A stretch of 64,000 nucleotides of DNA, from assembly GCA_963732385.1 (NCBI GenBank), contig CAVSZB010000007.1:480001-544000 (forward strand), read 5' to 3'. Positions 1-64,000 of the stretch are shown here, in pieces; position 1 is the first letter of the stretch, and each line of letters begins with the position of its first letter. The position numbers were made by a program, and so were the translations under genes. Under the pieces are notes generated by a model, which did no database searches, was not told the origin of the DNA, and saw only the letters and a list, made by a program, of their open reading frames with translations. The DNA is from an uncultured bacterium (lineage in GTDB: Bacteria; Krumholzibacteriota; Krumholzibacteriia; LZORAL124-64-63).

Positions 1-313
1 CCTCGACACCATCAACGTCCTGGACGCGGATGCCGCCCTCGCGTCGATCACCGCAGTGAGCAACGCCACGGGCCTGGTCAGCGCCCAGCGCGCTGACTTC
101 GGCTCGGCCCAGAACCGCCTCGAGTCAACGATCCGCAATATCGCGATGTCGGTGGAGAACCTCTCCGCCGCCAACAGCCGCATCCGCGATGTGGACATCG
201 CCGTCGAGACTTCGGCGATGACCGCCATGCAGATCCTGCAGCAGGCAGGCGTGGCCGTGCTGGCCCAGGCCAACGCCACGCCGCAGCTGGCCCTGCAACT
301 GCTGCGGGGCTAG
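1..313 (+). CDS. fliC: Flagellin, C-terminal part (runs off window start)
   Basis: Open frame from base 2 to TAG at 311-313; flagellin C-terminal motif RADFGSAQNRLE...SRIRDVD...QILQQAG...LAQAN. Confidence 0.95.
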   Translation, partial: LDTINVLDADAALASITAVSNATGLVSAQRADFGSAQNRLESTIRNIAMSVENLSAANSRIRDVDIAVETSAMTAMQILQQAGVAVLAQANATPQLALQLLRG

Positions 314-390
314 TTAACGCCGCAGGCGGCCCCTGCCCCGGGCCGCGTCCGATCCGACCCTGGCGCACGGATGCGCCCTTCGCGGAGTCC

Positions 391-424
391 GGTGGCGGAC
401 GGTTCACCCGAACCGTCCGCTATC
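391..424 (+). terminator. Hairpin after flagellin 1
   Basis: GCGGACGGTTC-accc-GAACCGTCCGC 11-bp stem, extendable by G-U pairs; weak U-tract. Confidence 0.55.
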
Positions 425-461
425 CCGCCCGCTCTCCTCCGACAATCCTGCATGATCACCC

Positions 462-489
462 TCAAGCCGGGCACTGATCCGGTCGATAT
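462..489 (+). promoter_or_regulatory. sigma28 (FliA/SigD)-type promoter of flagellin 2
   Basis: TCAAG-N15-GTCGATAT; same spacing as the site before flagellin 3. Confidence 0.7.
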
Positions 490-553
490 CGTTCCGGTGA
501 CCAGTTGCCGGTCCCGCGGGCAGCGTGGCCCGGCGGAGCGCCAACGGCAGGGT

Positions 554-573
554 GGCGGCCATGGATGGCCGCC
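554..573 (+). promoter_or_regulatory. CsrA-type hairpin in flagellin 2 leader
   Basis: GGCGGCC-ATGGAT-GGCCGCC just before SD AAGGAGG. Confidence 0.7.
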
Positions 574-596
574 CGTCAATTCAAGGAGGAAGAATC

Positions 597-1433
597 ATGG
601 GTCTTCGCGTAAACACCAACGTCGGTTCCATCAACGCTCAGCGTTCGCTGTTCAACACCACCAACATGCTGTCCAAGTCGATGGAGAAGCTCAGCTCCGG
701 TCTGCGCATCAACCGCGCCGGCGACGACGCCGCCGGTCTGGCCATCTCCGAAGGCTTGAAGAGCGACATCCGCGCCCTGCAGCAGGCCTCGCGTAACGCG
801 GCCGACGGCATCTCGATGATCCAGACCGCGGAAGGCGGCCTCGAGGAGGTCAGCGGCATCCTGATCCGTCTGCGTGAGCTGGCGGAACAGTCTGCCAACG
901 AGACCCTCGGCACCGCCGAGCGTGGCTACCTGGACACCGAGTTCACGGCGCTGGTGAACGAAATCACGCGGGTCGCCGAATCGACCGAGTTCAACGGCAC
1001 CAAGCTGCTCGATGGCACCAATGCCTCGCTGGACATCCAGGTCGGCATCGGCACCTCCTCCGCCTCCCAGGTGGCCATCAGCCTCGGCACCACCATGACG
1101 GCCACCGGGCTGTCGCTGAACGCGACCGTGATCTCCGGCGCCGACAACACCAACGCTCTGGCCGCGATCACGGCGCTCGACAGTGCCACGGCGCTGGTCA
1201 GCGCGCGACGCGCCAACTTCGGCGCCGCCCAGAACCGTCTGGAGTCGACGATCCGGAACATCGGCATGACGGTGGAGAACCTCTCGGCCGCCAACAGCCG
1301 TATCCGTGACGTCGACATCGCTTGGGAGACGTCGCAGATGACCTCGTTCCAGATTCTGCAGCAGGCCGGCGTTTCGGTGCTGGCCCAGGCCAACTCCACG
1401 CCACAGATGGCATTGATGCTACTGCAGCGGTAG
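597..1433 (+). CDS. fliC: Flagellin (278 aa, short variable domain)
   Basis: MGLRVNTN...LSSGLRINRAGDDAAGLAISE plus C-terminal flagellin motif; SD AAGGAGG before ATG 597. Confidence 0.97.
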   Translation: MGLRVNTNVGSINAQRSLFNTTNMLSKSMEKLSSGLRINRAGDDAAGLAISEGLKSDIRALQQASRNAADGISMIQTAEGGLEEVSGILIRLRELAEQSANETLGTAERGYLDTEFTALVNEITRVAESTEFNGTKLLDGTNASLDIQVGIGTSSASQVAISLGTTMTATGLSLNATVISGADNTNALAAITALDSATALVSARRANFGAAQNRLESTIRNIGMTVENLSAANSRIRDVDIAWETSQMTSFQILQQAGVSVLAQANSTPQMALMLLQR

Positions 1434-1456
1434 CTGACCGGACAGCCTGCATGAGC

Positions 1457-1486
1457 GAACGGCGGATCCACGGGGATCCGCCGTTC
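1457..1486 (+). terminator. Hairpin after flagellin 2
   Basis: GAACGGCGGATCC-acgg-GGATCCGCCGTTC perfect 13-bp stem. Confidence 0.6.
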
Positions 1487-1538
1487 TCGTGCTACCCCCG
1501 CAGTTGATCATAAGATACGAAATATTGCCAAATTGTGC

Positions 1539-1566
1539 TCAAGTCGGCCGCAGCATATGCCGATAT
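1539..1566 (+). promoter_or_regulatory. sigma28-type promoter of flagellin 3
   Basis: TCAAG-N15-GCCGATAT, close to the SigD consensus TAAA-N16-GCCGATAT. Confidence 0.8.
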
Positions 1567-1682
1567 CTCTGCGAGCCTCATAAACCAGAGCTACACCCCG
1601 GAGAAACGCAGCACCCGGAGAAGGAGGAATATCGCAGTCCGGGAGGCATATCCTCCCGAGGATTCGAAACCATCGCAGCCTT

Positions 1683-1704
1683 GGTCGGGCAGGGATGTCC
1701 GACC
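1683..1704 (+). promoter_or_regulatory. CsrA-type hairpin in flagellin 3 leader
   Basis: GGTCGGGC-AGGGAT-GTCCGACC before SD. Confidence 0.7.
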
Positions 1705-1727
1705 CCAATCTTCAAGGAGGAAGAATC

Positions 1728-2564
1728 ATGGGTCTTCGCGTAAACACCAACGTCGGTTCCATCAACGCTCAGCGTTCGCTGTTCAACACCACCAACATGC
1801 TGTCCAAGTCGATGGAGAAGCTCAGCTCCGGTCTGCGCATCAACCGCGCCGGCGACGACGCCGCCGGTCTGGCCATCTCCGAAGGCTTGAAGAGCGACAT
1901 CCGCGCCCTGCAGCAGGCCTCGCGTAACGCGGCCGACGGCATCTCGATGATCCAGACCGCGGAAGGCGGCCTCGAGGAGGTCAGCGGCATCCTGATCCGT
2001 CTGCGTGAGCTGGCGGAACAGTCTGCCAACGAGACCCTCGGCACCGCCGAGCGTGGCTACCTGGACACCGAGTTCACGGCGCTGGTGAACGAAATCACGC
2101 GGGTCGCCGAATCGACCGAGTTCAACGGCACCAAGCTGCTCGATGGCACCAATGCCTCGCTGGACATCCAGGTCGGCATCGGCACCTCCTCCGCCTCCCA
2201 GGTGGCCATCAGCCTCGGCACCACCATGACGGCCACCGGGCTGTCGCTGAACGCGACCACGATCGCCGGCGCCGACAACACCACCGCTCTGGCCGCGATC
2301 ACGGCGCTCGACAGTGCCACGGCGCTGGTCAGCGCGCGACGCGCCAACTTCGGCGCCGCCCAGAACCGTCTGGAGTCGACGATCCGGAACATCGGCATGA
2401 CGGTGGAGAACCTCTCGGCCGCCAACAGCCGTATCCGTGACGTCGACATCGCTTGGGAGACGTCGCAGATGACCTCGTTCCAGATTCTGCAGCAGGCCGG
2501 CGTTTCGGTGCTGGCCCAGGCCAACTCCACGCCACAGATGGCATTGATGCTACTGCAGAGGTAG
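1728..2564 (+). CDS. fliC: Flagellin (278 aa)
   Basis: Near-identical to 597..1433; SD AAGGAGG before ATG 1728. Confidence 0.97.
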   Translation: MGLRVNTNVGSINAQRSLFNTTNMLSKSMEKLSSGLRINRAGDDAAGLAISEGLKSDIRALQQASRNAADGISMIQTAEGGLEEVSGILIRLRELAEQSANETLGTAERGYLDTEFTALVNEITRVAESTEFNGTKLLDGTNASLDIQVGIGTSSASQVAISLGTTMTATGLSLNATTIAGADNTTALAAITALDSATALVSARRANFGAAQNRLESTIRNIGMTVENLSAANSRIRDVDIAWETSQMTSFQILQQAGVSVLAQANSTPQMALMLLQR

Positions 2565-2573
2565 CGAATCCCG

Positions 2574-2603
2574 GGGGCGGCGGGTCGCGGGACCCGCCGC
2601 CCC
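2574..2603 (+). terminator. GC-rich hairpin between flagellin 3 and flaG (no U-tract)
   Basis: GGGGCGGCGGGTC-gcgg-GACCCGCCGCCCC 13-bp stem. Confidence 0.5.
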
Positions 2604-2619
2604 GAAATGAGGTGGGATC

Positions 2620-2979
2620 ATGATCGACGTGAGCGCGATTCAGGGTCCGGGCTGGCAGCCGGTTTCGCCAGTTGCCTCTCCGGTACAGCGAACAGCGTCA
2701 CACTCTCCGCAGGCCGAGCCTACCACCCCTCCTGTACCCCCGACGCCCGAGGCGGAACAGTTGCGGGCCGAGGTGGAGAACGAATTGCAGCGGCGCATGT
2801 CCGGCTATGAAGTGAATCTCAGCTACCAGGACGATGCCTCCTCCTGGGTCATCCAGATTCGCGATCCTGATTCCGGCGATGTGGTGTTCCAGATTCCTCC
2901 GGAACAGATGGTCAGGCTGCGCGATCGCCTGCAGGAAGTGCTCAAGGAGACCGGATTGCTGGTCGACAACACCACATAG
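2620..2979 (+). CDS. flaG: Flagellar protein FlaG
   Basis: WVIQIRDPDSGDVVFQIPPEQMV...GLLVD motif; lies between fliC and fliD. Confidence 0.88.
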   Translation: MIDVSAIQGPGWQPVSPVASPVQRTASHSPQAEPTTPPVPPTPEAEQLRAEVENELQRRMSGYEVNLSYQDDASSWVIQIRDPDSGDVVFQIPPEQMVRLRDRLQEVLKETGLLVDNTT

Positions 2980-3039
2980 GGGGCAAGCCGGCCCCAGGCG
3001 GAAGTGGCGGGGACGGAGCCCGAATCACGGGAGTGAACC

Positions 3040-4374
3040 ATGAGTTCGATCTCGTTTGGCGGCCTGGCTACCGGCCTGGACACCGGTTCGATCGTCACCC
3101 AGCTGATTGCCCTGCGGCGCCAGCCGATCGTGAAGCTGGAGGGGCAAAAGAAATTATACGAGCAGCAGAAGGCAGCGTTCAAGGATCTCCAGACCAAGCT
3201 CACCGCGCTCATGACCGCCGCCGACGCACTCGACACGGCGCAGAGCTTCGGCTCCCTCAAGGCCGCGTCCTCCCTCGTGAACCTGCTCACCGCTACCGCC
3301 GCGAGTGAAGCGCAGGAGGGCACCTACGCGATCACCGTCGAGAGCCTGGCCCGGGCGCAGAAGGATCTCTCGCAGGCCTACAGCAGCCAGGTGGCCGAGG
3401 TCGGAACCGGCAGCTTCACCATTACGGTCGGCGGCGAAGTGACCACGATCACTCTGGCCGAGGGCGACAGCAGCCTGACCAGTCTCAAGAACGCCATCAA
3501 CGATTCCGGCGCCGATGTCCGCGCCACGATCATCAACGACGGCAGCGCCCTCAACCCGTACCGGCTGGTGCTGACGGCCGCCGAAACCGGCACCGACGCC
3601 GCCTTCAGCGTCGATTTCAGCGGCCTCAGCGGCGGCGCCGCGCCGACGCTCTCAAGCATCTCCACGGCGGCCAACGCCGCCCTGACCATCGACAGCCTGG
3701 CGATTACCTCCCAGAGCAACCTGGTCAGCAATGCTATCGAAGGGGTGACCCTCAACCTGCTCAAGCAGGAACCAGGCACCGAAATCACGGTCACCGTGAA
3801 CGTCGACAAGGATGCGATCGCGGCCAAGCTGCAGACGCTGGTCGATGCCTACAACGGACTGATGACCTACGTCCAAGCGCAGCAGCAGAAGGGCGCCACC
3901 CTGCAGGGAAGCAATGTCCTGAGCACCGTGAAGAACCGTATAAGTTCCGTGGCGATCTATGCCCACGCCGGCACCGGCGCGTACAAGCTGCTGGCCCAGG
4001 TCGGGCTCACCCAGGAGGAGGGCGGGCAGCTCGCCTTCGACCGTACGAAATTCGACAGCGCCCTGGCTGCCGACTACGGTGCGGTGCGCGACCTCTTCGT
4101 CGAACGGGGCACGAATCTCGGCAAGGCCTACCAGTTCCGCACGGCCATCGAAGGCCTGACCGATTCCAAGACCGGCACGTTCAAGATCACGGAAGATTCT
4201 CTCACCGATCGCATGAAGGCGATCGACGACCGCATCACCCGGTACGAAACGAGTGTCGAGAGCTACCGGCTGATGATCGAGCGGCAGTTCACCGCGATGG
4301 AACTGGCCGTATCGAGGCTTCAGGCCCAGGGAAGTTACCTGACCAGTATCTTCTCCAGCCTGACCAGCAGCTAA
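3040..4374 (+). CDS. fliD: Flagellar filament cap FliD
   Basis: SFGGLATGLDTGSIVTQL N-terminus, SNLVSNAIEGVTLNL, QFTAME C-terminus. Confidence 0.95.
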   Translation: MSSISFGGLATGLDTGSIVTQLIALRRQPIVKLEGQKKLYEQQKAAFKDLQTKLTALMTAADALDTAQSFGSLKAASSLVNLLTATAASEAQEGTYAITVESLARAQKDLSQAYSSQVAEVGTGSFTITVGGEVTTITLAEGDSSLTSLKNAINDSGADVRATIINDGSALNPYRLVLTAAETGTDAAFSVDFSGLSGGAAPTLSSISTAANAALTIDSLAITSQSNLVSNAIEGVTLNLLKQEPGTEITVTVNVDKDAIAAKLQTLVDAYNGLMTYVQAQQQKGATLQGSNVLSTVKNRISSVAIYAHAGTGAYKLLAQVGLTQEEGGQLAFDRTKFDSALAADYGAVRDLFVERGTNLGKAYQFRTAIEGLTDSKTGTFKITEDSLTDRMKAIDDRITRYETSVESYRLMIERQFTAMELAVSRLQAQGSYLTSIFSSLTSS

Positions 4375-4402
4375 CAGTCACAAACCGGAAAACGAGGGGA
4401 AC

Positions 4403-4948
4403 ATGCCGGACGCAACGGGCATCCGCTGCTACCAGGAGACCGAGGTTCAGACGATCGGTCCGGAGAAGCTGATCGTGCTGCTGTACGAGGGGCTGGTCCG
4501 CTATCTGAACCAGTCTCGGGCCGCCCTGGTGTCACGGGACATGGCCGCCAAGGCGCGCCAGATCAATAATGCGCAGGCGATCGTGCTTGAACTGCGCAAC
4601 GCGCTGGATCATGAAGCCGGAGGCTCCATCGCCGGCAACCTGGCGGCGCTCTACAACTACATCTTCACCGAGAACATCAATGCGTTGATCGACAATGATC
4701 CACGGCATATCGACAACAACCTGCGGGTGCTGCAGCCGCTGCTCGACGCCTGGTCGCGCATTCCCGCCGGCACGGCCGATCGCGCGCGTTGTGAGCGGGC
4801 TTCGGCATCGCCACCGGCACCGCCATCTGGCCCCATTCCTGCAACGGTGGCCCCGCCGCCGGTCTCTCCGGGCATCTACGGACGTCCGGCAGCGGCTTGT
4901 GCTCCCGCTCCGGCGAACGTCCCCTCCAGTCTTTGCGTCACTGTGTGA
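4403..4948 (+). CDS. fliS: Flagellin chaperone FliS with Pro-rich tail
   Basis: PEKLIVLLYEG...LDHEAGGSIAGNLAALYNY...LLDAW. Confidence 0.92.
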   Translation: MPDATGIRCYQETEVQTIGPEKLIVLLYEGLVRYLNQSRAALVSRDMAAKARQINNAQAIVLELRNALDHEAGGSIAGNLAALYNYIFTENINALIDNDPRHIDNNLRVLQPLLDAWSRIPAGTADRARCERASASPPAPPSGPIPATVAPPPVSPGIYGRPAAACAPAPANVPSSLCVTV

Positions 4949-4962
4949 GGTGTTGACCGAAC

Positions 4963-5286
4963 ATGCCCTGGCAGACGGAAGTTGAAGCCGTGCTTGCTCT
5001 CACGCGCGCCGCGCGCGTAGCGCTGGGGCGTGGGGATGTCGAGACTCTGGGTGCGCTGCTGGAAGAGCGGGGGGTCCGGGTGCATCGACTGGGCGCGGCG
5101 GCCGGCCAGGCCCCGATTGAGCCGGAACTGGTCGCGGCTGTGGAGCGGATCAAGACCGAGGAATCCGCGTTGGCGGCGGCCCTGCACGCCGGTCTGGTCC
5201 AAACGGGCCAGGCGCTCGGGCGGTTGGCGCTCAATCCTCCGGAAACCTCCACCGGCACGACAGCGACCTGCGACTTGCGGGCCTGA
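4963..5286 (+). CDS. Small helical protein, FliT-like position
   Basis: Follows fliS; GDVETLGALLEERG helix pattern; positional inference. Confidence 0.5.
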   Translation: MPWQTEVEAVLALTRAARVALGRGDVETLGALLEERGVRVHRLGAAAGQAPIEPELVAAVERIKTEESALAAALHAGLVQTGQALGRLALNPPETSTGTTATCDLRA

Positions 5287-5330
5287 CCCTCCCACGGACA
5301 ATCCGAAATCCCCTGAAAACGGAGTGTGAC

Positions 5331-5585
5331 CTACTTGACGTTGCCCCCGCCGGGGGGACGCGTACGAACCTTGCGTTTGAGCGCTTCGAGGTCGGGAGAG
5401 GGGGAATCTGCGGCCCGCAGGGAAATGTTCTTGATCTCCTCGTAGATTTCGAAGCGATGCACCGGGATGGAACGCGGCGCGTCGATGCCGATCTGGACCT
5501 GGTCACCGCGAATATCGACGATCATGATCGAAACATCGTCTCCGATCATGATTTTCTCGTTCCGCTTACGGCTGAGAATAAGCAC
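5331..5585 (-). CDS. csrA: Carbon storage regulator CsrA
   Basis: [18 protein letters not shown]...[21 protein letters not shown]. Confidence 0.97.
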
Positions 5586-5635
5586 GTGACCTCCATGTCC
5601 ATCAGTCGGGCCGCGTCAGCGCAGCCGACATCATA

Positions 5636-6163
5636 TCACAGGGCGATTTCCTGTCTCTCCCCTTCCGGGGTCACGGAGATCAGCTCGACCGCCGGATCAG
5701 CCGCCACCGCAGCGCCGGCCTGGGCCGCCAAACCAAAGCGGACATAATCCATCTCCTGTTGCAGGGGCCACCGCTGGTCGTCCAGCACCACTTGAGCGCC
5801 CCGGCGGGTGGCCGGCTGCACAACCAAGGGGGCCGCCAGATTGCCGGTCAAACGCTCCCCGCCGGGATACACCGTGGTGATGATCAGGGTCACCATTTCC
5901 GCAACGCTCCCCCCCATCCCCCGGAGGGTCTCTTCCGGCAGGCGGGGAGCATAATCCTGATCATAAAAGTCCGGTGTTGTGACCGGCAGTCCGAAATTCC
6001 CGTCGTTGACCGACTGCAGCCATTTTAGCGGCAGGCCGTCGCCCATGTCGAGCAGGATCCACTGCCTGAGGTGGGGCAGCCCCACCAGCCCTCCCGGCAG
6101 GGTGATGAGGTCACGATCGGCGTAGCTCAACTCGCCGAATCTAGCGGTCTTGAAGCTGTGCAT
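5636..6163 (-). CDS. fliW: Flagellar assembly factor FliW (CsrA antagonist)
   Basis: TARFGEL...GLVGL...WLQSV...TGNLAAPLVV; adjacent to csrA. Confidence 0.9.
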   Translation of the reverse strand: MHSFKTARFGELSYADRDLITLPGGLVGLPHLRQWILLDMGDGLPLKWLQSVNDGNFGLPVTTPDFYDQDYAPRLPEETLRGMGGSVAEMVTLIITTVYPGGERLTGNLAAPLVVQPATRRGAQVVLDDQRWPLQQEMDYVRFGLAAQAGAAVAADPAVELISVTPEGERQEIAL

Positions 6164-6191
6164 GATCCGACTCCCTTTTCGGCCTGGGTCG

Positions 6192-7733
6192 TTAACGCAG
6201 ATACTGAATGAGGTTCACCTCGAACAGACGGCTGGAGGCGAGCAGGCTGGCCTGATAGGCCGCCTGCGCCTTGCTCAGCTCGCTCGCCGTCTCGATCACG
6301 TCGGCATCCCGCTCACGCGAGCGGTTCATCTGCAACTGCTCGTCCCGCTGCTGCAGAATGGTGTCCGCCCAGTCGAGCACCACCTCGCGTCCGCCAACCT
6401 TCACAATCATGCCCAGGAGCATCTCCTCAACGGCATCCAATTCGAGCATCAGTCCCCGCATGGCGGCCTTGTCATGAGACTGAAGTGACTCGCGCAGGTC
6501 CTCGAAGACTCCGAACAGACGTGCCGGCGTGCCGACGCCTCTGAGGCCGAGACTTGTGGCCGCGTTCGAACCAGCCGCGTCGGTCACATCGAAAGGGGTG
6601 GTCCGGCTGCTGACCAGCGACAGCACGCCCCCGTCAAGACGCAGCTCGATCCACGGTACGGCCGTGCTGATCGCCGTCTGCAGATCACCGACCGTGATTG
6701 CGCCGGACAGGTCCACGGTCACGCCGGTCCCCTCCCCGGAGATGACCAGGCTGCCGAGGGGCAACAGTCCGGCGAGGTCAGGGATGTCGCTCAGATTCGT
6801 GGCGGGCGTCGCGATCCCGCGCACGTCGTCCCCCACGATCGTGCCGCTGGAAGCAGTGCCGAGGATACCGAGCGACTGCGCCGTGGTCCCGCCGTCGACC
6901 TCGGCCAGAGTCAGCGGGCCCAGGCCCGACAGCTGCAGACCGTGCCCGTCGGGCGTCAGCGTCGCGGTGACGGCACCGCCGGTCTGGGCCGCGATCAGGG
7001 TGGTCAGCCCTCCCACGTCCGTGGCGGTGGAGAGGTTCAGCGTCCAGGTCTGCCCGCTGCCGTTGGTGACCGCGATGGAGCCGGGGCTCCAGCCATTGCC
7101 GAGATTCAGGTCGCTCAGGGCGGTGGCCGCGGTCAACGGGGGCGAGACATCAAGGGTTCCCCGCAGCACTGCGGTCGCCGCGGCCAGAAAATCGCTGCCC
7201 GGAATGTTGACGATCGTTGTGGTGTGCGGCCCGATCTGAGTGTCGATCTGGCCGGCATCGCCCTGGTATACGATATTGCCGCCGGACTCTATGAACGGCG
7301 TGAGGTCGGTCCGGAAACCGCCGAACAGGAAGTTACCCTCGACGTTCGCGTTCAGCGTGTTCATCAGCCGACCGATCAGATTGCGCACCTCATCGGCGGA
7401 ATGATCGTTGGAGATGTCGGTGCCGGTGGCCGAGGCCTCGCGCATGGCGATGTCGCGGGCGTCCCGCAGCACATCCGTCAGGTTCTGCAGCGCGGTGTCG
7501 GTCGACTCCACGAAGGTCCGCGACCGTTCGAGATTCTTACGATACTGGCTGTTGATGCTGATCAGGGAGTCGTAACGCTGTACGGCGCCGACCCCGCGCG
7601 GATCGTCGGCGTAATTGTTGATGCGACGCATGGTCGAGTTCATCTGCTGAAAACGCAACATCTGCGAAAGGTTCTTCTGCATGCTGCGCACCAGCGTGCG
7701 GGACATCGCACTATCCGTGATCCGCATGCCCAT
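6192..7733 (-). CDS. flgL: Hook-filament junction protein FlgL with enlarged middle region
   Basis: MRITD...RRINNYADDP N-terminus, GNFLFGG, AYQASL C-terminus; follows flgK. Confidence 0.9.
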   Translation of the reverse strand: MGMRITDSAMSRTLVRSMQKNLSQMLRFQQMNSTMRRINNYADDPRGVGAVQRYDSLISINSQYRKNLERSRTFVESTDTALQNLTDVLRDARDIAMREASATGTDISNDHSADEVRNLIGRLMNTLNANVEGNFLFGGFRTDLTPFIESGGNIVYQGDAGQIDTQIGPHTTTIVNIPGSDFLAAATAVLRGTLDVSPPLTAATALSDLNLGNGWSPGSIAVTNGSGQTWTLNLSTATDVGGLTTLIAAQTGGAVTATLTPDGHGLQLSGLGPLTLAEVDGGTTAQSLGILGTASSGTIVGDDVRGIATPATNLSDIPDLAGLLPLGSLVISGEGTGVTVDLSGAITVGDLQTAISTAVPWIELRLDGGVLSLVSSRTTPFDVTDAAGSNAATSLGLRGVGTPARLFGVFEDLRESLQSHDKAAMRGLMLELDAVEEMLLGMIVKVGGREVVLDWADTILQQRDEQLQMNRSRERDADVIETASELSKAQAAYQASLLASSRLFEVNLIQYLR

Positions 7734-7754
7734 CCGGAACTCCTTCCGCCGCCG

Positions 7755-9125
7755 TTACACCATGTCGATCAGCGTCTGGAACATGTCGGCCGCGGCAGTA
7801 ACCACCCGTGCGGCGGCTTCGTAGGCGTTCTGGTAGCGCACCAGATTCGCCCCCTCTTCGTCCAGGCTTACGCCCCGGATGCTGTCCAGGCGTCCGGCGA
7901 GCGTCTCCACGACGTTCTGCTGGTTCTCGAGCAGAAACTGGAAACTGCCCCGCTGCGACGCCATGTCGACGATCATTGCGTTGTAGCGGTCCATGAGGCT
8001 CTTGCTTCCTTCGCCAGCGAGCGGCTGGGAAGCGAGGGTGGCGATTTCCCGGGAGAGATCGTTGTCACCTTCGAGACCTGAGCGCGAAGTCGCCACGAGA
8101 TCGAAATCTTTCACGATCGCGGAGTTGAGCGAAAGGGTCGAGGCACTGTCGCCGGTAAAGAAGAGGATGCCGCTGGATCTCGCGGTCCGCCCCTGCGTAT
8201 GGAGTTCGTTCACTTTTTCAATGAGGGTGACCGCGAGATCGTCCAGACGAACGCGCGCCTCCCGGATATGATCGTCCCGGGCGGTGATCATCCCCTGCAG
8301 CTTGCCCTCGTCCAGGGCCACCGGCACCTGCCCCGAGGCGGTGACCACGCTGGCGGTTTCCCCGGACGTCGTAGAGTCGCGCCGCAGCTGCAGCAACTCG
8401 ACCTCCGCGCGGGTCACGACCGTGCGCCCCTTGAGCACCAGATCCACGGTGCCGTCTTCCCGCTCGAGGACGGACACCTTGGTCAGCTTGGAGATCTCCA
8501 TGATCAGGGATTCACGCTGGTCGCGCAGATCGTTCGCGGCCCCCTGGGATGACTCCACGTAGAGGATCTGCCGGTTCAGGTCACCCACCTGCCGCAGCAG
8601 GCTGTTCAGATTGTCGATTTCGCGCGAGAGACCGTCATTCATGCTCTGCTCGAGGTCGTCGAGCGAGCTGGCGGTGGCGCGGACGTCGGTGACCAGACTC
8701 TGCGCCGAGCTGACGACCGCCTGCTTCAGGGAGCTGTTGATCGGCGGCGTGGCGAGATCGCTCCAGGCGTTGAAGAACGCCCCCAGCGAAGTGCCCAGGT
8801 GATCGTTGCTGACGGAACCGAAGATCGCCTCGATTTCCCGCAGGTTGGAGTCGATCTGGTCATAGCTGGCAAGACGGGCCTCCTGGGTACGCTGCTTCTG
8901 CTGCAGGAAGACATCGGTGAGTCGACGGATCTGGTCGACCTGGGCCCCGCGGCCGAGGCTGCCGAAAGCCAGCTGTTGCGGCAGCCGGGCGGTCACCAGC
9001 ACCTCCTGCCGGCTGAAACCGGGCGTATTGGCGTTGGCGATGTTGTGACTGACCGTCTGCAACGCGAGCCGGGCCAGGTACATCCCGCTCAGGCTGGTGT
9101 CCATGAGGGAAGTGAGTCCGCCCAT
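7755..9125 (-). CDS. flgK: Hook-associated protein FlgK
   Basis: VSHNIANANTPGFSRQ and GVSLDEEGANLVRYQNAYEAAARV. Confidence 0.96.
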   Translation of the reverse strand: MGGLTSLMDTSLSGMYLARLALQTVSHNIANANTPGFSRQEVLVTARLPQQLAFGSLGRGAQVDQIRRLTDVFLQQKQRTQEARLASYDQIDSNLREIEAIFGSVSNDHLGTSLGAFFNAWSDLATPPINSSLKQAVVSSAQSLVTDVRATASSLDDLEQSMNDGLSREIDNLNSLLRQVGDLNRQILYVESSQGAANDLRDQRESLIMEISKLTKVSVLEREDGTVDLVLKGRTVVTRAEVELLQLRRDSTTSGETASVVTASGQVPVALDEGKLQGMITARDDHIREARVRLDDLAVTLIEKVNELHTQGRTARSSGILFFTGDSASTLSLNSAIVKDFDLVATSRSGLEGDNDLSREIATLASQPLAGEGSKSLMDRYNAMIVDMASQRGSFQFLLENQQNVVETLAGRLDSIRGVSLDEEGANLVRYQNAYEAAARVVTAAADMFQTLIDMV

Positions 9126-9141
9126 TCCGTCCCCCTCCTCC

Positions 9142-9675
9142 TCAGGCCCGGTGCTGCACGAGGCGGGCGCCGTTGGTGGTGGATCGCTGTCCGTCGCCTT
9201 CGTAGCATCCGGCCGGATCGTTCATGACGCACTGCCGGAAAATGTTCGCTTCCTGCTCCACCAGCTCCAGGCAGAAGCGCGCCAGCATGACGTTCAGGCC
9301 GTTCTGCCGATACAGATCGCCGGCCGTGTCCGCGATGCGCCGCACCGCCCCCCGCAGCGCGGTGCGCTGGCCGGAGTCGGCTCGCGTGAGCAGTGTCTCG
9401 GTCGTGAGCTGTTCCGTCGGCAGTTCCAGCCGCGCGCCGATCGCCCGCAGATTCCCCTCGCGCCGTCGGCGCGCCGCGTCGGCGATCGGCAGGAATTTCC
9501 GCCATTCCTGGGCATTAATTTCCAGCCGCATGGCGTCACGCCGTTTCAGGTAGGCGGTCTGGCGCCAGGCCAGGCGGCGCAGGCGGCGGTACTCCCGCTC
9601 CTCGCACGCCAGCAGTTCACACAGTCCCGCCGCTTCCTCGGGGCGCAGGCGGGGAGCTGTCGATCCAGCGCTCAT
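9142..9675 (-). CDS. flgN: FlgN-like export chaperone
   Basis: Helical protein directly before flgK; LYRQNGLNVML pattern; ATG 9675 with GAGGT SD. Confidence 0.7.
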   Translation of the reverse strand: MSAGSTAPRLRPEEAAGLCELLACEEREYRRLRRLAWRQTAYLKRRDAMRLEINAQEWRKFLPIADAARRRREGNLRAIGARLELPTEQLTTETLLTRADSGQRTALRGAVRRIADTAGDLYRQNGLNVMLARFCLELVEQEANIFRQCVMNDPAGCYEGDGQRSTTNGARLVQHRA

Positions 9676-9683
9676 GAGCCACC

Positions 9684-10766
9684 TCACTCGAATTCCGTTG
9701 ACGGGACCGTCGGTACGGCGGGAGTAGTCGCCAGATTCGTGCCATCGGCATCACGCAGGCGCGAGTAGAGCTTTCCCACGCGGGAGACATAGTCGCGCGT
9801 TTCCCGATAGGGAGGGATGTTGCCGCCGTGCCGCTCGACCGTCCCCGGGCCGGCATTGTAGCCTGCGAGGGCCAGGTCCACGCTGCTGCCGAATCGCTGC
9901 AGCATGCGCGCCAGATACCGGGCGCCGCCCATGACATTCTGCCCGGGGTGCAGCGGCTGACTGACCCCCACTTCCACGGCCGTGCCGGGCATCAGCTGCA
10001 TCAGACCCAGCGCGCCCCGCGGCGAACGCGCCTGCGGGTCGCCGCCCGATTCCTGCACCAGGACCGACAGCAGAAGCGCCGGATCGACACCGGTGTCGGC
10101 GGACGCCCTGGTGATTTCCGGCTCGAAACGGCGCAGGGAGTCGGCCACGGCTCCCCCTTCACGGGCCGCGGCCGCGCGCAGGGTCGCCAAAGCGCCGTCG
10201 CTGGCCGCCTGGACCTGGTAGACCGCCAGACCATGCGGGAACGCCGGTGGCGTGACCGCGAGCGGCGGCACGGAGGTCGGCTCGGGCGCGGCAGCCGGCG
10301 CGGCGTCGGGAATTTGGACCGGCGCAGGCCGGCGGGGCGTTGACGCCGCCAGCGGGACCGGAAGGCTCGGCGGACTCAAAGTGAGGGCCCAGTCATCCGT
10401 CTCCGCCACCGCGTCGATGTACGACGGCTCCGGCTGTGTCAACGGCGCCGGCGTGATCTCCCCACCGCCGTACGCCCGGACGATCATGTCGGCAATGCCG
10501 AGACCACTGCCGGAATTCGCGGCCGCTCGTGCCAACTCGTCGTCGTACATCTGGCGATACTGCTGGGTGGCGCCCTCGTTCTCGATCAGCCCCGACTCCG
10601 GCACGGTCGCCCGCATCGAGCGCAGCAGCGTCGACACCATCAGGGACTCGAATTCCTGCGCCACCGCGCGCAGGCGCCGCTGGCGATCGCCCGCGACGTC
10701 CCCGGCGCGCGGCGACACCGGTGGCCGGGAGGGAAGAATGCCCGCTACGTCAGTCATGCCGATCAC
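9684..10766 (-). CDS. flgJ: FlgJ rod-binding domain fused to SLT-type lytic transglycosylase
   Basis: LRAVAQEFESLMVSTLLRSMRATV rod-binding domain; QESGG...GALGLMQLMP...AGYNAGPG...PPYRETRDYV SLT motifs. Confidence 0.88.
   Translation of the reverse strand: MIGMTDVAGILPSRPPVSPRAGDVAGDRQRRLRAVAQEFESLMVSTLLRSMRATVPESGLIENEGATQQYRQMYDDELARAAANSGSGLGIADMIVRAYGGGEITPAPLTQPEPSYIDAVAETDDWALTLSPPSLPVPLAASTPRRPAPVQIPDAAPAAAPEPTSVPPLAVTPPAFPHGLAVYQVQAASDGALATLRAAAAREGGAVADSLRRFEPEITRASADTGVDPALLLSVLVQESGGDPQARSPRGALGLMQLMPGTAVEVGVSQPLHPGQNVMGGARYLARMLQRFGSSVDLALAGYNAGPGTVERHGGNIPPYRETRDYVSRVGKLYSRLRDADGTNLATTPAVPTVPSTEFE
9730..9744 (-). promoter_or_regulatory. Internal sigma54-type promoter for flgN-K-L-fliW-csrA
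   Basis: TGGCAC-GAATC-TGGC (GG-N10-GC) about 55 nt before flgN, inside the flgJ 3' end. Confidence 0.55.
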
Positions 10767-11893
10767 ATGATCTGCAGTTCGGCCTGCAGAGCCCCCGCCT
10801 GCTTGAGGGCCTCGAGGATGGCGATGATGTCGCGGGGCGAGGCGCCAAGGTCGTTGAGCACCGACACCACGTCCGCCACCGTGCTGGTTTCAGGGAGGTG
10901 CAGCACCGACGCCTCCTTGTCCTGGACGTCGGTGATCACTTCCGGAGTGACGGTCGTGCGACCGCTTTCATTGAACGAATTCGGCTGCGAGACGTCGTAC
11001 CGCGTCTTGATGACCACCTTCAGGTTGCCGTGGGCCACCGCCGCTTCGCGCAGCATGACGCCCTGTCCGACGATGATCGTGCCGGTGCGCTCGTTGATCA
11101 CCACGCGCGCCGTTGCGTCGGCCAACGCCGACAAATCGCCCATACTGGCGATGAAGTCGACAGGCTGCGCCACGAACGCGGCCGGCACTTCGGCCTCCAC
11201 CCGCTGCGCGTCGATCGGCCGGGCCGAGCCGGCTCCATACGCCTGATTGATCGCCGCCGCGACTGCGGCCGAGGTGTTGAAGTCGGGATGATGGAGCAGC
11301 CAGGCCACCTTCCCCCCCTGCACGAACGAGCGCATGAGGCGATTGACGACTTTCGCGCCGTTGGGAATCATCCCCACCGTGGAGTGGTTCTTGCGGAACG
11401 AATTGTTGGCGCCACTGCGGATGTTGAACCCACCAATCGATACGGCTCCCTGGGCCAGGCCGTAGACCAGACCGTCCGCACCCTTGAGCGGCGTCATGAT
11501 GAGCTGGCCGCCTTCGAGGCTGCTGGCGTCGCCGAGGGAGGAGACTGTCACGTCGAACGGGCTGCCCACGGCCGCGCTCGCCTCCAGCCGCGCCGTCACC
11601 ACGACGGCCGCCACGTTTTTCAGCTTGAGCGTGAGCGGATCCACAGTCACGCCGAGACGTTCGAGCATGGATGCGAGGGAATTGATGGTGAACGCCGCGG
11701 TCTGACCGTCGCCGGTCCCCCCGAGCCCCACCACGAGGCCGTAGCCGAGCAACGCCTCCGGGTCGACCCCTTCGAGCGTTGCCAGATCCTTGATGCGGGT
11801 CGTCTGCGTCACCGCCGGCGCGGCCTGCAGCAGCAGCGCCGATAACACCGTGGCCGCGCCCGTCAACCGGAGTTTCCACGCGGTCTTGCGCAT
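10763..11893 (-). CDS. flgI: Flagellar P-ring protein FlgI
   Basis: RIKDLA...LLGYGLVVGLGGTGD...VVINERTGTII...ALKQAGALQAEL. Confidence 0.97.
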   Translation of the reverse strand: MRKTAWKLRLTGAATVLSALLLQAAPAVTQTTRIKDLATLEGVDPEALLGYGLVVGLGGTGDGQTAAFTINSLASMLERLGVTVDPLTLKLKNVAAVVVTARLEASAAVGSPFDVTVSSLGDASSLEGGQLIMTPLKGADGLVYGLAQGAVSIGGFNIRSGANNSFRKNHSTVGMIPNGAKVVNRLMRSFVQGGKVAWLLHHPDFNTSAAVAAAINQAYGAGSARPIDAQRVEAEVPAAFVAQPVDFIASMGDLSALADATARVVINERTGTIIVGQGVMLREAAVAHGNLKVVIKTRYDVSQPNSFNESGRTTVTPEVITDVQDKEASVLHLPETSTVADVVSVLNDLGASPRDIIAILEALKQAGALQAELQIM

Positions 11894-11903
11894 CCAGTTC
11901 CCC

Positions 11904-12497
11904 CTAGAAGAGCCAGTTGACGAGCTTGGTGATGATGCCCGGCTCGCTGCTGGCGTTGATGATGCCGGAGCCCGTGTAGGCGATCCGGGCATCGGCGATA
12001 TAGGTCGACAGGATGGTGTTGTCCGGCGCGATATCGCGCGCCCGGCAGATCCCCGTCACTTCGATCAACTGACGCTCGCCGTTGATGTCGACCATGCGCT
12101 GGCCGGCAAGCCGGTAATCGCCATTCTGCAGCACCTCGACGATACGCGCGGTCAGTTGCGCCTGCAGGTCTCCGGTGCGGGCGGTACGGCCGTCGCCCTT
12201 GTACTTGTTCTCGCTGTCGATGCTCCAGGATCCGATCAGGTTCAGAAAGCCGAGTCCCGGTCCGCCCTTCACTTCGGTCTTGTTGTTGGCGTCGGTCTTG
12301 GCGCTGGCGTTGGCGGTGGATTGCTCGGTGATGATGATGGTGACGATGTCGCCTACGCGCTGAGCCTTCAGGTTCGAAACCAGCGAGCGGCCCGACTCGA
12401 GGTCCACCAACGGATCCGCGGCCCGCACCGGCCCCACGGCGGGCATGGCCGCAAGGATCGCCAGGGCGCAGACACCCCGGATTGTCGCACTCTGCAT
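11904..12497 (-). CDS. flgH: Flagellar L-ring protein FlgH
   Basis: KAQRVGDIVTIIITE, VEVLQNGD, DIAPDNTILSTYIADARIAY; start 12497 or 12515. Confidence 0.95.
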   Translation of the reverse strand: MQSATIRGVCALAILAAMPAVGPVRAADPLVDLESGRSLVSNLKAQRVGDIVTIIITEQSTANASAKTDANNKTEVKGGPGLGFLNLIGSWSIDSENKYKGDGRTARTGDLQAQLTARIVEVLQNGDYRLAGQRMVDINGERQLIEVTGICRARDIAPDNTILSTYIADARIAYTGSGIINASSEPGIITKLVNWLF

Positions 12498-12502
12498 CCG
12501 AA

Positions 12503-13462
12503 TCACCTTCTCCACTCCACCAGCCCAGGCCCGGAGACCCGGCCCGTGGCCAGCTTGCCATTGATGTCGTTGCGAACCGTTACGATCTGTCCCAGAACTC
12601 CATCCTGTCGCGCCGTCGCCCGGACGGTGACCACCACCGATCCGCGCTGCACGGCGAGGTCGACCGTGTCGCCGGCCCGCACGAGTGGGGTGGCCCGCAG
12701 ATCGGTCTGGCGCACCGGTTCGCCCGCGGCCAGCGCGCGGCCGGCGCTGCGGCCCTCGATCGCGGCCCGGCCGACCGCCAGCCCCGGAGTCACGGTGGTC
12801 AGGTCACGCCATTCCCAGACGAACTGCGTGGCGGCGAGCGGAGCGGCCGCTGCGACAGGGATCCGTGCGACCGCCACCTCCCCGTACACATGGCAGATTA
12901 CCGCGGCGGTCACCCGCGCCGCCCTGCCTCCGCCGCTCACTCGCAACGGTACGAGGTTGCGTCCGGGGCGCAGCGGCTGCGGATCCGTCAGTTCTACCAA
13001 CCAGGCGTCGGCCGAGAGCGCCGGCGTTGCCACCTCGAGCTCGATCCAGGTGACTGGCGCACCCGACAGCGCCTCCGGCAACAGCGGCTCGAGCAGTGCG
13101 GTCACGCGAGCGCGCAGCTGATCCTCGTCCGCTGCCCGGCCGGTGAACACCACCACGCAGCGATCGGCGCCGGCACAGCGCGCAACGCCGGAGGCGAGGC
13201 CCCTCTCCACCAGGCGTCGCAGCACGATCCTCCGGTCGATTACCGCCAGCTGGCCCGGTCGACCGTCGCCGGCCAGCACCAGCGCCGCCGCGGCATCCGG
13301 ACACGCTTCCAGGTTGATGTCCCCCAAACGCACCTGCGGTCCGGGGAGACGCACCGTGTCGGACAACGCAAGCACCCAGCCGGCTGGTGGCGCGGCTACA
13401 GCCGGAAACACAGCGATCATCTGCGCCGTGAGCAGGGTCAGCAGGACAAGGGTCCGAAACAC
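12503..13462 (-). CDS. flgA: P-ring chaperone FlgA
   Basis: C-terminal LVRAGDTV...ARQDGVLGQIVTVRN; lies between flgG and flgH. Confidence 0.88.
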   Translation of the reverse strand: MFRTLVLLTLLTAQMIAVFPAVAAPPAGWVLALSDTVRLPGPQVRLGDINLEACPDAAAALVLAGDGRPGQLAVIDRRIVLRRLVERGLASGVARCAGADRCVVVFTGRAADEDQLRARVTALLEPLLPEALSGAPVTWIELEVATPALSADAWLVELTDPQPLRPGRNLVPLRVSGGGRAARVTAAVICHVYGEVAVARIPVAAAAPLAATQFVWEWRDLTTVTPGLAVGRAAIEGRSAGRALAAGEPVRQTDLRATPLVRAGDTVDLAVQRGSVVVTVRATARQDGVLGQIVTVRNDINGKLATGRVSGPGLVEWRR

Positions 13463-13466
13463 CCGG

Positions 13467-14258
13467 CTACCTCTTTAACTGGTTGATGGTCTGCAACATG
13501 TCGTCCGCGACGCTGATCGAGCGCGAGTTCAACTCGTACGCGCGCTGCGCAGTGATCATGTTGACCAGCTCTTCGACAGTTTCGACGTTGGCCATCTCCA
13601 GGAATCCGGCGGAGATTTCGCCGATCCCCTCCAGCCCTGGCACCCCGCGCACCGCAGTGCCGCTGGCCGGCGATTCGAGGAACAGGTTTCCGCCCCGGCT
13701 GCGCAGGCCGGCGGGGTTGGGGAATTTCGCGACTTCAAGCCGCCCGAGGTCCTGCACGGTGCTGCCGTCGCCCGCCAGCATGACCGACACCGTGCCGTCG
13801 CGTGCGACGGAGATTTCGGTGGCTTCGAGCGGGATCTGGATCGCCGGCTCCAGGTAGTAGCCGGCCGCCGTGACCAGATTGCGCTCCCCGTCGAGCTTGA
13901 AACTGCCGTCGCGCGTGAAAGCCAGGGAGCCGTCTGGAAGCTTGATCTGGAAGAAACCGTCCCCTTCGATCATCAGATCGAGAGGATTGCCGGTCTGCCG
14001 CATCTGGCCCTGCGAAAACATCTTATCTGTGGCCACAAGCTTTACTCCATGCCCAACCTCCACGCGCGCAGGGGCGGCCAGGCCGGAGCCGCGCGTCGAG
14101 CCCGTGGGCACGACCGCCTCGTACAGCAGATCCTGAAACTCGGCGGTACTCTTCTTGAATCCGGCCGTGTTCACGTTCGCCAGGTTGTTGGCGATGGTAT
14201 CGATGTTCAGCTGCTGGGCCTTCATGCCCGAGGCGGCCGTCGTCATGGCTCGGATCAT
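13467..14258 (-). CDS. flgG: Distal rod protein FlgG
   Basis: AASGMKAQQLNIDTIANNLANVNTAGFKK...MITAQRAYELNS. Confidence 0.97.
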   Translation of the reverse strand: MIRAMTTAASGMKAQQLNIDTIANNLANVNTAGFKKSTAEFQDLLYEAVVPTGSTRGSGLAAPARVEVGHGVKLVATDKMFSQGQMRQTGNPLDLMIEGDGFFQIKLPDGSLAFTRDGSFKLDGERNLVTAAGYYLEPAIQIPLEATEISVARDGTVSVMLAGDGSTVQDLGRLEVAKFPNPAGLRSRGGNLFLESPASGTAVRGVPGLEGIGEISAGFLEMANVETVEELVNMITAQRAYELNSRSISVADDMLQTINQLKR

Positions 14259-14293
14259 CGCGCCCGTTCTCCCTTCCCGCCTGCGCCACGCAC

Positions 14294-15166
14294 CTAGCGC
14301 ACGGCCGGCAGTTGATTGACCGCCTTGTCCAGATTCTCGTCCGTGGCCTGCATGAGACGCGATTCGATTTCGAAGGCCCGCTGGGCGGAAATCATGGCCA
14401 CGAGTGTGTACACCGGATCAACGTTGCTGCCCTCGAGCTGCCCCTGCACCACTTCCACCTGTTCGGGACTGAGCGGTTGCGCCGCCTCCCCCTTCGGAGC
14501 GGACAGCCGCGAGTCCCCCCGGTGCTGCAGCCGCGAGGGGTCCGGAAAGTCAACGATCTGCAGGCGCGCGCCGACACTGCCATTCACCGTGACAGACCCA
14601 TCCCGTCCCACGGAAAAGGGAGAGCTGCCGTCAATTTCGATCGGACCGCCAGTGCCGAGTACGGGAGCTCCGTCGGCCGTGACCAGACGACCGGAAGCGT
14701 CGACCGTGAAGTGGCCGTTGCGCGTGTACTGCTCGCCCTGCTCGGTCTGGATGACGAAGTAGCCGCGCCCGACGACTGCGAAGTCGGCCATGCGCCCGGT
14801 ATCGCGCAGGGGGCCCGGACTGTTGTCCACTCGCGCGGTCATCTCAAGATCGGCGCTGCTGGCCCAGACGTTCCCGGCGGTGCTGCGCGCCGGGCTGGCG
14901 GACCGGGCGGTCGTGCCGGCGCCACCCTCTTCGCTCGCGGCGGACACGGCCTCCGCAGCCGACATCCCCACCGGATTGACGACCCCGGCCGGATTCGCCT
15001 CGGGGTAGGACTGCCGGGCCGCACCGTCCGCTGCCCGCTCGGCAACGCGCGTCAGCACCTGCTTGAACCCCGTGGCGTCGACGTTGGCAAGGTTGTTGGC
15101 AAGGGTATCGATCTGCGTCAGACGCAGATTCATGGCCCTTTCCGCCGTGTGCAAACTTCTGAGCAA
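14294..15166 (-). CDS. flgF: Proximal rod protein FlgF
   Basis: LANNLANVDATGFK, YTRNGHF, LEGSNVD; TTG start after AGAAGGAG. Confidence 0.88.
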   Translation of the reverse strand: MLRSLHTAERAMNLRLTQIDTLANNLANVDATGFKQVLTRVAERAADGAARQSYPEANPAGVVNPVGMSAAEAVSAASEEGGAGTTARSASPARSTAGNVWASSADLEMTARVDNSPGPLRDTGRMADFAVVGRGYFVIQTEQGEQYTRNGHFTVDASGRLVTADGAPVLGTGGPIEIDGSSPFSVGRDGSVTVNGSVGARLQIVDFPDPSRLQHRGDSRLSAPKGEAAQPLSPEQVEVVQGQLEGSNVDPVYTLVAMISAQRAFEIESRLMQATDENLDKAVNQLPAVR

Positions 15167-15215
15167 GGCTTCTCCTTCTGGTCGTCCCCTACCGGGACAA
15201 CGCCGCCATCCGGGC

Positions 15216-15231
15216 CGCAAGGCGCGTGCCG
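15216..15231 (-). promoter_or_regulatory. sigma54-type promoter of flgF operon
   Basis: CGGCAC-GCGCC-TTGCG about 50 nt before flgF. Confidence 0.72.
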
Positions 15232-15430
15232 GTGCGCCGGGCGTGTTCGTTTCAAAACGGCGCCACCGGCACCACCGGCGGCGCCATCCCGAAACGCCGC
15301 GCTACGGGCACGGATTGGCCCCGGAGCAGCAACCGGGAAGGAATTGCCGGGTGGATGACGCCGTGTCAGGCCCGTCGAGCCGACCGGAACCGGCCGCGCG
15401 CTGGATGGAAGCGGAACAGGGAGTGGACGA

Positions 15431-16924
15431 TTACCGGACGGCCGCGGGAGCGGATGTGACGGCGTCACCGGACCCGACCGGCTCGCGCGGATCGGCCAGC
15501 GGCAGCGTGAAACGGAAGCAACTGCCGCGGCCCGGTTCGCTCGTGACACCGACCGTGCCACCGTGCGCCTCGACCAGCTTCTTCACGATCACCAGCCCGA
15601 GACCAACGCCGCGCACCCTCCGTTCCGAGGCGCCAACCCGGCGGTAGGGCTGGAAGAGACTGGGGATCTCTTCGGGGGCGATGCCGCCCCCGGTATCGCT
15701 GACGGCGACCTCGACGGTGGTTGCGCCCGGTTCGAAATCGATGCGCACAGTCCCCTCGTCCACGTTGTACTTGATGGCGTTGGAAATGAGGTTGAGCAGA
15801 ATCTGCTTGATGCGCAGCGGATCGCCATCGACCAGCACCAACGGGGCAGAAGGCACACGAACGATCTGGATGCCGCGACTAACGGCTAGCAGCGACAGAT
15901 CCGTGATCGCATCGTCCGTCACGGCATTGAGCGACATCGCACAGCGGTTGAGGTTCACGAATCCGGCGTCGATCTTGTTGATGTCGAGGAAATCGTTCAG
16001 CAGGGAAGTGATCTCGCCCACCTTGCTTTCGATGCCGGCCAGGAATTCCCGCTGGGTGTCGTTGAGCCCGCCCGCGCGCCCGCCCGCCAGGAGCGTGACG
16101 TAGCCCTGGATGACCGAAAGTGGCGAGCGCAGATCGTGAGCGATCATGGAGTGGAAATCGGCCTTGATGCGCTCGTTGGCGATCTGCTGCGTTATGTCGC
16201 GGAAAATGACCGCTCGGGCCGGTTCATCGTCGCCCAGCATCATGGGCGACGACATGGCGGTGAGCACCTTCTCGTCTCCGTCGATCTGCACCGACAACCG
16301 CCGTTCCAAGCAGGTCTCCTCCGCCAGCAGGCGAATCTCGTCGGCCGGCACGCCCAGTGTCGTCAGGATCTCAGTGAAAGTCCGTAGCGCCGCGATCTCG
16401 CGCGGCATCTGAAAGAGATTAAGGAACACATGGCTTGCCAGCACGATCCGGTCGCGCGCATCGCAGATCACAATCGGCTCGTGCAGCAGTTTGAAGACTT
16501 CGCTCAGCTTGTCCCGCTCGCGCAACACGCGGTCCTGGAGATCCTTGATCCGCATGAAGGCCCGGATCTTGGAATCGAGTTCGTCGACGGGGATCCGCTT
16601 GGAAATGAAGTCATCGGCCCCCATCTCCAAACCCTGGATCCGCTCACGACTGCTGTTGTCCGAACTGATCATCAGGATAGGGATGAAGCTTGTCTCCTGG
16701 TACCGCCGCAGGATCCGACTAACCGCAAAGCCGTGAAGCCCCGGCAGTTCCTTGTCCAGGAGTACCAGATCCGGCAGAAGTTCCATGGCCTGGCGAACGC
16801 CTGACTCACCGTCGAAGGCGAGGTGAACCTCGTATCCCTTCTTCTCCAGCACCCTCTTGATGTACTGGCAGACGGGACGCGAGTCGTCGATCACCAGGAT
16901 GGAGCGGCGAGATGTGGTCTCCAT
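15431..16924 (-). CDS. Hybrid sensor kinase (REC - PAS-like - HisKA - HATPase)
   Basis: ILVIDD...PDLVLLD...GADDFISK; AHDLRSPL; NLISNAIKY; DTGGGI; GVGLGL. Confidence 0.93.
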   Translation of the reverse strand: METTSRRSILVIDDSRPVCQYIKRVLEKKGYEVHLAFDGESGVRQAMELLPDLVLLDKELPGLHGFAVSRILRRYQETSFIPILMISSDNSSRERIQGLEMGADDFISKRIPVDELDSKIRAFMRIKDLQDRVLRERDKLSEVFKLLHEPIVICDARDRIVLASHVFLNLFQMPREIAALRTFTEILTTLGVPADEIRLLAEETCLERRLSVQIDGDEKVLTAMSSPMMLGDDEPARAVIFRDITQQIANERIKADFHSMIAHDLRSPLSVIQGYVTLLAGGRAGGLNDTQREFLAGIESKVGEITSLLNDFLDINKIDAGFVNLNRCAMSLNAVTDDAITDLSLLAVSRGIQIVRVPSAPLVLVDGDPLRIKQILLNLISNAIKYNVDEGTVRIDFEPGATTVEVAVSDTGGGIAPEEIPSLFQPYRRVGASERRVRGVGLGLVIVKKLVEAHGGTVGVTSEPGRGSCFRFTLPLADPREPVGSGDAVTSAPAAVR

Positions 16925-17072
16925 AACAAGCCCCCTCGCCGGACGGAGGTCCGGCGCGATCATTCCCGAAGGATATCGGCACGAAAATGCCCGCCTGAAC
17001 CCGAACCTTGTGCCATCGAAATTGTTTCCATCGATCAACTATCGACGCCAGCAGGTTCTTTGGGGCCCGCCC

Positions 17073-18179
17073 TCAGAACGCATACTTCAGTTCATGCCGC
17101 CTGTTGCGCCCCAGTACCGGCGTGATCACCAGCCGTTCATAGTACTCCGCCCACCTCTGCGGCAACTTGATCCGGGTCCGGAACAGCCGTTCTTTCAGCA
17201 CCTCCTCCACTCGCAGCGGTCGATCGAGCATCCCCTTGAGCATCGCCGGCGTCTGTCGACATCGCTTTTCCCGCCGGTAATTCAGGTAGTTGCGCCAGGT
17301 CAGGAAGATCACCATCCGCTCCGACGAGCCCTGCCGCCGCTTCGACGCTGCGATCGTCTCCCGCTTGTGGTTGGCCTGGGCGTGCCGGAGGATCAGGTCG
17401 AGCAGGTTGATCTCGAACAGCAGGTTGTCCGCGTCCCGCCGCTGCGTTGATGGCGTGATGAGGTGATGGATCAGGCAGTCGAGCCCGCGGAAGGCCCGCG
17501 GATAGGCGCGGTGGTCGTCACTCCTGAGTGTCACCTCCGATTCGTGGGTCAGGACGGTTTCGAGCAGGTGGCGGACGTCCTTCTCGACCGCCCTGGGGTC
17601 GGGTCGGCCGAGGCGCAGTTCGAGCTGTTCGCGGCGGCGTTTCTGCTGGTCGGTCATGCGACCCTTGCGGCGCAAGGGGCTGTCGGAGAAGTACCAGAAG
17701 AAGCTGGTGTCGGCCTCGGCGAGCAGGTGGTGGTGGAAGGGGTGGTACTGGCTGAACTCGTAGGACTCGAAGCCGTCCAGGACGAGGTCACCCTGAGGAC
17801 GGACTCCGGCGATGAGCTGGGTGTGGAACAGCATGCAGTGGCGTCCGATGCGGGCGATGAGGCGATCGATGGTGGAGGGTGCGGCGCGGACATCGCGAGC
17901 GATCTGACGGTTGGCCATGCCGCCGACGGTCTTCAAGAAGATGAGTTGGGGCAGATCGGGACGTTTGAGCCAGTAGGTGGAGGCGAAGGTCTGTGAACTG
18001 AAGGAGCGGTGGCAGTGCAGACATGTAAACCTCTGGACACGGTGGGGGGCGATGAGACGGGCGAAGAAGCCGGCGCGCTTGAAGCGCCAGCCTGAGGTCA
18101 AGGTGTTGTGGTGCAGACAGTTGGGGTTGGGACAGAAGGGCGGGAGGAAACAGGTTGAGGGGTGATTGAGGGCGTCCAT
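17073..18179 (-). CDS. IS1-family-like single-ORF DDE transposase
   Basis: Zn ribbon CPNPNC..CLHC, HTH (NRQIARDV..STI), acidic motifs LDGFE / SDDHRAY / FEIN, RH..HKRET..SK and C-terminal TPAM. Confidence 0.75.
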   Translation of the reverse strand: MDALNHPSTCFLPPFCPNPNCLHHNTLTSGWRFKRAGFFARLIAPHRVQRFTCLHCHRSFSSQTFASTYWLKRPDLPQLIFLKTVGGMANRQIARDVRAAPSTIDRLIARIGRHCMLFHTQLIAGVRPQGDLVLDGFESYEFSQYHPFHHHLLAEADTSFFWYFSDSPLRRKGRMTDQQKRRREQLELRLGRPDPRAVEKDVRHLLETVLTHESEVTLRSDDHRAYPRAFRGLDCLIHHLITPSTQRRDADNLLFEINLLDLILRHAQANHKRETIAASKRRQGSSERMVIFLTWRNYLNYRREKRCRQTPAMLKGMLDRPLRVEEVLKERLFRTRIKLPQRWAEYYERLVITPVLGRNRRHELKYAF

Positions 18180-18191
18180 GGACGGGATCTG

Positions 18192-18207
18192 TGCAACGGG
18201 GACGCCA
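18192..18207 (-). promoter_or_regulatory. sigma54-type promoter of the transposase
   Basis: TGGCGT-CCCCG-TTGCA abutting the inner edge of the right IR; predicted start about 2 nt before ATG 18179. Confidence 0.55.
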
Positions 18208-18269
18208 GAGACAATTTCGACGGCACAAGGGGGGCATTTACCGGATCAGCGCAGGACCTGCAGGCGCGA

Positions 18270-18665
18270 TCAGGCGTCGGCGAGGAGCAGCGCTATATGC
18301 TCATCGAGCCGTGCCAGCGCCTCGCTCTCGAAGTGCGTAAAAAAGACGGCCACCTCATAACTGTCGGCGGTCGGATCGGGTGCTTCTGGCACGCTGCGCA
18401 CCACGATCCCCTCGCATCGCACCGCCGTGGTGCGGGGCGACTCTCCCAGTGTGGGCGCGGCAACCGGCAGTTCGAGAAGAAGATCGAGCTTGGTCATCGG
18501 CTCGATGAAGTGGTCGGATTGGAAATAGAGTCCGGAGGAGCTGATGTTCAGCGTTTCCAGGCTGGACTGGCGCAGACTGCCGTCGGGGCAGGACACCTGC
18601 ACGGTGACCTTCATTCGCGCATCAACGCGTTGCGCCCGCCGCCGATCGACATTCGAACTTGCCAT
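18270..18665 (-). CDS. Stand-alone PilZ-domain protein
   Basis: DRRRAQR (RxxxR) and NISSSG (D/NxSxxG) c-di-GMP motifs. Confidence 0.88.
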   Translation of the reverse strand: MASSNVDRRRAQRVDARMKVTVQVSCPDGSLRQSSLETLNISSSGLYFQSDHFIEPMTKLDLLLELPVAAPTLGESPRTTAVRCEGIVVRSVPEAPDPTADSYEVAVFFTHFESEALARLDEHIALLLADA

Positions 18666-18708
18666 CTGCCTGGCTCCTTCCCTAAGGACGCACGGCCCGC
18701 CTAACCTG

Positions 18709-18735
18709 GTATCGGCCCGCCGCGCCGGCCCTTGA
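18709..18735 (-). promoter_or_regulatory. sigma28-type promoter of PilZ gene
   Basis: TCAAG-N14-GCCGATAC about 45 nt before ATG. Confidence 0.65.
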
Positions 18736-18797
18736 GCCGGCGCGGCCGCAATCATCCCCACGGGGCGGCGCTATCCGCCGTCCAGGCCGATATCACA

Positions 18798-18887
18798 CTA
18801 CTTCTTCTTGTGCCGGTTCTTGCGCAGGCGCTTCTTGCGTTTGTGCGTGGCGATCTTCTTGCGCTTGCGCTTCCTGCCGTTGGGCAT
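18798..18887 (-). CDS. Small basic ribosomal protein bS22 (AURKAIP1/COX24-like), 29 aa
   Basis: Hand translation MPNGRKRKRKKIATHKRKKRLRKNRHKKK; not in ORF track. Confidence 0.9.
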   Translation of the reverse strand: MPNGRKRKRKKIATHKRKKRLRKNRHKKK

Positions 18888-18984
18888 TCCCTACCGCCTT
18901 TCCACTCTTACGTGCGCGCCCGACGGAGGCGGCGGCGAAATTAAATCACCGGGCGCACACCCCCATCCAGACCATGACCGCTGA

Positions 18985-19013
18985 AGTATAAGCCCGAATG
19001 GGGCACAGGACAA
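18985..19013 (-). promoter_or_regulatory. sigma70-type promoter of bS22 gene
   Basis: TTGTCC-N17-TATACT. Confidence 0.6.
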
Positions 19014-19022
19014 GTCCGGGCG

Positions 19023-19310
19023 TCAGTCGGCCTCGCCATCGTTCAGCCGCGCTTTCAACTCATTGGAAGCCTTGAAATAGGGCACCAGCTTGGCCGGGAC
19101 CATGACCGAATCTCCACTGCGGGGGTTGCGGGCTGTCCGGGAACGCCGACTCTTCACCTTGAAACTGCCGAAGCCGCGCAGTTCGACCTTGTCGCTCGAT
19201 TCGAGGGCGCGGCTGATATTATCGAGGATCAGGTTCACCACGACCCCCGTGTCCTTCTTGCTGACGCCCGTCTTGGCGGCGATCACTTCGACCAGCTCGG
19301 CCTTCGTCAT
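19023..19310 (-). CDS. HU/IHF-family DNA-binding protein
   Basis: MTKAELVE...VELRGFGSF...ARNPRSG...PYFKAS. Confidence 0.95.
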   Translation of the reverse strand: MTKAELVEVIAAKTGVSKKDTGVVVNLILDNISRALESSDKVELRGFGSFKVKSRRSRTARNPRSGDSVMVPAKLVPYFKASNELKARLNDGEAD

Positions 19311-19435
19311 CGTACCCCCCCGCTCTGAAAAAGTCCCTGGCGCCACCCCGATCGGGAGAGACGCAACCCGAAACCCAAGGCCCCATTATCCCCATCGGCT
19401 CGCGGCTGACAAGTGGATTCTGACCAGTCCCGACG

Positions 19436-19726
19436 CTAAATCCCTATATCCGAAGACGATCCCCCGCCGCCCATCGCATCGACTCGCCCCACGATGACTG
19501 AGCGGATCGGACCGTCGCGCCCCAGAACCAGGGCCGCCGAACCCCCCTCATCGCAGAGCAGGACCTGTTCACCCGGCCCGGCGTCGGCCAGATCGACAGC
19601 CAGCAAGGGAGCGCCGCACGGGGCATCCCTGAGGTCGACCGGCTGCACAATAAGCAGCTTGCGGCCCGCCAGAGCCTCGTGCTTGACGGTGGCCACCACA
19701 TCCCCCACCACCCGGCAGACCTTCAC
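19436..19726 (-). CDS. BMC pentamer (EutN/CcmL family)
   Basis: RVVGDVVATVKH...AVDLADAGPGE...IVGRVD. Confidence 0.92.
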   Translation of the reverse strand: MKVCRVVGDVVATVKHEALAGRKLLIVQPVDLRDAPCGAPLLAVDLADAGPGEQVLLCDEGGSAALVLGRDGPIRSVIVGRVDAMGGGGSSSDIGI

Positions 19727-20010
19727 GGCATCCCTCCCGGCCAGGGCGCGTAGCGGACTTCGTCCACGATGCCAAGAATGGCGGCGTCGACCGGGTTGAA
19801 CGGATCCGGCAGGGCCTTGGCGGCTTCGCGCGAGGCGACCCAGAAGACCAGATCGCCCGGTCCGGCACGTGCCGTATCGACCGCCACTAACGGATCCCCG
19901 GCCGGTTCCAGCGCAAAGGTCAGCGGCGCGATCACGAGCAGCCGCTGACCGCGCAGGCCGGGGGACTTGATTGTGGCGACACAGGTCCCGACCACGCGCG
20001 CGAGCTGCAT
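19723..20010 (-). CDS. BMC pentamer (EutN/CcmL family)
   Basis: [15 protein letters not shown]...AVDTARAGPGD...SREAA...VDAAILGIVD. Confidence 0.92.
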   Translation of the reverse strand: MQLARVVGTCVATIKSPGLRGQRLLVIAPLTFALEPAGDPLVAVDTARAGPGDLVFWVASREAAKALPDPFNPVDAAILGIVDEVRYAPWPGGMP

Positions 20011-20011
20011 C

Positions 20012-20626
20012 TCACCCCTCCGGAAGACCGTCGAAGGGGGGAATGTCCCCCAGCAGATCGCGGTCAAGCCAGCGCCGGAGGTCGGCATGGGGCGCCGGGA
20101 TGACTTCGCTGCCGACCAGGAATTCACTGTGGGCCACCGCAGCGCGCGCGGCGGCCACGGCCGCCTCCACGTCGGCCTGCGGACCGCACAACTGCAGGAA
20201 ACCCTTGCCGCCGATGCCGTGCGCCAGCCGCAGGCGATCGAGTCGCACGCCCGCCGCCTTCAACGCGGCATCCGCGGCCCGCACGGCAGCGGCACAGGTC
20301 GTGGTTTCGACCAGGCCGAGCGCCTCTCCGGCAACCCGCCCCGCTCCCGGACGCAGCCCCTCCGGCACGCCAGGATGGAGATCGGCCAGAAAAAGGGCGT
20401 CGACAAGGTGGCAGGCGGCACGCGCGATGCCACTGGCCACGGCCGCTTCGACCGGGGCGACCTCGCCGTCCACCGCGATCAGAAGGCGCCCCCCGGAGAC
20501 CGGCGCCAGCAGCGTGAGACGGACCGGCGCGGTCTTCACCATAACGTCAGCGACGACCACGCCGCGCGCCAGATCCCGGGTCTCCACAAAACCGAGGCTG
20601 CGCCGTCCGGGCGGGTTCGGTTGCAC
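20012..20626 (-). CDS. BMC-T tandem-domain shell protein
   Basis: Two BMC domains: SLGFVET..ADVMVKTA and ALGLVET..ADAALKAA..GIGGKG..VIPAPH; GTG after GGAGGAGG. Confidence 0.9.
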   Translation of the reverse strand: MQPNPPGRRSLGFVETRDLARGVVVADVMVKTAPVRLTLLAPVSGGRLLIAVDGEVAPVEAAVASGIARAACHLVDALFLADLHPGVPEGLRPGAGRVAGEALGLVETTTCAAAVRAADAALKAAGVRLDRLRLAHGIGGKGFLQLCGPQADVEAAVAAARAAVAHSEFLVGSEVIPAPHADLRRWLDRDLLGDIPPFDGLPEG

Positions 20627-20639
20627 GCTGGTCCTCCTC

Positions 20640-22154
20640 CTAGACGATGCGGAACGATCCGACCAGAACACAGCGGCGCCGCCGGCAGAAGCTGCGCGCG
20701 TCGGTCAGTCCCTCACCCGTGGGCGAGGCGATCGTGAAACTTGTCGGTCCCTCGCCACCGGCGCCGAGGCCGGCGGCACAAGATCCGTTCTTGACGAAAA
20801 TGGAACTGTCGATACGCCGGGCCATCAGGCTGAGCATGGCAACGTCCCGCGAGTGCATCATCGCCGTGTGGCGATTGCCCCGCTCGAAGCGCACCGCCAT
20901 CTCGATCGCCTCCCGGACATCGGGCGCCACCACCACCGGTAGTACCGGCAACATCTGCTCCGTCCAGACGAGCGGGTGCTCGGGCGGGACCAACGCCAGC
21001 GCCAGCGGCGGGTCGCCGGTCGTCTGCACGAGGGCAGCGCGCAGGATGCGCGCGGCGTCCTTTCCAATCCACTGCCGATTGATCACCGCCGGTCGGCCGG
21101 GCCCCCTGTTCTCAGCGAGGATGGTCTCCTCCACGCGCACCAGTTCCGCCGGAGTCAGCACGTGGCAGCCGAGGGCCGCCATGGCCTCGATCAGTTGGGA
21201 CGCGATCCGCTCCACGGCCACCGCGACCTTCTCCGCCACGCAGATAATGTTGTTGTCGAACGACGCCCCCGCCACGATGCAGCGGGCCGCGTCGGCGATG
21301 TCCGCCGTGGCATCCACGACCGCCGGCGGATTGCCGGCGCCGGCCGCGATCACCTTCTTGCCCGAGGCGAGAGCTGCCTTGACGACCGCGGGGCCGCCGG
21401 TGACCACGACCAGCCGCACGTCGCGATGGCGCATCAGCGCCTGGGCCGTGTCGATCGTCGGTTCGGCGCAGGCGTGCAGAGGATCGACCGGCGAGCCGGC
21501 GCCGCGCGCCGCGGCGTTGATGATCCGGATCGTCTCGGCCGTGACCCGCCGCGCGCTGGGATGGGCGTTGAACACCACTGTATTGCCACCCGACAGCATG
21601 CTGATGGCATTGTTGATGACAGTTTCGCTCGGATTGGTCACCGGCGTGATGGCTGTGATGACGCCGAAGGGGGCGAACTCGGTCAGGGTGAGGCCGTCAT
21701 CGCCGCTCGTGGCGTCTACGGTGAGGATCTCCGGTCCGGGGGTCTTCGTGATGACGAGGCGGTTCTTCGCGATCTTGTGTGGGACCCGTCCCAGCCCGGT
21801 CTCCTCCACGGCGGCGCGCGCCAGATCATCCACCCGGGCGAGCAACGCGGCACGCACGGCGGCGATGATCTGCTCCCGCTGGCGCAGCGGCAGCTCGCGG
21901 AACCGGGCGAAGGCCGCGAGCGCCGCGGCGACCGCCGCGTCGGGATCGGCGTGCAGTCCCCCGACGCTTCCCGCCCCGACGCGCGTACCCGATACCGGCG
22001 ACGGATCGTCGAACCGTTTCCACGCCGCCGGCGAAACGACCGCCGTCGGTCCTTCCGGGACGGAATCCGCCGCCGCCGCGCCGGTCCGCGCCAGATTGCG
22101 TCGGACGGCAGCACGGATGGTCTCGTCAAGAGGAGACCCGCCAGCCCGCGTCAT
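20640..22154 (-). CDS. CoA-acylating aldehyde dehydrogenase (EutE/PduP type) with N-terminal encapsulation peptide
   Basis: PFGVI..ITPVTNP, TGGPAVV, AGAGNPP, FDNNIIC, FTIASPTGEG; N-terminal helix LDETIRAAVRRNL. Confidence 0.93.
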   Translation of the reverse strand: MTRAGGSPLDETIRAAVRRNLARTGAAAADSVPEGPTAVVSPAAWKRFDDPSPVSGTRVGAGSVGGLHADPDAAVAAALAAFARFRELPLRQREQIIAAVRAALLARVDDLARAAVEETGLGRVPHKIAKNRLVITKTPGPEILTVDATSGDDGLTLTEFAPFGVITAITPVTNPSETVINNAISMLSGGNTVVFNAHPSARRVTAETIRIINAAARGAGSPVDPLHACAEPTIDTAQALMRHRDVRLVVVTGGPAVVKAALASGKKVIAAGAGNPPAVVDATADIADAARCIVAGASFDNNIICVAEKVAVAVERIASQLIEAMAALGCHVLTPAELVRVEETILAENRGPGRPAVINRQWIGKDAARILRAALVQTTGDPPLALALVPPEHPLVWTEQMLPVLPVVVAPDVREAIEMAVRFERGNRHTAMMHSRDVAMLSLMARRIDSSIFVKNGSCAAGLGAGGEGPTSFTIASPTGEGLTDARSFCRRRRCVLVGSFRIV

Positions 22155-22176
22155 CGATTACTCCGTCGTGTTCAGG

Positions 22177-22473
22177 CTACCGCGGGCTCTTGGTGAAACG
22201 CACCGCTCCGTCCGCGTCGACCACATCCACGATGGCCATGATCGTACAGTCGACCGGCCGCCCGTCGGTGGCGGCCGTCAGGCGCGCGGAAGAGCCGGAG
22301 GCGTGCAGCACGACCTCACCCTCGCCCGCGCCGACGGCATCGACCGCCACCAGGAAGACTCCCTTGCCCTGCCCTGCGAGATCACAATTCTCGAGCAGCA
22401 GCAGCGTGGAGCCTTCCAGTTTGGGGTCTTTCCGGGACGCGACGACCGTGCCCACCACTCTCGCCAATTGCAC
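22177..22473 (-). CDS. BMC pentamer (EutN/CcmL family)
   Basis: [16 protein letters not shown]...[11 protein letters not shown]...GSSAR...IMAIVD. Confidence 0.94.
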
Positions 22474-22482
22474 GGAATCGCC

Positions 22483-22770
22483 TCACTCCTCCGCGACGCC
22501 GCCGATCGGCAGCGCTTCCTGCACGTTGCGGTGCGGGCGCGGGATGACATGGACGCTGACCAACTCGCCGACCTTGCTGGCCGCCGCGGCGCCGGCGTCC
22601 GTGGCCGCCTTGACGGCCGCGACATCGCCGCGCACGATCGCGGTGACGAATCCGCCGCCGATCTTCTCATAGCCCACCAGGTGAACGTTCGCGGCCTTCA
22701 CCATGGCATCGCTGGCTTCGACCATCGCCACGAAGCCGCGGGTCTCGATCATGCCGAGAGCTTCCTTCAT
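22483..22770 (-). CDS. BMC-H hexamer shell protein (EutM/PduA type)
   Basis: [10 protein letters not shown]...[11 protein letters not shown]...[10 protein letters not shown]...HVIPRPH. Confidence 0.96.
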
Positions 22771-22841
22771 CGTCTCCTCCGTAAGCGCGCTGCCCTGGCC
22801 CGACGCCTCCCCGGCGCCGCTACCCCTGCTCGGACAGGGGC

Positions 22842-22870
22842 ACACTATCATCCGCGTAGGGGGCTGTCAA
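22842..22870 (-). promoter_or_regulatory. sigma70-type promoter of BMC operon
   Basis: TTGACA-N17-TAGTGT with TGn extended -10. Confidence 0.65.
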
Positions 22871-22883
22871 TTCGGGGGTTGGC

Positions 22884-23038
22884 AAATAGTTGCGCCCCCG
22901 GTCCGGAGGCGCAATACGACGGAGGGGCATAACAATGTTCCCCACTGCCACCGCGTGCCCGCCGGAAGATACCTACCACACTGAAAGCGTAGGCGCTTCG
23001 ACGGACAAGGCGCGTGCGGCGCAGGAAACATTGTTGCC
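22884..23038 (-). ncRNA. Candidate structured small RNA of about 155 nt (rod plus terminator)
   Basis: Nested stems whose G-U pairs form on the minus strand, a 3' hairpin at 22890-22914, and an upstream -24/-12 promoter pointing at the first stem. Confidence 0.6.
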
Positions 23039-23046
23039 GGTCGTGC

Positions 23047-23062
23047 ATCAAACAGCGTGCCA
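23047..23062 (-). promoter_or_regulatory. sigma54-type promoter (variant -12) of candidate sRNA
   Basis: TGGCAC-GCTGT-TTGAT; predicted +1 near 23036. Confidence 0.55.
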
Positions 23063-23215
23063 GAAGCAGCGGAGCGGGCCGGAGCGTCCGTTGGCGGCGC
23101 CAGATCGCGTCGGGCAGGCGGTTGGCGTCGGAGACGCGATCGGGCGGGACGCGGAACATCGTGCAATTCCGCGCCTTCAGGGGAGCTGTCGGATAGCAGA
23201 ATGCCCGCTTCCGCC

Positions 23216-24634
23216 TCAGGCGCCGGCAGCGAGCGCGGTCAGCAGAGCCGCCTGCTCCGGTCCGAAGAGGCAACCGCGGCGGGCCGTGACGACCCGCGCC
23301 ACCTCGGCCGCCCGCTCACCGTCGAAGCGCGGCCCCCCGGGATCGCCCCAGGTGAAATTGGGCAGGTACTTCGGCGGAAAGCCGGCGCCGAAGACATTGC
23401 TCGCATACCCCACGACGGTGGCGGTGTTGAACAACGTACCGATGGCGCTCTTGGCGTGCTCGCCCATCATCAGACCCACGAACCGCAGCCCGGAGCCGAT
23501 CTCGCCGAGGCCATAGTCGACGCGCACCGGGCCGTAGTTGTTCTTCAGGTCGCTGCAGGTCGTGCCGGCGCCGAGATTGACCCAGCTCCCCAGCGCCGCG
23601 TGCCCAATAAATCCGTCGTGCTGCTTGTTGCCGAAATCCAGAAAGAGGCTCTCGCTGATTTCCCCGGCAACGCGGCAACCGACGCCGATGGAGGTTTCCC
23701 CGAAAATTCGGGCGCCGGACTTGATGATAGCGCCCGGCCCCACGTAGAGCGGTCCCTGCAGATAGACATGCGGCTGCACCGTCACCGCGCGGTCGAGCAC
23801 CACCGGTCCCGGGCCGGCGTCCACCACGACTCCAGGGGCGATCCGTGTCTCGGGCCCCGTCCAGACCGGCCCGCCGACGATGCTGACGCCGGGTCGCTCG
23901 CTGAGCGGGCCGAAAAAGCCTGCCGATTCCCAGGGGGCGCCTGCGGGCCAGGCCGCCGGGTCGGTAACGATGCCGAACGGGCGTCGGTGCAACGACAGAC
24001 CCCCGCCGCAGATCCGCGGCGCGTCCGCTGCGATCGCGGGGCCGAGCGCGGCCACGATGTCCCACAGATGGGCGAAGGCGGGGGGAATCCCGGCGGTCGC
24101 GGAGGCAAAGACCGGGCGCCACGCCGCCACCTTCGGGCCGGAGCGCGCGACCGCGGGAACGAAGCGGGGCGCCCGTTGCTGCCCCGCCGTCCAGATCCCG
24201 GCGCAGTCGGCGTCCGCATCCCAGACGCCCCAAGCGTCGAGAAAAGCGAGCGCCGGCTCCGGCGCCAGACGGCACGCCAGCAGGGAATCGCCCTCCCACC
24301 AGGCCCAGTCGGCGTCCGCACCGGCGGCAACCAGGGCCGCGAGCTGCGACCAATCAGGTCCGAGCCGGGCGTTCAGGTACAGGGCCCCCGCCGGCGCCAC
24401 CCGGAGGCGGCAGGCGTCGGGCCCGACCGCCACGCCATCCGCCACGGTGGCCTGCTGCAGCGGCAGGAGCAGCCGGCGCGGCAGCAGTCCTGGCGTTTCC
24501 CCCCCCGCCAGATACTGCACCCGCTCGCGCAGGGCGAGCATGCCGCAGCGGATTTCGTAAACCGGAAGACTCCAGCTCAGGGGCCGAAAGTCCTCGGCGG
24601 AATGGTCCTCGAACAGGACGACGATCGGCTCCAC
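23216..24634 (-). CDS. GlmU-related sugar nucleotidyltransferase-like protein with hexapeptide beta-helix
   Basis: FRPLSWSLPVYEIRCG N-domain; GEISES...NKQHDGFIGHA.LGSWVNLGAGTTCSDLKNNY; GTG start after GGGAGG. Confidence 0.82.
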   Translation of the reverse strand: MEPIVVLFEDHSAEDFRPLSWSLPVYEIRCGMLALRERVQYLAGGETPGLLPRRLLLPLQQATVADGVAVGPDACRLRVAPAGALYLNARLGPDWSQLAALVAAGADADWAWWEGDSLLACRLAPEPALAFLDAWGVWDADADCAGIWTAGQQRAPRFVPAVARSGPKVAAWRPVFASATAGIPPAFAHLWDIVAALGPAIAADAPRICGGGLSLHRRPFGIVTDPAAWPAGAPWESAGFFGPLSERPGVSIVGGPVWTGPETRIAPGVVVDAGPGPVVLDRAVTVQPHVYLQGPLYVGPGAIIKSGARIFGETSIGVGCRVAGEISESLFLDFGNKQHDGFIGHAALGSWVNLGAGTTCSDLKNNYGPVRVDYGLGEIGSGLRFVGLMMGEHAKSAIGTLFNTATVVGYASNVFGAGFPPKYLPNFTWGDPGGPRFDGERAAEVARVVTARRGCLFGPEQAALLTALAAGA

Positions 24635-24753
24635 GCGGCGACCTCCCGGCGGCGTCATCAGCCCCGCGAATGCGGTGGGGCGGCACGCGCCAACCGGGGT
24701 ATGGTAGCGGCGCGCCGCGGCAGGCACCAGTCGAATTGCGGCGCGCAGGCGCG

Positions 24754-25053
24754 TCAGGCAGGCGCCGGCCGGCGCCGCGCCAAGTGTACGATGAGCCAGA
24801 TCAGCGCTGCCGGCAGCAGCAGAGGCGAAAACAGCGCGAGCAGCGCGGCGGGAATGATGACCAGCGCCACGACGAGCCCGAGTCCGCCCAGCAGCAGCCC
24901 GCCCAGGAGACCGCACACCCCCTTGAGCAGCCAGAGCCCGAGCGTGACGGGCAACAGCAGCAGGCGCAGCAGCAGGCCGATCAGGGAGAAGAAAAAACCG
25001 ACCAGGGCGAACACCCCTGCCAGCGCGACGGCGACGACAGCGATCTCCAGCAT
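24754..25053 (-). CDS. Small multi-TM hypothetical protein
   Basis: Very hydrophobic 99 aa; GGAGGTGAGG SD upstream. Confidence 0.6.
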   Translation of the reverse strand: MLEIAVVAVALAGVFALVGFFFSLIGLLLRLLLLPVTLGLWLLKGVCGLLGGLLLGGLGLVVALVIIPAALLALFSPLLLPAALIWLIVHLARRRPAPA

Positions 25054-25244
25054 CCGACCTCACCTCCGGTTGGTCCTGACTGAGGCCGGCCGGTCGGGGT
25101 GCGGCGGCCAGCAGGGTCTCTACCCCGGGCCTGTGTCCGCTATTCAGCGTCGGATCGACGGGGCGGGGAAGCAAATGCGGCATCCGGCCGGAGCCTGAAG
25201 CCGCACGCATGACCAGAACCGGGCCAGGACGCACGGCGCCCAGG

Positions 25245-26231
25245 CTAACTCAGCAGCCGGACGCCCTCGAGCACGAGGGCGGCGATCAGTGCGGAGGCGG
25301 GAATCGTGAGGACCCAGACCCACACGATGCGCGTCGCCACACCCCAGCGCACGGCCGAAAATCGCTTCAGCGAGCCGACCCCCATGATCGCACCGGTAAT
25401 GGTGTGGGTCGTGGAAACCGGGATCCCGAGCGCCGCCGTGCCCAGGAGAGTGATCGCACCGGCCGATTCGGCCGCGAAGCCGTCCACCGGCCGCAGTTGC
25501 GTGATGCGCATGCCCATCGTGCGCACGATCCGCCAACCCCCCGACAGGGTGCCGAGACCGATCGCGGCGTGACAGGCGAGCACCACCCAGAACGGGATAC
25601 TGAATTCCTTCGACAATCCGGACGTATAGAGCACGCCGGCGATGATGCCCATCGTCTTCTGGGCGTCGTTGGTACCGTGGCCAAGGCTGTAGAGTGCCGC
25701 CGACACCAACTGCAGCCGGCGGAACAGCCGGTCCACGCGTTGCGGTGTCTGCCGTCGGCAGATCCAGTTGATCGCGATCATCAGCAGCAGGCCGATCAGC
25801 ATGCCGAGCAGGGGGGCGACGACGATGAACACCACGGTGCGCGTCCAGCCGCTCCAGATGATGGCGTCGAAACCGGCCCACGCCGCCGCGGCCCCGGCAT
25901 AGCCGCCGATCAGCGCGTGCGAACTGCTCGTTGGCATGCCGAAGTACCAGGTGATCAGATCCCAGACGATGGCGCCGACCAGACCGGCCAGGATGACCTG
26001 CGGCGTGACGGCTTCGATGTGGATCAGACCCTTGCCCATCATCTTGGCGATATGCAGCCCGAAGCCGAAAGCCGCCACGAAATTAAAGAAGGCGGCCCAG
26101 AGCACCGCCCGCCCCGGCGTGAGCACCCGGGTCGAGACGACCGTGGCGATGGAATTCGCGGCGTCGTGGAAGCCGTTGATAAAATCGAAAATCAGCGCGA
26201 GCGCGATGAGGAAGATGGCCAGCGCGAGCAT
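25245..26231 (-). CDS. pit: PiT-family inorganic phosphate transporter
   Basis: GFHDAANSIAT, PTSSSHALIG, HGTNDAQKTMG, PVSTTH. Confidence 0.95.
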   Translation of the reverse strand: MLALAIFLIALALIFDFINGFHDAANSIATVVSTRVLTPGRAVLWAAFFNFVAAFGFGLHIAKMMGKGLIHIEAVTPQVILAGLVGAIVWDLITWYFGMPTSSSHALIGGYAGAAAAWAGFDAIIWSGWTRTVVFIVVAPLLGMLIGLLLMIAINWICRRQTPQRVDRLFRRLQLVSAALYSLGHGTNDAQKTMGIIAGVLYTSGLSKEFSIPFWVVLACHAAIGLGTLSGGWRIVRTMGMRITQLRPVDGFAAESAGAITLLGTAALGIPVSTTHTITGAIMGVGSLKRFSAVRWGVATRIVWVWVLTIPASALIAALVLEGVRLLS

Positions 26232-26233
26232 GC

Positions 26234-26881
26234 TCAGCCCTGCTTGACCAGGATGTTCTCGATCAACACCGCCGCGTCCTCGCAACGGTCGGTGGCCGAC
26301 TCCAGCATCGCCAGCAGCTCGCGGGTCTTGATCAACTGGATGGCGTCAGTCTCCTCCTGGAAGAGATGCGCAAGCGCCCGGTGGAAGACACCGTCCGCCT
26401 GGTTCTCGTACGCATTGATGCGGACGCACGACTCTTTGATCTTGGCGGCATGGCGCAGGTCGTGCAGCAACGGCACGGCGCGCCGCAGCTCGCCCACGGC
26501 CTTATCGATGATCTCCGCCAGATCGCGCACCGGATCGCCGAATTCGGTGATGTTATAGAGCAGGATGCAGGTGGCGGCGCGGTCGATGTGGTCGAGGATG
26601 TCGTCGAGCGCGCTGGCGAGGCTGCCAATGTCCTCGCGATCGAGCGGCGTGATGAAGGTCAGGCTGAGTTCGCGGTATATCTGGTGGGTGAAATCATCGC
26701 CGCGATGCTCGTAATCCTCCACGCGCCGCGCGCAGGCGCGCCTCTCCTCGGCGCCGGGCGCCTCCAGCATCGCGCGCAGCACCCCGCACGCTTCGCCGAT
26801 ATTCTCCACATCCTGCACGAAAAGCGCGAGAAAACGATCCTCACGCGGCAGAAGCCTGCGTAACCAGCGGTCGATTATCAT
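26234..26881 (-). CDS. DUF47 / PhoU-like Pit accessory protein
   Basis: EHRGD...TFITPLDREDI..LASALDDILD...ENQAD...TDRCED. Confidence 0.92.
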   Translation of the reverse strand: MIIDRWLRRLLPREDRFLALFVQDVENIGEACGVLRAMLEAPGAEERRACARRVEDYEHRGDDFTHQIYRELSLTFITPLDREDIGSLASALDDILDHIDRAATCILLYNITEFGDPVRDLAEIIDKAVGELRRAVPLLHDLRHAAKIKESCVRINAYENQADGVFHRALAHLFQEETDAIQLIKTRELLAMLESATDRCEDAAVLIENILVKQG

Positions 26882-26974
26882 GGCGCGCCTCCGGCGGGAT
26901 TGGCCTGATCGCTGGGAACCTAACGGGGCGCACCCCAACCGACAAGGACAATCATGTCCCGGATCGGGAGGCGC

Positions 26975-26996
26975 AAAAAACCGTCAATCGTGACGG
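26975..26996 (-). terminator. Intrinsic terminator after tRNA-Ala
   Basis: CCGTCA-cgat-TGACGG-TTTTTT on minus strand. Confidence 0.75.
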
Positions 26997-27017
26997 ACCC
27001 GTGTGGATGATGGAAGG

Positions 27018-27093
27018 TGGTGGAGCCAAGGGGGATCGAACCCCTGACCTCTTGGATGCCATCCAAGCGCTCTCCCAGCTGAGCTATGGCCCC
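27018..27093 (-). tRNA. tRNA-Ala(GGC)
   Basis: GGGGCCATAGCTCAGCTGGGAGAGCG...GGC anticodon...GTTCGATCC...CCA, 76 nt. Confidence 0.97.
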
Positions 27094-27169
27094 ACCTGTA
27101 TTTCATGCGGCCCATAATATGAACCCGCTGGACCTGCCTGTCAAATGCCGCGCTCACGCCCGAGCCGAC

Positions 27170-27198
27170 TTGACGGGACCGCGGACGGTGGCTAAGAT
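27170..27198 (+). promoter_or_regulatory. sigma70 promoter of tRNA-Leu
   Basis: TTGACG-N17-TAAGAT; a divergent TTGACA for tRNA-Ala lies at 27139-27144. Confidence 0.7.
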
Positions 27199-27212
27199 GC
27201 TGCCCCGTCGGT

Positions 27213-27299
27213 GCCGGCGTGGTGAAATTGGCAGACGCGCTGGACTCAAAATCCAGTGTCCTTCGGGACGTGTCGGTTCAAGTCCGACCGCCGGCACCA
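27213..27299 (+). tRNA. tRNA-Leu(CAA)
   Basis: CTGGA-CTCAAAA-TCCAG anticodon arm, long variable arm, GTTCAAGTCC, CCA end, 87 nt. Confidence 0.97.
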
Positions 27300-27306
27300 G
27301 ATCCCC

Positions 27307-28941
27307 CTATTTTTCCTTCATGTGCGCCTGCCTGTAGTCGCGCGGTGGATCGAACGTCTCCTTGACCGTGCGGGGCGAGGTCCAACGCAACAGGTTCAGG
27401 TAGGATCCGGCCTTGTCGTTGGTGCCGGAAGCGCGGCTGCCGCCGAACGGCTGCTGCCCCACGACCGCCCCGGTCGGTTTGTCGTTGATATAGAAATTCC
27501 CGGCTGCCCCCACCAGTTCCCGCGAGGCGGTAAGGATCGCGGCGCGGTCGCGCGCGAAAACCGCGCCGGTCAACGCGTAGGCCGACGTCGCATCGCACAG
27601 CCGTAGCGTCGGTACGAAATCCTTTTCCGGATAGACATGGACGGTGAGCACGGGTCCGAAGATCTCCTCGCGCATAGTCAGAAAATGCGGATCACGCGCC
27701 TCGATCACGGTAGGCTCGATGAACCACCCCTTGCTGTCGTCGCAGCCACCGCCACACAGGATGCGCGCCTTGCCCCTCGCCTTGCGCGCCGTCTCCACAT
27801 AGCCCCGGATGGTCGTGAAGGCTCCCTGGTCGATCACCGCTCCCATGAAAGTGCGGAAATCGGCCACATCCCCGAGCCGGAGCGTCGCCACGTCGGCCAG
27901 GAGCCGGTCGCGCACTTCCGGCCAGAGGGAGTCGGGGATATAGGCGCGACTGGCGGCCGAGCACTTCTGGCCCTGATACTCGAACGCTCCGCTCAGCAGT
28001 GCCGTGGCGAGCGCCGCCGCATCGGCCGAGGCGTGCGCGAACACGAAATCCTTGCCCCCCGTCTCGCCGACGATGCGGGGATAGCCCTGATAGCCCTGAA
28101 TGTTGGCGCCGATCGTCCCCCACATCCGCTGGAAGACCGCGGTGCTGCCGGTAAAGTGGATGCCGGCCATATCCGGGCTCGCCAGCACGGGGTCGCCCAC
28201 CTCGCTGCCGGTGCCGGGCACCATGTTGATGACGCCGTCGGGCAGGCCGGCCTCGCGCAGGATCTCCATGATAAAATGTGCGCTGTAGACCGCACTCGAG
28301 GCCGGCTTCCAAACCACGGTATTGCCCATCAGGGCGGGCGCCGTGGGGAGATTGCCGGCGATCGAGGTAAAATTGAACGGCGTCACCGCGAAGACGAATC
28401 CGTCCAGCGGCCGCTGCTCGAGCAGGTTCCAGCACCCCGGCGCGGAGTCGGGCTGTTCCGCGAGGATCTGCCGCGCGAAATGGACATTGAAGCGGAAAAA
28501 GTCGATCAGTTCGCAGGCGGCATCGATCTCGGCCTGGTGAACAGTCTTGCTCTGGCCGAGCATGGTGGCCGCGTTCAGTGTGGCGCGCCAGCGCCCGGCG
28601 AGCAGGTCTGCCGCCTTGAGCAGGATCGCGGCGCGCGATTCCCAGGGCGTCGCAGCCCAGTCCCGGCGCGCCCGCAGCGCCGCCTTGATCGCGGCCTGCA
28701 CCTCTTTCGCCCCCGCCTTGTGGTAGCGGCCGAGCAGGTGGCGGTGGTCGTGCGGCATACGGCAGTCGCCAAGCCGGCCGGTCTGCACGGGGCGGCCGCC
28801 GATCCGGAGCGGGATCTCGACCTGCTCGCCGGCGAGCCGCCGCAGAGCGTCCTTCAATTCGCGTTTCTCGGGCGAGCCGGGCAGGTAATCTCCGATCGGC
28901 TCGTTGCGTGGGACTGGCGTTCTTACGATGGCACTGGACAT
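27307..28941 (-). CDS. pruA: L-glutamate gamma-semialdehyde (P5C) dehydrogenase
   Basis: QAEIDAACELIDF, PFNFTSI, GETGGKDF, FEYQGQKCSA, SGTNDKAG. Confidence 0.95.
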   Translation of the reverse strand: MSSAIVRTPVPRNEPIGDYLPGSPEKRELKDALRRLAGEQVEIPLRIGGRPVQTGRLGDCRMPHDHRHLLGRYHKAGAKEVQAAIKAALRARRDWAATPWESRAAILLKAADLLAGRWRATLNAATMLGQSKTVHQAEIDAACELIDFFRFNVHFARQILAEQPDSAPGCWNLLEQRPLDGFVFAVTPFNFTSIAGNLPTAPALMGNTVVWKPASSAVYSAHFIMEILREAGLPDGVINMVPGTGSEVGDPVLASPDMAGIHFTGSTAVFQRMWGTIGANIQGYQGYPRIVGETGGKDFVFAHASADAAALATALLSGAFEYQGQKCSAASRAYIPDSLWPEVRDRLLADVATLRLGDVADFRTFMGAVIDQGAFTTIRGYVETARKARGKARILCGGGCDDSKGWFIEPTVIEARDPHFLTMREEIFGPVLTVHVYPEKDFVPTLRLCDATSAYALTGAVFARDRAAILTASRELVGAAGNFYINDKPTGAVVGQQPFGGSRASGTNDKAGSYLNLLRWTSPRTVKETFDPPRDYRQAHMKEK

Positions 28942-29131
28942 AATTTCTCCTTCGATCTCCGGGCGCGGCCACCTCCGGCCGCTCTTGCCCGCCGCGTCCA
29001 GAAGATGTCGCCTCCGGCGCCGCTTGGCAAAGAACGTGTCGCCGCGACGCCGGTCGCCAGACGACGCGCGCAGTGCTAGAATGACGGCCTCCCGCGCGGG
29101 CGGGACGCCACACTATAGGAAGGAACGCGCC

Positions 29132-30166
29132 ATGCAGCACGGTTCGCGGGCGAACCTGACCACGGTCGAGAGCCACATCCTCGAAATGCAGCGGCTGCAC
29201 CCGAGCGCCAGCGGCGATTTTACGAGCCTGCTCAACGACATCACCTTCGCCGCCAAGATCATCGCGCGGGAGGTCAGCCGCGCCGGACTCGCCGATATCC
29301 TGGGTGCGACGGGCGCGGAAAACGTCCAGGGCGAACTGGTTCAGAAGCTGGACGACTTCGCCGACCGCACGCTGATGCGCTTCGTCGGCCGGCGTGGGCA
29401 GGTGTGCGTGCTGGCCTCCGAGGAAAACGCGGAGCCGTTGTACGTCGAACCGGCGGAGGGCAGCGGACGCTACATCGTGCTGTTCGATCCGCTCGACGGC
29501 TCCAGCAACATCGATGCGAACGTCAGTGTGGGTACTATCTTCTCGATCTACCGCCGCACCTCGTCGCGCGGGCAGGTCGCGGTGCATGACGTGCTGCAGC
29601 CTGGCCGCAGCATCGTGGCGGCCGGCTACGTTATCTACGGTTCCTCCACGATGTTCGTCTACTCGACCGGCCACGGGGTGCACGGTTTCACGCTCGATCC
29701 AGGCATCGGCGAATTCCTGCTCAGCCACGAGAACATTCGGACTCCGTTCCGGGCCGGCTTCTATTCGACCAACGAGGGCCATGAACCCGATTGGTCAGCC
29801 GCGGTGCGGGAGGTGGTCCGACAGTTCAAGCATGGGCGGATCGCCGAGCCGGACACCCGGATGTCCGCTCGCTACATCGGCTCGCTGGTCGCCGATTTCC
29901 ATCGCAACCTGCTTTACGGCGGGGTTTTCCTCTACCCAGGGACATCCCGACATCCGGAGGGCAAACTGCGCCTGATGTACGAAGCCGCCCCCCTCGCCTT
30001 CATCGTGGAGCAGGCCGGAGGCTACGCCAGCAACGGCAGCGGGCCGATCCTGGAGCTGGCGCCCCGCGACCTTCACCAGCGCTGCCCGCTCTTCATCGGC
30101 AGCCGCGATACGGTATTGTGGATAGAGAAACAGCTGGAAAGTGGAGACGGCCCGCCGGAATCGTGA
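29132..30166 (+). CDS. fbp: Class I fructose-1,6-bisphosphatase
   Basis: FDPLDGSSNID, RYIGSLVADFHR, GKLRLMYEAAP. Confidence 0.96.
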   Translation: MQHGSRANLTTVESHILEMQRLHPSASGDFTSLLNDITFAAKIIAREVSRAGLADILGATGAENVQGELVQKLDDFADRTLMRFVGRRGQVCVLASEENAEPLYVEPAEGSGRYIVLFDPLDGSSNIDANVSVGTIFSIYRRTSSRGQVAVHDVLQPGRSIVAAGYVIYGSSTMFVYSTGHGVHGFTLDPGIGEFLLSHENIRTPFRAGFYSTNEGHEPDWSAAVREVVRQFKHGRIAEPDTRMSARYIGSLVADFHRNLLYGGVFLYPGTSRHPEGKLRLMYEAAPLAFIVEQAGGYASNGSGPILELAPRDLHQRCPLFIGSRDTVLWIEKQLESGDGPPES

Positions 30167-30182
30167 GCGGGCCCCGCGTTGC

Positions 30183-30509
30183 TCAGCGGCCGCTGCTGTT
30201 ATGCTGAAGCCCCTTCTTCTCCACCACGAGTGCCAGCGCCATGTTCCGGCAGCGGGGACGATGCGGCTGACCGGCTGGCACGAGGATCGCCTCGCCCTGA
30301 CGGACCTCGATCTTCTCGTCACCGATCTCCATCAGGATCAGCCCCTCGAGGATGTAGATGAATTCGTCGGCCGTGTGCTGGTGGCTGATGTAGTCTCCGC
30401 TGTAGCGCACGATGAAGGCGTGATAATCGCCGTCGAGGTCGGCCACCTCGATCGGCCGGAAAACCTGCTCCATACCGCGGGCGAGTTTCAGGACGCGGTG
30501 CTTCGGCAA
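30183..30509 (-). CDS. Cupin-domain protein
   Basis: HQHTADEFIYILEG...VPAGQPHRP; TTG start after AAAGGAG. Confidence 0.85.
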   Translation of the reverse strand: MPKHRVLKLARGMEQVFRPIEVADLDGDYHAFIVRYSGDYISHQHTADEFIYILEGLILMEIGDEKIEVRQGEAILVPAGQPHRPRCRNMALALVVEKKGLQHNSSGR

Positions 30510-30549
30510 GACGACTCCTTTCGCGGCGCGGGGCCGCTCACGACCGTTC

Positions 30550-31308
30550 TCAAGGCTGGCCGGCCAGACGCTCGCGGGCGAGCGCTGCCTCTTCGGCATC
30601 GGGATGGCGATCGATCAGACGCGTCAGGGTCTCTCGGGCCTGCGTATCCTGGCCGAGCGCGAACTGGCAGTAGCCGATTTTCAACTCCGCCGCCGGCGCG
30701 AGTTCGGTCGCGGGGAAGGTCGCCAGGAGCGACTGGAAGGCCGCCAGCGCTGCCGCGTGCCGACCGTCGGCATAGTCCAGCTCCGCCAGCCAGTAGCGAG
30801 CGTCATCAGCCAGCTCGGACTGGCCGTGCCGCTCCAGGAAATCGCGAAAACCCTGCCGCGCCAGCTCTGTTTCGCCGCGGCTGCGGTCCCGCAGCGCCGC
30901 CTGGAACGTTGCGCGCGCTTCCTCCGGCAATTCGCCCGCGGACGCCCGTCCGGGCGGTGCACCCAGGGACGAGACGCCGGCGCGGGTCGTCAGCAGGTCG
31001 ACCCGCGCCGAGAGATTGCGAGTGAAGGAGGCGTTGTCGTCCAGCTTCTGGATCAACTGGTCGATCTTCTGTGAGAGATGACCCAGCCTGGCGCTGCCAC
31101 GCGCGTCTGCGGTCACGCCGGCATCCTGGTCGAAGCGCAGCAGGGTGTCGATCGCTTCGACCTGCTGCCGCAGCAGTGCCTGCTCCCGCTGCAACCGCTC
31201 GATCTCCTGGCCATTGCGCAGGACAGCCTCTTCAATACGGTCGAACTGGGGCGCGCAACCGCACAGCGCCAACAGGCCGGCCCCCACGAATATCAGCGTG
31301 GCGCGCAT
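30550..31308 (-). CDS. cpoB: CpoB/YbgF-like coiled-coil plus TPR lipoprotein
   Basis: Lipobox-like LCGC, coiled coil, TPRs (LADDARYWLAE); follows pal. Confidence 0.8.
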   Translation of the reverse strand: MRATLIFVGAGLLALCGCAPQFDRIEEAVLRNGQEIERLQREQALLRQQVEAIDTLLRFDQDAGVTADARGSARLGHLSQKIDQLIQKLDDNASFTRNLSARVDLLTTRAGVSSLGAPPGRASAGELPEEARATFQAALRDRSRGETELARQGFRDFLERHGQSELADDARYWLAELDYADGRHAAALAAFQSLLATFPATELAPAAELKIGYCQFALGQDTQARETLTRLIDRHPDAEEAALARERLAGQP

Positions 31309-31340
31309 TCCGCCGCCTCCTCGAACGAACTGCCCAGCCG

Positions 31341-31880
31341 TTACGGCCGGGCGAAGTGGGCCCTCCGGTTCTGCGCCCAGGCCGATTCGTCACTCCCATC
31401 GGCGAACGGCCGCTCCTCGCCATAGGAGACCAGGCGCAGGCGTGCCGCGGAGACTCCGAGCGAAACCAGATAGTCCTGCACGACACGGGCGCGTTTCTCT
31501 CCGAGGGCGAGGTTATACTCGACGGTGCCGCGCTCGTCGCAGTGTCCCTCGACCAGATAGTTGACCGCGGCGTGCTCCTTCATGATCCGCGCGTTGTTCT
31601 CGAGCTTGGCCATGGCCTCTTCGCTGAGCGTGAAGGCGTCGTAGGGGAAGAAAACGTCCGCGATCCCGTACCCGCTCGGATCGAGGTTGGCATAGTCCAC
31701 GGTCGGGGTCGGCGCAGGTGCTGCGGGAGCCGGCGGGGCGGTCTCCGGAATGACCTGAACGGGCGCGGGCGCCGTGGTTTCTGTCACAACTTTGGGCTTC
31801 CTGCCGCAGCCGGCGACGAGAGTCAACAGCAGGGCGGCCAGAAGCATACCACTGATCGCAACCTTACGTGCTCCACGCAT
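31341..31880 (-). CDS. pal: Peptidoglycan-associated lipoprotein Pal
   Basis: VAGC lipobox; EGHCDERGTVEYNLALGEKRA...SYGEERP...NRRA. Confidence 0.96.
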   Translation of the reverse strand: MRGARKVAISGMLLAALLLTLVAGCGRKPKVVTETTAPAPVQVIPETAPPAPAAPAPTPTVDYANLDPSGYGIADVFFPYDAFTLSEEAMAKLENNARIMKEHAAVNYLVEGHCDERGTVEYNLALGEKRARVVQDYLVSLGVSAARLRLVSYGEERPFADGSDESAWAQNRRAHFARP

Positions 31881-31949
31881 GGGAACTCCTTTCGCGAGAC
31901 CCCGTAATGATTTCCTCCGGCGCGGCCCCAATGGCCGCCAGAGCGGAAC

Positions 31950-33248
31950 TCAGCGTGACCAGGCCGGCGTGATGTCCGGCTCGCTGCCGGACGTGAGTTG
32001 ACGCCAGATCCCGTCTACGACATCCAGCACATACAGCTTGCTCACTCCCGAACGGTCGGACGCGAACACGATATGGCGCCCGTCGGGGGCCCAACTCGGG
32101 TCTTCGGCATGACGCCAGCTTGCATCGGTCAGCAACCGCCGGTTCTCGCCCGAGGCCGCCAGGAGCACCAGGAACGTGTGCGCTCCCGTCCGGGTCACAT
32201 AGACAATCTGTTCCCCGTTCGGCGACCACATCCCGGAGTCGTTGTAGTCCCCCTCGAAAGTCAGGCGGTTGCGCCCTGCCCCGTCACCATCCATGACATA
32301 TAGCTGAGGTGAGCCGGTCCTGTCACTCGTAAAAACGATGTCGCGACCGTTGGGGGACCAGTCCGGGCTGATCTCGATGGCCGGAGAAACGGTCAGCCGG
32401 CGCACGATATGACCCGTCAGATCGATGCGATAGATCTCGGGATTACCGTCCTTGGACAGCGAGAGCAGGAGCTCCTCGCCCCCGGGACGCCAGACCGGGC
32501 CGAGATTGAGGCCGGCCGTGGCGATCACCTGCCGGACCCTGCCGGTGGCGGTGTCCAGGAGATAGACCCCCTGCTGTCCGTTGCTGTAGGAAGTGAAGGC
32601 GATCCGGCCGCCGTCCGGCGACCAGCTCGGGCAGAGATTGAGCGTGCGATTGGAGGTCAGGCGCGTCAGGTTCTCGCCATCGTAGTCGACCACCCAGAGA
32701 TCGCGCCGGTCGGCCCGTCCCCGGGAGAAGACGATCCGGGACAGGCCGATTCCCGGTTCCCCGGTCAGCAACTGCACGACCTGATCCACGAAATGGTGCG
32801 CGGTCGCGCGCAACTGGTCGCGGGTCGGGGCATAGCGTTTGCCCAGCACCAGTTCGCGCCCCGGCAGGGTCTGCAGGCGAAGCGTCAGGGCCGGCGCCGC
32901 ACCGCCGCCACGGACCGGCGGATCGCCCTCCAGTTCGCCCGTGATCACGAAACTCGGCGGGAAGGAATCCGGTGCGGCACCGGCCAGCTGTCCGCTCACC
33001 CGGAAGTAGCCACTGTTTTGCAGGTCGGCCACGATGATCCGACCCACGAGAGAGGCCCCCTCCCCCGCGACCGCGCCGCCGGCCGCCTCGATCGACTCGA
33101 CCCGGATATCCAGCTTCCGCCCGGCCGACTGCTCGGCTCGCAGCACCACATCGGGGCGGGGCGCCCCCTGGGCCGTGGTGGCGAGCAGCAGGACCAGGAG
33201 TCCCGCCGCCCGGGCCGGGCATTGCTTCAGAAGGATCTTTCGTGGCAT
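31950..33248 (-). CDS. tolB: TolB
   Basis: PD40 repeats (PSWSPDG, PDWSPNG); tol-pal context. Confidence 0.93.
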   Translation of the reverse strand: MPRKILLKQCPARAAGLLVLLLATTAQGAPRPDVVLRAEQSAGRKLDIRVESIEAAGGAVAGEGASLVGRIIVADLQNSGYFRVSGQLAGAAPDSFPPSFVITGELEGDPPVRGGGAAPALTLRLQTLPGRELVLGKRYAPTRDQLRATAHHFVDQVVQLLTGEPGIGLSRIVFSRGRADRRDLWVVDYDGENLTRLTSNRTLNLCPSWSPDGGRIAFTSYSNGQQGVYLLDTATGRVRQVIATAGLNLGPVWRPGGEELLLSLSKDGNPEIYRIDLTGHIVRRLTVSPAIEISPDWSPNGRDIVFTSDRTGSPQLYVMDGDGAGRNRLTFEGDYNDSGMWSPNGEQIVYVTRTGAHTFLVLLAASGENRRLLTDASWRHAEDPSWAPDGRHIVFASDRSGVSKLYVLDVVDGIWRQLTSGSEPDITPAWSR

Positions 33249-33955
33249 TACGGTTCCGCCCGGAGGGTGAAGATGAAACTGACGCCGAGGCTGCGCGCTC
33301 CGAAACCGCGCGGCAGCGGGGGCAGCGGGTTGGCGGCGGTCACCGCGCGCAAAGCCTCGCGATCGTAGAGCGCAACTCCGGAAGTCTCCCCCACGGTCGC
33401 CTCCGCGATGGCGCCATTCTCCTGGATAACGAAGTGCACGACGCAGCCACGCGCGGCCTGCCCGCCGAATCCCATCTGGGTCGGGTTCCAGTTGCGGCTG
33501 ATGTGGCCCTCCACGAGGGTCAGGTACCAGGCGAACGGGAACGGCTGGTCGGTGCCGCCCGTGGTGGCGCCGGTGCCGAGGCCCCCGGTTCCCGCCGTAC
33601 CGCCGGGCGCGGGCGCAGGCGCCTTATCCAGCGGTCGATCCGGCGCCAGCCCCTTCGCCACCGGGCGCGCCATATTCTTCGCGGCTTTCTGCGCCGGCTT
33701 CTTTTCCGCCGCCGGCAGGCGCCGGGTTCCGGGCTGCGGCTTCGGCGGCGCCGCCGGCTCGTTCCGAGTGGGCGCCACGAGCGGAGACGACGCGCGCGAC
33801 GGCGTGCCGCGCGAACCGGGCGGCACACCGCCGATCCTCACCCTGATGGCGGATCGCGGTTCGGGACGAGGCGGCGTCACCGACCCGCCGAACGTCGCCA
33901 GCGCCGCCAACAGTGCGACGTGTCCGGCCAGGGACCACGGCAGGGAACGCAGCAC
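33248..33955 (-). CDS. tolA: TolA/TonB-family energy transducer
   Basis: SLAGH TM motif, Pro/Lys linker, C-terminal SGVALYDREALRAV..PLPPLP. Confidence 0.8.
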   Translation of the reverse strand: MLRSLPWSLAGHVALLAALATFGGSVTPPRPEPRSAIRVRIGGVPPGSRGTPSRASSPLVAPTRNEPAAPPKPQPGTRRLPAAEKKPAQKAAKNMARPVAKGLAPDRPLDKAPAPAPGGTAGTGGLGTGATTGGTDQPFPFAWYLTLVEGHISRNWNPTQMGFGGQAARGCVVHFVIQENGAIAEATVGETSGVALYDREALRAVTAANPLPPLPRGFGARSLGVSFIFTLRAEP

Positions 33956-33959
33956 GTCG

Positions 33960-34358
33960 TCAATCCTCCTGCCGCGCCATCAGGCTCAGGTTGGTGAACC
34001 CCTGCTTCTCGATCGCCGCCATCACCTTCAGCACGAAACCGTAGGGCAGTTCCTCGTCCGCCCGCAGGTAGATCGGCACCTGGTCCTTGCGCGGCAGCAG
34101 CGGGGCAAGCCGCGCGCCCAGTTCAGGCAGCGTGACCGCCTGGTCATCGACGAAGATCTGGCGGTTCGCCGTCAGGGCGATCACCGGTCCCTCCTCGATG
34201 ATGACTTCGCGCGTCGCCGCTTCGGGCAGTTTGACTTCCACGCCTCCCTGGATGTACGGCGCGGTGAGCATGAAGATGATGAGCAGGCACATCATCACGT
34301 CCACCAACGACGTGATGTTGATCTCCGAGAGGCTGCGATAACCGCGCCGCCTGCTCAC
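33960..34358 (-). CDS. tolR: TolR/ExbD
   Basis: EINITSLVDVMMCLLIIFMLTAP; LRADEELPYG. Confidence 0.9.
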   Translation of the reverse strand: MSRRRGYRSLSEINITSLVDVMMCLLIIFMLTAPYIQGGVEVKLPEAATREVIIEEGPVIALTANRQIFVDDQAVTLPELGARLAPLLPRKDQVPIYLRADEELPYGFVLKVMAAIEKQGFTNLSLMARQED

Positions 34359-35077
34359 CGGATCCGCTCCTTCTCGTGTGCGTCGGGACGACGGGGCTCC
34401 GCCGTCACCGCGATCGCCGGCGTCAGACCGGCCACGCGCTCCTCGCACAGGGTGCGCAGGCGCTCCATTTCGTTGGTGACCAGATCAATCTTGCGCACGA
34501 ACAGGTTGTAGAAGACCACAGCCGGGATGGCGGTGGAGAGGCCGGCCACGGTCGTGACAAGGGCCTCCGCGATCCCCGGCGCCACGACCAGAAGATTCGC
34601 GCTGCGCATCGACGCCATCTCCCAGAAGGCGGTCATGATGCCCCAGACGGTACCGATCAGTCCGAGAAAGGGCGCGATCGTCACCGCGGTGGAGAGCAGC
34701 ATCAGGTAACGTTCGAGCGTCTCGACCTGTGCGTAGAGCGCCCGCTCGGCGGCGCGCCGGACCGCCGGTATGGAGCCGGCCCCCTCGATCTCGAGCGCCA
34801 TCGCGGTCAGCGGCAAGCCCGGGTGGGCCTGGCACCAGCGCCGGAACTCCTCCCTGCCGAGCCGTCCCTCCAACCAGGCCTCGCAGACCGGCCAGAAGAG
34901 GGCATGCCCGCGGCGGATGCGCAGCAGCAGACGCGCCTTCTCGATCATGACCGCCCACGACAGCAGCGACAAAAGGAGCAGGGTGAGCATCACCAGTTTG
35001 CCGAAGAATGTGGACTTGCCAATGAGATGCAAGGCATCGCCGGCCGAGAAGACAGCCAGGAATCCGGGGGGGGTCAT
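34355..35077 (-). CDS. tolQ: TolQ/ExbB
   Basis: APFLGLIGTVWGIM...APGIAEALVTT. Confidence 0.92.
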   Translation of the reverse strand: MTPPGFLAVFSAGDALHLIGKSTFFGKLVMLTLLLLSLLSWAVMIEKARLLLRIRRGHALFWPVCEAWLEGRLGREEFRRWCQAHPGLPLTAMALEIEGAGSIPAVRRAAERALYAQVETLERYLMLLSTAVTIAPFLGLIGTVWGIMTAFWEMASMRSANLLVVAPGIAEALVTTVAGLSTAIPAVVFYNLFVRKIDLVTNEMERLRTLCEERVAGLTPAIAVTAEPRRPDAHEKERIR

Positions 35078-35161
35078 GCAGGATCCTTCCTGCCGGCGCC
35101 CGGGCAGCCCGCGCCGGTCATCGCCGCTCCGTCAGTCATCCGCGAGCCGCCACCGGCGTGC

Positions 35162-35539
35162 TCAGGCGCCGCCGCGGAAATAGTCGTCCTCGAAGACCCG
35201 CTGAAAATCGAAGCGACTCTCGAAATCGGCCAGGCTGTCTTCGGGCGTCTTGCGCAGAAGGTCTGCTTCGACAAGATCGAAGACGATGTGCCCGAAATCG
35301 ATCGTGGCGGTAACTCCCCACGCATTGAGAACATCCTTCGCCATGGGGCCGAACCGCTCGTGAGCCAGCTCGCGGATCCCCTCCAGCAGTTCGGCGCCCG
35401 AGATGTGCCGGCGCTCGCCGGACAGAGCAAGCGTGCGCCCGAGCGCCTCCCACACGAAATGGTACGCTTCCGCCCGAAAGCGTCCGCCGGCGGCGGCCGC
35501 CGCCTCGATCCTGCCGCTCAGTTCGACCTCTTCCGACAT
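35162..35539 (-). CDS. Conserved small protein, Minf_1886-like
   Basis: AYHFVWEAL...RHISGAELLEG...FGPMA..VL..WG...DFG.IVF.LV pattern recalled from PVC-type family. Confidence 0.75.
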   Translation of the reverse strand: MSEEVELSGRIEAAAAAGGRFRAEAYHFVWEALGRTLALSGERRHISGAELLEGIRELAHERFGPMAKDVLNAWGVTATIDFGHIVFDLVEADLLRKTPEDSLADFESRFDFQRVFEDDYFRGGA

Positions 35540-35575
35540 GCTGCGATCCTCCGCGGTGAGCATTCCCTCCCTACC

Positions 35576-35603
35576 ATTGTAGGAGAGGGACGCGCTGTGT
35601 CAA
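35576..35603 (-). promoter_or_regulatory. sigma70 promoter upstream of Minf_1886-like/tol-pal genes
   Basis: TTGACA-N16-TACAAT. Confidence 0.6.
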
Positions 35604-36754
35604 CGTCGCGTCGTGATTGGAGGCGCCGCACCGAGGACCCGATCGTAGAGGGCCAGATAGCGTTTCAGCACGCAGCGCTCGCCAAACCGCTCCACCGCGT
35701 CCCTCCGGGCCTCCTCCGCCACCTGCTGGTGGAGCCCCGGATCGCCGAGCAGGCGGAGCGCGATGGCGGCCATGCCATCGAAATCGTCGGGATCGCGCAG
35801 GTAGCTGTTGTGTCCGTCGTCGATGAACTCGCCGGTGCCTCCGCGGTTCGTGGCGATGACCGGCGTGCCGCACGACATCGCTTCCAGGGCGGCCAGACCG
35901 AACGATTCGTGTCGCGACGGCAGCAGCATCACGTCGCCAGCCGCCAGGATCGGCGCGACATGTTCGACCTGGCCGAGACACTGTACGCGATCGGCTACCC
36001 CGAGCCGCGCGGCCAGTTCGCGCGCCACCGGAAGTTCGGGACCGTCACCGATCAGGAGCAGTCGCGACGGCAGGCGCGCCGTGACGCGCGCGAAGACTTC
36101 GACCACTGCCGCCACGTTCTTGACCGGCCGGAAATTGGAAGCGTGGATCAGCAGCTTCTCGGCCGGAACGGCGAAACTTCCACGCAGCCGCTCGTCTTGC
36201 CGGGGCCGGAACAGGCGGGTATCGACGAAATTCGGGATGACCTCGATCGGGCAGTCGACACCGAACACACGCACGGTTTCGTCGCGCAGAAAGGCGCTCA
36301 CCGCCGTGACGGCATCGCTGCGCTGGATCACGAACCGGGTGATCGGCAGGAACGACGGCTCCTGTCCGACCAGCGTCACGTCGGTCCCGTGCAGAGTGGT
36401 GATAATCTTCACCCGTCCGCCGAGCAACTCCCGCGCGAGGAAGGCGCTGGCCGCGTGAGGAATGGCATAGTGCACGTGCAGGATGTCGAGTCCGTGGCGC
36501 GTGGCGACCTCACTCATCATCGTCGCCAGGGCGAGAGTGTAGGGATCGCCCTGGAAAACCGGGTAGGAGAAGGGATCGACCTCATGGAAGAAGATATTGC
36601 GGTCATAGCGGCGCAGTCGCCACGGCAGAGCGCGGGTGATGAAATGCACCTCGTACCCGCTGCGGGCCAGGTTGACGCCCAGTTCGCTGGCGATGACGCC
36701 GCTGCCGCCGGCCGACGGGAAGCAGGTGATGCCGATCACCGGCAGGCGGGTCAC
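35600..36754 (-). CDS. bshA: GlcNAc-malate synthase BshA
   Basis: IGITCFPSAGGSG, ILHVHYAIPHA, TTLHGTD.T.VG, HASNFRPVK, ESFGLAALEAM. Confidence 0.95.
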   Translation of the reverse strand: MTRLPVIGITCFPSAGGSGVIASELGVNLARSGYEVHFITRALPWRLRRYDRNIFFHEVDPFSYPVFQGDPYTLALATMMSEVATRHGLDILHVHYAIPHAASAFLARELLGGRVKIITTLHGTDVTLVGQEPSFLPITRFVIQRSDAVTAVSAFLRDETVRVFGVDCPIEVIPNFVDTRLFRPRQDERLRGSFAVPAEKLLIHASNFRPVKNVAAVVEVFARVTARLPSRLLLIGDGPELPVARELAARLGVADRVQCLGQVEHVAPILAAGDVMLLPSRHESFGLAALEAMSCGTPVIATNRGGTGEFIDDGHNSYLRDPDDFDGMAAIALRLLGDPGLHQQVAEEARRDAVERFGERCVLKRYLALYDRVLGAAPPITTRR

Positions 36755-37512
36755 GTCCAGCGCTCCTGCGGCAGATCGGCGAGGACCGGGGCCGCGGTCG
36801 TACGCAGCGCCTCCGCGCGCGCGACTCCGGCCAGGAAGCCCCAGCGCAGCGACCATCGCTCCACCTCGTCGAGAAAGGCGCGATCGTTGATCAGGGTGCG
36901 ACGGCGTCCCTCCGCGGCAAGGAACTGGCTGCCATAGCAGGCCAGAGCGGCCAGTTTGGCTGCCCAGGACGTCGAGACGTCGAACAGCAGGCCGGGCTGC
37001 TGCCCGGGGGGGCAGACTTCGAACACTGCTTCGCAACGCCACGGCTCCGCCGGGTCGCCGGCAGGCCAGGCGTCCCGCCAGGCGCGCCCGGCCGGGACCT
37101 CCGGACGATAGGCCGCCAGATGCGCGAGGAACGCCGCGCTCGCCACCAGGCGCGGCGTGGCCAGATGGTCGGGGTGCCGCACCGGCGCCGGGGCGGTCAC
37201 GACCCAGCGCGGGCGCAACATCCGGATCACGGCCACGGTTGCCGCGATCTGACTCGGATCTTCCGGGGAGATGAAACCGTCCGGGAGCTCGAGCTGCAGG
37301 CGTCCGTCCAGGCCGAGCAGGGCGGACGCGCGCGCCGCCTCCGCCCACCGTTCGTCCGGTGTCCCGTTCGAACCGAGTTCGCCCCGCGTCAAATCGGCCA
37401 CCCACACCCGACGCCCACGATCGGCCAGCAGGCGCAGGGTCGCGCCGAGACCGATCTCCGCGTCATCCGTGTGCGGCGCCAGACAGAGAAGATCAACGCC
37501 CGCGCTGGTCAT
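36751..37512 (-). CDS. bshB1: Bacillithiol deacetylase BshB1 (PIG-L family)
   Basis: APHTDDAE, DLTRGELGSNGT, RHPDH; next to bshA. Confidence 0.88.
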   Translation of the reverse strand: MTSAGVDLLCLAPHTDDAEIGLGATLRLLADRGRRVWVADLTRGELGSNGTPDERWAEAARASALLGLDGRLQLELPDGFISPEDPSQIAATVAVIRMLRPRWVVTAPAPVRHPDHLATPRLVASAAFLAHLAAYRPEVPAGRAWRDAWPAGDPAEPWRCEAVFEVCPPGQQPGLLFDVSTSWAAKLAALACYGSQFLAAEGRRRTLINDRAFLDEVERWSLRWGFLAGVARAEALRTTAAPVLADLPQERWT

Positions 37513-37543
37513 GCCCAGCCTCCCCCTGCCCGGATACTTTTGC

Positions 37544-39094
37544 TCATTCGGGAGCGGGCACCGGCAGCACGAACTCGCTCCAGCGATCCCGCTCCCCCTC
37601 TGCGAAGTGCTGCCGCGCCGCATCGCGCGCCTGGGCGACGAACGGCTCGCCCCAGAGCGCGGTCGCGCCATGCAGCGCAAGCGTGCGCTCCTGACGCCGT
37701 CCGAGGGGCCGTACCCACGGCGGCATCCCGACCGTCGGCCCGCGCACGGCTGCAGCTTCGCGGGTCAGCAGCCGGGCGGCGCCGTTCCGCCAGCGGGCGG
37801 TTTCCCGGGCCGCCAGCAGAGCAGCCCTGTCCGGCTCCAGACCGGCCCTCTGCAGCGCCGCCGCCAACGCCACAGCCGCTTCTGCGACCAGTGATGTCGC
37901 CAGCGCCGGCCAATCCGTTGTCTCCTGCCTGGTGGCGCCGCCAGGCCCAGGTTCGCCGCTCGATCCCGCTGGAACGGCCCCGGCGAACAGGCGGGGCAGC
38001 AACGGCGCGCGGGCCAGGCCCACCTCGTCGTAAACTCCCTGCATTTGAACAAGATAAGCCAATTCTCCCGGGCCGACCACCACTCCCGAGGGGCGGAAGA
38101 GCCAATCCTGGACCAGCGAACGCAACAGCACGCCGGGCCGCAGCATGGCGGCCGCCGGCGGAGCAGCGGCGCCAGCCATCTCCGCCGACAGCGTCAACCG
38201 CCGTCCCTCCCTGGCCAGATGGAGCGGGCGGACTAGGCTCCCCTCCCCCAGCTGGGCGTGGAAGCCGTCCGCTACGAGCAATTCACCCGCGGTTCGCGCA
38301 ATCCCCGCCAGCGCCTCACGCCGCGGCCAAAGCGCGGCATGGAACGGCGCCGCGACCGCGTGCAGCTGCGCGTCATCCCCCGACACGGCGAGCAGTCCGG
38401 TCCCCGCGAACAGGCGCAGCAGCGCCCGCCGCTGCAGACGTCCCCAACCCAGGCCCTCCTGCCGACCCCGGCTCCAGATCGCCGCCAGTTCCGCCGCCAG
38501 CCCGCCCCCCGCCTCCCGGCTCACCAGCCAGGCCGCCTCGGCCCCGCTCCACGCCGACGCCGACGATGCCCCGACCATCTGGTCGGCGGGACCATCCGGC
38601 GGCGTGGCGCGCAGCAACACCCCGCGCGCCGGATCCCAGAGCCACGGCGCGAACGCCTCCAACCGGTCGTCATCGTCATCGCCGAACCAGAATAGCGGCA
38701 CGGTCGGACAGCCGGCCGCCGAGCGCGCGGCGGCCGCCGCCACGGCCGCGGCCGCCTTGTACAACGTGTAGAGCGGACCGCCGAGGAAGCCGGGCTGCTG
38801 GCCGGTGATGACCACGTCCGCCTCGCCGGCCGCAAGGCGCGCCACGTGGGCGGCGCACATACGCCGGCTGGGGTCATCTGGCTGGTCCGCGAGGAGCTCC
38901 CGCAGCCAGCGTTCGCGCCAGGCCGCCGCGCCCCACGCCGGCGCGGGGGCGGCGGCCGGCGGGGGGGCGTGCAGGAATCGGAGCCATTCGTCCCGCGCGG
39001 CCGGCCGGCCGGCACGACCGCCGAGCCAGGCGCGAAAGAGGGGGCTCAGTTCGCCGTCGTTGACCAACGGTCCGCCGCACACCGGAAGGTTCAC
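37544..39094 (-). CDS. bshC: Bacillithiol biosynthesis BshC (divergent)
   Basis: VITGQQPGFLGGPLYTLYKA, PGVLLRSL.QD, GPGELAY, RQER. Confidence 0.88.
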   Translation of the reverse strand: MNLPVCGGPLVNDGELSPLFRAWLGGRAGRPAARDEWLRFLHAPPPAAAPAPAWGAAAWRERWLRELLADQPDDPSRRMCAAHVARLAAGEADVVITGQQPGFLGGPLYTLYKAAAAVAAAAARSAAGCPTVPLFWFGDDDDDRLEAFAPWLWDPARGVLLRATPPDGPADQMVGASSASAWSGAEAAWLVSREAGGGLAAELAAIWSRGRQEGLGWGRLQRRALLRLFAGTGLLAVSGDDAQLHAVAAPFHAALWPRREALAGIARTAGELLVADGFHAQLGEGSLVRPLHLAREGRRLTLSAEMAGAAAPPAAAMLRPGVLLRSLVQDWLFRPSGVVVGPGELAYLVQMQGVYDEVGLARAPLLPRLFAGAVPAGSSGEPGPGGATRQETTDWPALATSLVAEAAVALAAALQRAGLEPDRAALLAARETARWRNGAARLLTREAAAVRGPTVGMPPWVRPLGRRQERTLALHGATALWGEPFVAQARDAARQHFAEGERDRWSEFVLPVPAPE

Positions 39095-39876
39095 GACCGC
39101 TCCTCCCGCCGATAGGCCAGCAGCCAGCGGGGGGCCTCAGGGGAGTTGAACGCTTCGCCGGCGTACCCGCCAGCCTCCCCCACCCGCCACAATCCGTGCG
39201 GGGCGGCCAGCGCGTCGAGCTCGGCCGGTTCGAACAGGGCGACTTCCTCCCTGTAGGCGAGTCCCCCGGCCGACACGCCGAGCGCCGCCGCCTCGGCCGC
39301 GCATCCCGGGCGCGGCCGCACGACCACCTGCTTCACGACGCGATCAGCAACCACGAAGCGCGACTCGCCCACGGCCAGCGGGCCGCTGTCCCGCCAGCGC
39401 GTCGTCGCATCGCCCACCGTCAGATCGCGCCGCACTGCCGCGCAGTTGAGGTAGTCCAGGTACCAGTGCCCACCCGGCCGCAAGACGCGTGCAATTTCGC
39501 CCACCACCGCCCCGTGCGCCGCAAGCGGTCCGAAATACCCGAACGCGGTAAAAAGCGAAGCCACTGCAGTGAAGATCCGGTCATCCAGCGGCAACTGCCG
39601 CATGTCGCCTCTTAAGAGCACGGCCCCCGCGGCAGCGGCCGTCCCGCGCGCCTCCGTCAACAGAGTCTTCGACAGGTCGAGGCCGACAACCTGCCGCCCC
39701 CCCTGCGCCAGGAACGGCAGGTGTCTCCCCGCGCCACAGCCGAGGTCCAGACACGCACCCGCGCCCAGTGGAGCGAGCCGCGCGATCGCCGCAACAGCCA
39801 CGCCCGCCTCGGCCACGTCGCGATGGGCGTACATCAACGGGTAATGCGCGCCGAAAGCGGTCTCGAACCAGTTCAT
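39091..39876 (-). CDS. Class I SAM-dependent methyltransferase
   Basis: LDLGCGAGRH, GLDLS, RGDMRQL, LFTAFGYF, LRPGG. Confidence 0.9.
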   Translation of the reverse strand: MNWFETAFGAHYPLMYAHRDVAEAGVAVAAIARLAPLGAGACLDLGCGAGRHLPFLAQGGRQVVGLDLSKTLLTEARGTAAAAGAVLLRGDMRQLPLDDRIFTAVASLFTAFGYFGPLAAHGAVVGEIARVLRPGGHWYLDYLNCAAVRRDLTVGDATTRWRDSGPLAVGESRFVVADRVVKQVVVRPRPGCAAEAAALGVSAGGLAYREEVALFEPAELDALAAPHGLWRVGEAGGYAGEAFNSPEAPRWLLAYRREERS

Positions 39877-41534
39877 GTGCCGTCCACGGGATCGAGCGCG
39901 AGCGGGCGCAGGCGACGACCCCGTCCGATCAGCGTGTCGCGCGCCGGGCCGGGCGCCTTGCCGGGATGGTCGACGGTCCAGTGCAGGCCACGGCTTTCGT
40001 GCCGGGCGCGCGCGCAGAGGACGATCATCTCGGCCACCAGGGCGATGTTGCGCAGTTCGACCAGGTCGGGGCTGATGCAGGATGCGCGGTACACCTCCTC
40101 GACCGTGCGTCGGATGTCGCGCACACGGCTGAGCGCGATGTCCAGACGCTTGCGGTTGCGCACGATGCCCACGTAGTCCCACATCACACGGCGCACGGTG
40201 TCCCAGTCATGGTCGAGCACGACATGCTCCGGCCCGTGGTCGTGGGCGGACGGCCGATCGTCGCGAGGCACGGGCGGCGCCTCCTCCACGGCGAACCGGC
40301 GCGGTTCCGCCGCGGCCGCGGCGGCGGCAGTCTCCGCGAAGAAGACCGCCTCGAGCAGCGAATTGCTGGCCAGCCGGTTGGCGCCGTGCACGCCGGTGCA
40401 GGCCACCTCTCCGATCGCGTAGAGGCCGGGCAGGTTCGTGCGCCCCTGCAGGTCGGTGCGCACCCCCCCGCACATGTAGTGGGCCGCCGGCACCACCGGC
40501 ACCGGCTCGCCCGCCATGTCGATGCCGAAGCGGGCACAGGTGGCGACGAGATTGGGAAAGCGTGCTTCCACCCGCGCGCGGTCGAGCGGGCGCAGGTCGA
40601 GAAACACGCACTTCGCGCCGGAAGATTTCATCTCCTGATCGATCGAGCGCGCCACGACGTCGCGCGGCGCCAACTCCCGCTGCGGGTGGTAGCGGCCCAT
40701 GAACCGCTCGCCCAGTGCGTTGATCAGCACGGCGCCTTCGCCGCGCACCGCTTCGGAGATCAGGAAGCTCTTGGCGTCGGGATGGTACAGGCAGGTGGGA
40801 TGGAACTGCACGAACTCGAGATTCCCCAGGGTCGCGCCGGCGCGGCACGCCATGGCCAGTCCGTCCCCCGTGGCGATGTCGGGGTTGGACGTGTAGGAGT
40901 AGACCTTCCCGCAGCCCCCGGTGGCGAGCACAACCACGTCGGCGAGGCAGGCGCGACGGGTCAGGGTCAGATGATCGAGAATCCAGCAGCCGACGATGCG
41001 CTGCGCCTCCGCCCCCGCGAGTCCGAGAGCCCGGCCGTGAATCAGATCGAGCCCGAGGTGGTTCTCGTCGAGCCGGATGTCGGGATGCCTCTGGCAGGCC
41101 GCCAGCAGCCGCGCCTCGATTTCCCGTCCGGTCAGATCTTTCGAGTGGACGATACGGGAATGCGAGTGGCCCCCCTCGCGGCCGAGAGCGAACGGGGCGT
41201 CGGCCCTGTCCCCCTGGCGGCTGAAATCGCAGCCCACCGCCAGCAGTCGCGCGATCAGGCGCGGCGCGGCCTCCACCATCGACCGCACCACCGGTTCCCG
41301 GCAGAGTCCATCGCCGGCCGTGAGGGTATCGAGGACATGGGAGGCGAAATCATCCAGCGGCGACAACACCGCGGCGATCCCACCCTGCGCATAATTGGTG
41401 TTGCTCTCATTGGATTCCTTCTTGGTGGCGATGCGGACCGTGCCGTGCGCAGCCGCCAGCAGCGCGAACTGCAGGCCGGCGATGCCGGAGCCGAGGACCA
41501 GGAAGCGGCTGTGCAACGGGTCGTCGACGGTCAT
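39873..41534 (-). CDS. nadB: L-aspartate oxidase
   Basis: GSGIAG, YAQGGIAA, REGGHS, QFHPT, LISEAVRGEG, HGANRLASNSLLE. Confidence 0.96.
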   Translation of the reverse strand: MTVDDPLHSRFLVLGSGIAGLQFALLAAAHGTVRIATKKESNESNTNYAQGGIAAVLSPLDDFASHVLDTLTAGDGLCREPVVRSMVEAAPRLIARLLAVGCDFSRQGDRADAPFALGREGGHSHSRIVHSKDLTGREIEARLLAACQRHPDIRLDENHLGLDLIHGRALGLAGAEAQRIVGCWILDHLTLTRRACLADVVVLATGGCGKVYSYTSNPDIATGDGLAMACRAGATLGNLEFVQFHPTCLYHPDAKSFLISEAVRGEGAVLINALGERFMGRYHPQRELAPRDVVARSIDQEMKSSGAKCVFLDLRPLDRARVEARFPNLVATCARFGIDMAGEPVPVVPAAHYMCGGVRTDLQGRTNLPGLYAIGEVACTGVHGANRLASNSLLEAVFFAETAAAAAAAEPRRFAVEEAPPVPRDDRPSAHDHGPEHVVLDHDWDTVRRVMWDYVGIVRNRKRLDIALSRVRDIRRTVEEVYRASCISPDLVELRNIALVAEMIVLCARARHESRGLHWTVDHPGKAPGPARDTLIGRGRRLRPLALDPVDGT

Positions 41535-41725
41535 GATCGCATCCCCCCCCCGCGAGCGGCCACCGGCCACCCGCGGCCGGCCCAATATAGGCCGTCCCGA
41601 CCGGGCGCTGCAATCATGCCGGCGGTGCAATTGCGATTTGCCCGCCCGGCTGCCGTGCGGACGGGGCCCCCGCGGCAGAGGGCCACAATAAGGCTCAAGC
41701 CGCAGCCCCGGCGCGCGATCTATGA

Positions 41726-41741
41726 TGGCACATGGATTGCA
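41726..41741 (+). promoter_or_regulatory. sigma54 promoter of orphan lipoprotein
   Basis: TGGCAC-ATGGA-TTGCA, perfect -24/-12 consensus. Confidence 0.8.
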
Positions 41742-41795
41742 GCCCGGCGACCGGCCGATTGAACGGCCCTTGCCGGATTCCCACCGCGAGGAGGC

Positions 41796-42407
41796 ATGGT
41801 TGTGATGCGCTCAGGTAAAACGCTCACGCTGGCCGCGCTGCTGGCGCTGACCGGAACAGTGGCCCTGCTTGCCGGCTGCTCACAGGACGGCAACGAGTTC
41901 CAGCGGCTGGTCTGCGAGGTCAGTCTGGTGAACCAGGGGGTCCCGCTGGTTTCCGGCTACCTGGACGTCGGTTCGGACAAGGAGGCAGGAACCGCTGACG
42001 ATACCTTCCCCATCGATATCGTCGACGTGAAATTCCAGACCCGGCCGTACAACTCAGTCGTCACCCTGCCCGAGGGGGCGCCCTACAGCTACTTCCACAT
42101 CACGTCCTACGACCTGACGTGGGTGCCACTGTCGGCGGCCGGAGATTCGCTGGTCAGCTACAACCGGATCGATGCGCGGACCGACGTTCTGGTGCCGGTG
42201 AACGACGAAGCCAATGTGCCGATCCTGGTGGCCGACAGATCCATGAAGGACCGGCCCTGGTTCGCGGAGCTGTACACGGCATCGCGGCCGTCGTTCACGG
42301 CCATTGCCGAGATCCGCTTCCACGGGCACGAAACCGGGTCGGAGACGGACATCGTAGTTCCCGCCTCGTTGATGGTGACTTTCGTCGGCGCGATCATCGG
42401 CGACTGA
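41796..42407 (+). CDS. Hypothetical beta-rich lipoprotein
   Basis: Signal peptide with LLAGC lipobox; GAGGAGG SD. Confidence 0.8.
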   Translation: MVVMRSGKTLTLAALLALTGTVALLAGCSQDGNEFQRLVCEVSLVNQGVPLVSGYLDVGSDKEAGTADDTFPIDIVDVKFQTRPYNSVVTLPEGAPYSYFHITSYDLTWVPLSAAGDSLVSYNRIDARTDVLVPVNDEANVPILVADRSMKDRPWFAELYTASRPSFTAIAEIRFHGHETGSETDIVVPASLMVTFVGAIIGD

Positions 42408-43491
42408 CCGGAGTTCCCGCGACTGGCCGCGTGAGACGCTCCTCGACGAGGTCGGGGAGCGTCTCGCTTTGGTCCCAGACGATCGCCATCTCGACTACCG
42501 TCAGCGGCGGCTGCGCCGGCCAGACCGGCGCCAGCTTGACTGCATCCTTCGTGGTCGTGAGCCAGCGCGTGACCCCAGCAGCGGACCCGACAGCCAGTGC
42601 ACGCGCCACCAGCCCGGAGGTGTAGGCCGCGTGATCATCGACCCGGATCGCCAGGCGCGGTGCACGGTCGAGCAGCCGCGCGCAGCCGGCCTCGAACAGT
42701 TCCGGTCGCGCGAGGCCGGAAATGACCCCCCACGCGGTGTCGGGGTCCGGCGCTGCCGCTGCCGCCAGTCTCATTTCCCGGTGGAAGGCGAGCACCCGGC
42801 TCCCCCCCCGTCCGAACCGCGGCCACTCCCGGTCCGACGGCGGCGTACCTTCCACCAGCCAGATCGCCGCGCGCAACGCCCCCTCCGGCCCTTCCCGATA
42901 CGGACCCCACGGCAGCAGCGGCCCGGCCAGCGGGGCCATCTCCCCATCCTCGACCCGCCAGCGGTCGAGGATCAGCACGTCGGCATGCCGCGGCAGGCCG
43001 GCGCTCTGATGCGCGTCCTCCAGCAGGATCACCGCCGGGGCCAGAGACCGCGCCATCACCAGTCCCGCGACACGATCCGCTGCCTGGACAACCGTCCAGG
43101 CGGGCGACGCGGCGGCCAGCAGCCTCGCTTCGTCGCCGGCCCGCCCATTCGCGTGGACGACCAGCAGCGGCCCGCGCAGCGGCGAGCCGTGCCCACGGGT
43201 GACCACCACGCCGCGGTGGCCCCGCGCCCCCAGCTGCCGGATAAGGTCTAATGCGATCGGCGTCTTGCCGGTCCCGCCGACCCGCAGATTGCCAAGCGAC
43301 ACGATCAGCGGGGGCGCCGGCAGCGGCTGTGCGCGCGCGGCCACGCGCCGTGAAAGCACGGCATGATTGACCGGCGCCGTGACCCGCGCGACGCTCCGCA
43401 ACCACGCCGGCGGCGCGTCCGCCTGGCCCCACACCCGCGCGGCCAGCCGCGGGCCGGGGCCCCGCCAGTCGAGGATGCGGCCCGCGTTCAT
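42394..43491 (-). CDS. lpxK: Tetraacyldisaccharide 4'-kinase
   Basis: SLGNLRVGGTGKTP, TRGHG, GDEARL, LLEDAHQ, TTTKDAVKL. Confidence 0.88.
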   Translation of the reverse strand: MNAGRILDWRGPGPRLAARVWGQADAPPAWLRSVARVTAPVNHAVLSRRVAARAQPLPAPPLIVSLGNLRVGGTGKTPIALDLIRQLGARGHRGVVVTRGHGSPLRGPLLVVHANGRAGDEARLLAAASPAWTVVQAADRVAGLVMARSLAPAVILLEDAHQSAGLPRHADVLILDRWRVEDGEMAPLAGPLLPWGPYREGPEGALRAAIWLVEGTPPSDREWPRFGRGGSRVLAFHREMRLAAAAAPDPDTAWGVISGLARPELFEAGCARLLDRAPRLAIRVDDHAAYTSGLVARALAVGSAAGVTRWLTTTKDAVKLAPVWPAQPPLTVVEMAIVWDQSETLPDLVEERLTRPVAGTPVSRR

Positions 43492-44114
43492 CGCCCCTCC
43501 GCCAGTGCGGCGGCAATCCGTGCGCGCCACAGCGTCGTCCGGGCAGGATCCTCCTCCGGAGGCACCTGCAGCGGCGGCCCTTCGTCGATCCGCGCCACCG
43601 CGCCGGGCCACGGCACGAGCGTGCCATCCCACGTGCGCAGGCGCCAGCAACGTCGCGGATGGGCGCGCAACGGCACCACCGGCCGGCCGCTGAGCCGGGA
43701 GAGCTGAACGACCCCCTCCCTCACCGCGCCGAAAGGCCCGCGCGGACCGTCGACCGCGACCCCCACGCTGCGTCCCTCGCGCAGCGCCGCAAGCAGTCGC
43801 ATGAACGCCGGCCCGCCGCCGTGTCCAGTCGAGCCACGGGCGAAACCGAAACCGTGGGGGCCCAGAGCGCTGATCAGCACCTCGCCGTCGGCGCTCTGGC
43901 TGACCAGAAGCACCGGGCGCGACGGGCGCACGTACAGGATCGCCGGGATCAGGTCACGGTGCAGGCAGGCGTAAATGACCGGGCCGGGGTGCGCCGGGCG
44001 CGCGGCGGGCCGAGGCCGCACCGGCACCGCCAGCACGAGCAACCGCCACGCGGGCAAGGCGAGCCGCAACTTCCAGCCCTGCAGGGCGGGATGACCGGCG
44101 CGCACCATCTTCAC
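43488..44114 (-). CDS. DUF374 / lysophospholipid acyltransferase-like protein
   Basis: VSQSADGE, ARGST, AVDGPRGP, TWD...PWPG. Confidence 0.82.
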   Translation of the reverse strand: MKMVRAGHPALQGWKLRLALPAWRLLVLAVPVRPRPAARPAHPGPVIYACLHRDLIPAILYVRPSRPVLLVSQSADGEVLISALGPHGFGFARGSTGHGGGPAFMRLLAALREGRSVGVAVDGPRGPFGAVREGVVQLSRLSGRPVVPLRAHPRRCWRLRTWDGTLVPWPGAVARIDEGPPLQVPPEEDPARTTLWRARIAAALAEGR

Positions 44115-45301
44115 CCCTCCGGGCGCGCGGCCGCGCTCCGCGCGTCGAGCAGCGCGAGCGCCGCGTCCGCGGCACGCTCCCAGGCCCCCGGCGGGCCGAG
44201 CCGCGCCCGCAGGCGGTCCACGCCGGCGGCGAACCGGCGTCGGCGCGCCGCGTCCTGCAACCAATCCTCAAGCGCAGCGGCCAGAGCGGTTGACGTGACC
44301 TCCACCTGGATGTGCTCCCGCACGAAGTCCTCCGCCAGGATCAGGTTCGCCAGACCGATGTGCGGCACGCGCACCAGGCGGCGGGCCACCGCATAGCTGA
44401 ACGCGGAGGTGCGATAAACCACCTCATGCGGCACGCCGGCGAGCGCCACCTCGAGCGAGGCCGTGCCGCTGCAGACCAGCGCGAGGTCGAGCGTCGGCAG
44501 CAGGTCGGGCAGCCGCGCCGAGGAAATCGTCGCTCCCTGCCGCGCCGCCGCGGCGAGCAGGCTTCGCTCGAGCCCGGGCGCCGCGCTCACGACGCAGTTC
44601 AACGGGCGCGGTGCGATTCGCGCGCGGAGCAGAGCGGCGGCACCCAGCAGTTCCGGCAGCAGGCCGGCAACCTCCTGTCGACGACTGCCAGGCAGCAGTC
44701 CCAACGTTACCGGAGCGTCGGGGGCGCCCAGCCGCGCCTCGCGCCGGTCGGTGTCAGCGCCGGCCGCGGCCGCCGGATAGTCCTCAACCAGCGGATGCCC
44801 AAGCGCCGCCACCGCGAGCCCGCGCGCGCCGAACCAGTCCGGTTCGAACGGCAGGATGACGCCGAGTCGGTCCACCGCCCGCCGCAACCCCCGGAGCCGC
44901 CAGGCCCCCCAGGCCCAGAGCTGCGGCGCCACCAGGTAAAAAACCGGGATACCGCGCTGCCGCGCCGCCGCCGCGACCCGCAGGTTGAATCCGGGGAAGT
45001 CCACCGGCACGCACAGATCGATCTCTCCGCGCGACAGGTGGCGCCAGACACGACGACGCGCCGCGATCAGCCGCGGCAGCGCGCCCAGCACTTCACCGAA
45101 GCCCATGACCGCGAGCGGTCCGCTCGACTGGATGATCTCCGCGCCGGCCGCCTCGAGCGCTGGCCCCCCCACCGCGGAGAGCCGCAGATCGGGCCGACGA
45201 CGTCGCAACACCGCGACCAGGGCCGCGCCGTAGCGATCGCCGCTCGCCTCGCCGCAGGAGAGGAAAATGTGGGGTGGGCGCGCTACAAAGGATGGCGTCA
45301 T
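44111..45301 (-). CDS. lpxB: Lipid-A-disaccharide synthase
   Basis: GEASGD, VDFPGFN, APQLWAW, ILPFE, LLPGSR, SGTASLE. Confidence 0.95.
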   Translation of the reverse strand: MTPSFVARPPHIFLSCGEASGDRYGAALVAVLRRRRPDLRLSAVGGPALEAAGAEIIQSSGPLAVMGFGEVLGALPRLIAARRRVWRHLSRGEIDLCVPVDFPGFNLRVAAAARQRGIPVFYLVAPQLWAWGAWRLRGLRRAVDRLGVILPFEPDWFGARGLAVAALGHPLVEDYPAAAAGADTDRREARLGAPDAPVTLGLLPGSRRQEVAGLLPELLGAAALLRARIAPRPLNCVVSAAPGLERSLLAAAARQGATISSARLPDLLPTLDLALVCSGTASLEVALAGVPHEVVYRTSAFSYAVARRLVRVPHIGLANLILAEDFVREHIQVEVTSTALAAALEDWLQDAARRRRFAAGVDRLRARLGPPGAWERAADAALALLDARSAAARPEG

Positions 45302-45356
45302 CAGGCGCCTCCGGGCGCGGAAAGAGAGCGAACCCTCCCGCGATGCGTCGGTGCGG

Positions 45357-46178
45357 TCAGCGGACGATGCCCCGCTCGGACCTCCGGATGAAAGCCATGA
45401 GATCCTCGATGCTGCGCGTGAGCTGACAGTCCGTGGCGATTCGCTCGAGGGCCTGGCTGACGTTCAGCCCGCTGCGGTACAACAGGCGGTAGGCATCCCT
45501 GATGTTCGTGATTTCGTCGTCAGCGAAGCCGCGTCGCTTGAGACCGACCGCGTTGATGCCGGCCACAGCGACGGGGTTGCCCGCGACCTTGACGAAGGGG
45601 GGCACATCCTGCGGCAGGCGACTGCCGCCGCCGACGAAGGAGTGCCGGCCGATGCGCACGAACTGATGCACGGGGGTCATGCCGCCGAGAATGGCCCAGT
45701 CCTCCACCTCGACGTGGCCCGCCAGATTCACCGCGTTGGCCAGGATTACATGGTCATGAATGTGGCAGTTATGCGCAACGTGCACATAGGCCATCAGCAT
45801 GTTCCCGCTGCCGACGCGGGTCTGTTCCCCTTCGCCCGTGGCGAGGTGGATGGTCACGTACTCGCGGATCACGTTGTCGTCGCCGATTTCGACGAAACTG
45901 GTCTCACCCCGATACTTCAGGTCCTGTGGCGGACCACCGATCGCCGCGCCATGGAAAACCTGGTTGTTGCGCCCGAGCAGGGTGCGCCCGTCGATCCAGA
46001 CCGAGGAGCCGATCCGGCAACCCGGGCCGATTTCCACGTCCGGCCCGATAACCGAGTGCGGGCCGATGATGACGTCGTGCCCGAGCCGCGCCCTCGCATC
46101 CACCACGGCCGTGGGGTGGATCTCCGCGGCATGTACGGGCCGCGGGCCGGGCAGCGGCTGCCGATTCAGCTTCTCCAC
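45357..46178 (-). CDS. lpxA: UDP-GlcNAc O-acyltransferase
   Basis: IHPTAVV, PQDLKY, MAYVHVAHNC, QDVPPF; start 46178 or 46196. Confidence 0.96.
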   Translation of the reverse strand: MEKLNRQPLPGPRPVHAAEIHPTAVVDARARLGHDVIIGPHSVIGPDVEIGPGCRIGSSVWIDGRTLLGRNNQVFHGAAIGGPPQDLKYRGETSFVEIGDDNVIREYVTIHLATGEGEQTRVGSGNMLMAYVHVAHNCHIHDHVILANAVNLAGHVEVEDWAILGGMTPVHQFVRIGRHSFVGGGSRLPQDVPPFVKVAGNPVAVAGINAVGLKRRGFADDEITNIRDAYRLLYRSGLNVSQALERIATDCQLTRSIEDLMAFIRRSERGIVR

Positions 46179-46201
46179 GCTTCCTCCTCGATCCATTCCG
46201 C

Positions 46202-47515
46202 CTAGCGATCAACAATCGTCGACATGAGTACGGCTTCCGCGACCAGTTCCTCCCCCACGAAGGCCTGCCCCCGCATCTTGCAGACCGGCCCCCGGATCTT
46301 CAGCAGTTCCAGTTCGAAGCGGAGCTGGTCGCCCGGCGTGACCGGCCGGCGGAACCGCGCCTGATCGATGCCGCTGAAATAGACCAGCTTGCAGGACGGA
46401 TTGTCCACGCTGCTAAGCAGCAGAACCCCGCCCGTCTGCGCCATCGCCTCGATGATGAGCACCGCCGGCATGATGGGATGACCGGGAAAGTGCCCCTGGA
46501 AGAACGGTTCGTTGATCGTGACGTTCTTGATACCGACCACGCGCCGCCCGTTGACCAGCTCGGTGATGCGATCCACGAGCAGGAAGGGATAGCGGTGCGG
46601 CATGATTCCCATGATCGCGCCGATGTCCCACTGCGTCGGATGGCGCGCAGGGTAGGTCCGCGCCTGCTTCCGCTCGCGGCGAGCCAGCTCCCTAACGAAC
46701 GCCACGTTCGAATCGTGCCCCGCACGCCGCGCCGTGATGTGCCCCTGGATCGGCATGCCCAGCAGCGACAGATCGCCGAGCAGGTCGAGAATCTTGTGCC
46801 GCACGAATTCGTCGCGGAAGCGCAGGGTCGTGTCGCCGACCAGGTGACCGTCTTCGACGATGAGCGCGTTGCGCAGGGTCCCGCCCCGCCCCAGCCCCAT
46901 CGCCTGGAGCCTCGCCACGTCCCGCTTGAGCGCGAAGGTGCGGCACGGCGCAATCTCCCGGCGGAACACCTCCGGCCGGATGTCGAACGTAGCCGACTGG
47001 CGACCGATCAACGGGTCGTCGTAGTCGATATGGAAAGTCAGCGTGAAACTCTCGGCCGGCACTGCGTCCAGTTCCACGTCCCCCAGACGCAGCGAAATGG
47101 GAAAGGGCACCTTGAAATAGACCGCCGGCAACCCCTGATCCTCGATCCCCGCCCCTTCCAGCAGTTCCAGATACGCCAGAACGCTGCCGTCCGCCGGCTC
47201 CGGGGGCTCAACGCCCCGGATCAGCACCCGGCAATTCGTCACCCCAGCGCCGGCCAAAGAGGCCATCACATGCTCAACAGTCTGGACCCGCACCTCGCCC
47301 AGGCCGAGCGTGGTGTTGCGCAGGCCGCCCTGATCAGTCGGCACGTTCTCCACCACGGCCGCGATTTCCGCCTGCCCTGCGGGCGTGGTCACCACGAACA
47401 CAATGCCGCTGTTGGGCGGCGCCGGCTCGAAAGTGATCGTCGACTGCGCACCGGTATGCAGCCCGACCCCTTCCATGGTGACGGCGCGGCTCAGAGTGCG
47501 CTGCTGGAGGATCAT
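46202..47515 (-). CDS. lpxC/fabZ: Bifunctional LpxC-FabZ fusion
   Basis: [20 protein letters not shown] followed by [23 protein letters not shown]. Confidence 0.96.
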
Positions 47516-48564
47516 CAGAGCTTCTCCTCCCCGGCCCGGCCGGCCAGGCCGAGCGCAACTTCGACTGCTCGCAGGCGTGCCGCGAACTCCGGCAGACGAT
47601 GTGTGAGGGCGATCAGGCGGAAAGCCCGCCGCCGCTCCACCGCCGGGTAGCCGAATACTGCGGTGCCGGCCGGCAGGTCGCGATCAAGTCCGGACTGGGC
47701 GCCCACCTTGACATCGTTGCCAACGCGCAGATGATCCCCACAGCCGGCCTGACCGCCCATGACCACACGATCTCCCAAAACCGAACTGCCGGAAATCCCG
47801 CACTGGGCAGAGAGGGCGCAGTCCCGTCCGATCACCACGTTGTGCCCGACCTGCACCAGGTTGTCGATCTTGCTGCCGCGACCCACCCGCGTGACGTCGG
47901 TCTGGGCCCGGTCGACGCAGGCGTTGGCCCCCACTTCGACGCGGTCCTCGAGGACCACGTTGCCGATCTGCGGGATCTTGCGCAATCCCTCGGCGCCAGG
48001 GAGGTAGCCAAAACCGTCACTGCCGACCACCGCCCCTGCGTGGATAATCACTTCCGCACCCAGCACGCATTCCTCCCGCACGACAGAGTGCGGGTAGAGG
48101 GTGCAGTCGACCCCGAGCACGGCATCAGGTCCGATCACGACATGCGCCCCCAGGGCGCACCGGTCACCCAGGCGCGCGCCCGCGCCCACGACCGCATACG
48201 GCCCGATCGATACCCCCTGCCCCAACTCGGCGGTGGCGTCGACCACCGCGGTCGGGTGCACACCCTCCGGGAAAATGCGTGCGCGGGGCGGCGCGAACCG
48301 TACCAGCACCGCCGCAAACGCCGCGTGAGGATCGGCGGCGCGCAGACAGGGCAGCCGGGTCGTCACTCCCGGCCTCAGGATCACCGCGGCGGCGCCGGTA
48401 TCCTCCAGATGCCGCACGAAGCGGGAACTGTCGACAAAAGTGATCTGCCCGGCGCCGGCCATTTCGATGCCGGCCGCGCCGCGGATGAGCGGGTCGAGGT
48501 CCCCCTCGCGCGTCAGACCCAGCGCCGACGCCAGTTCGCTCAACCGCACGGCGATCATCGGCAT
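47515..48564 (-). CDS. lpxD: UDP-3-O-acylglucosamine N-acyltransferase
   Basis: [25 protein letters not shown]. Confidence 0.96.
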
Positions 48565-48595
48565 GCCCCACCCTTCCGGCCTGATCGGCGGACCG

Positions 48596-49138
48596 TCACT
48601 TGCCGCTGACCAGAGCGGTGAGGACCTTGTCGGTCAGGTCGACGCTCGAGTCGATGTAGATGGTGGTCAGCGAGGCGCTGTCGAGGATGAGCGCGAACCC
48701 CTCCTCCTTGCCGAGCCGTTCCGCAATCGTGCGCACCTGGTCGAGGATAGGGCCGATGCGGGTCTTGTAGTCCTGGGCGACCTTCTCCTCAGCCTGCTGC
48801 TGGAAGGTGTAGTAATCATCCCGCATCTTCTGGAATTCCAACTGTTTCTGCTGCAGCGCCGCTTCGCCCAGCAGCATCTTCTGGCTGTCGAGATCCTCCA
48901 GAAAACGCTGGAGAGTCTTCTCCTTCGTTTCCATCTCGCGCTCGAGGTCCTGGACGTACTTCTTGTGGGCCTCGGAGGCATCGCGGGCGGCCCCGTACTC
49001 CTTGGCCAGACGCTGAGAATCGATCAACGCGATCGGCTTGCTCTCCGCGCAAGCGGGCGGGGGCGCGGTCATCAGCGCGCCCAGCGCCAACGCGACGGGC
49101 ACGGACAAGCGCGCGAAACGACGGACAAGTGAATTCAT
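48596..49138 (-). CDS. skp: Skp/OmpH chaperone
   Basis: Signal peptide, IALIDSQ, coiled coil, DLTDKVL; between bamA and lpxD. Confidence 0.9.
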   Translation of the reverse strand: MNSLVRRFARLSVPVALALGALMTAPPPACAESKPIALIDSQRLAKEYGAARDASEAHKKYVQDLEREMETKEKTLQRFLEDLDSQKMLLGEAALQQKQLEFQKMRDDYYTFQQQAEEKVAQDYKTRIGPILDQVRTIAERLGKEEGFALILDSASLTTIYIDSSVDLTDKVLTALVSGK

Positions 49139-49163
49139 GCCTGCTCCTTAGGAGACCATGCGA

Positions 49164-51476
49164 TCAAAAGAAGGTGCCAAAATTGAAATGTGGCTCCCAG
49201 GACGGGCCACCGAGGCGGTCGAAACCATAGCCATAGTCAAAGCCAATCTGGCCCATCATCGGCACATCGACCCGGAGGCCGAATCCCGCGCCCTTGCGCA
49301 GGTTCGTGAAGTCGGCCTCACCGAAGCTGTTCCAAGCGTCACCCTGATCCAGGAAAGCTAGCACCTGCACCGCCTTCGTCAAGGGATACAGGACTTCCGT
49401 GTTCAGGATGGTGAAGAACCTGCCGCCGATAAAACCGGGGTTGCCGCGCGGAACTACCTCCAGATCCCGGTATCCCCGCAGCGGATAGAGCCGATTGCCG
49501 CCCAGGCGGAACTTCTCGTAGTCCGGCACCTGGTCGGCACTGTCGAGGCCGACGATCAGTCCGAGCATGGTGCGCAGGTTGAGCGCCAGCCCCCCCGGCA
49601 GCTTCTGGAAGTAGGAGTGCGTGAGGAAATGCTTTTGATAGTCAATGTCCGCGCCGAGCGGCCCGCCGGACAGCTCCACGCTGTAATTGGTGCGCGAACC
49701 GGAGGTGGGGAAGAAGGGGCTGTCCGTTGAATTGCGATTGAGCGTGAACGTGAGCGCGCTCTTGCGCCGGGGCCAATCGACACGATCCAACCGCTCGAAT
49801 GGCAGCTCGCTGGTGCCGATCTGCGACTCCAGGTTGTTGAGATAGTCGATGTAGGACTGGCTGAAATTCGCGAGTCGCGTCGCCGACAGCTCGTACCGCA
49901 GGCCAACGGTGCTGCGCCGCGTGCCGGGGATCCGACGGCCGAGTCGCAGGGCGAAACCGCGCACCCGGCTCTCGTAGAAGTCGTCGAAGTTGTACTGGAA
50001 TCGATCGAACAGATCCGCGCCGAGCGTAGTCGGCGTGCCGCGGAACCACGGCTCCGTGAAACTAAGGTCGACGTAGCGTCGCCGACTGCCGAACTGCCAG
50101 GCCAGGCTGACGTTCTGCCCCTTGCCGAGGAAATTGTTCTCCGCGACCTGGATGAAACCGGTCACCGACGTCTGCGCGCTGTAGGCCATGCCGAACGAGA
50201 ACTGGCCGGTCTGCTTCTCTTTCACCTTGAAGACCAGGTCGATGTCGCCGCTGTCGTCCGTCGGCTGCGGCTCCACCTGCACATCCTCGAAGTAGCCCAG
50301 GCCGAAGATGTCCCGCTGGGAGTTCCCAACCTTGCTGTTGCTGAAGATATCGCCCGGGAAGATGGACAGTTGCCGCAGGATGACCCGGTCGTAAGTCTTG
50401 GAATTGTCGATGACCTCGATGTCGCGAACGCGCGCCGGCTCCCCCTCGCGGAAGGTGAAACTGAGATCGACGGTGTCCCCGCGAACGTTGCGTACCGGCT
50501 CAATGGTGGCGTAGATGTGTCCGCTGTCGTAGTAGAGCGAGTGCAAACCCTGCAGCATGCGCTGGTAATCGCCCTCGCTGAACAGTTTGCCCTTCCGGAG
50601 GGTGATGTGCTCGGCGATCGCAGCATCGTCGAACACCTTGTTCGCGGACCAGTTGATGTCGCCCACGCGATAGAGGCTCCCCTCCGTGACGTGGATGACC
50701 AGGTCAAGATTCTCGCGATCCTCGGCCAGCGTCTGTTCGACCTCCGTAATCGCAGCGTCGAGGTAGCCACGATCGCGGTACCAGCTGACGATGCGTTCGC
50801 GGTCCTCCTCGAACTGTTTCTTCTTGAACGCCCCGCTGCGCAGGAAACCGCCCGTCTTCTGTTTCATGGCGCCGCGCAGGTCGTCCGAGCTGGCGGTCTG
50901 GTTCCCCACGAAGGCGATGGACCGCGCCTTGACCTTCTTGCCTTCGACGATCTGCACGGTCACGTCGGTCAATCCGGCGGCGTCCACCCGGGTGGTGTCG
51001 GTCGTGACGGCGACGTTGTAGTACCCGCGGTCGTAGTACAGTTCGCGGATCTTCCCGAGGTCACGCGCGATGATCGCCGGATTGGCGAACTGCCCGACCG
51101 TGGGCGGGAAAACCTCGACCAGATCCTCTTTCTTCACCTTCTCATTGCCCTTGAAGGCGACCTGCCGCACGCGCGGGAACTCGGACAGGTTGACCAGCAG
51201 GCGAACGCCGCCCGACTCGGGCTGCGCATAGACGAAGAGGTCCGAAAACTTCTGCGTGGCGTAGAGCCGCCGGATTCCGGCGGCCACGGCGTCGCGCGAG
51301 AGCGGCTTGCCGGGCTCGAGCCCGCTCCACGCGACGACCTGCCGGGCCGAAACGGTCCGCGCCCCAACGACCGTCACGCCGGTCACGACCGGTTCCGCGG
51401 CGCGCACCTGCACGGCCCAAACAGCCGCAGCCCAGGCGACGGCGAGAACGAGAGGCCGGAATCGGAAGGCTGTCAT
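49164..51476 (-). CDS. bamA: Outer membrane assembly factor BamA
   Basis: Five POTRA-like repeats, ENNFLGKGQ, FTEPW, LRGY, C-terminal F. Confidence 0.95.
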   Translation of the reverse strand: MTAFRFRPLVLAVAWAAAVWAVQVRAAEPVVTGVTVVGARTVSARQVVAWSGLEPGKPLSRDAVAAGIRRLYATQKFSDLFVYAQPESGGVRLLVNLSEFPRVRQVAFKGNEKVKKEDLVEVFPPTVGQFANPAIIARDLGKIRELYYDRGYYNVAVTTDTTRVDAAGLTDVTVQIVEGKKVKARSIAFVGNQTASSDDLRGAMKQKTGGFLRSGAFKKKQFEEDRERIVSWYRDRGYLDAAITEVEQTLAEDRENLDLVIHVTEGSLYRVGDINWSANKVFDDAAIAEHITLRKGKLFSEGDYQRMLQGLHSLYYDSGHIYATIEPVRNVRGDTVDLSFTFREGEPARVRDIEVIDNSKTYDRVILRQLSIFPGDIFSNSKVGNSQRDIFGLGYFEDVQVEPQPTDDSGDIDLVFKVKEKQTGQFSFGMAYSAQTSVTGFIQVAENNFLGKGQNVSLAWQFGSRRRYVDLSFTEPWFRGTPTTLGADLFDRFQYNFDDFYESRVRGFALRLGRRIPGTRRSTVGLRYELSATRLANFSQSYIDYLNNLESQIGTSELPFERLDRVDWPRRKSALTFTLNRNSTDSPFFPTSGSRTNYSVELSGGPLGADIDYQKHFLTHSYFQKLPGGLALNLRTMLGLIVGLDSADQVPDYEKFRLGGNRLYPLRGYRDLEVVPRGNPGFIGGRFFTILNTEVLYPLTKAVQVLAFLDQGDAWNSFGEADFTNLRKGAGFGLRVDVPMMGQIGFDYGYGFDRLGGPSWEPHFNFGTFF

Positions 51477-51696
51477 CCTCTGTTTACGCTCTCTCCGTGG
51501 AGGGGCGGGGGCACCGGGCGGACCGGCGGCACCCTAACAGAGGGCCCGCCGTCCGGCAACTCAAACGGCCAGGCGCGCCGCGAGTTCCCGCAATTTACGT
51601 CCCGCCGCCGCGCGCGGCAAGCAGGGGAATGCCCGAAACGCGGCCGGCCGTGGTCGGGCGACCGCGGCCGGCGGGGTCTTGGGAAGTCACAACCGA

Positions 51697-54198
51697 TCAG
51701 CCGGGTGGAACTCCTTCATGCGCGGCGTTCGCATCAACCGTGTCACGCGGCTCGACAGTGAAGCTGAGCCGCTCGTTGGCGGCCCCGATCACCAGGCGGC
51801 AATTGCTGCGCACCTCGCCCCGGAGCAGCTTCTCGCTGAGCGGATCCTCGACGTAGCGCTGGATCGCACGGCGCAACGGACGCGCTCCGTTGTCGGGGTC
51901 GAAGCCCACCGACGTCAGGAACTCCTTGGCTTCGGCCGTGAAGTCGAACTCGATTTCCAGGCTGGCCAGGCGTGAGTTCACGTCCCGCAGCAGGATCTCC
52001 ACGATCTGGCTCATGTGCCCGCGTTCGAGCGGCCGGAAGTAGATAACCTCGTCGATACGGTTGAGAAACTCGGGGCTGAAGGTCTTCTTGACGTCGCCGG
52101 AGATGCTCGTCTGGATCCGCCTCGCGGCGTTGTCGGCGGTGTCCGCTTCCGAATTGAACCCGAGCCCGCTGCTCGCCTTGGCATGACGGCCGCCGACATT
52201 CGAGGTCATGATCAACACCGTGTTCTTGAAATCCACCGTGCGTCCGAAACTGTCGGTCAGGTTCCCGTCCTCGAGCACCTGGAGCAGGATGTTGAAGACA
52301 TCCGGGTGCGCCTTCTCGATCTCGTCCAGCAGGACCACGGAGTAGGGCTTGCGCCGCACCTTCTCGGTCAGCATGCCACCCTCGTCGTAGCCCACGTAGC
52401 CGGGCGGGGCGCCCACCAGGCGCGAGACCGAGAACTTCTCCATGTATTCCGACATGTCGACGCGGATCAGCGCGGCCTGGTCGCCGAACAGGAACTCCGT
52501 CAGGCGCCGCGCCACCTCGGTCTTGCCCACGCCCGTGGGACCGAGGAAGATGAAGGAGCCGATCGGACGCCGCGGATCGCGCAGTCCGGCCCGGTTGCGG
52601 CGGATGGCCTTCGATACGGCCTCGATCGCCTCCTCCTGGCCGATGATCCACTTGCGCAGATCATCCTCCATGCGCAGCAGCTTGCGCGTCTCCTCCTCCT
52701 CGACCTCCGCCACCGGGATACCAGTGATGTCGGAGATGACCCGGCAGATCATTGCCGTGTCCACCAGGGCGACCTGGTCGCTCTTCTCCTCGCTCCAGCT
52801 CTTCTTCAGATCGGCCAGTTTGCGCTTGAGCTCCTTCTCTTCATCACGGCAACGAGCCGCCTTCTCGAACTCCTGCGCCTGGATGCACGACTCCTTCTCC
52901 TTGATGACCTCCTCGACCCGCTTCTCGATCTCGCGCAGGTCGGGCGGGATTACGGACATGGACAGCCTGGCCCGGGAACCGGCCTCGTCGATCACGTCGA
53001 TGGCCTTGTCAGGCAGGGCCCGACCGGAAATATAGCGGTTGGACAGGAACACCGCGGACCGGACCGCGTCGTCCTGGTACTTCACGCGATGATGCGCCTC
53101 GTAGCGGTCCCGCAGACCGAAGAGGATCTCGGTAGTTTCGGCCTCGCTCGGCGGGTTCACGATGATCGGCTGGAAGCGGCGCTCGAGCGCGCCGTCCTTC
53201 TCGATGAATTTGCGGTACTCGTCGAGTGTGGTGGCGCCGATGCACTGCATCTCTCCGCGCGACAGCGCCGGCTTCAGCATGTTCGAGGCGTCGATAGCAC
53301 CCTCGGCCCCGCCGGCTCCCACGATCGTGTGCAGTTCGTCGATGAACAGGATGATATAATCCGACTCGCGTATCTCCTGCATGATCTGCTTGAGCCGTTC
53401 CTCGAACTGGCCGCGGTATTTTGTGCCGGCGACAACGCTCGCGAGATCGAGGGTGATGATCTCCTTCTCGCGCAACGGACCCGGCACGTGCCCCTCCACG
53501 ATGCGCGATGCGAGGCCCTCGGCTATGGCGGTCTTGCCGACGCCCGGCTCCCCGATCAGCACCGGATTGTTCTTCTTGCGCCGGCTGAGGATCTGGATGA
53601 CGCGCTCGATTTCCTTGTCGCGTCCGATGGTCGGATCGAGCACCCCCTCGCGGGCCATCTGGGTCAGGTTGCGACCGAACTGGTCGAGGATCGGCGTCTC
53701 CTTCTTGGCCGACTTGCCGTTCCTCTTGCTGGCGACCGGCGCGGACGGTTGGCCTCTCGCTCCCGATCCCAGCGCCTTCATGACCTCGCGCTTGACCTTT
53801 TCGTGATCCGCGCCGAGATCCGTCAGGACACGCGCCGCCACCCCATCGCCTTCCTTGATCAGGGCCAGCAGGAGATGCTCGGTGCCGACGTAGGTGTGAC
53901 CGTGCAGTTTCGCCTCGTCGATCGACAGTTCAAGCACACGCTTGGCGCGGGGCGTGAAGGGGATCTCGCCGATCGTGATCGCACCGCTCTGCGGCGTGAC
54001 GATTTCCTCGATCGCCCGCTGCATCTGCTCGAAGTCCACCGCCAGGCGCCGGAGGACCTGGGCCGCAACACCCTCCCCCTCCCTGATGATGCCGAGCAGA
54101 AGGTGCTCCGTGCCGATGTAGTCGTGCTGCATGCGTCCCGCTTCCTCGCGCGCGAGGAAGAGAACCTTGCGAACCCTCTGCGTGAAGCGATCGTTCAT
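51697..54198 (-). CDS. clpC: ClpC AAA+ chaperone
   Basis: Double N-repeat, GEPGVGKT, short UVR M-domain, GPTGVGKT; follows mcsB. Confidence 0.96.
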
Positions 54199-54369
54199 GA
54201 TCCGGCGCCTCCGTTCGCGACGGGCGAGCCGGCGGCGACAGAAAGCCGCTCACCCCGCACGTATGCGCGCAATATACGCAGACCCCCACGGCCACGCCAG
54301 CGCGGCCCACGGGTCGGGAACCTGCGGTTATCATCGCGCCGCCGGCGTCCGGCTTGAGTGCAAACCGCG

Positions 54370-55416
54370 TCAGGCGAAAAGCTTGCGCAGATACGCGGCG
54401 CGCGCGGCCGCGCGTTCGCGGCCCTTGATGGCGGCGCCAGCGCTCACCTGCACGTGGGCCGGCTGCATTTCCACCAGCGCCCGGTTGAGCTGCCCCATCG
54501 GCAGCGGTGGCAGGACGCCGAGGCAGACGCCGAGCCGCACGTGGGAAAGACGGTCGAACGCCTCGGTGGAGGTCATCAGCCAGGCTCCCCGCACCGTGCC
54601 GAAGGCACGGTGCGCCATGTCGCGCACACCATCGGGGTCGCGCTCGAACAGCCCGTCACGCGCCAGCTTCTCGTAATGGATGACCTTGGACACGTGCCGC
54701 GTGAAATCGTTCGTGATCGTCTCTTCGCTGCGCCCGAGCGTGCCCATGTTCGAGATCTGGAACAACGCGCCGCGCACAGCGCTCCCCTCCCCGAACAGGC
54801 CACGCACCGTGAACTGAAGCTGTCGCAATGAATTGAGGATTTTCTCGATCTCGTTCGTGAGCACGAGTGCCGGCAGGTGGATAAGCACGGAAATCCTGAA
54901 AGCCGTGCCCACATTGGTCGGGCAGGCGGTGAGATAGCCGAATTCATCCGACCAGGCGAAATCCAGCACATCCTCCAGTTCCCCGTCCAGCGCGAGCGCG
55001 TCCCCGCAGGTGGCCACCGGATCGAATCCGGGCCGAAACACCTGCACCCGCAGATGGTCCTCCTCATTGACCATGACCACCCGGCGCAGATCCGTCGAGA
55101 ACAGCAACCCCCGGTGGCGGGAATCGCGCACCAGATCGGGACTCGCCAAATGACTCTCCAGCAGGAACTTGCGTTCATGGGCGCGGCAATCGGCCAGCGC
55201 CAGATCCCCTCCGGCCATGAAGGACGGTCGATCCAGAATCCGCCGTCCTGCCTCCTGGCGGATCGCAGCCAGTTCGGCTTCGCCGGCGTGATGCGTGAAG
55301 TGGCGCCCGCGCAGATTGCGCGCCAGACGGACCCTGGTGGAGATGACGATCTGTCCGTAGGGCCCCGACCCGTCCAGCCAGACCGGCTCGCGGCCGGAGA
55401 TGTCGGCGAACGACAT
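54370..55416 (-). CDS. mcsB: Protein-arginine kinase McsB
   Basis: STRVRLARN, MVNEEDHLR, GYLTACPTNVGT, VRGLFGEGS. Confidence 0.95.
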   Translation of the reverse strand: MSFADISGREPVWLDGSGPYGQIVISTRVRLARNLRGRHFTHHAGEAELAAIRQEAGRRILDRPSFMAGGDLALADCRAHERKFLLESHLASPDLVRDSRHRGLLFSTDLRRVVMVNEEDHLRVQVFRPGFDPVATCGDALALDGELEDVLDFAWSDEFGYLTACPTNVGTAFRISVLIHLPALVLTNEIEKILNSLRQLQFTVRGLFGEGSAVRGALFQISNMGTLGRSEETITNDFTRHVSKVIHYEKLARDGLFERDPDGVRDMAHRAFGTVRGAWLMTSTEAFDRLSHVRLGVCLGVLPPLPMGQLNRALVEMQPAHVQVSAGAAIKGRERAAARAAYLRKLFA

Positions 55417-55998
55417 TTATGCCTCCTCGCGCGGGGGGCCGGACGGCCCGTCCCCGCCGGCGGTGTCGGCGCTGCGATCGAGCGACTCGGTGAGCCGCTC
55501 CTGCTGCCGGATCACGTCGCGCAGCCGGGCCGCCTCCTCGTAGCTCTCATGGCCCACCGCCTGTTCGAGCCGCGCCTTCAATTGCGCGATCTCGCGCTGC
55601 AGCGCGGCACGCGGACCATGCGCGCGCGGCAGCTTGCCCACGTGGCTCACGTCCCCGTGGAAGCGACGTAGCATCGGCAGCAGCTGGCGACGGAAAGCCA
55701 CATAGCAGTCGGGGCAGCCGAGCATGCCGCTTGCCTGCAGCCGCCGGTACTCATACCCGCAGGTCGGGCAGGTCGGGCCCTCCGTCCCCCGCTCGCGTGC
55801 CCGCTCCTGTGGCGCGGACTTGAGCATCTCGCCGAGGAAGGCATCGAGCGCACCGTGCACAGCCGTGGCGTCTTCGCCAGGCGCGATCCCTTCCCGGTCC
55901 GCGCACTCGTGGCAGAGCCACTGGCTCGTCTTCTGCCCCTCGATGATCTCGATGTAGTGGATCGTCGCCTCGCGCTCGCCGCAGATGTGGCATTTCAC
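55417..55998 (-). CDS. mcsA: McsA
   Basis: Four CxxC motifs, LGCPDCY, HVGKLP, UVR domain ESYEEAARLRD. Confidence 0.95.
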   Translation of the reverse strand: MKCHICGEREATIHYIEIIEGQKTSQWLCHECADREGIAPGEDATAVHGALDAFLGEMLKSAPQERARERGTEGPTCPTCGYEYRRLQASGMLGCPDCYVAFRRQLLPMLRRFHGDVSHVGKLPRAHGPRAALQREIAQLKARLEQAVGHESYEEAARLRDVIRQQERLTESLDRSADTAGGDGPSGPPREEA

Positions 55999-56696
55999 AA
56001 TGTCCGCCCCTCTCCCGCCGCCCCGACCGGCACCAGCCTGCCGTCGCCCAGCAACAGCGTACGATCCGCCTTCGCCGCGAGGCTGCGGTCATGTGTGACG
56101 ATCACCAGGGCCGTGCCCTCCCGCGCGCGCAATTCGAACAGCAGGCGGCTCAGATCCTCGCCCTTGGCGCGGTCGAGGTTGCCGAACGGCTCATCCGCCA
56201 GCACGGCGCCCGGCCGGTTCATGAACGCCCGCGCCACCGCCACCCGCTGCTGCTCGCCCCCCGACAACTCACCGGGGAGATGATCCGAGCGCCCGGTCAG
56301 ACCGAGCGCGTCGAGCAGTCCCGCGGCCCTGGACCGGGCCGCCGCATCGAGGGGACCGGACATGCGCGCCGGCAGCAGCACGTTCTCCAGGGCGGTGAAA
56401 TCGGGCAGCAGGAAATGCGACTGGAATACGAACCCGAGCTCACGGTTGCGCCAGGCCGCCAGGCGGTCGCCGCGACGGGCGAGTTCACATCCGCGGTGCA
56501 GCACCATCCCGGCCGTCGGCGCGTCGAGTCCCCCGAGCACGTTAAGCAGCGTGCTCTTGCCCGCGCCGCTCGGGCCGGTGATCGCGACCGCCTCGCCCGA
56601 AGCGAGCGTAAAGTCACACTGCGCCAGGACGCAGACCTCGCCCTGCCGCCGCCGGTAGATCTTGCCCACGCCCCGCGCCTCGAGCAGAGGCTCCAC
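55995..56696 (-). CDS. lolD: LolD-type ABC ATPase
   Basis: GPSGAGKS, GFVFQSHFLLPDFTALEN, LSGGEQQRVA, DEPFGNLD. Confidence 0.9.
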   Translation of the reverse strand: MEPLLEARGVGKIYRRRQGEVCVLAQCDFTLASGEAVAITGPSGAGKSTLLNVLGGLDAPTAGMVLHRGCELARRGDRLAAWRNRELGFVFQSHFLLPDFTALENVLLPARMSGPLDAAARSRAAGLLDALGLTGRSDHLPGELSGGEQQRVAVARAFMNRPGAVLADEPFGNLDRAKGEDLSRLLFELRAREGTALVIVTHDRSLAAKADRTLLLGDGRLVPVGAAGEGRTL

Positions 56697-56707
56697 GACG
56701 CCTCCCG

Positions 56708-57958
56708 TCAGTTCCAGCGGATGATCTCCATCGGCCGCAGCCGCGCCGCCTCGCGACTCGGCCAGAGCGTGGCGAGCAGCGTGATGGCCAGCGCCGCACC
56801 CGCCACCGTGAGGAAGTCGCCAGCCTGCGCCACAGCCGGTACCCGGTCCACGAAGTAGACATCGCCCGGGAGCCGGAACCCGACCCGATCCAGGTAGAGG
56901 AAACCGAGATACCCCGCCAGGCTGCCCACGACGGTGCCGACCGCCCCGATCGCCAGCCCCTGCAGCACGAAGAGACCCTGCACCTGTGAGCTGCGCGCCC
57001 CCATGGCCAGCAGGATGCCGATCTCCCGGCCGCGCTCGCCCACCATCATGGTCAGGATGCCGATGATGTTGAACGCCGCCACCAGGATGATCAGACCCAG
57101 CAGGATGAACATGACCACCTTCTCGATCTTGATCCACTCGAATAGGTTCCGGTTGAGGGCGACCCAGTCGGTGGCACGGACGCGCTGCGCCCCCAACCGC
57201 GCCTCGATCGCCTGGGCGATCCGCGGCGCCGCAAGCATGTCGCCGACCCGCACCCCGATGCCGCTCGCTCCCTGCGGCCCATACCCGAATGCGGCGCGCG
57301 CCGCCTCGAGGGGGAGATAGACAAAGCGGCTGTCGAACTCGTACATGCCGGTCTCGAGGAACCCCTTCACCACGCAGGGTCGGCTCTGCGCCCGCAGGTC
57401 GTTCAGATCGAGGTTCCCCGCCGGCGCCGTGACCAGGACGGTATCGCCCAGGCCGGCGTAGAGCGAGGTCGCCAGTTCGGCCCCGAGCACGACACCAGGC
57501 ACCGCACCGGCCTGACGCAGGCCGGCCAGCGCCAGATCGCGCGGCAGCAAATGCGCGCGCAGCGGGGTGACGGCGTCCTGCAGGTCGGGATCGATGCCCC
57601 ACACGACCGCCGCGCGGTGGCGCGCCGGCCCGCTCCGCCCGCGCACGCTGACGATCGCCTCCTGCCGCACGAACGGCGCCACGCCGGTCACGCCCGGCAA
57701 CGTGCCGATCGTGTCCATGACGGCACCGAGACGCGTGAAGCCGTCGACCTCGCCGGTGACGACCGTGATCATCGGCATGCTGTCCACGAAAGTGCGGCGC
57801 ACCTCGGCGTGGAAACCGTTCATGATCGCCAGCGTGAGGTCCAGCACCATCACACCAAGCGCGATGCCGGTGATCGCGGTGACCGTGACCCGGTTCAGGA
57901 AACGTGACCGGCGCCGACTGCGCAGATAGCGGCCGGCGATATAGGCCGCGAACCTCAT
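56708..57958 (-). CDS. lolC: LolC/E-type ABC permease
   Basis: GIALGV..LAIMNGF, TGMYEFD, VAAFNI, EIGIL.AMGA. Confidence 0.9.
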   Translation of the reverse strand: MRFAAYIAGRYLRSRRRSRFLNRVTVTAITGIALGVMVLDLTLAIMNGFHAEVRRTFVDSMPMITVVTGEVDGFTRLGAVMDTIGTLPGVTGVAPFVRQEAIVSVRGRSGPARHRAAVVWGIDPDLQDAVTPLRAHLLPRDLALAGLRQAGAVPGVVLGAELATSLYAGLGDTVLVTAPAGNLDLNDLRAQSRPCVVKGFLETGMYEFDSRFVYLPLEAARAAFGYGPQGASGIGVRVGDMLAAPRIAQAIEARLGAQRVRATDWVALNRNLFEWIKIEKVVMFILLGLIILVAAFNIIGILTMMVGERGREIGILLAMGARSSQVQGLFVLQGLAIGAVGTVVGSLAGYLGFLYLDRVGFRLPGDVYFVDRVPAVAQAGDFLTVAGAALAITLLATLWPSREAARLRPMEIIRWN

Positions 57959-59511
57959 GGCGCGGCCTGGTCGTCACTGTCCCGAACCGCGCGCTCCTCG
58001 GCCCGCAGGTGCGGAAACAGCAGCACGTCGCGGATCGAGTTGCAGTCGCACAGCAGCATGACGAGCCGGTCGATCCCGACGCCGAGTCCCGCGGTGGGCG
58101 GCATGCCGTACTCGATCGCCTGCAGAAAGTCCTCGTCCAGCGGCTGCGCTTCATCGTCGCCCGCCGCCCGCAGCGTGGTCTGCGCCAGGAAGCGGCGGCG
58201 CTGTTCCGCGGGGTCGTTCAGTTCGGTGAAGGCATTGCCCACCTCGAAGCCGGCCATGAACGGCTCGAACCGCTCCACGAGTCCAGGCTCGCTCCGGTGC
58301 GCCTTCGCCAGGGGGCTCAACTCCTCCGGGTGGTCCATGACGAAGGTCGGCTGGATCAGGCCCGGCTCCACCCGGGCGCTGAACACCGCATCGAGGATCT
58401 TGCCGGCCCCCATGTCGGGCGACACCGGCACGCCGAGACTCCGGGCGTGCGCCGCCACCTCGTCGCGCAAAAGGCCGCGGAAGTCGATGCCGGTCGCTTC
58501 CCGCAGGCCGTCCAGAAAGCGCAATCTCCGGAAGCCTCCCCGCAGGTCGATCTCCTGGCCACCGTAGACGATCTTGCCGTCCTGCCCGAACCGCTCGCCC
58601 AGCAGCGCGAAAAGCCGCTCCACCAGGGCCATCATGTCGGTGTAGTCCCAATAGGCCGCGTAGCACTCCATCATGGTGAACTCGGGGTTGTGGGTGCGGT
58701 CCATCCCCTCGTTCCGGAAATCCTTGCCGATCTCAAAGACCCGCTCGAAGCCCCCCACGATGACACGCTTCAGGTACAGTTCGTCGGCGATGCGCAGGTA
58801 CAGGGTAGAGTCGAGGGCGTTGTGATGCGTGGTGAAAGGCCTCGCGGTGGCGCCCCCGTAGATCGGCTGCAGAGATGGCGTTTCGACCTCCAGGAACCCC
58901 TCGTCGACCAGGAAGCGCCGCACCGTGTCGATGATCGCGGACCGCCGGCGGAAGCGCGCGCGGGTGTCGAGGTTCATGGCGAGATCGAGATACCGCCGGC
59001 GCGTGCGCAGCTCGACCCCCATTTCGTGCCACTTCTCCGGCAGAGGCCGTAGCGCCTTGGCCAGCAGTTCGCACCGGGCTCCGTGCACCGTCAACTCGCC
59101 GGTGCGGGTCCGGAAGAGGGTTCCTTCCACCCCGATGAGATCCCCTGCATCGAGCAGTCTGGCGACGCGCCGGAAGCCGTCATCGCCCAGTTCGTCGCGC
59201 CGGAAATAGGCCTGGATCGCGCCGGCGCCATCGTGCATCGGCAGGAACACCGTCTTGCCCATCAGGCGTTTGGCCATGACGCGGCCGGCGATCCTGACGA
59301 TCGTGGCGCCGGCGGTTAATTCCGCCTCTCCGGCGCGCAGCTGTGCGCTGTCGTGCGTCCGTTCGTAGCTGTGCGGATAAGGGGGCGCAGCCGCGGCGAG
59401 TTCCGCCAGTTTGGCCTGCCGCTCGGCGATCAGCCGGTGGGTTTCCGCCGCAGCCGCCGCGGCATCCGGCGGCGGAGGGGTGCCGGGCTGCCGGTCGTCG
59501 TCGTGCGCCAA
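57955..59511 (-). CDS. lysS: Lysyl-tRNA synthetase class II
   Basis: GGATARPFTTHHNALD, LRIADELYLK, FRNEG, YGMPPTAGLGVGIDR. Confidence 0.97.
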   Translation of the reverse strand: MAHDDDRQPGTPPPPDAAAAAAETHRLIAERQAKLAELAAAAPPYPHSYERTHDSAQLRAGEAELTAGATIVRIAGRVMAKRLMGKTVFLPMHDGAGAIQAYFRRDELGDDGFRRVARLLDAGDLIGVEGTLFRTRTGELTVHGARCELLAKALRPLPEKWHEMGVELRTRRRYLDLAMNLDTRARFRRRSAIIDTVRRFLVDEGFLEVETPSLQPIYGGATARPFTTHHNALDSTLYLRIADELYLKRVIVGGFERVFEIGKDFRNEGMDRTHNPEFTMMECYAAYWDYTDMMALVERLFALLGERFGQDGKIVYGGQEIDLRGGFRRLRFLDGLREATGIDFRGLLRDEVAAHARSLGVPVSPDMGAGKILDAVFSARVEPGLIQPTFVMDHPEELSPLAKAHRSEPGLVERFEPFMAGFEVGNAFTELNDPAEQRRRFLAQTTLRAAGDDEAQPLDEDFLQAIEYGMPPTAGLGVGIDRLVMLLCDCNSIRDVLLFPHLRAEERAVRDSDDQAAP

Positions 59512-59547
59512 GGTCTCTCCTCGTCGTTCGGGGCCGTCGGGCCGGGA

Positions 59548-60655
59548 TTAGCGGCCGGTCGCCTGACTGGTGGCCCGCAGATAGGCGTCGATGCACGCCT
59601 CGATCTCCCCGTCCAGGAACGCGGTGGTGTTCGAGGTTTCCCAGTCGGTGCGGTGATCCTTGATCTTGGTGTAGGGCTGCAGGACATAGGAACGGATCTG
59701 GCTCCCCCAGGCGATGTCCTTCTTCTCGTTCTCGATCACGTCCCGTTTCTTCTTTTCCTCATCGAGGGCGCGCATGTAGAGGCGGGCCCGCAGCATCTTC
59801 ATGGCGCTGTCGCGGTTGCGGTGCTGCGACCGCTCCGACTGGCACTGGACAGTGATGTTGGTCGGCAGATGGACGATCCGGATGGCAGAACTGGTCTTGT
59901 TGACGTGCTGTCCCCCCGCCCCGCTGGCGCGGAACGTGTCGACCCGCAGGTCGGATTCGTTGATCTCGACTTCGATGTCGCCCTCCACCAGCGGATAGAC
60001 GAACACCGACGCAAAGGAGGTGTGGCGTCGCGCCTGTGCATCGTAGGGTGAAATGCGCACCAGACGGTGCACGCCCGACTCGCTCTTGAGGTAGCCGAAG
60101 GCGAACTCGGAGTCGATCTCGAGCGCGGCGCTCTTGATGCCGGCCTCATCGCCCGCCTGCAGGTCGATCGCCTCGAATTTCATTCCCTGGCGCTCGAAGT
60201 AGCGCGTGTACATGCGCAGCAGCATCTCCGCCCAGTCCTGCGACTCGGTACCGCCGGCGCCGGGGTGGATCTCGAGGAGGGCGCCGCGGCTATCGTCCGG
60301 GCCGTGGAGCAGGAACTGGAACTCCAGTCGATCCAGACGTCCGGACAGTTCCTCCAGGCCGCCTGCGGTCTCCTCCGCCAGGGCCTCGTCCGCTTCGTCG
60401 CGGGCCAGTTCGGCCATCACCCCCAACTCCTCGAGTCGGCCCGCGGCGGCCACCAGCGGGTCGAGCCAGCGACGCAGTTCGCCCATCCGCCGCACGACTT
60501 CGCCGGCGGTATCGCGCGCGGTCCAGAATTCGGGACGGTTCTGGGTTTCCGTCAGACGGTCCAGTTCGGCCCGCAGCGTGGGGACGTCAAAGCCCCTCCA
60601 TGAGCAGGTCGAGGCGCCGCCCCAGTTCGTCCCGCCGCGAAAAGTTCTCTTTCAT
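59548..60655 (-). CDS. prfB: Peptide chain release factor 2 with programmed +1 frameshift
   Basis: 22-codon first segment ends GAG GGG CTT TGA C (60592-60586) with internal SD; +1 frame carries GGTESQDW, SPY, GGQ, WGSQIRSY. Confidence 0.95.
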
Positions 60656-61278
60656 CCGTTCGTCCTCCCCGGTCCGCCGCCCGCCAGGGGCAGCCTTTCC
60701 GCTAACAGCCGGTCCAGCACCGCCGCCAGCTCCCCGACCCCCCGCTCGTTCGTGATGGTAACGTCGGCGCGGGCCCACGACGCGGCCAGATGTCCCTGTG
60801 CCGCCAGCCGTCGTCGCGCCGCGGCCTCGTCCCTGTCTCCCCCGGCCAGCAACCGGCGCAGCCGCAGTTCGGGGTCGGCCGTCACGCAGATAGTCAGTTC
60901 GACGGGACCGAACGCAGGCAACAAAAAGTACACGGCGGCATCGAGGACGGCAAGACGCACCGTGCCCGCGGCCGCGGCATCGAGGGCCAGCCGCAGCTCC
61001 CGGGAGAGGCGCGGCAGGGTGATGGCGTCAAGCCGGCCCAGCGCGTCCGGATCGGCAAAGACCACCCGGCCAAGGGCTGCGCGATCCACAGCGCCGCCGC
61101 ACAGGACCGACGGACCGAACGTGGCGCCCACCGCCGCGGCGATCACGGGGTCGCGCAGCAGCGCATGACCGCAGGCATCGCCATCGACCACCGCGGCGCC
61201 ACGCGCCGCGAGCAACTGCGCCGCGAGGGACTTGCCGGCCCCGGTCGGCCCGGTGATCACCCAGCGGGGGGCGCTCAT
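60652..61278 (-). CDS. coaE: Dephospho-CoA kinase
   Basis: ITGPTGAGKS, VDRAALGRVVF; follows polA. Confidence 0.9.
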   Translation of the reverse strand: MSAPRWVITGPTGAGKSLAAQLLAARGAAVVDGDACGHALLRDPVIAAAVGATFGPSVLCGGAVDRAALGRVVFADPDALGRLDAITLPRLSRELRLALDAAAAGTVRLAVLDAAVYFLLPAFGPVELTICVTADPELRLRRLLAGGDRDEAAARRRLAAQGHLAASWARADVTITNERGVGELAAVLDRLLAERLPLAGGGPGRTNG

Positions 61279-64000
61279 CCGTGCGCCTCGGCCCAGTTGA
61301 CCCCCTGGTGCACCTCCACCGTGAGCGGCACCGTCAGCTCCCAGACCGATTCCATGCAGTCGCGCATCAGCCGGGCCACCGCCTCCGCTTCCGCGACCGG
61401 CGCCTCGACCAGCAGTTCGTCGTGCACCTGCAGCAGGAGCCGGCTCGCCAGGCGGCGTGACCGCAACTCGCGATCGAGCCGGATCATCGCCAGCTTGATC
61501 AGGTCCGCGGCCGTGCCCTGGATCGGCGTATTGACGGCCATCCGCTCCGCCATGCTGCGCTGACGATCGTGGGGAGAGGTGATGTCCGGCAGGCGGCGGC
61601 GCCGGCCAAGCAGGGTGGCCACATATCCGTCGCTCCGGGCCGCGACGCGAGTCGCTTCGAGCCAGACGCGCACGTCGGGATAAGTGCCGAAATAGCCCTC
61701 GATGAACTGCGCCGCCTCGCGCGTGGTGACCCCGGTCTGCCTCGCCAAAGCCCGCGCGCCCATGCCGTAGATCACGCCGAAATTGATCGCCTTGGCGCGC
61801 CGGCGCATTTCGCCGCTGACCTCGGACTCGGACACTCCGGCGATCAGCGCCGCCGTCCGCCGGTGCACGTCACCCCCCTCCCGGAAGGCCGCGGTGAGCG
61901 CGGCGTCCCGGGAAAAATGGGCGAGCAGACGTAATTCGATCTGGGAATAGTCGGCCGAAATGAACACGTGGCCCGGTGCACGGGGCACGAATGCACGCCG
62001 GATCATGCGCCCCAGTTCCGTGCGGATCGGGATGTTCTGCAGATTCGGATCGGAGGAGGAGAGTCGCCCCGTGGCCGCCACGGCCTGATGGTAGGAGGTG
62101 TGCACCAGCCCCGTCGCGGGATCGGCCAGCGCCGGCAGGCTCTCCACGTAAGTGCCCTGGAGCTTGGCCAGTTGCCGGAATTCGAGCACCAGACCCGGCA
62201 AAGGGTGCAACTCCGCCAGTTCGGTCAGTACTCCGACATCAGTGCTGAAGCCGGTTGCGGTGCGGCGGGTCGGCTTGAGCCCAAGCTTGTCGAACAGGAC
62301 GCGGGCGAGTTGCTGCGGACTGTTCACGTTGAACGGTTCGCCTGCGGCCGCGGCGATGCTGACCTCCAGAGCGCCCATCTCCTCGGCAAAACGGGCGCGC
62401 AGCACGCCGAGAAACGCGATGTCGACCCTGATCCCGTTGCGTTCCATCCGTAACAGAACCTCGAGCAGGGGCATCTCCACGTCCCGGAACAGCCGCTCGA
62501 GGGCAGGCTCGGCGGCCAGCGCCGGCGCGAACCGGTCGTGCAGACGCAGCGTCGCCTCCGCGTCCTCCGCGGCGTAGAGCGCGAGCCGCGCACGCGGCAC
62601 GGCGAGAATGTCGCGCTGCCGATCGCCCGGGGCGAACAACGCCGCGTAAGGCATCAGCGATTCTCCGAGTTGCGCGCGGGCCAGATCGTCGAGACCGAGC
62701 CCCGGACGCCCCGCCTCGAGAACCCAGGCCGCCACCATGGTGTCGAAGCAGTTCCCGCCCAGCCCCAGACCGTGCCGCGCCAGCAGCCAGGCGTCGAACT
62801 TCAGGTTCTGCCCGATCTTCAGGCGGGCCGGGTCGGCCAGCACCGGCCCCAGCAGGGGGGTGATCCACGGCAGGTTGTTTCGCGGGGGCGAAGGCGCCGC
62901 TGCCGGTGCGAAAAGCGTGCCTTCGACCGCGGCGACGCCGCCGGTCGGAGCGCCCTCCCCCTCGTCCCGCTCCAGCACCGGCAACCAGGCTGGCGAAGCC
63001 CCCGGGGCGCAGAGCGAGATGCCGACCAGCCGCGCCCGATCGGGACGCAGACCGTCGGTTTCCGTGTCAACGGCGAGAGGGGATCCTTCAGGCAATTTCG
63101 CAAGATAGGCTCGCAATAGTTTGTCATTGCTGAGAATGACGTAACCACGCCGCGCCAGTTCCGCCTCCTCATCCCCCGGCCCCGGCACGCCGCGGGGCGC
63201 CGGAATGGCTGGGGCTGGAGACACCGGCACGATCAGCGCTTCGGCAGGAACCGCGGCCGGCGCCAGGCCGCCGCGCGCCATCCGCTCCACGAGCGCGAGC
63301 AGCTGGCGCAGGCCGAGTCCGCGCATGAGCTCCCTGGCCGCCTCGCCCTCAGGCAGACGCACGCGCATCGCCTCCCAGTCGGGCAAGACCGGTGCATCGC
63401 AATCGATCGTGAACAGTTCGCGCGACAGATAGACCTGCTCCCGGTGCTCGCCCAGGATCCGGCGCAGGCGCGGAGTGAGGAAAGCATCCTCGATACGATC
63501 GTACAGCTCGTCCAGACCACCGAAATGCTGGATGAGCTGCAACGCCGTCTTCTCGCCGATGCCGGGGGCCCCCGGGATGTTGTCGCTGGCGTCGCCGGAC
63601 AGTGCGAAGACATCGATGAGTTGCCGTGGTTCGAGCCCGAAGTCCCGGCGCACGGTGTCCGGGGTGAGTTCGGTCACCTCGTCGCCGCGTCGCCCCGGCT
63701 TGAGCTGGCCGGTGCGGGCATCGAGCAGTTGCAGGAAATCCTTGTCGCCGGTGTAGAACCAGACGTGGCGGCAGACGTTCGCCGAGCGGCGGGCCAACGT
63801 CGCCATGACATCGTCCCCTTCCCAGCCCGCCAGCTCGCACACCCCCACCCCCCACGCGGCGATCAATTCGCGCAGGCGCGGCAACTGCGCCGCCAGCTCC
63901 TCCGGCATCGGCTTGCGCGTCGCCTTGTAAGCGGCGTACCGCCGGTGCCGGAACGTCGGCACCGGCAGATCGAAGACGATGCCCAGATGCGTGGGCCGCC
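61275..64000 (-). CDS. polA: DNA polymerase I (5' end outside window)
   Basis: GDASDNIPG..GIGEKTA, DTET, TGRLSSSDPNLQNIP, ADYSQIELR, QVHDEL. Confidence 0.97.
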   Translation of the reverse strand, partial: RPTHLGIVFDLPVPTFRHRRYAAYKATRKPMPEELAAQLPRLRELIAAWGVGVCELAGWEGDDVMATLARRSANVCRHVWFYTGDKDFLQLLDARTGQLKPGRRGDEVTELTPDTVRRDFGLEPRQLIDVFALSGDASDNIPGAPGIGEKTALQLIQHFGGLDELYDRIEDAFLTPRLRRILGEHREQVYLSRELFTIDCDAPVLPDWEAMRVRLPEGEAARELMRGLGLRQLLALVERMARGGLAPAAVPAEALIVPVSPAPAIPAPRGVPGPGDEEAELARRGYVILSNDKLLRAYLAKLPEGSPLAVDTETDGLRPDRARLVGISLCAPGASPAWLPVLERDEGEGAPTGGVAAVEGTLFAPAAAPSPPRNNLPWITPLLGPVLADPARLKIGQNLKFDAWLLARHGLGLGGNCFDTMVAAWVLEAGRPGLGLDDLARAQLGESLMPYAALFAPGDRQRDILAVPRARLALYAAEDAEATLRLHDRFAPALAAEPALERLFRDVEMPLLEVLLRMERNGIRVDIAFLGVLRARFAEEMGALEVSIAAAAGEPFNVNSPQQLARVLFDKLGLKPTRRTATGFSTDVGVLTELAELHPLPGLVLEFRQLAKLQGTYVESLPALADPATGLVHTSYHQAVAATGRLSSSDPNLQNIPIRTELGRMIRRAFVPRAPGHVFISADYSQIELRLLAHFSRDAALTAAFREGGDVHRRTAALIAGVSESEVSGEMRRRAKAINFGVIYGMGARALARQTGVTTREAAQFIEGYFGTYPDVRVWLEATRVAARSDGYVATLLGRRRRLPDITSPHDRQRSMAERMAVNTPIQGTAADLIKLAMIRLDRELRSRRLASRLLLQVHDELLVEAPVAEAEAVARLMRDCMESVWELTVPLTVEVHQGVNWAEAHG

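Follow-up and report, generated by a model that had tools for sequence, protein, structure and literature searches.

A phylum-wide rod-shaped RNA, predicted to be sigma54-driven, that resembles the terminal stem of 6S RNA

The locus and its neighbours

We analysed a 64,000-nucleotide stretch of a Krumholzibacteriota genome, referred to here as the window, in which a conserved rod-shaped RNA is predicted at 22927..23037 on the minus strand, the strand of every window feature described below. Upstream lies a gene for a GlmU-like sugar nucleotidyltransferase (23216..24655, PF13562), and downstream a microcompartment (BMC) operon (19436..22770) with Pfam matches to BMC-H, BMC-P, aldehyde dehydrogenase, tandem-BMC and two BMC-P proteins. 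The operon is compact, holding shell genes and the aldehyde dehydrogenase with no other enzyme, and it is a neighbour of the element rather than a part of it. The HU/IHF-family gene beyond it (19023..19310, PF00216) is the usual downstream neighbour of the rod.

The rod is a single-copy element with a predicted length of ~100-110 nt, supported by model matches, a fold z of -6.28 for the stretch, and covariation. Its stems are where the first-pass annotation had placed them, with 13 of 13 pairs between 23035-23023 and 22943-22931, 9 of 9 between 23007-22999 and 22964-22956, and GCCUAC facing GUAGGU around a 12-nt loop. This apical 6-bp helix and loop (22971..22994) stand at the position where 6S RNA has its central bubble and -35 arm. 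The basal part carries a 6S terminal-stem signature, identified by comparison with 28 6S RNAs, a 6S-only profile, a 6S-only covariance model and anchored counts; its 5′ arm (23006..23030) reads CCUG, 7 nt, CGCG, a 3-nt bulge and UG, and its 3′ arm (22935..22958) reads GCACGCG-GU, a spacer and GUGGGGAA. The predicted sigma54 promoter is likewise found as first described, with TGGCAC-N5-TTGA at 23062-23048 (23048..23062), the -24 GG at 23061-23060, the -12 element at 23049-23048 and a predicted +1 near 23036. Beyond the rod, a terminator-like 11-bp hairpin with a weak U tail (22884..22914; 11 of 11 pairs in 22914-22890, then CUAUUU) was not called by a terminator scan and is a lineage-specific addition.

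A sigma70-like promoter at 22842..22870 is predicted to drive the downstream operon separately. The earlier proposal of such a promoter for the BMC operon stands as far as the sequence TTGACA-17-TAGTGT is concerned (22870-22842), but the -10 element matches at only 3 of 6 positions and went uncalled by a consensus scan. When the motif is defined loosely, 77 of 126 members have a sigma70-like site beyond the rod, against a mean of 37 in shuffles.

The first downstream gene, assigned by pattern tags at 128 loci, encodes an HU/IHF protein in 90, BMC-H in 19 and an SppA-like protein in 10, with 3 others and 6 loci that were too short. Since HU/IHF is next in 90 of the loci and BMC-H in only 19, the microcompartment operon is a passenger at this site, and the position of the rod beside it is incidental; the functional link to the BMC locus that had been raised as a speculation thus falls away. 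The operon stands between the rod and the HU/IHF gene in a minority of genomes, and the 19 loci at which it comes first downstream belong to families f1, f2 and f6. Two further reading frames were noted in the neighbourhood. A very basic 29-aa ORF (18798-18887) directly follows the HU/IHF gene, in the same arrangement in several relatives, and may resemble small basic ribosome-associated proteins. A 368-aa ORF (17073-18179) looks like a transposase and has no Pfam match; in another genome (G020, locus L060), a sequence with a similar N-terminus begins 45 nt beyond the rod.

Conservation, folding and predicted promoter of the rod

At the Rfam gathering score, the whole window yielded two tRNAs only, and nothing relevant appeared at E<=10, so that the rod has no relevant match, whether to 6S or to SRP RNA, even at this permissive level. 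BLAST found the rod at 14 loci, and a first model built from these matched all 36 members of the family and 78 of the 151 genomes of the phylum. Synteny, that is, a position upstream of the HU/IHF gene and downstream of the GlmU-like gene, revealed diverged rods in every remaining family, in genomes that the first model had missed. A second model, of 81 non-redundant members, found a match in 123 of 128 genomes that are at least 90% complete, many of which had themselves contributed to the model, and covered 61 of 63 genera and all nine families of the phylum. One of its five misses (G051) has a rod by synteny, and the search also gave six weak second matches. The model matches are 102-115 nt long. 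The search for rods outside the phylum covered metagenomes, viruses and plasmids. In a metagenome scan with a promoter-plus-core pattern, which catches the CGTG/ACACG subtype only, the 109 matches were rods like the known ones together with chance matches, two of which were checked and lie inside reading frames. The 55 and 3 matches from two scans of viral sequences were unconvincing, and a plasmid scan gave no match.

The minus strand of the rod and second hairpin has a folding energy of -85.1 kcal/mol (z -5.54), which none of 200 shuffles equalled; for the plus strand the values are -66.7 (z -2.17) and 5 of 200 shuffles. Folds of single sequences gave z values from -6.3 to -2.5 for 13 members of f1 and from -6.1 to -1.2 for eight from other families. 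Across the 19 named pairs of the structure, 85.5% of cells can pair, against 73.5% in shuffles and 41-49% in slid controls, and there are 192 two-sided changes against 59 in shuffles; for these counts the structure was derived from the same sequences, kin are not independent, and in the outer stem the f3, f7 and f9 rows are shifted by one base. The covariation in relatives on which the first-pass annotation had made its reading depend is thus present as compensatory changes.

Every invariant position of the rod belongs to the basal stem: G-C in 73 of 73 sequences, a second G-C in 73 of 73, U-A in 70 of 71, U.G in 67 of 72 and C-G in 72 of 72, with a 6-nt spacer in 57 of 72. These anchored counts come from 73 sequences, f5 (8 rows) and G069 being left out, and are partly circular, in that the score used to choose the anchors favours pairing. 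The confinement of invariant positions to the basal stem points to sequence-specific reading. The apical helix and loop are conserved in sequence within families and differ between families, and the loops are C/U-rich. We conclude that the rod is real, structured and conserved throughout the phylum.

Of 126 members, 122 have a sigma54-type motif in the 37 nt that precede the rod, compared with 4 of 610 control windows. In the motif counts (n=126), G042, whose locus is cut short, and G069, for which the anchors failed, were dropped. The motif follows the general sigma54 consensus. As 45 of the 128 loci had been located through the promoter, the count that is free of this dependence is 79 or more of the 83 loci found with the RNA-only model. 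The -12 base of the rod promoter is A in 80 of 128 cases and C in 31, whereas C occupies this position in 14 of 24 strict sigma54 matches genome-wide; A in place of the usual C may tune activator dependence. The rpoN gene is present in 150 of 151 phylum genomes, and the source genome has 18 strong sigma54-activator matches among 23. The proposal of an independent small RNA gene is thus supported by conservation, covariation and a sigma54-type promoter, with no Rfam match, for an RNA that is itself predicted from sequence.

The 3′ end is where the first description has to be revised. A U-rich run follows the rod directly in 104 of 126 members, and a stable second hairpin occurs within 60 nt downstream in only 20 of 126, so the RNA is generally predicted to be ~100-110 nt long; a length of ~155 nt does not hold as a general one, the conserved unit being the ~100-nt rod. 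In the genus of the window, the RNA may extend to about 22885. Seven RNA runs from three studies held small shares of the region. In the four runs compared, all contigs come from related strains, none of those listed spans 22888-23008 and one ends at 22887; another 227 pieces lay beyond the listing, and this gap in cover does not weigh against transcription. At the 5′ side, members of f3, f7 and f9 (for example L082) have a leader ~8 nt longer with a conserved GCACGCGG just 5′ of the rod, identical to the 3′-strand motif of f1.

Likeness to the terminal stem of 6S RNA

6S RNA is nearly universal, and the source genome has a full-length copy at another locus (C7:316449-316622). The base of the rod shares the pattern CUG-N7-CG / CGGC-N5-GG with the consensus line of the Rfam 6S family, and placed side by side with 28 6S RNAs, the rod ends match the 6S ends in motif and spacing in all families. 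The first-pass statement that the RNA could not be assigned to a known family therefore needs qualifying: there is no Rfam match and the rod fails 6S membership, but its conserved base is the 6S terminal stem.

Position profiles made from the 28 6S ends only, run over both strands of the 3.8-Mb genome, ranked the 6S RNA first (55.4 bits), an unpaired coding site second (26.1) and the rod third (25.0). A 6S-only covariance model (26 6S RNAs, filters off) had the rod as its top match over 26 kb of the window, at 20.6 bits with the next match at 13.4; the alignment takes in both ends and passes over 102 model positions between them. At E<=0.01 this model recovered 22 of the 25 rod loci; it also gave up to 16.7 bits on unrelated hairpins and up to 17.8 bits on the antisense strands of rods, and a filtered genome-wide search with it missed the rod. 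The family medians of the 6S-end profile range from 26-31 (f3, f7, f8 and f9) and 14-20 (f1, f4 and f5) to 3.2 (f6) and -0.5 (f2).

The remainder of 6S RNA has no counterpart in the rod. The large central bubble of the 6S fold is absent from the rod folds, the internal arm with the -35-like region falls within the 102 skipped model positions, and the motifs at the edge of the 6S bubble do not occur in the rod above shuffles. The RF00013 model did not match the rod at E<=10 or any of 12 relative loci at E<=5. With no bubble, no -35 arm and about half the length (102-115 nt against a 6S median of 179 and the 180-200 nt usual for 6S RNAs), the rod is not a member of the 6S family, and even a loose sigma54 motif precedes only 1 of 28 6S genes.

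We also compared variation in the two RNAs. A CGAG motif variant is confined to f5 in both, occurring in 6 of 10 f5 6S RNAs and 0 of 28 others, and in 6 of 11 f5 rods and 0 of 116 others; within f5, a rod and the 6S RNA of its own genome agree in 8 of 10 genomes. When this was used as a prediction on five new genomes, it held in three and failed in two, and overall there was no own-genome covariation between rod and 6S (10.36 versus 10.33, p 0.46, 33 genomes). The 6S RNAs of f5 (L499-L508), which follow zapA, are diverged: a genome search missed 3 of 3, and a sensitive scan of five of the loci matched four, only one of them above the Rfam cut-off. Taken together, the sequence comparisons make it very probable that the rod and 6S RNA share a common origin or constraint.

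Possible functions and relation to known systems

PMC8876501 places the polymerase contacts of 6S RNA in the bubble, the adjoining helix and the -35 region, and reports that in E. coli polymerase binds without need of the terminal stem; as prior knowledge, this dispensability rests on the statement of that one paper. On this basis, the part kept in the rod is not the polymerase contact. A dispensable part that is kept under strong sequence constraint while the contacts are dropped is most simply read as a sign that another factor recognises the stem and that the rod competes for it. To our knowledge, no factor that binds the 6S terminal stem has been described.

We thus tentatively favour, at somewhat less than even likelihood, the reading that the rod is a sigma54-controlled decoy RNA of ~100 nt (a predicted length) for a protein that recognises the 6S terminal stem. 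The rod would have arisen by duplication and truncation of 6S RNA, and an enhancer-binding protein would turn on its own sigma54 promoter under some signal to give a ~100-nt RNA. This RNA would titrate a 6S-stem-binding factor, which might be a nuclease, an adaptor or a chaperone, and so alter the amount or the state of the genuine 6S RNA, tying sigma54 signalling to the availability of sigma70 polymerase much as GlmY shields GlmZ. RNase III was considered as such a partner; PMC3386247 reports that it binds the 6S RNA of S. aureus and does not cleave it. For the broader idea the balance is about even: that a 6S paralog reduced to the terminal stem and placed under sigma54 acts as a global transcription regulator, either titrating a stem-reading protein or binding polymerase without a bubble, and so links sigma54 signalling to sigma70 polymerase availability through a related RNA pair.

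Several observations count against a decoy. A pure stem decoy would have no need of the conservation that the apical loop shows within families; the f2 and f6 rods score poorly with the 6S-end profile; rod and 6S show no overall covariation and the CGAG prediction held in three of five genomes; and the 6S model scores of hairpins (16.7 bits) and antisense strands (17.8 bits), together with the miss in the filtered search, weigh in the same direction. The shared stem could also be only an inherited scaffold for stability or processing.

It is unlikely that the rod instead binds RNA polymerase, as core or as sigma54 holoenzyme, as a bubble-free mimic of a closed promoter that exerts negative feedback on sigma54 transcription. 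The rod retains the layout of the entire 6S downstream arm, rpoN is nearly ubiquitous in the phylum (150 of 151 genomes), and a truncated B. subtilis 6S-1 without the -35 region still binds, ~10-fold more weakly, according to PMC8876501; such truncated variants, however, retained the central bubble, which the rod lacks along with any bubble-edge motifs above shuffles. The -24 half of the rod's own promoter profile finds its best match in the most conserved 3′ motif (p 0.03-0.09), and the full profile finds its best match in the 5′ strand (p 0.008-0.13), but the -24 likeness was tested after being noticed, in two registers, no -12 match follows it, and f5 rods have lost it while the f5 RpoN box is unchanged. 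The 6S motif explains this likeness, and mimicry of a sigma54 promoter was rejected as the main reading, its support being weak and accounted for in this way.

Also unlikely, and slightly more so, is a base-pairing small RNA in which the 6S-derived stem is a scaffold and the C/U-rich apical loop, conserved within families, is a seed directed against ribosome-binding sites. In two f4 genomes of different genera, the apex of the rod is perfectly complementary to the leader of the genome's own ATP synthase operon, over 18 nt at L415 (G044:C14:30722) and 17 nt at L424 (G039:C6:92708), with one compensating change; both complements cover GAGGA-AUG, and both sides are partly in loops. Against this, the other 25 of 27 atp regions have complements of at most 11 nt, including that of G049, from the same genus as one of the positives, 4 of 4 f3/f9 genomes with a rod yielded no atpB, and the loop differs even within the genus of the window. 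Across 15 genomes searched with exact seeds, the 77 matches inspected out of 91 revealed no other shared target beyond one same-genus pair. The atp leader was accordingly rejected as a general target, only 2 of 27 regions matching at 17-18 nt. As a separate matter, the F-type ATP synthase subunit a was not found in G070, G088, G141, G087 and G063, which suggests that f3, f9 and part of f7 use another ATPase type.

That the sigma54 promoter reads the rod as a cis-acting leader or attenuator of the HU/IHF (or BMC) gene downstream is improbable. The rod is on the same strand as, and directly upstream of, the HU/IHF gene in 90 of 128 loci, its long stem and U-run resemble a terminator, and IHF assists sigma54 promoters, as described for glmY in PMC3045617. 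Nevertheless, the rod persists where the downstream gene is a different one (BMC-H in 19 loci, SppA-like in 10), 77 of 126 members have a separate sigma70-like promoter beyond the rod, no alternative fold appeared in the 21 single-sequence folds, and such a leader leaves the 6S motif unexplained. That the rod is not an RNA at all and is instead a DNA inverted repeat, a mobile-element scar or a small protein gene is hardly credible, for although its transcript is only predicted, the rod is single-copy (with outer ends that are not conserved, which also removes an integron attC or repeat element), folds with a strand bias, carries 192 two-sided changes against 59 in shuffles, and has no constant reading frame across 127 members, in which first-ATG frames run from <10 to >100 codons and 17 have no ATG, so that no conserved small ORF explains the region.

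A phylum that retains exactly the terminal stem of 6S RNA as a separate gene, predicted to be sigma54-driven, in almost every genome amounts to a natural experiment, and suggests that the stem has a job of its own. The rod, the 6S stem and motif mutants, used side by side, would be bait for a stem-reading protein, probably also in model bacteria, and since Rfam misses truncated 6S relatives, further ones may exist. In the literature searched, no 6S relative that is terminal-stem-only or sigma54-driven is described, although supplements, such as those of a bacteria-wide 6S survey, might list such loci, and no paper on non-coding RNA names this phylum.

Among known RNAs, 6S RNA (SsrS, RF00013) is the closest. 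Both have paired 5′ and 3′ ends, the same terminal-stem motif and spacing, and an arm composed of a helix, small loop, 4-bp helix, bulge, helix, internal loop and helix; the rod differs in its length (~100 against 179 nt), in having neither central bubble, -35 arm nor bubble-edge motifs, in its sigma54-type promoter and in its separate locus, and it coexists with a full 6S RNA. Ms1 RNA of actinobacteria, which is 6S-like and binds core polymerase, is much longer and has a bubble, whereas the rod has neither of these features nor an Rfam match; it bears on the alternative that the rod binds polymerase. The bacterial small SRP RNA (RF00169) is similar in size and rod shape but was rejected as an identity, with neither a match nor the SRP tetraloop domain at the rod and the genome's own SRP RNA elsewhere (C7:52789). 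Paralogs of the B. subtilis 6S-2 type also provide a second 6S-related RNA in one genome, and PMC8876501 describes them with a bubble and two arms, whereas the rod is the terminal arm only. GlmY of Enterobacteriaceae is, according to PMC4152352 and PMC3045617, a sigma54-driven homologous decoy of another RNA that acts by mimicry and protein sequestration; the rod resembles it in having a sigma54 promoter, as a motif, and homology, through the shared stem, to the RNA that it would protect, here 6S RNA. It is an analogy of working only, as the rod has no Rfam match to GlmY or GlmZ and resembles 6S RNA rather than a base-pairing RNA.
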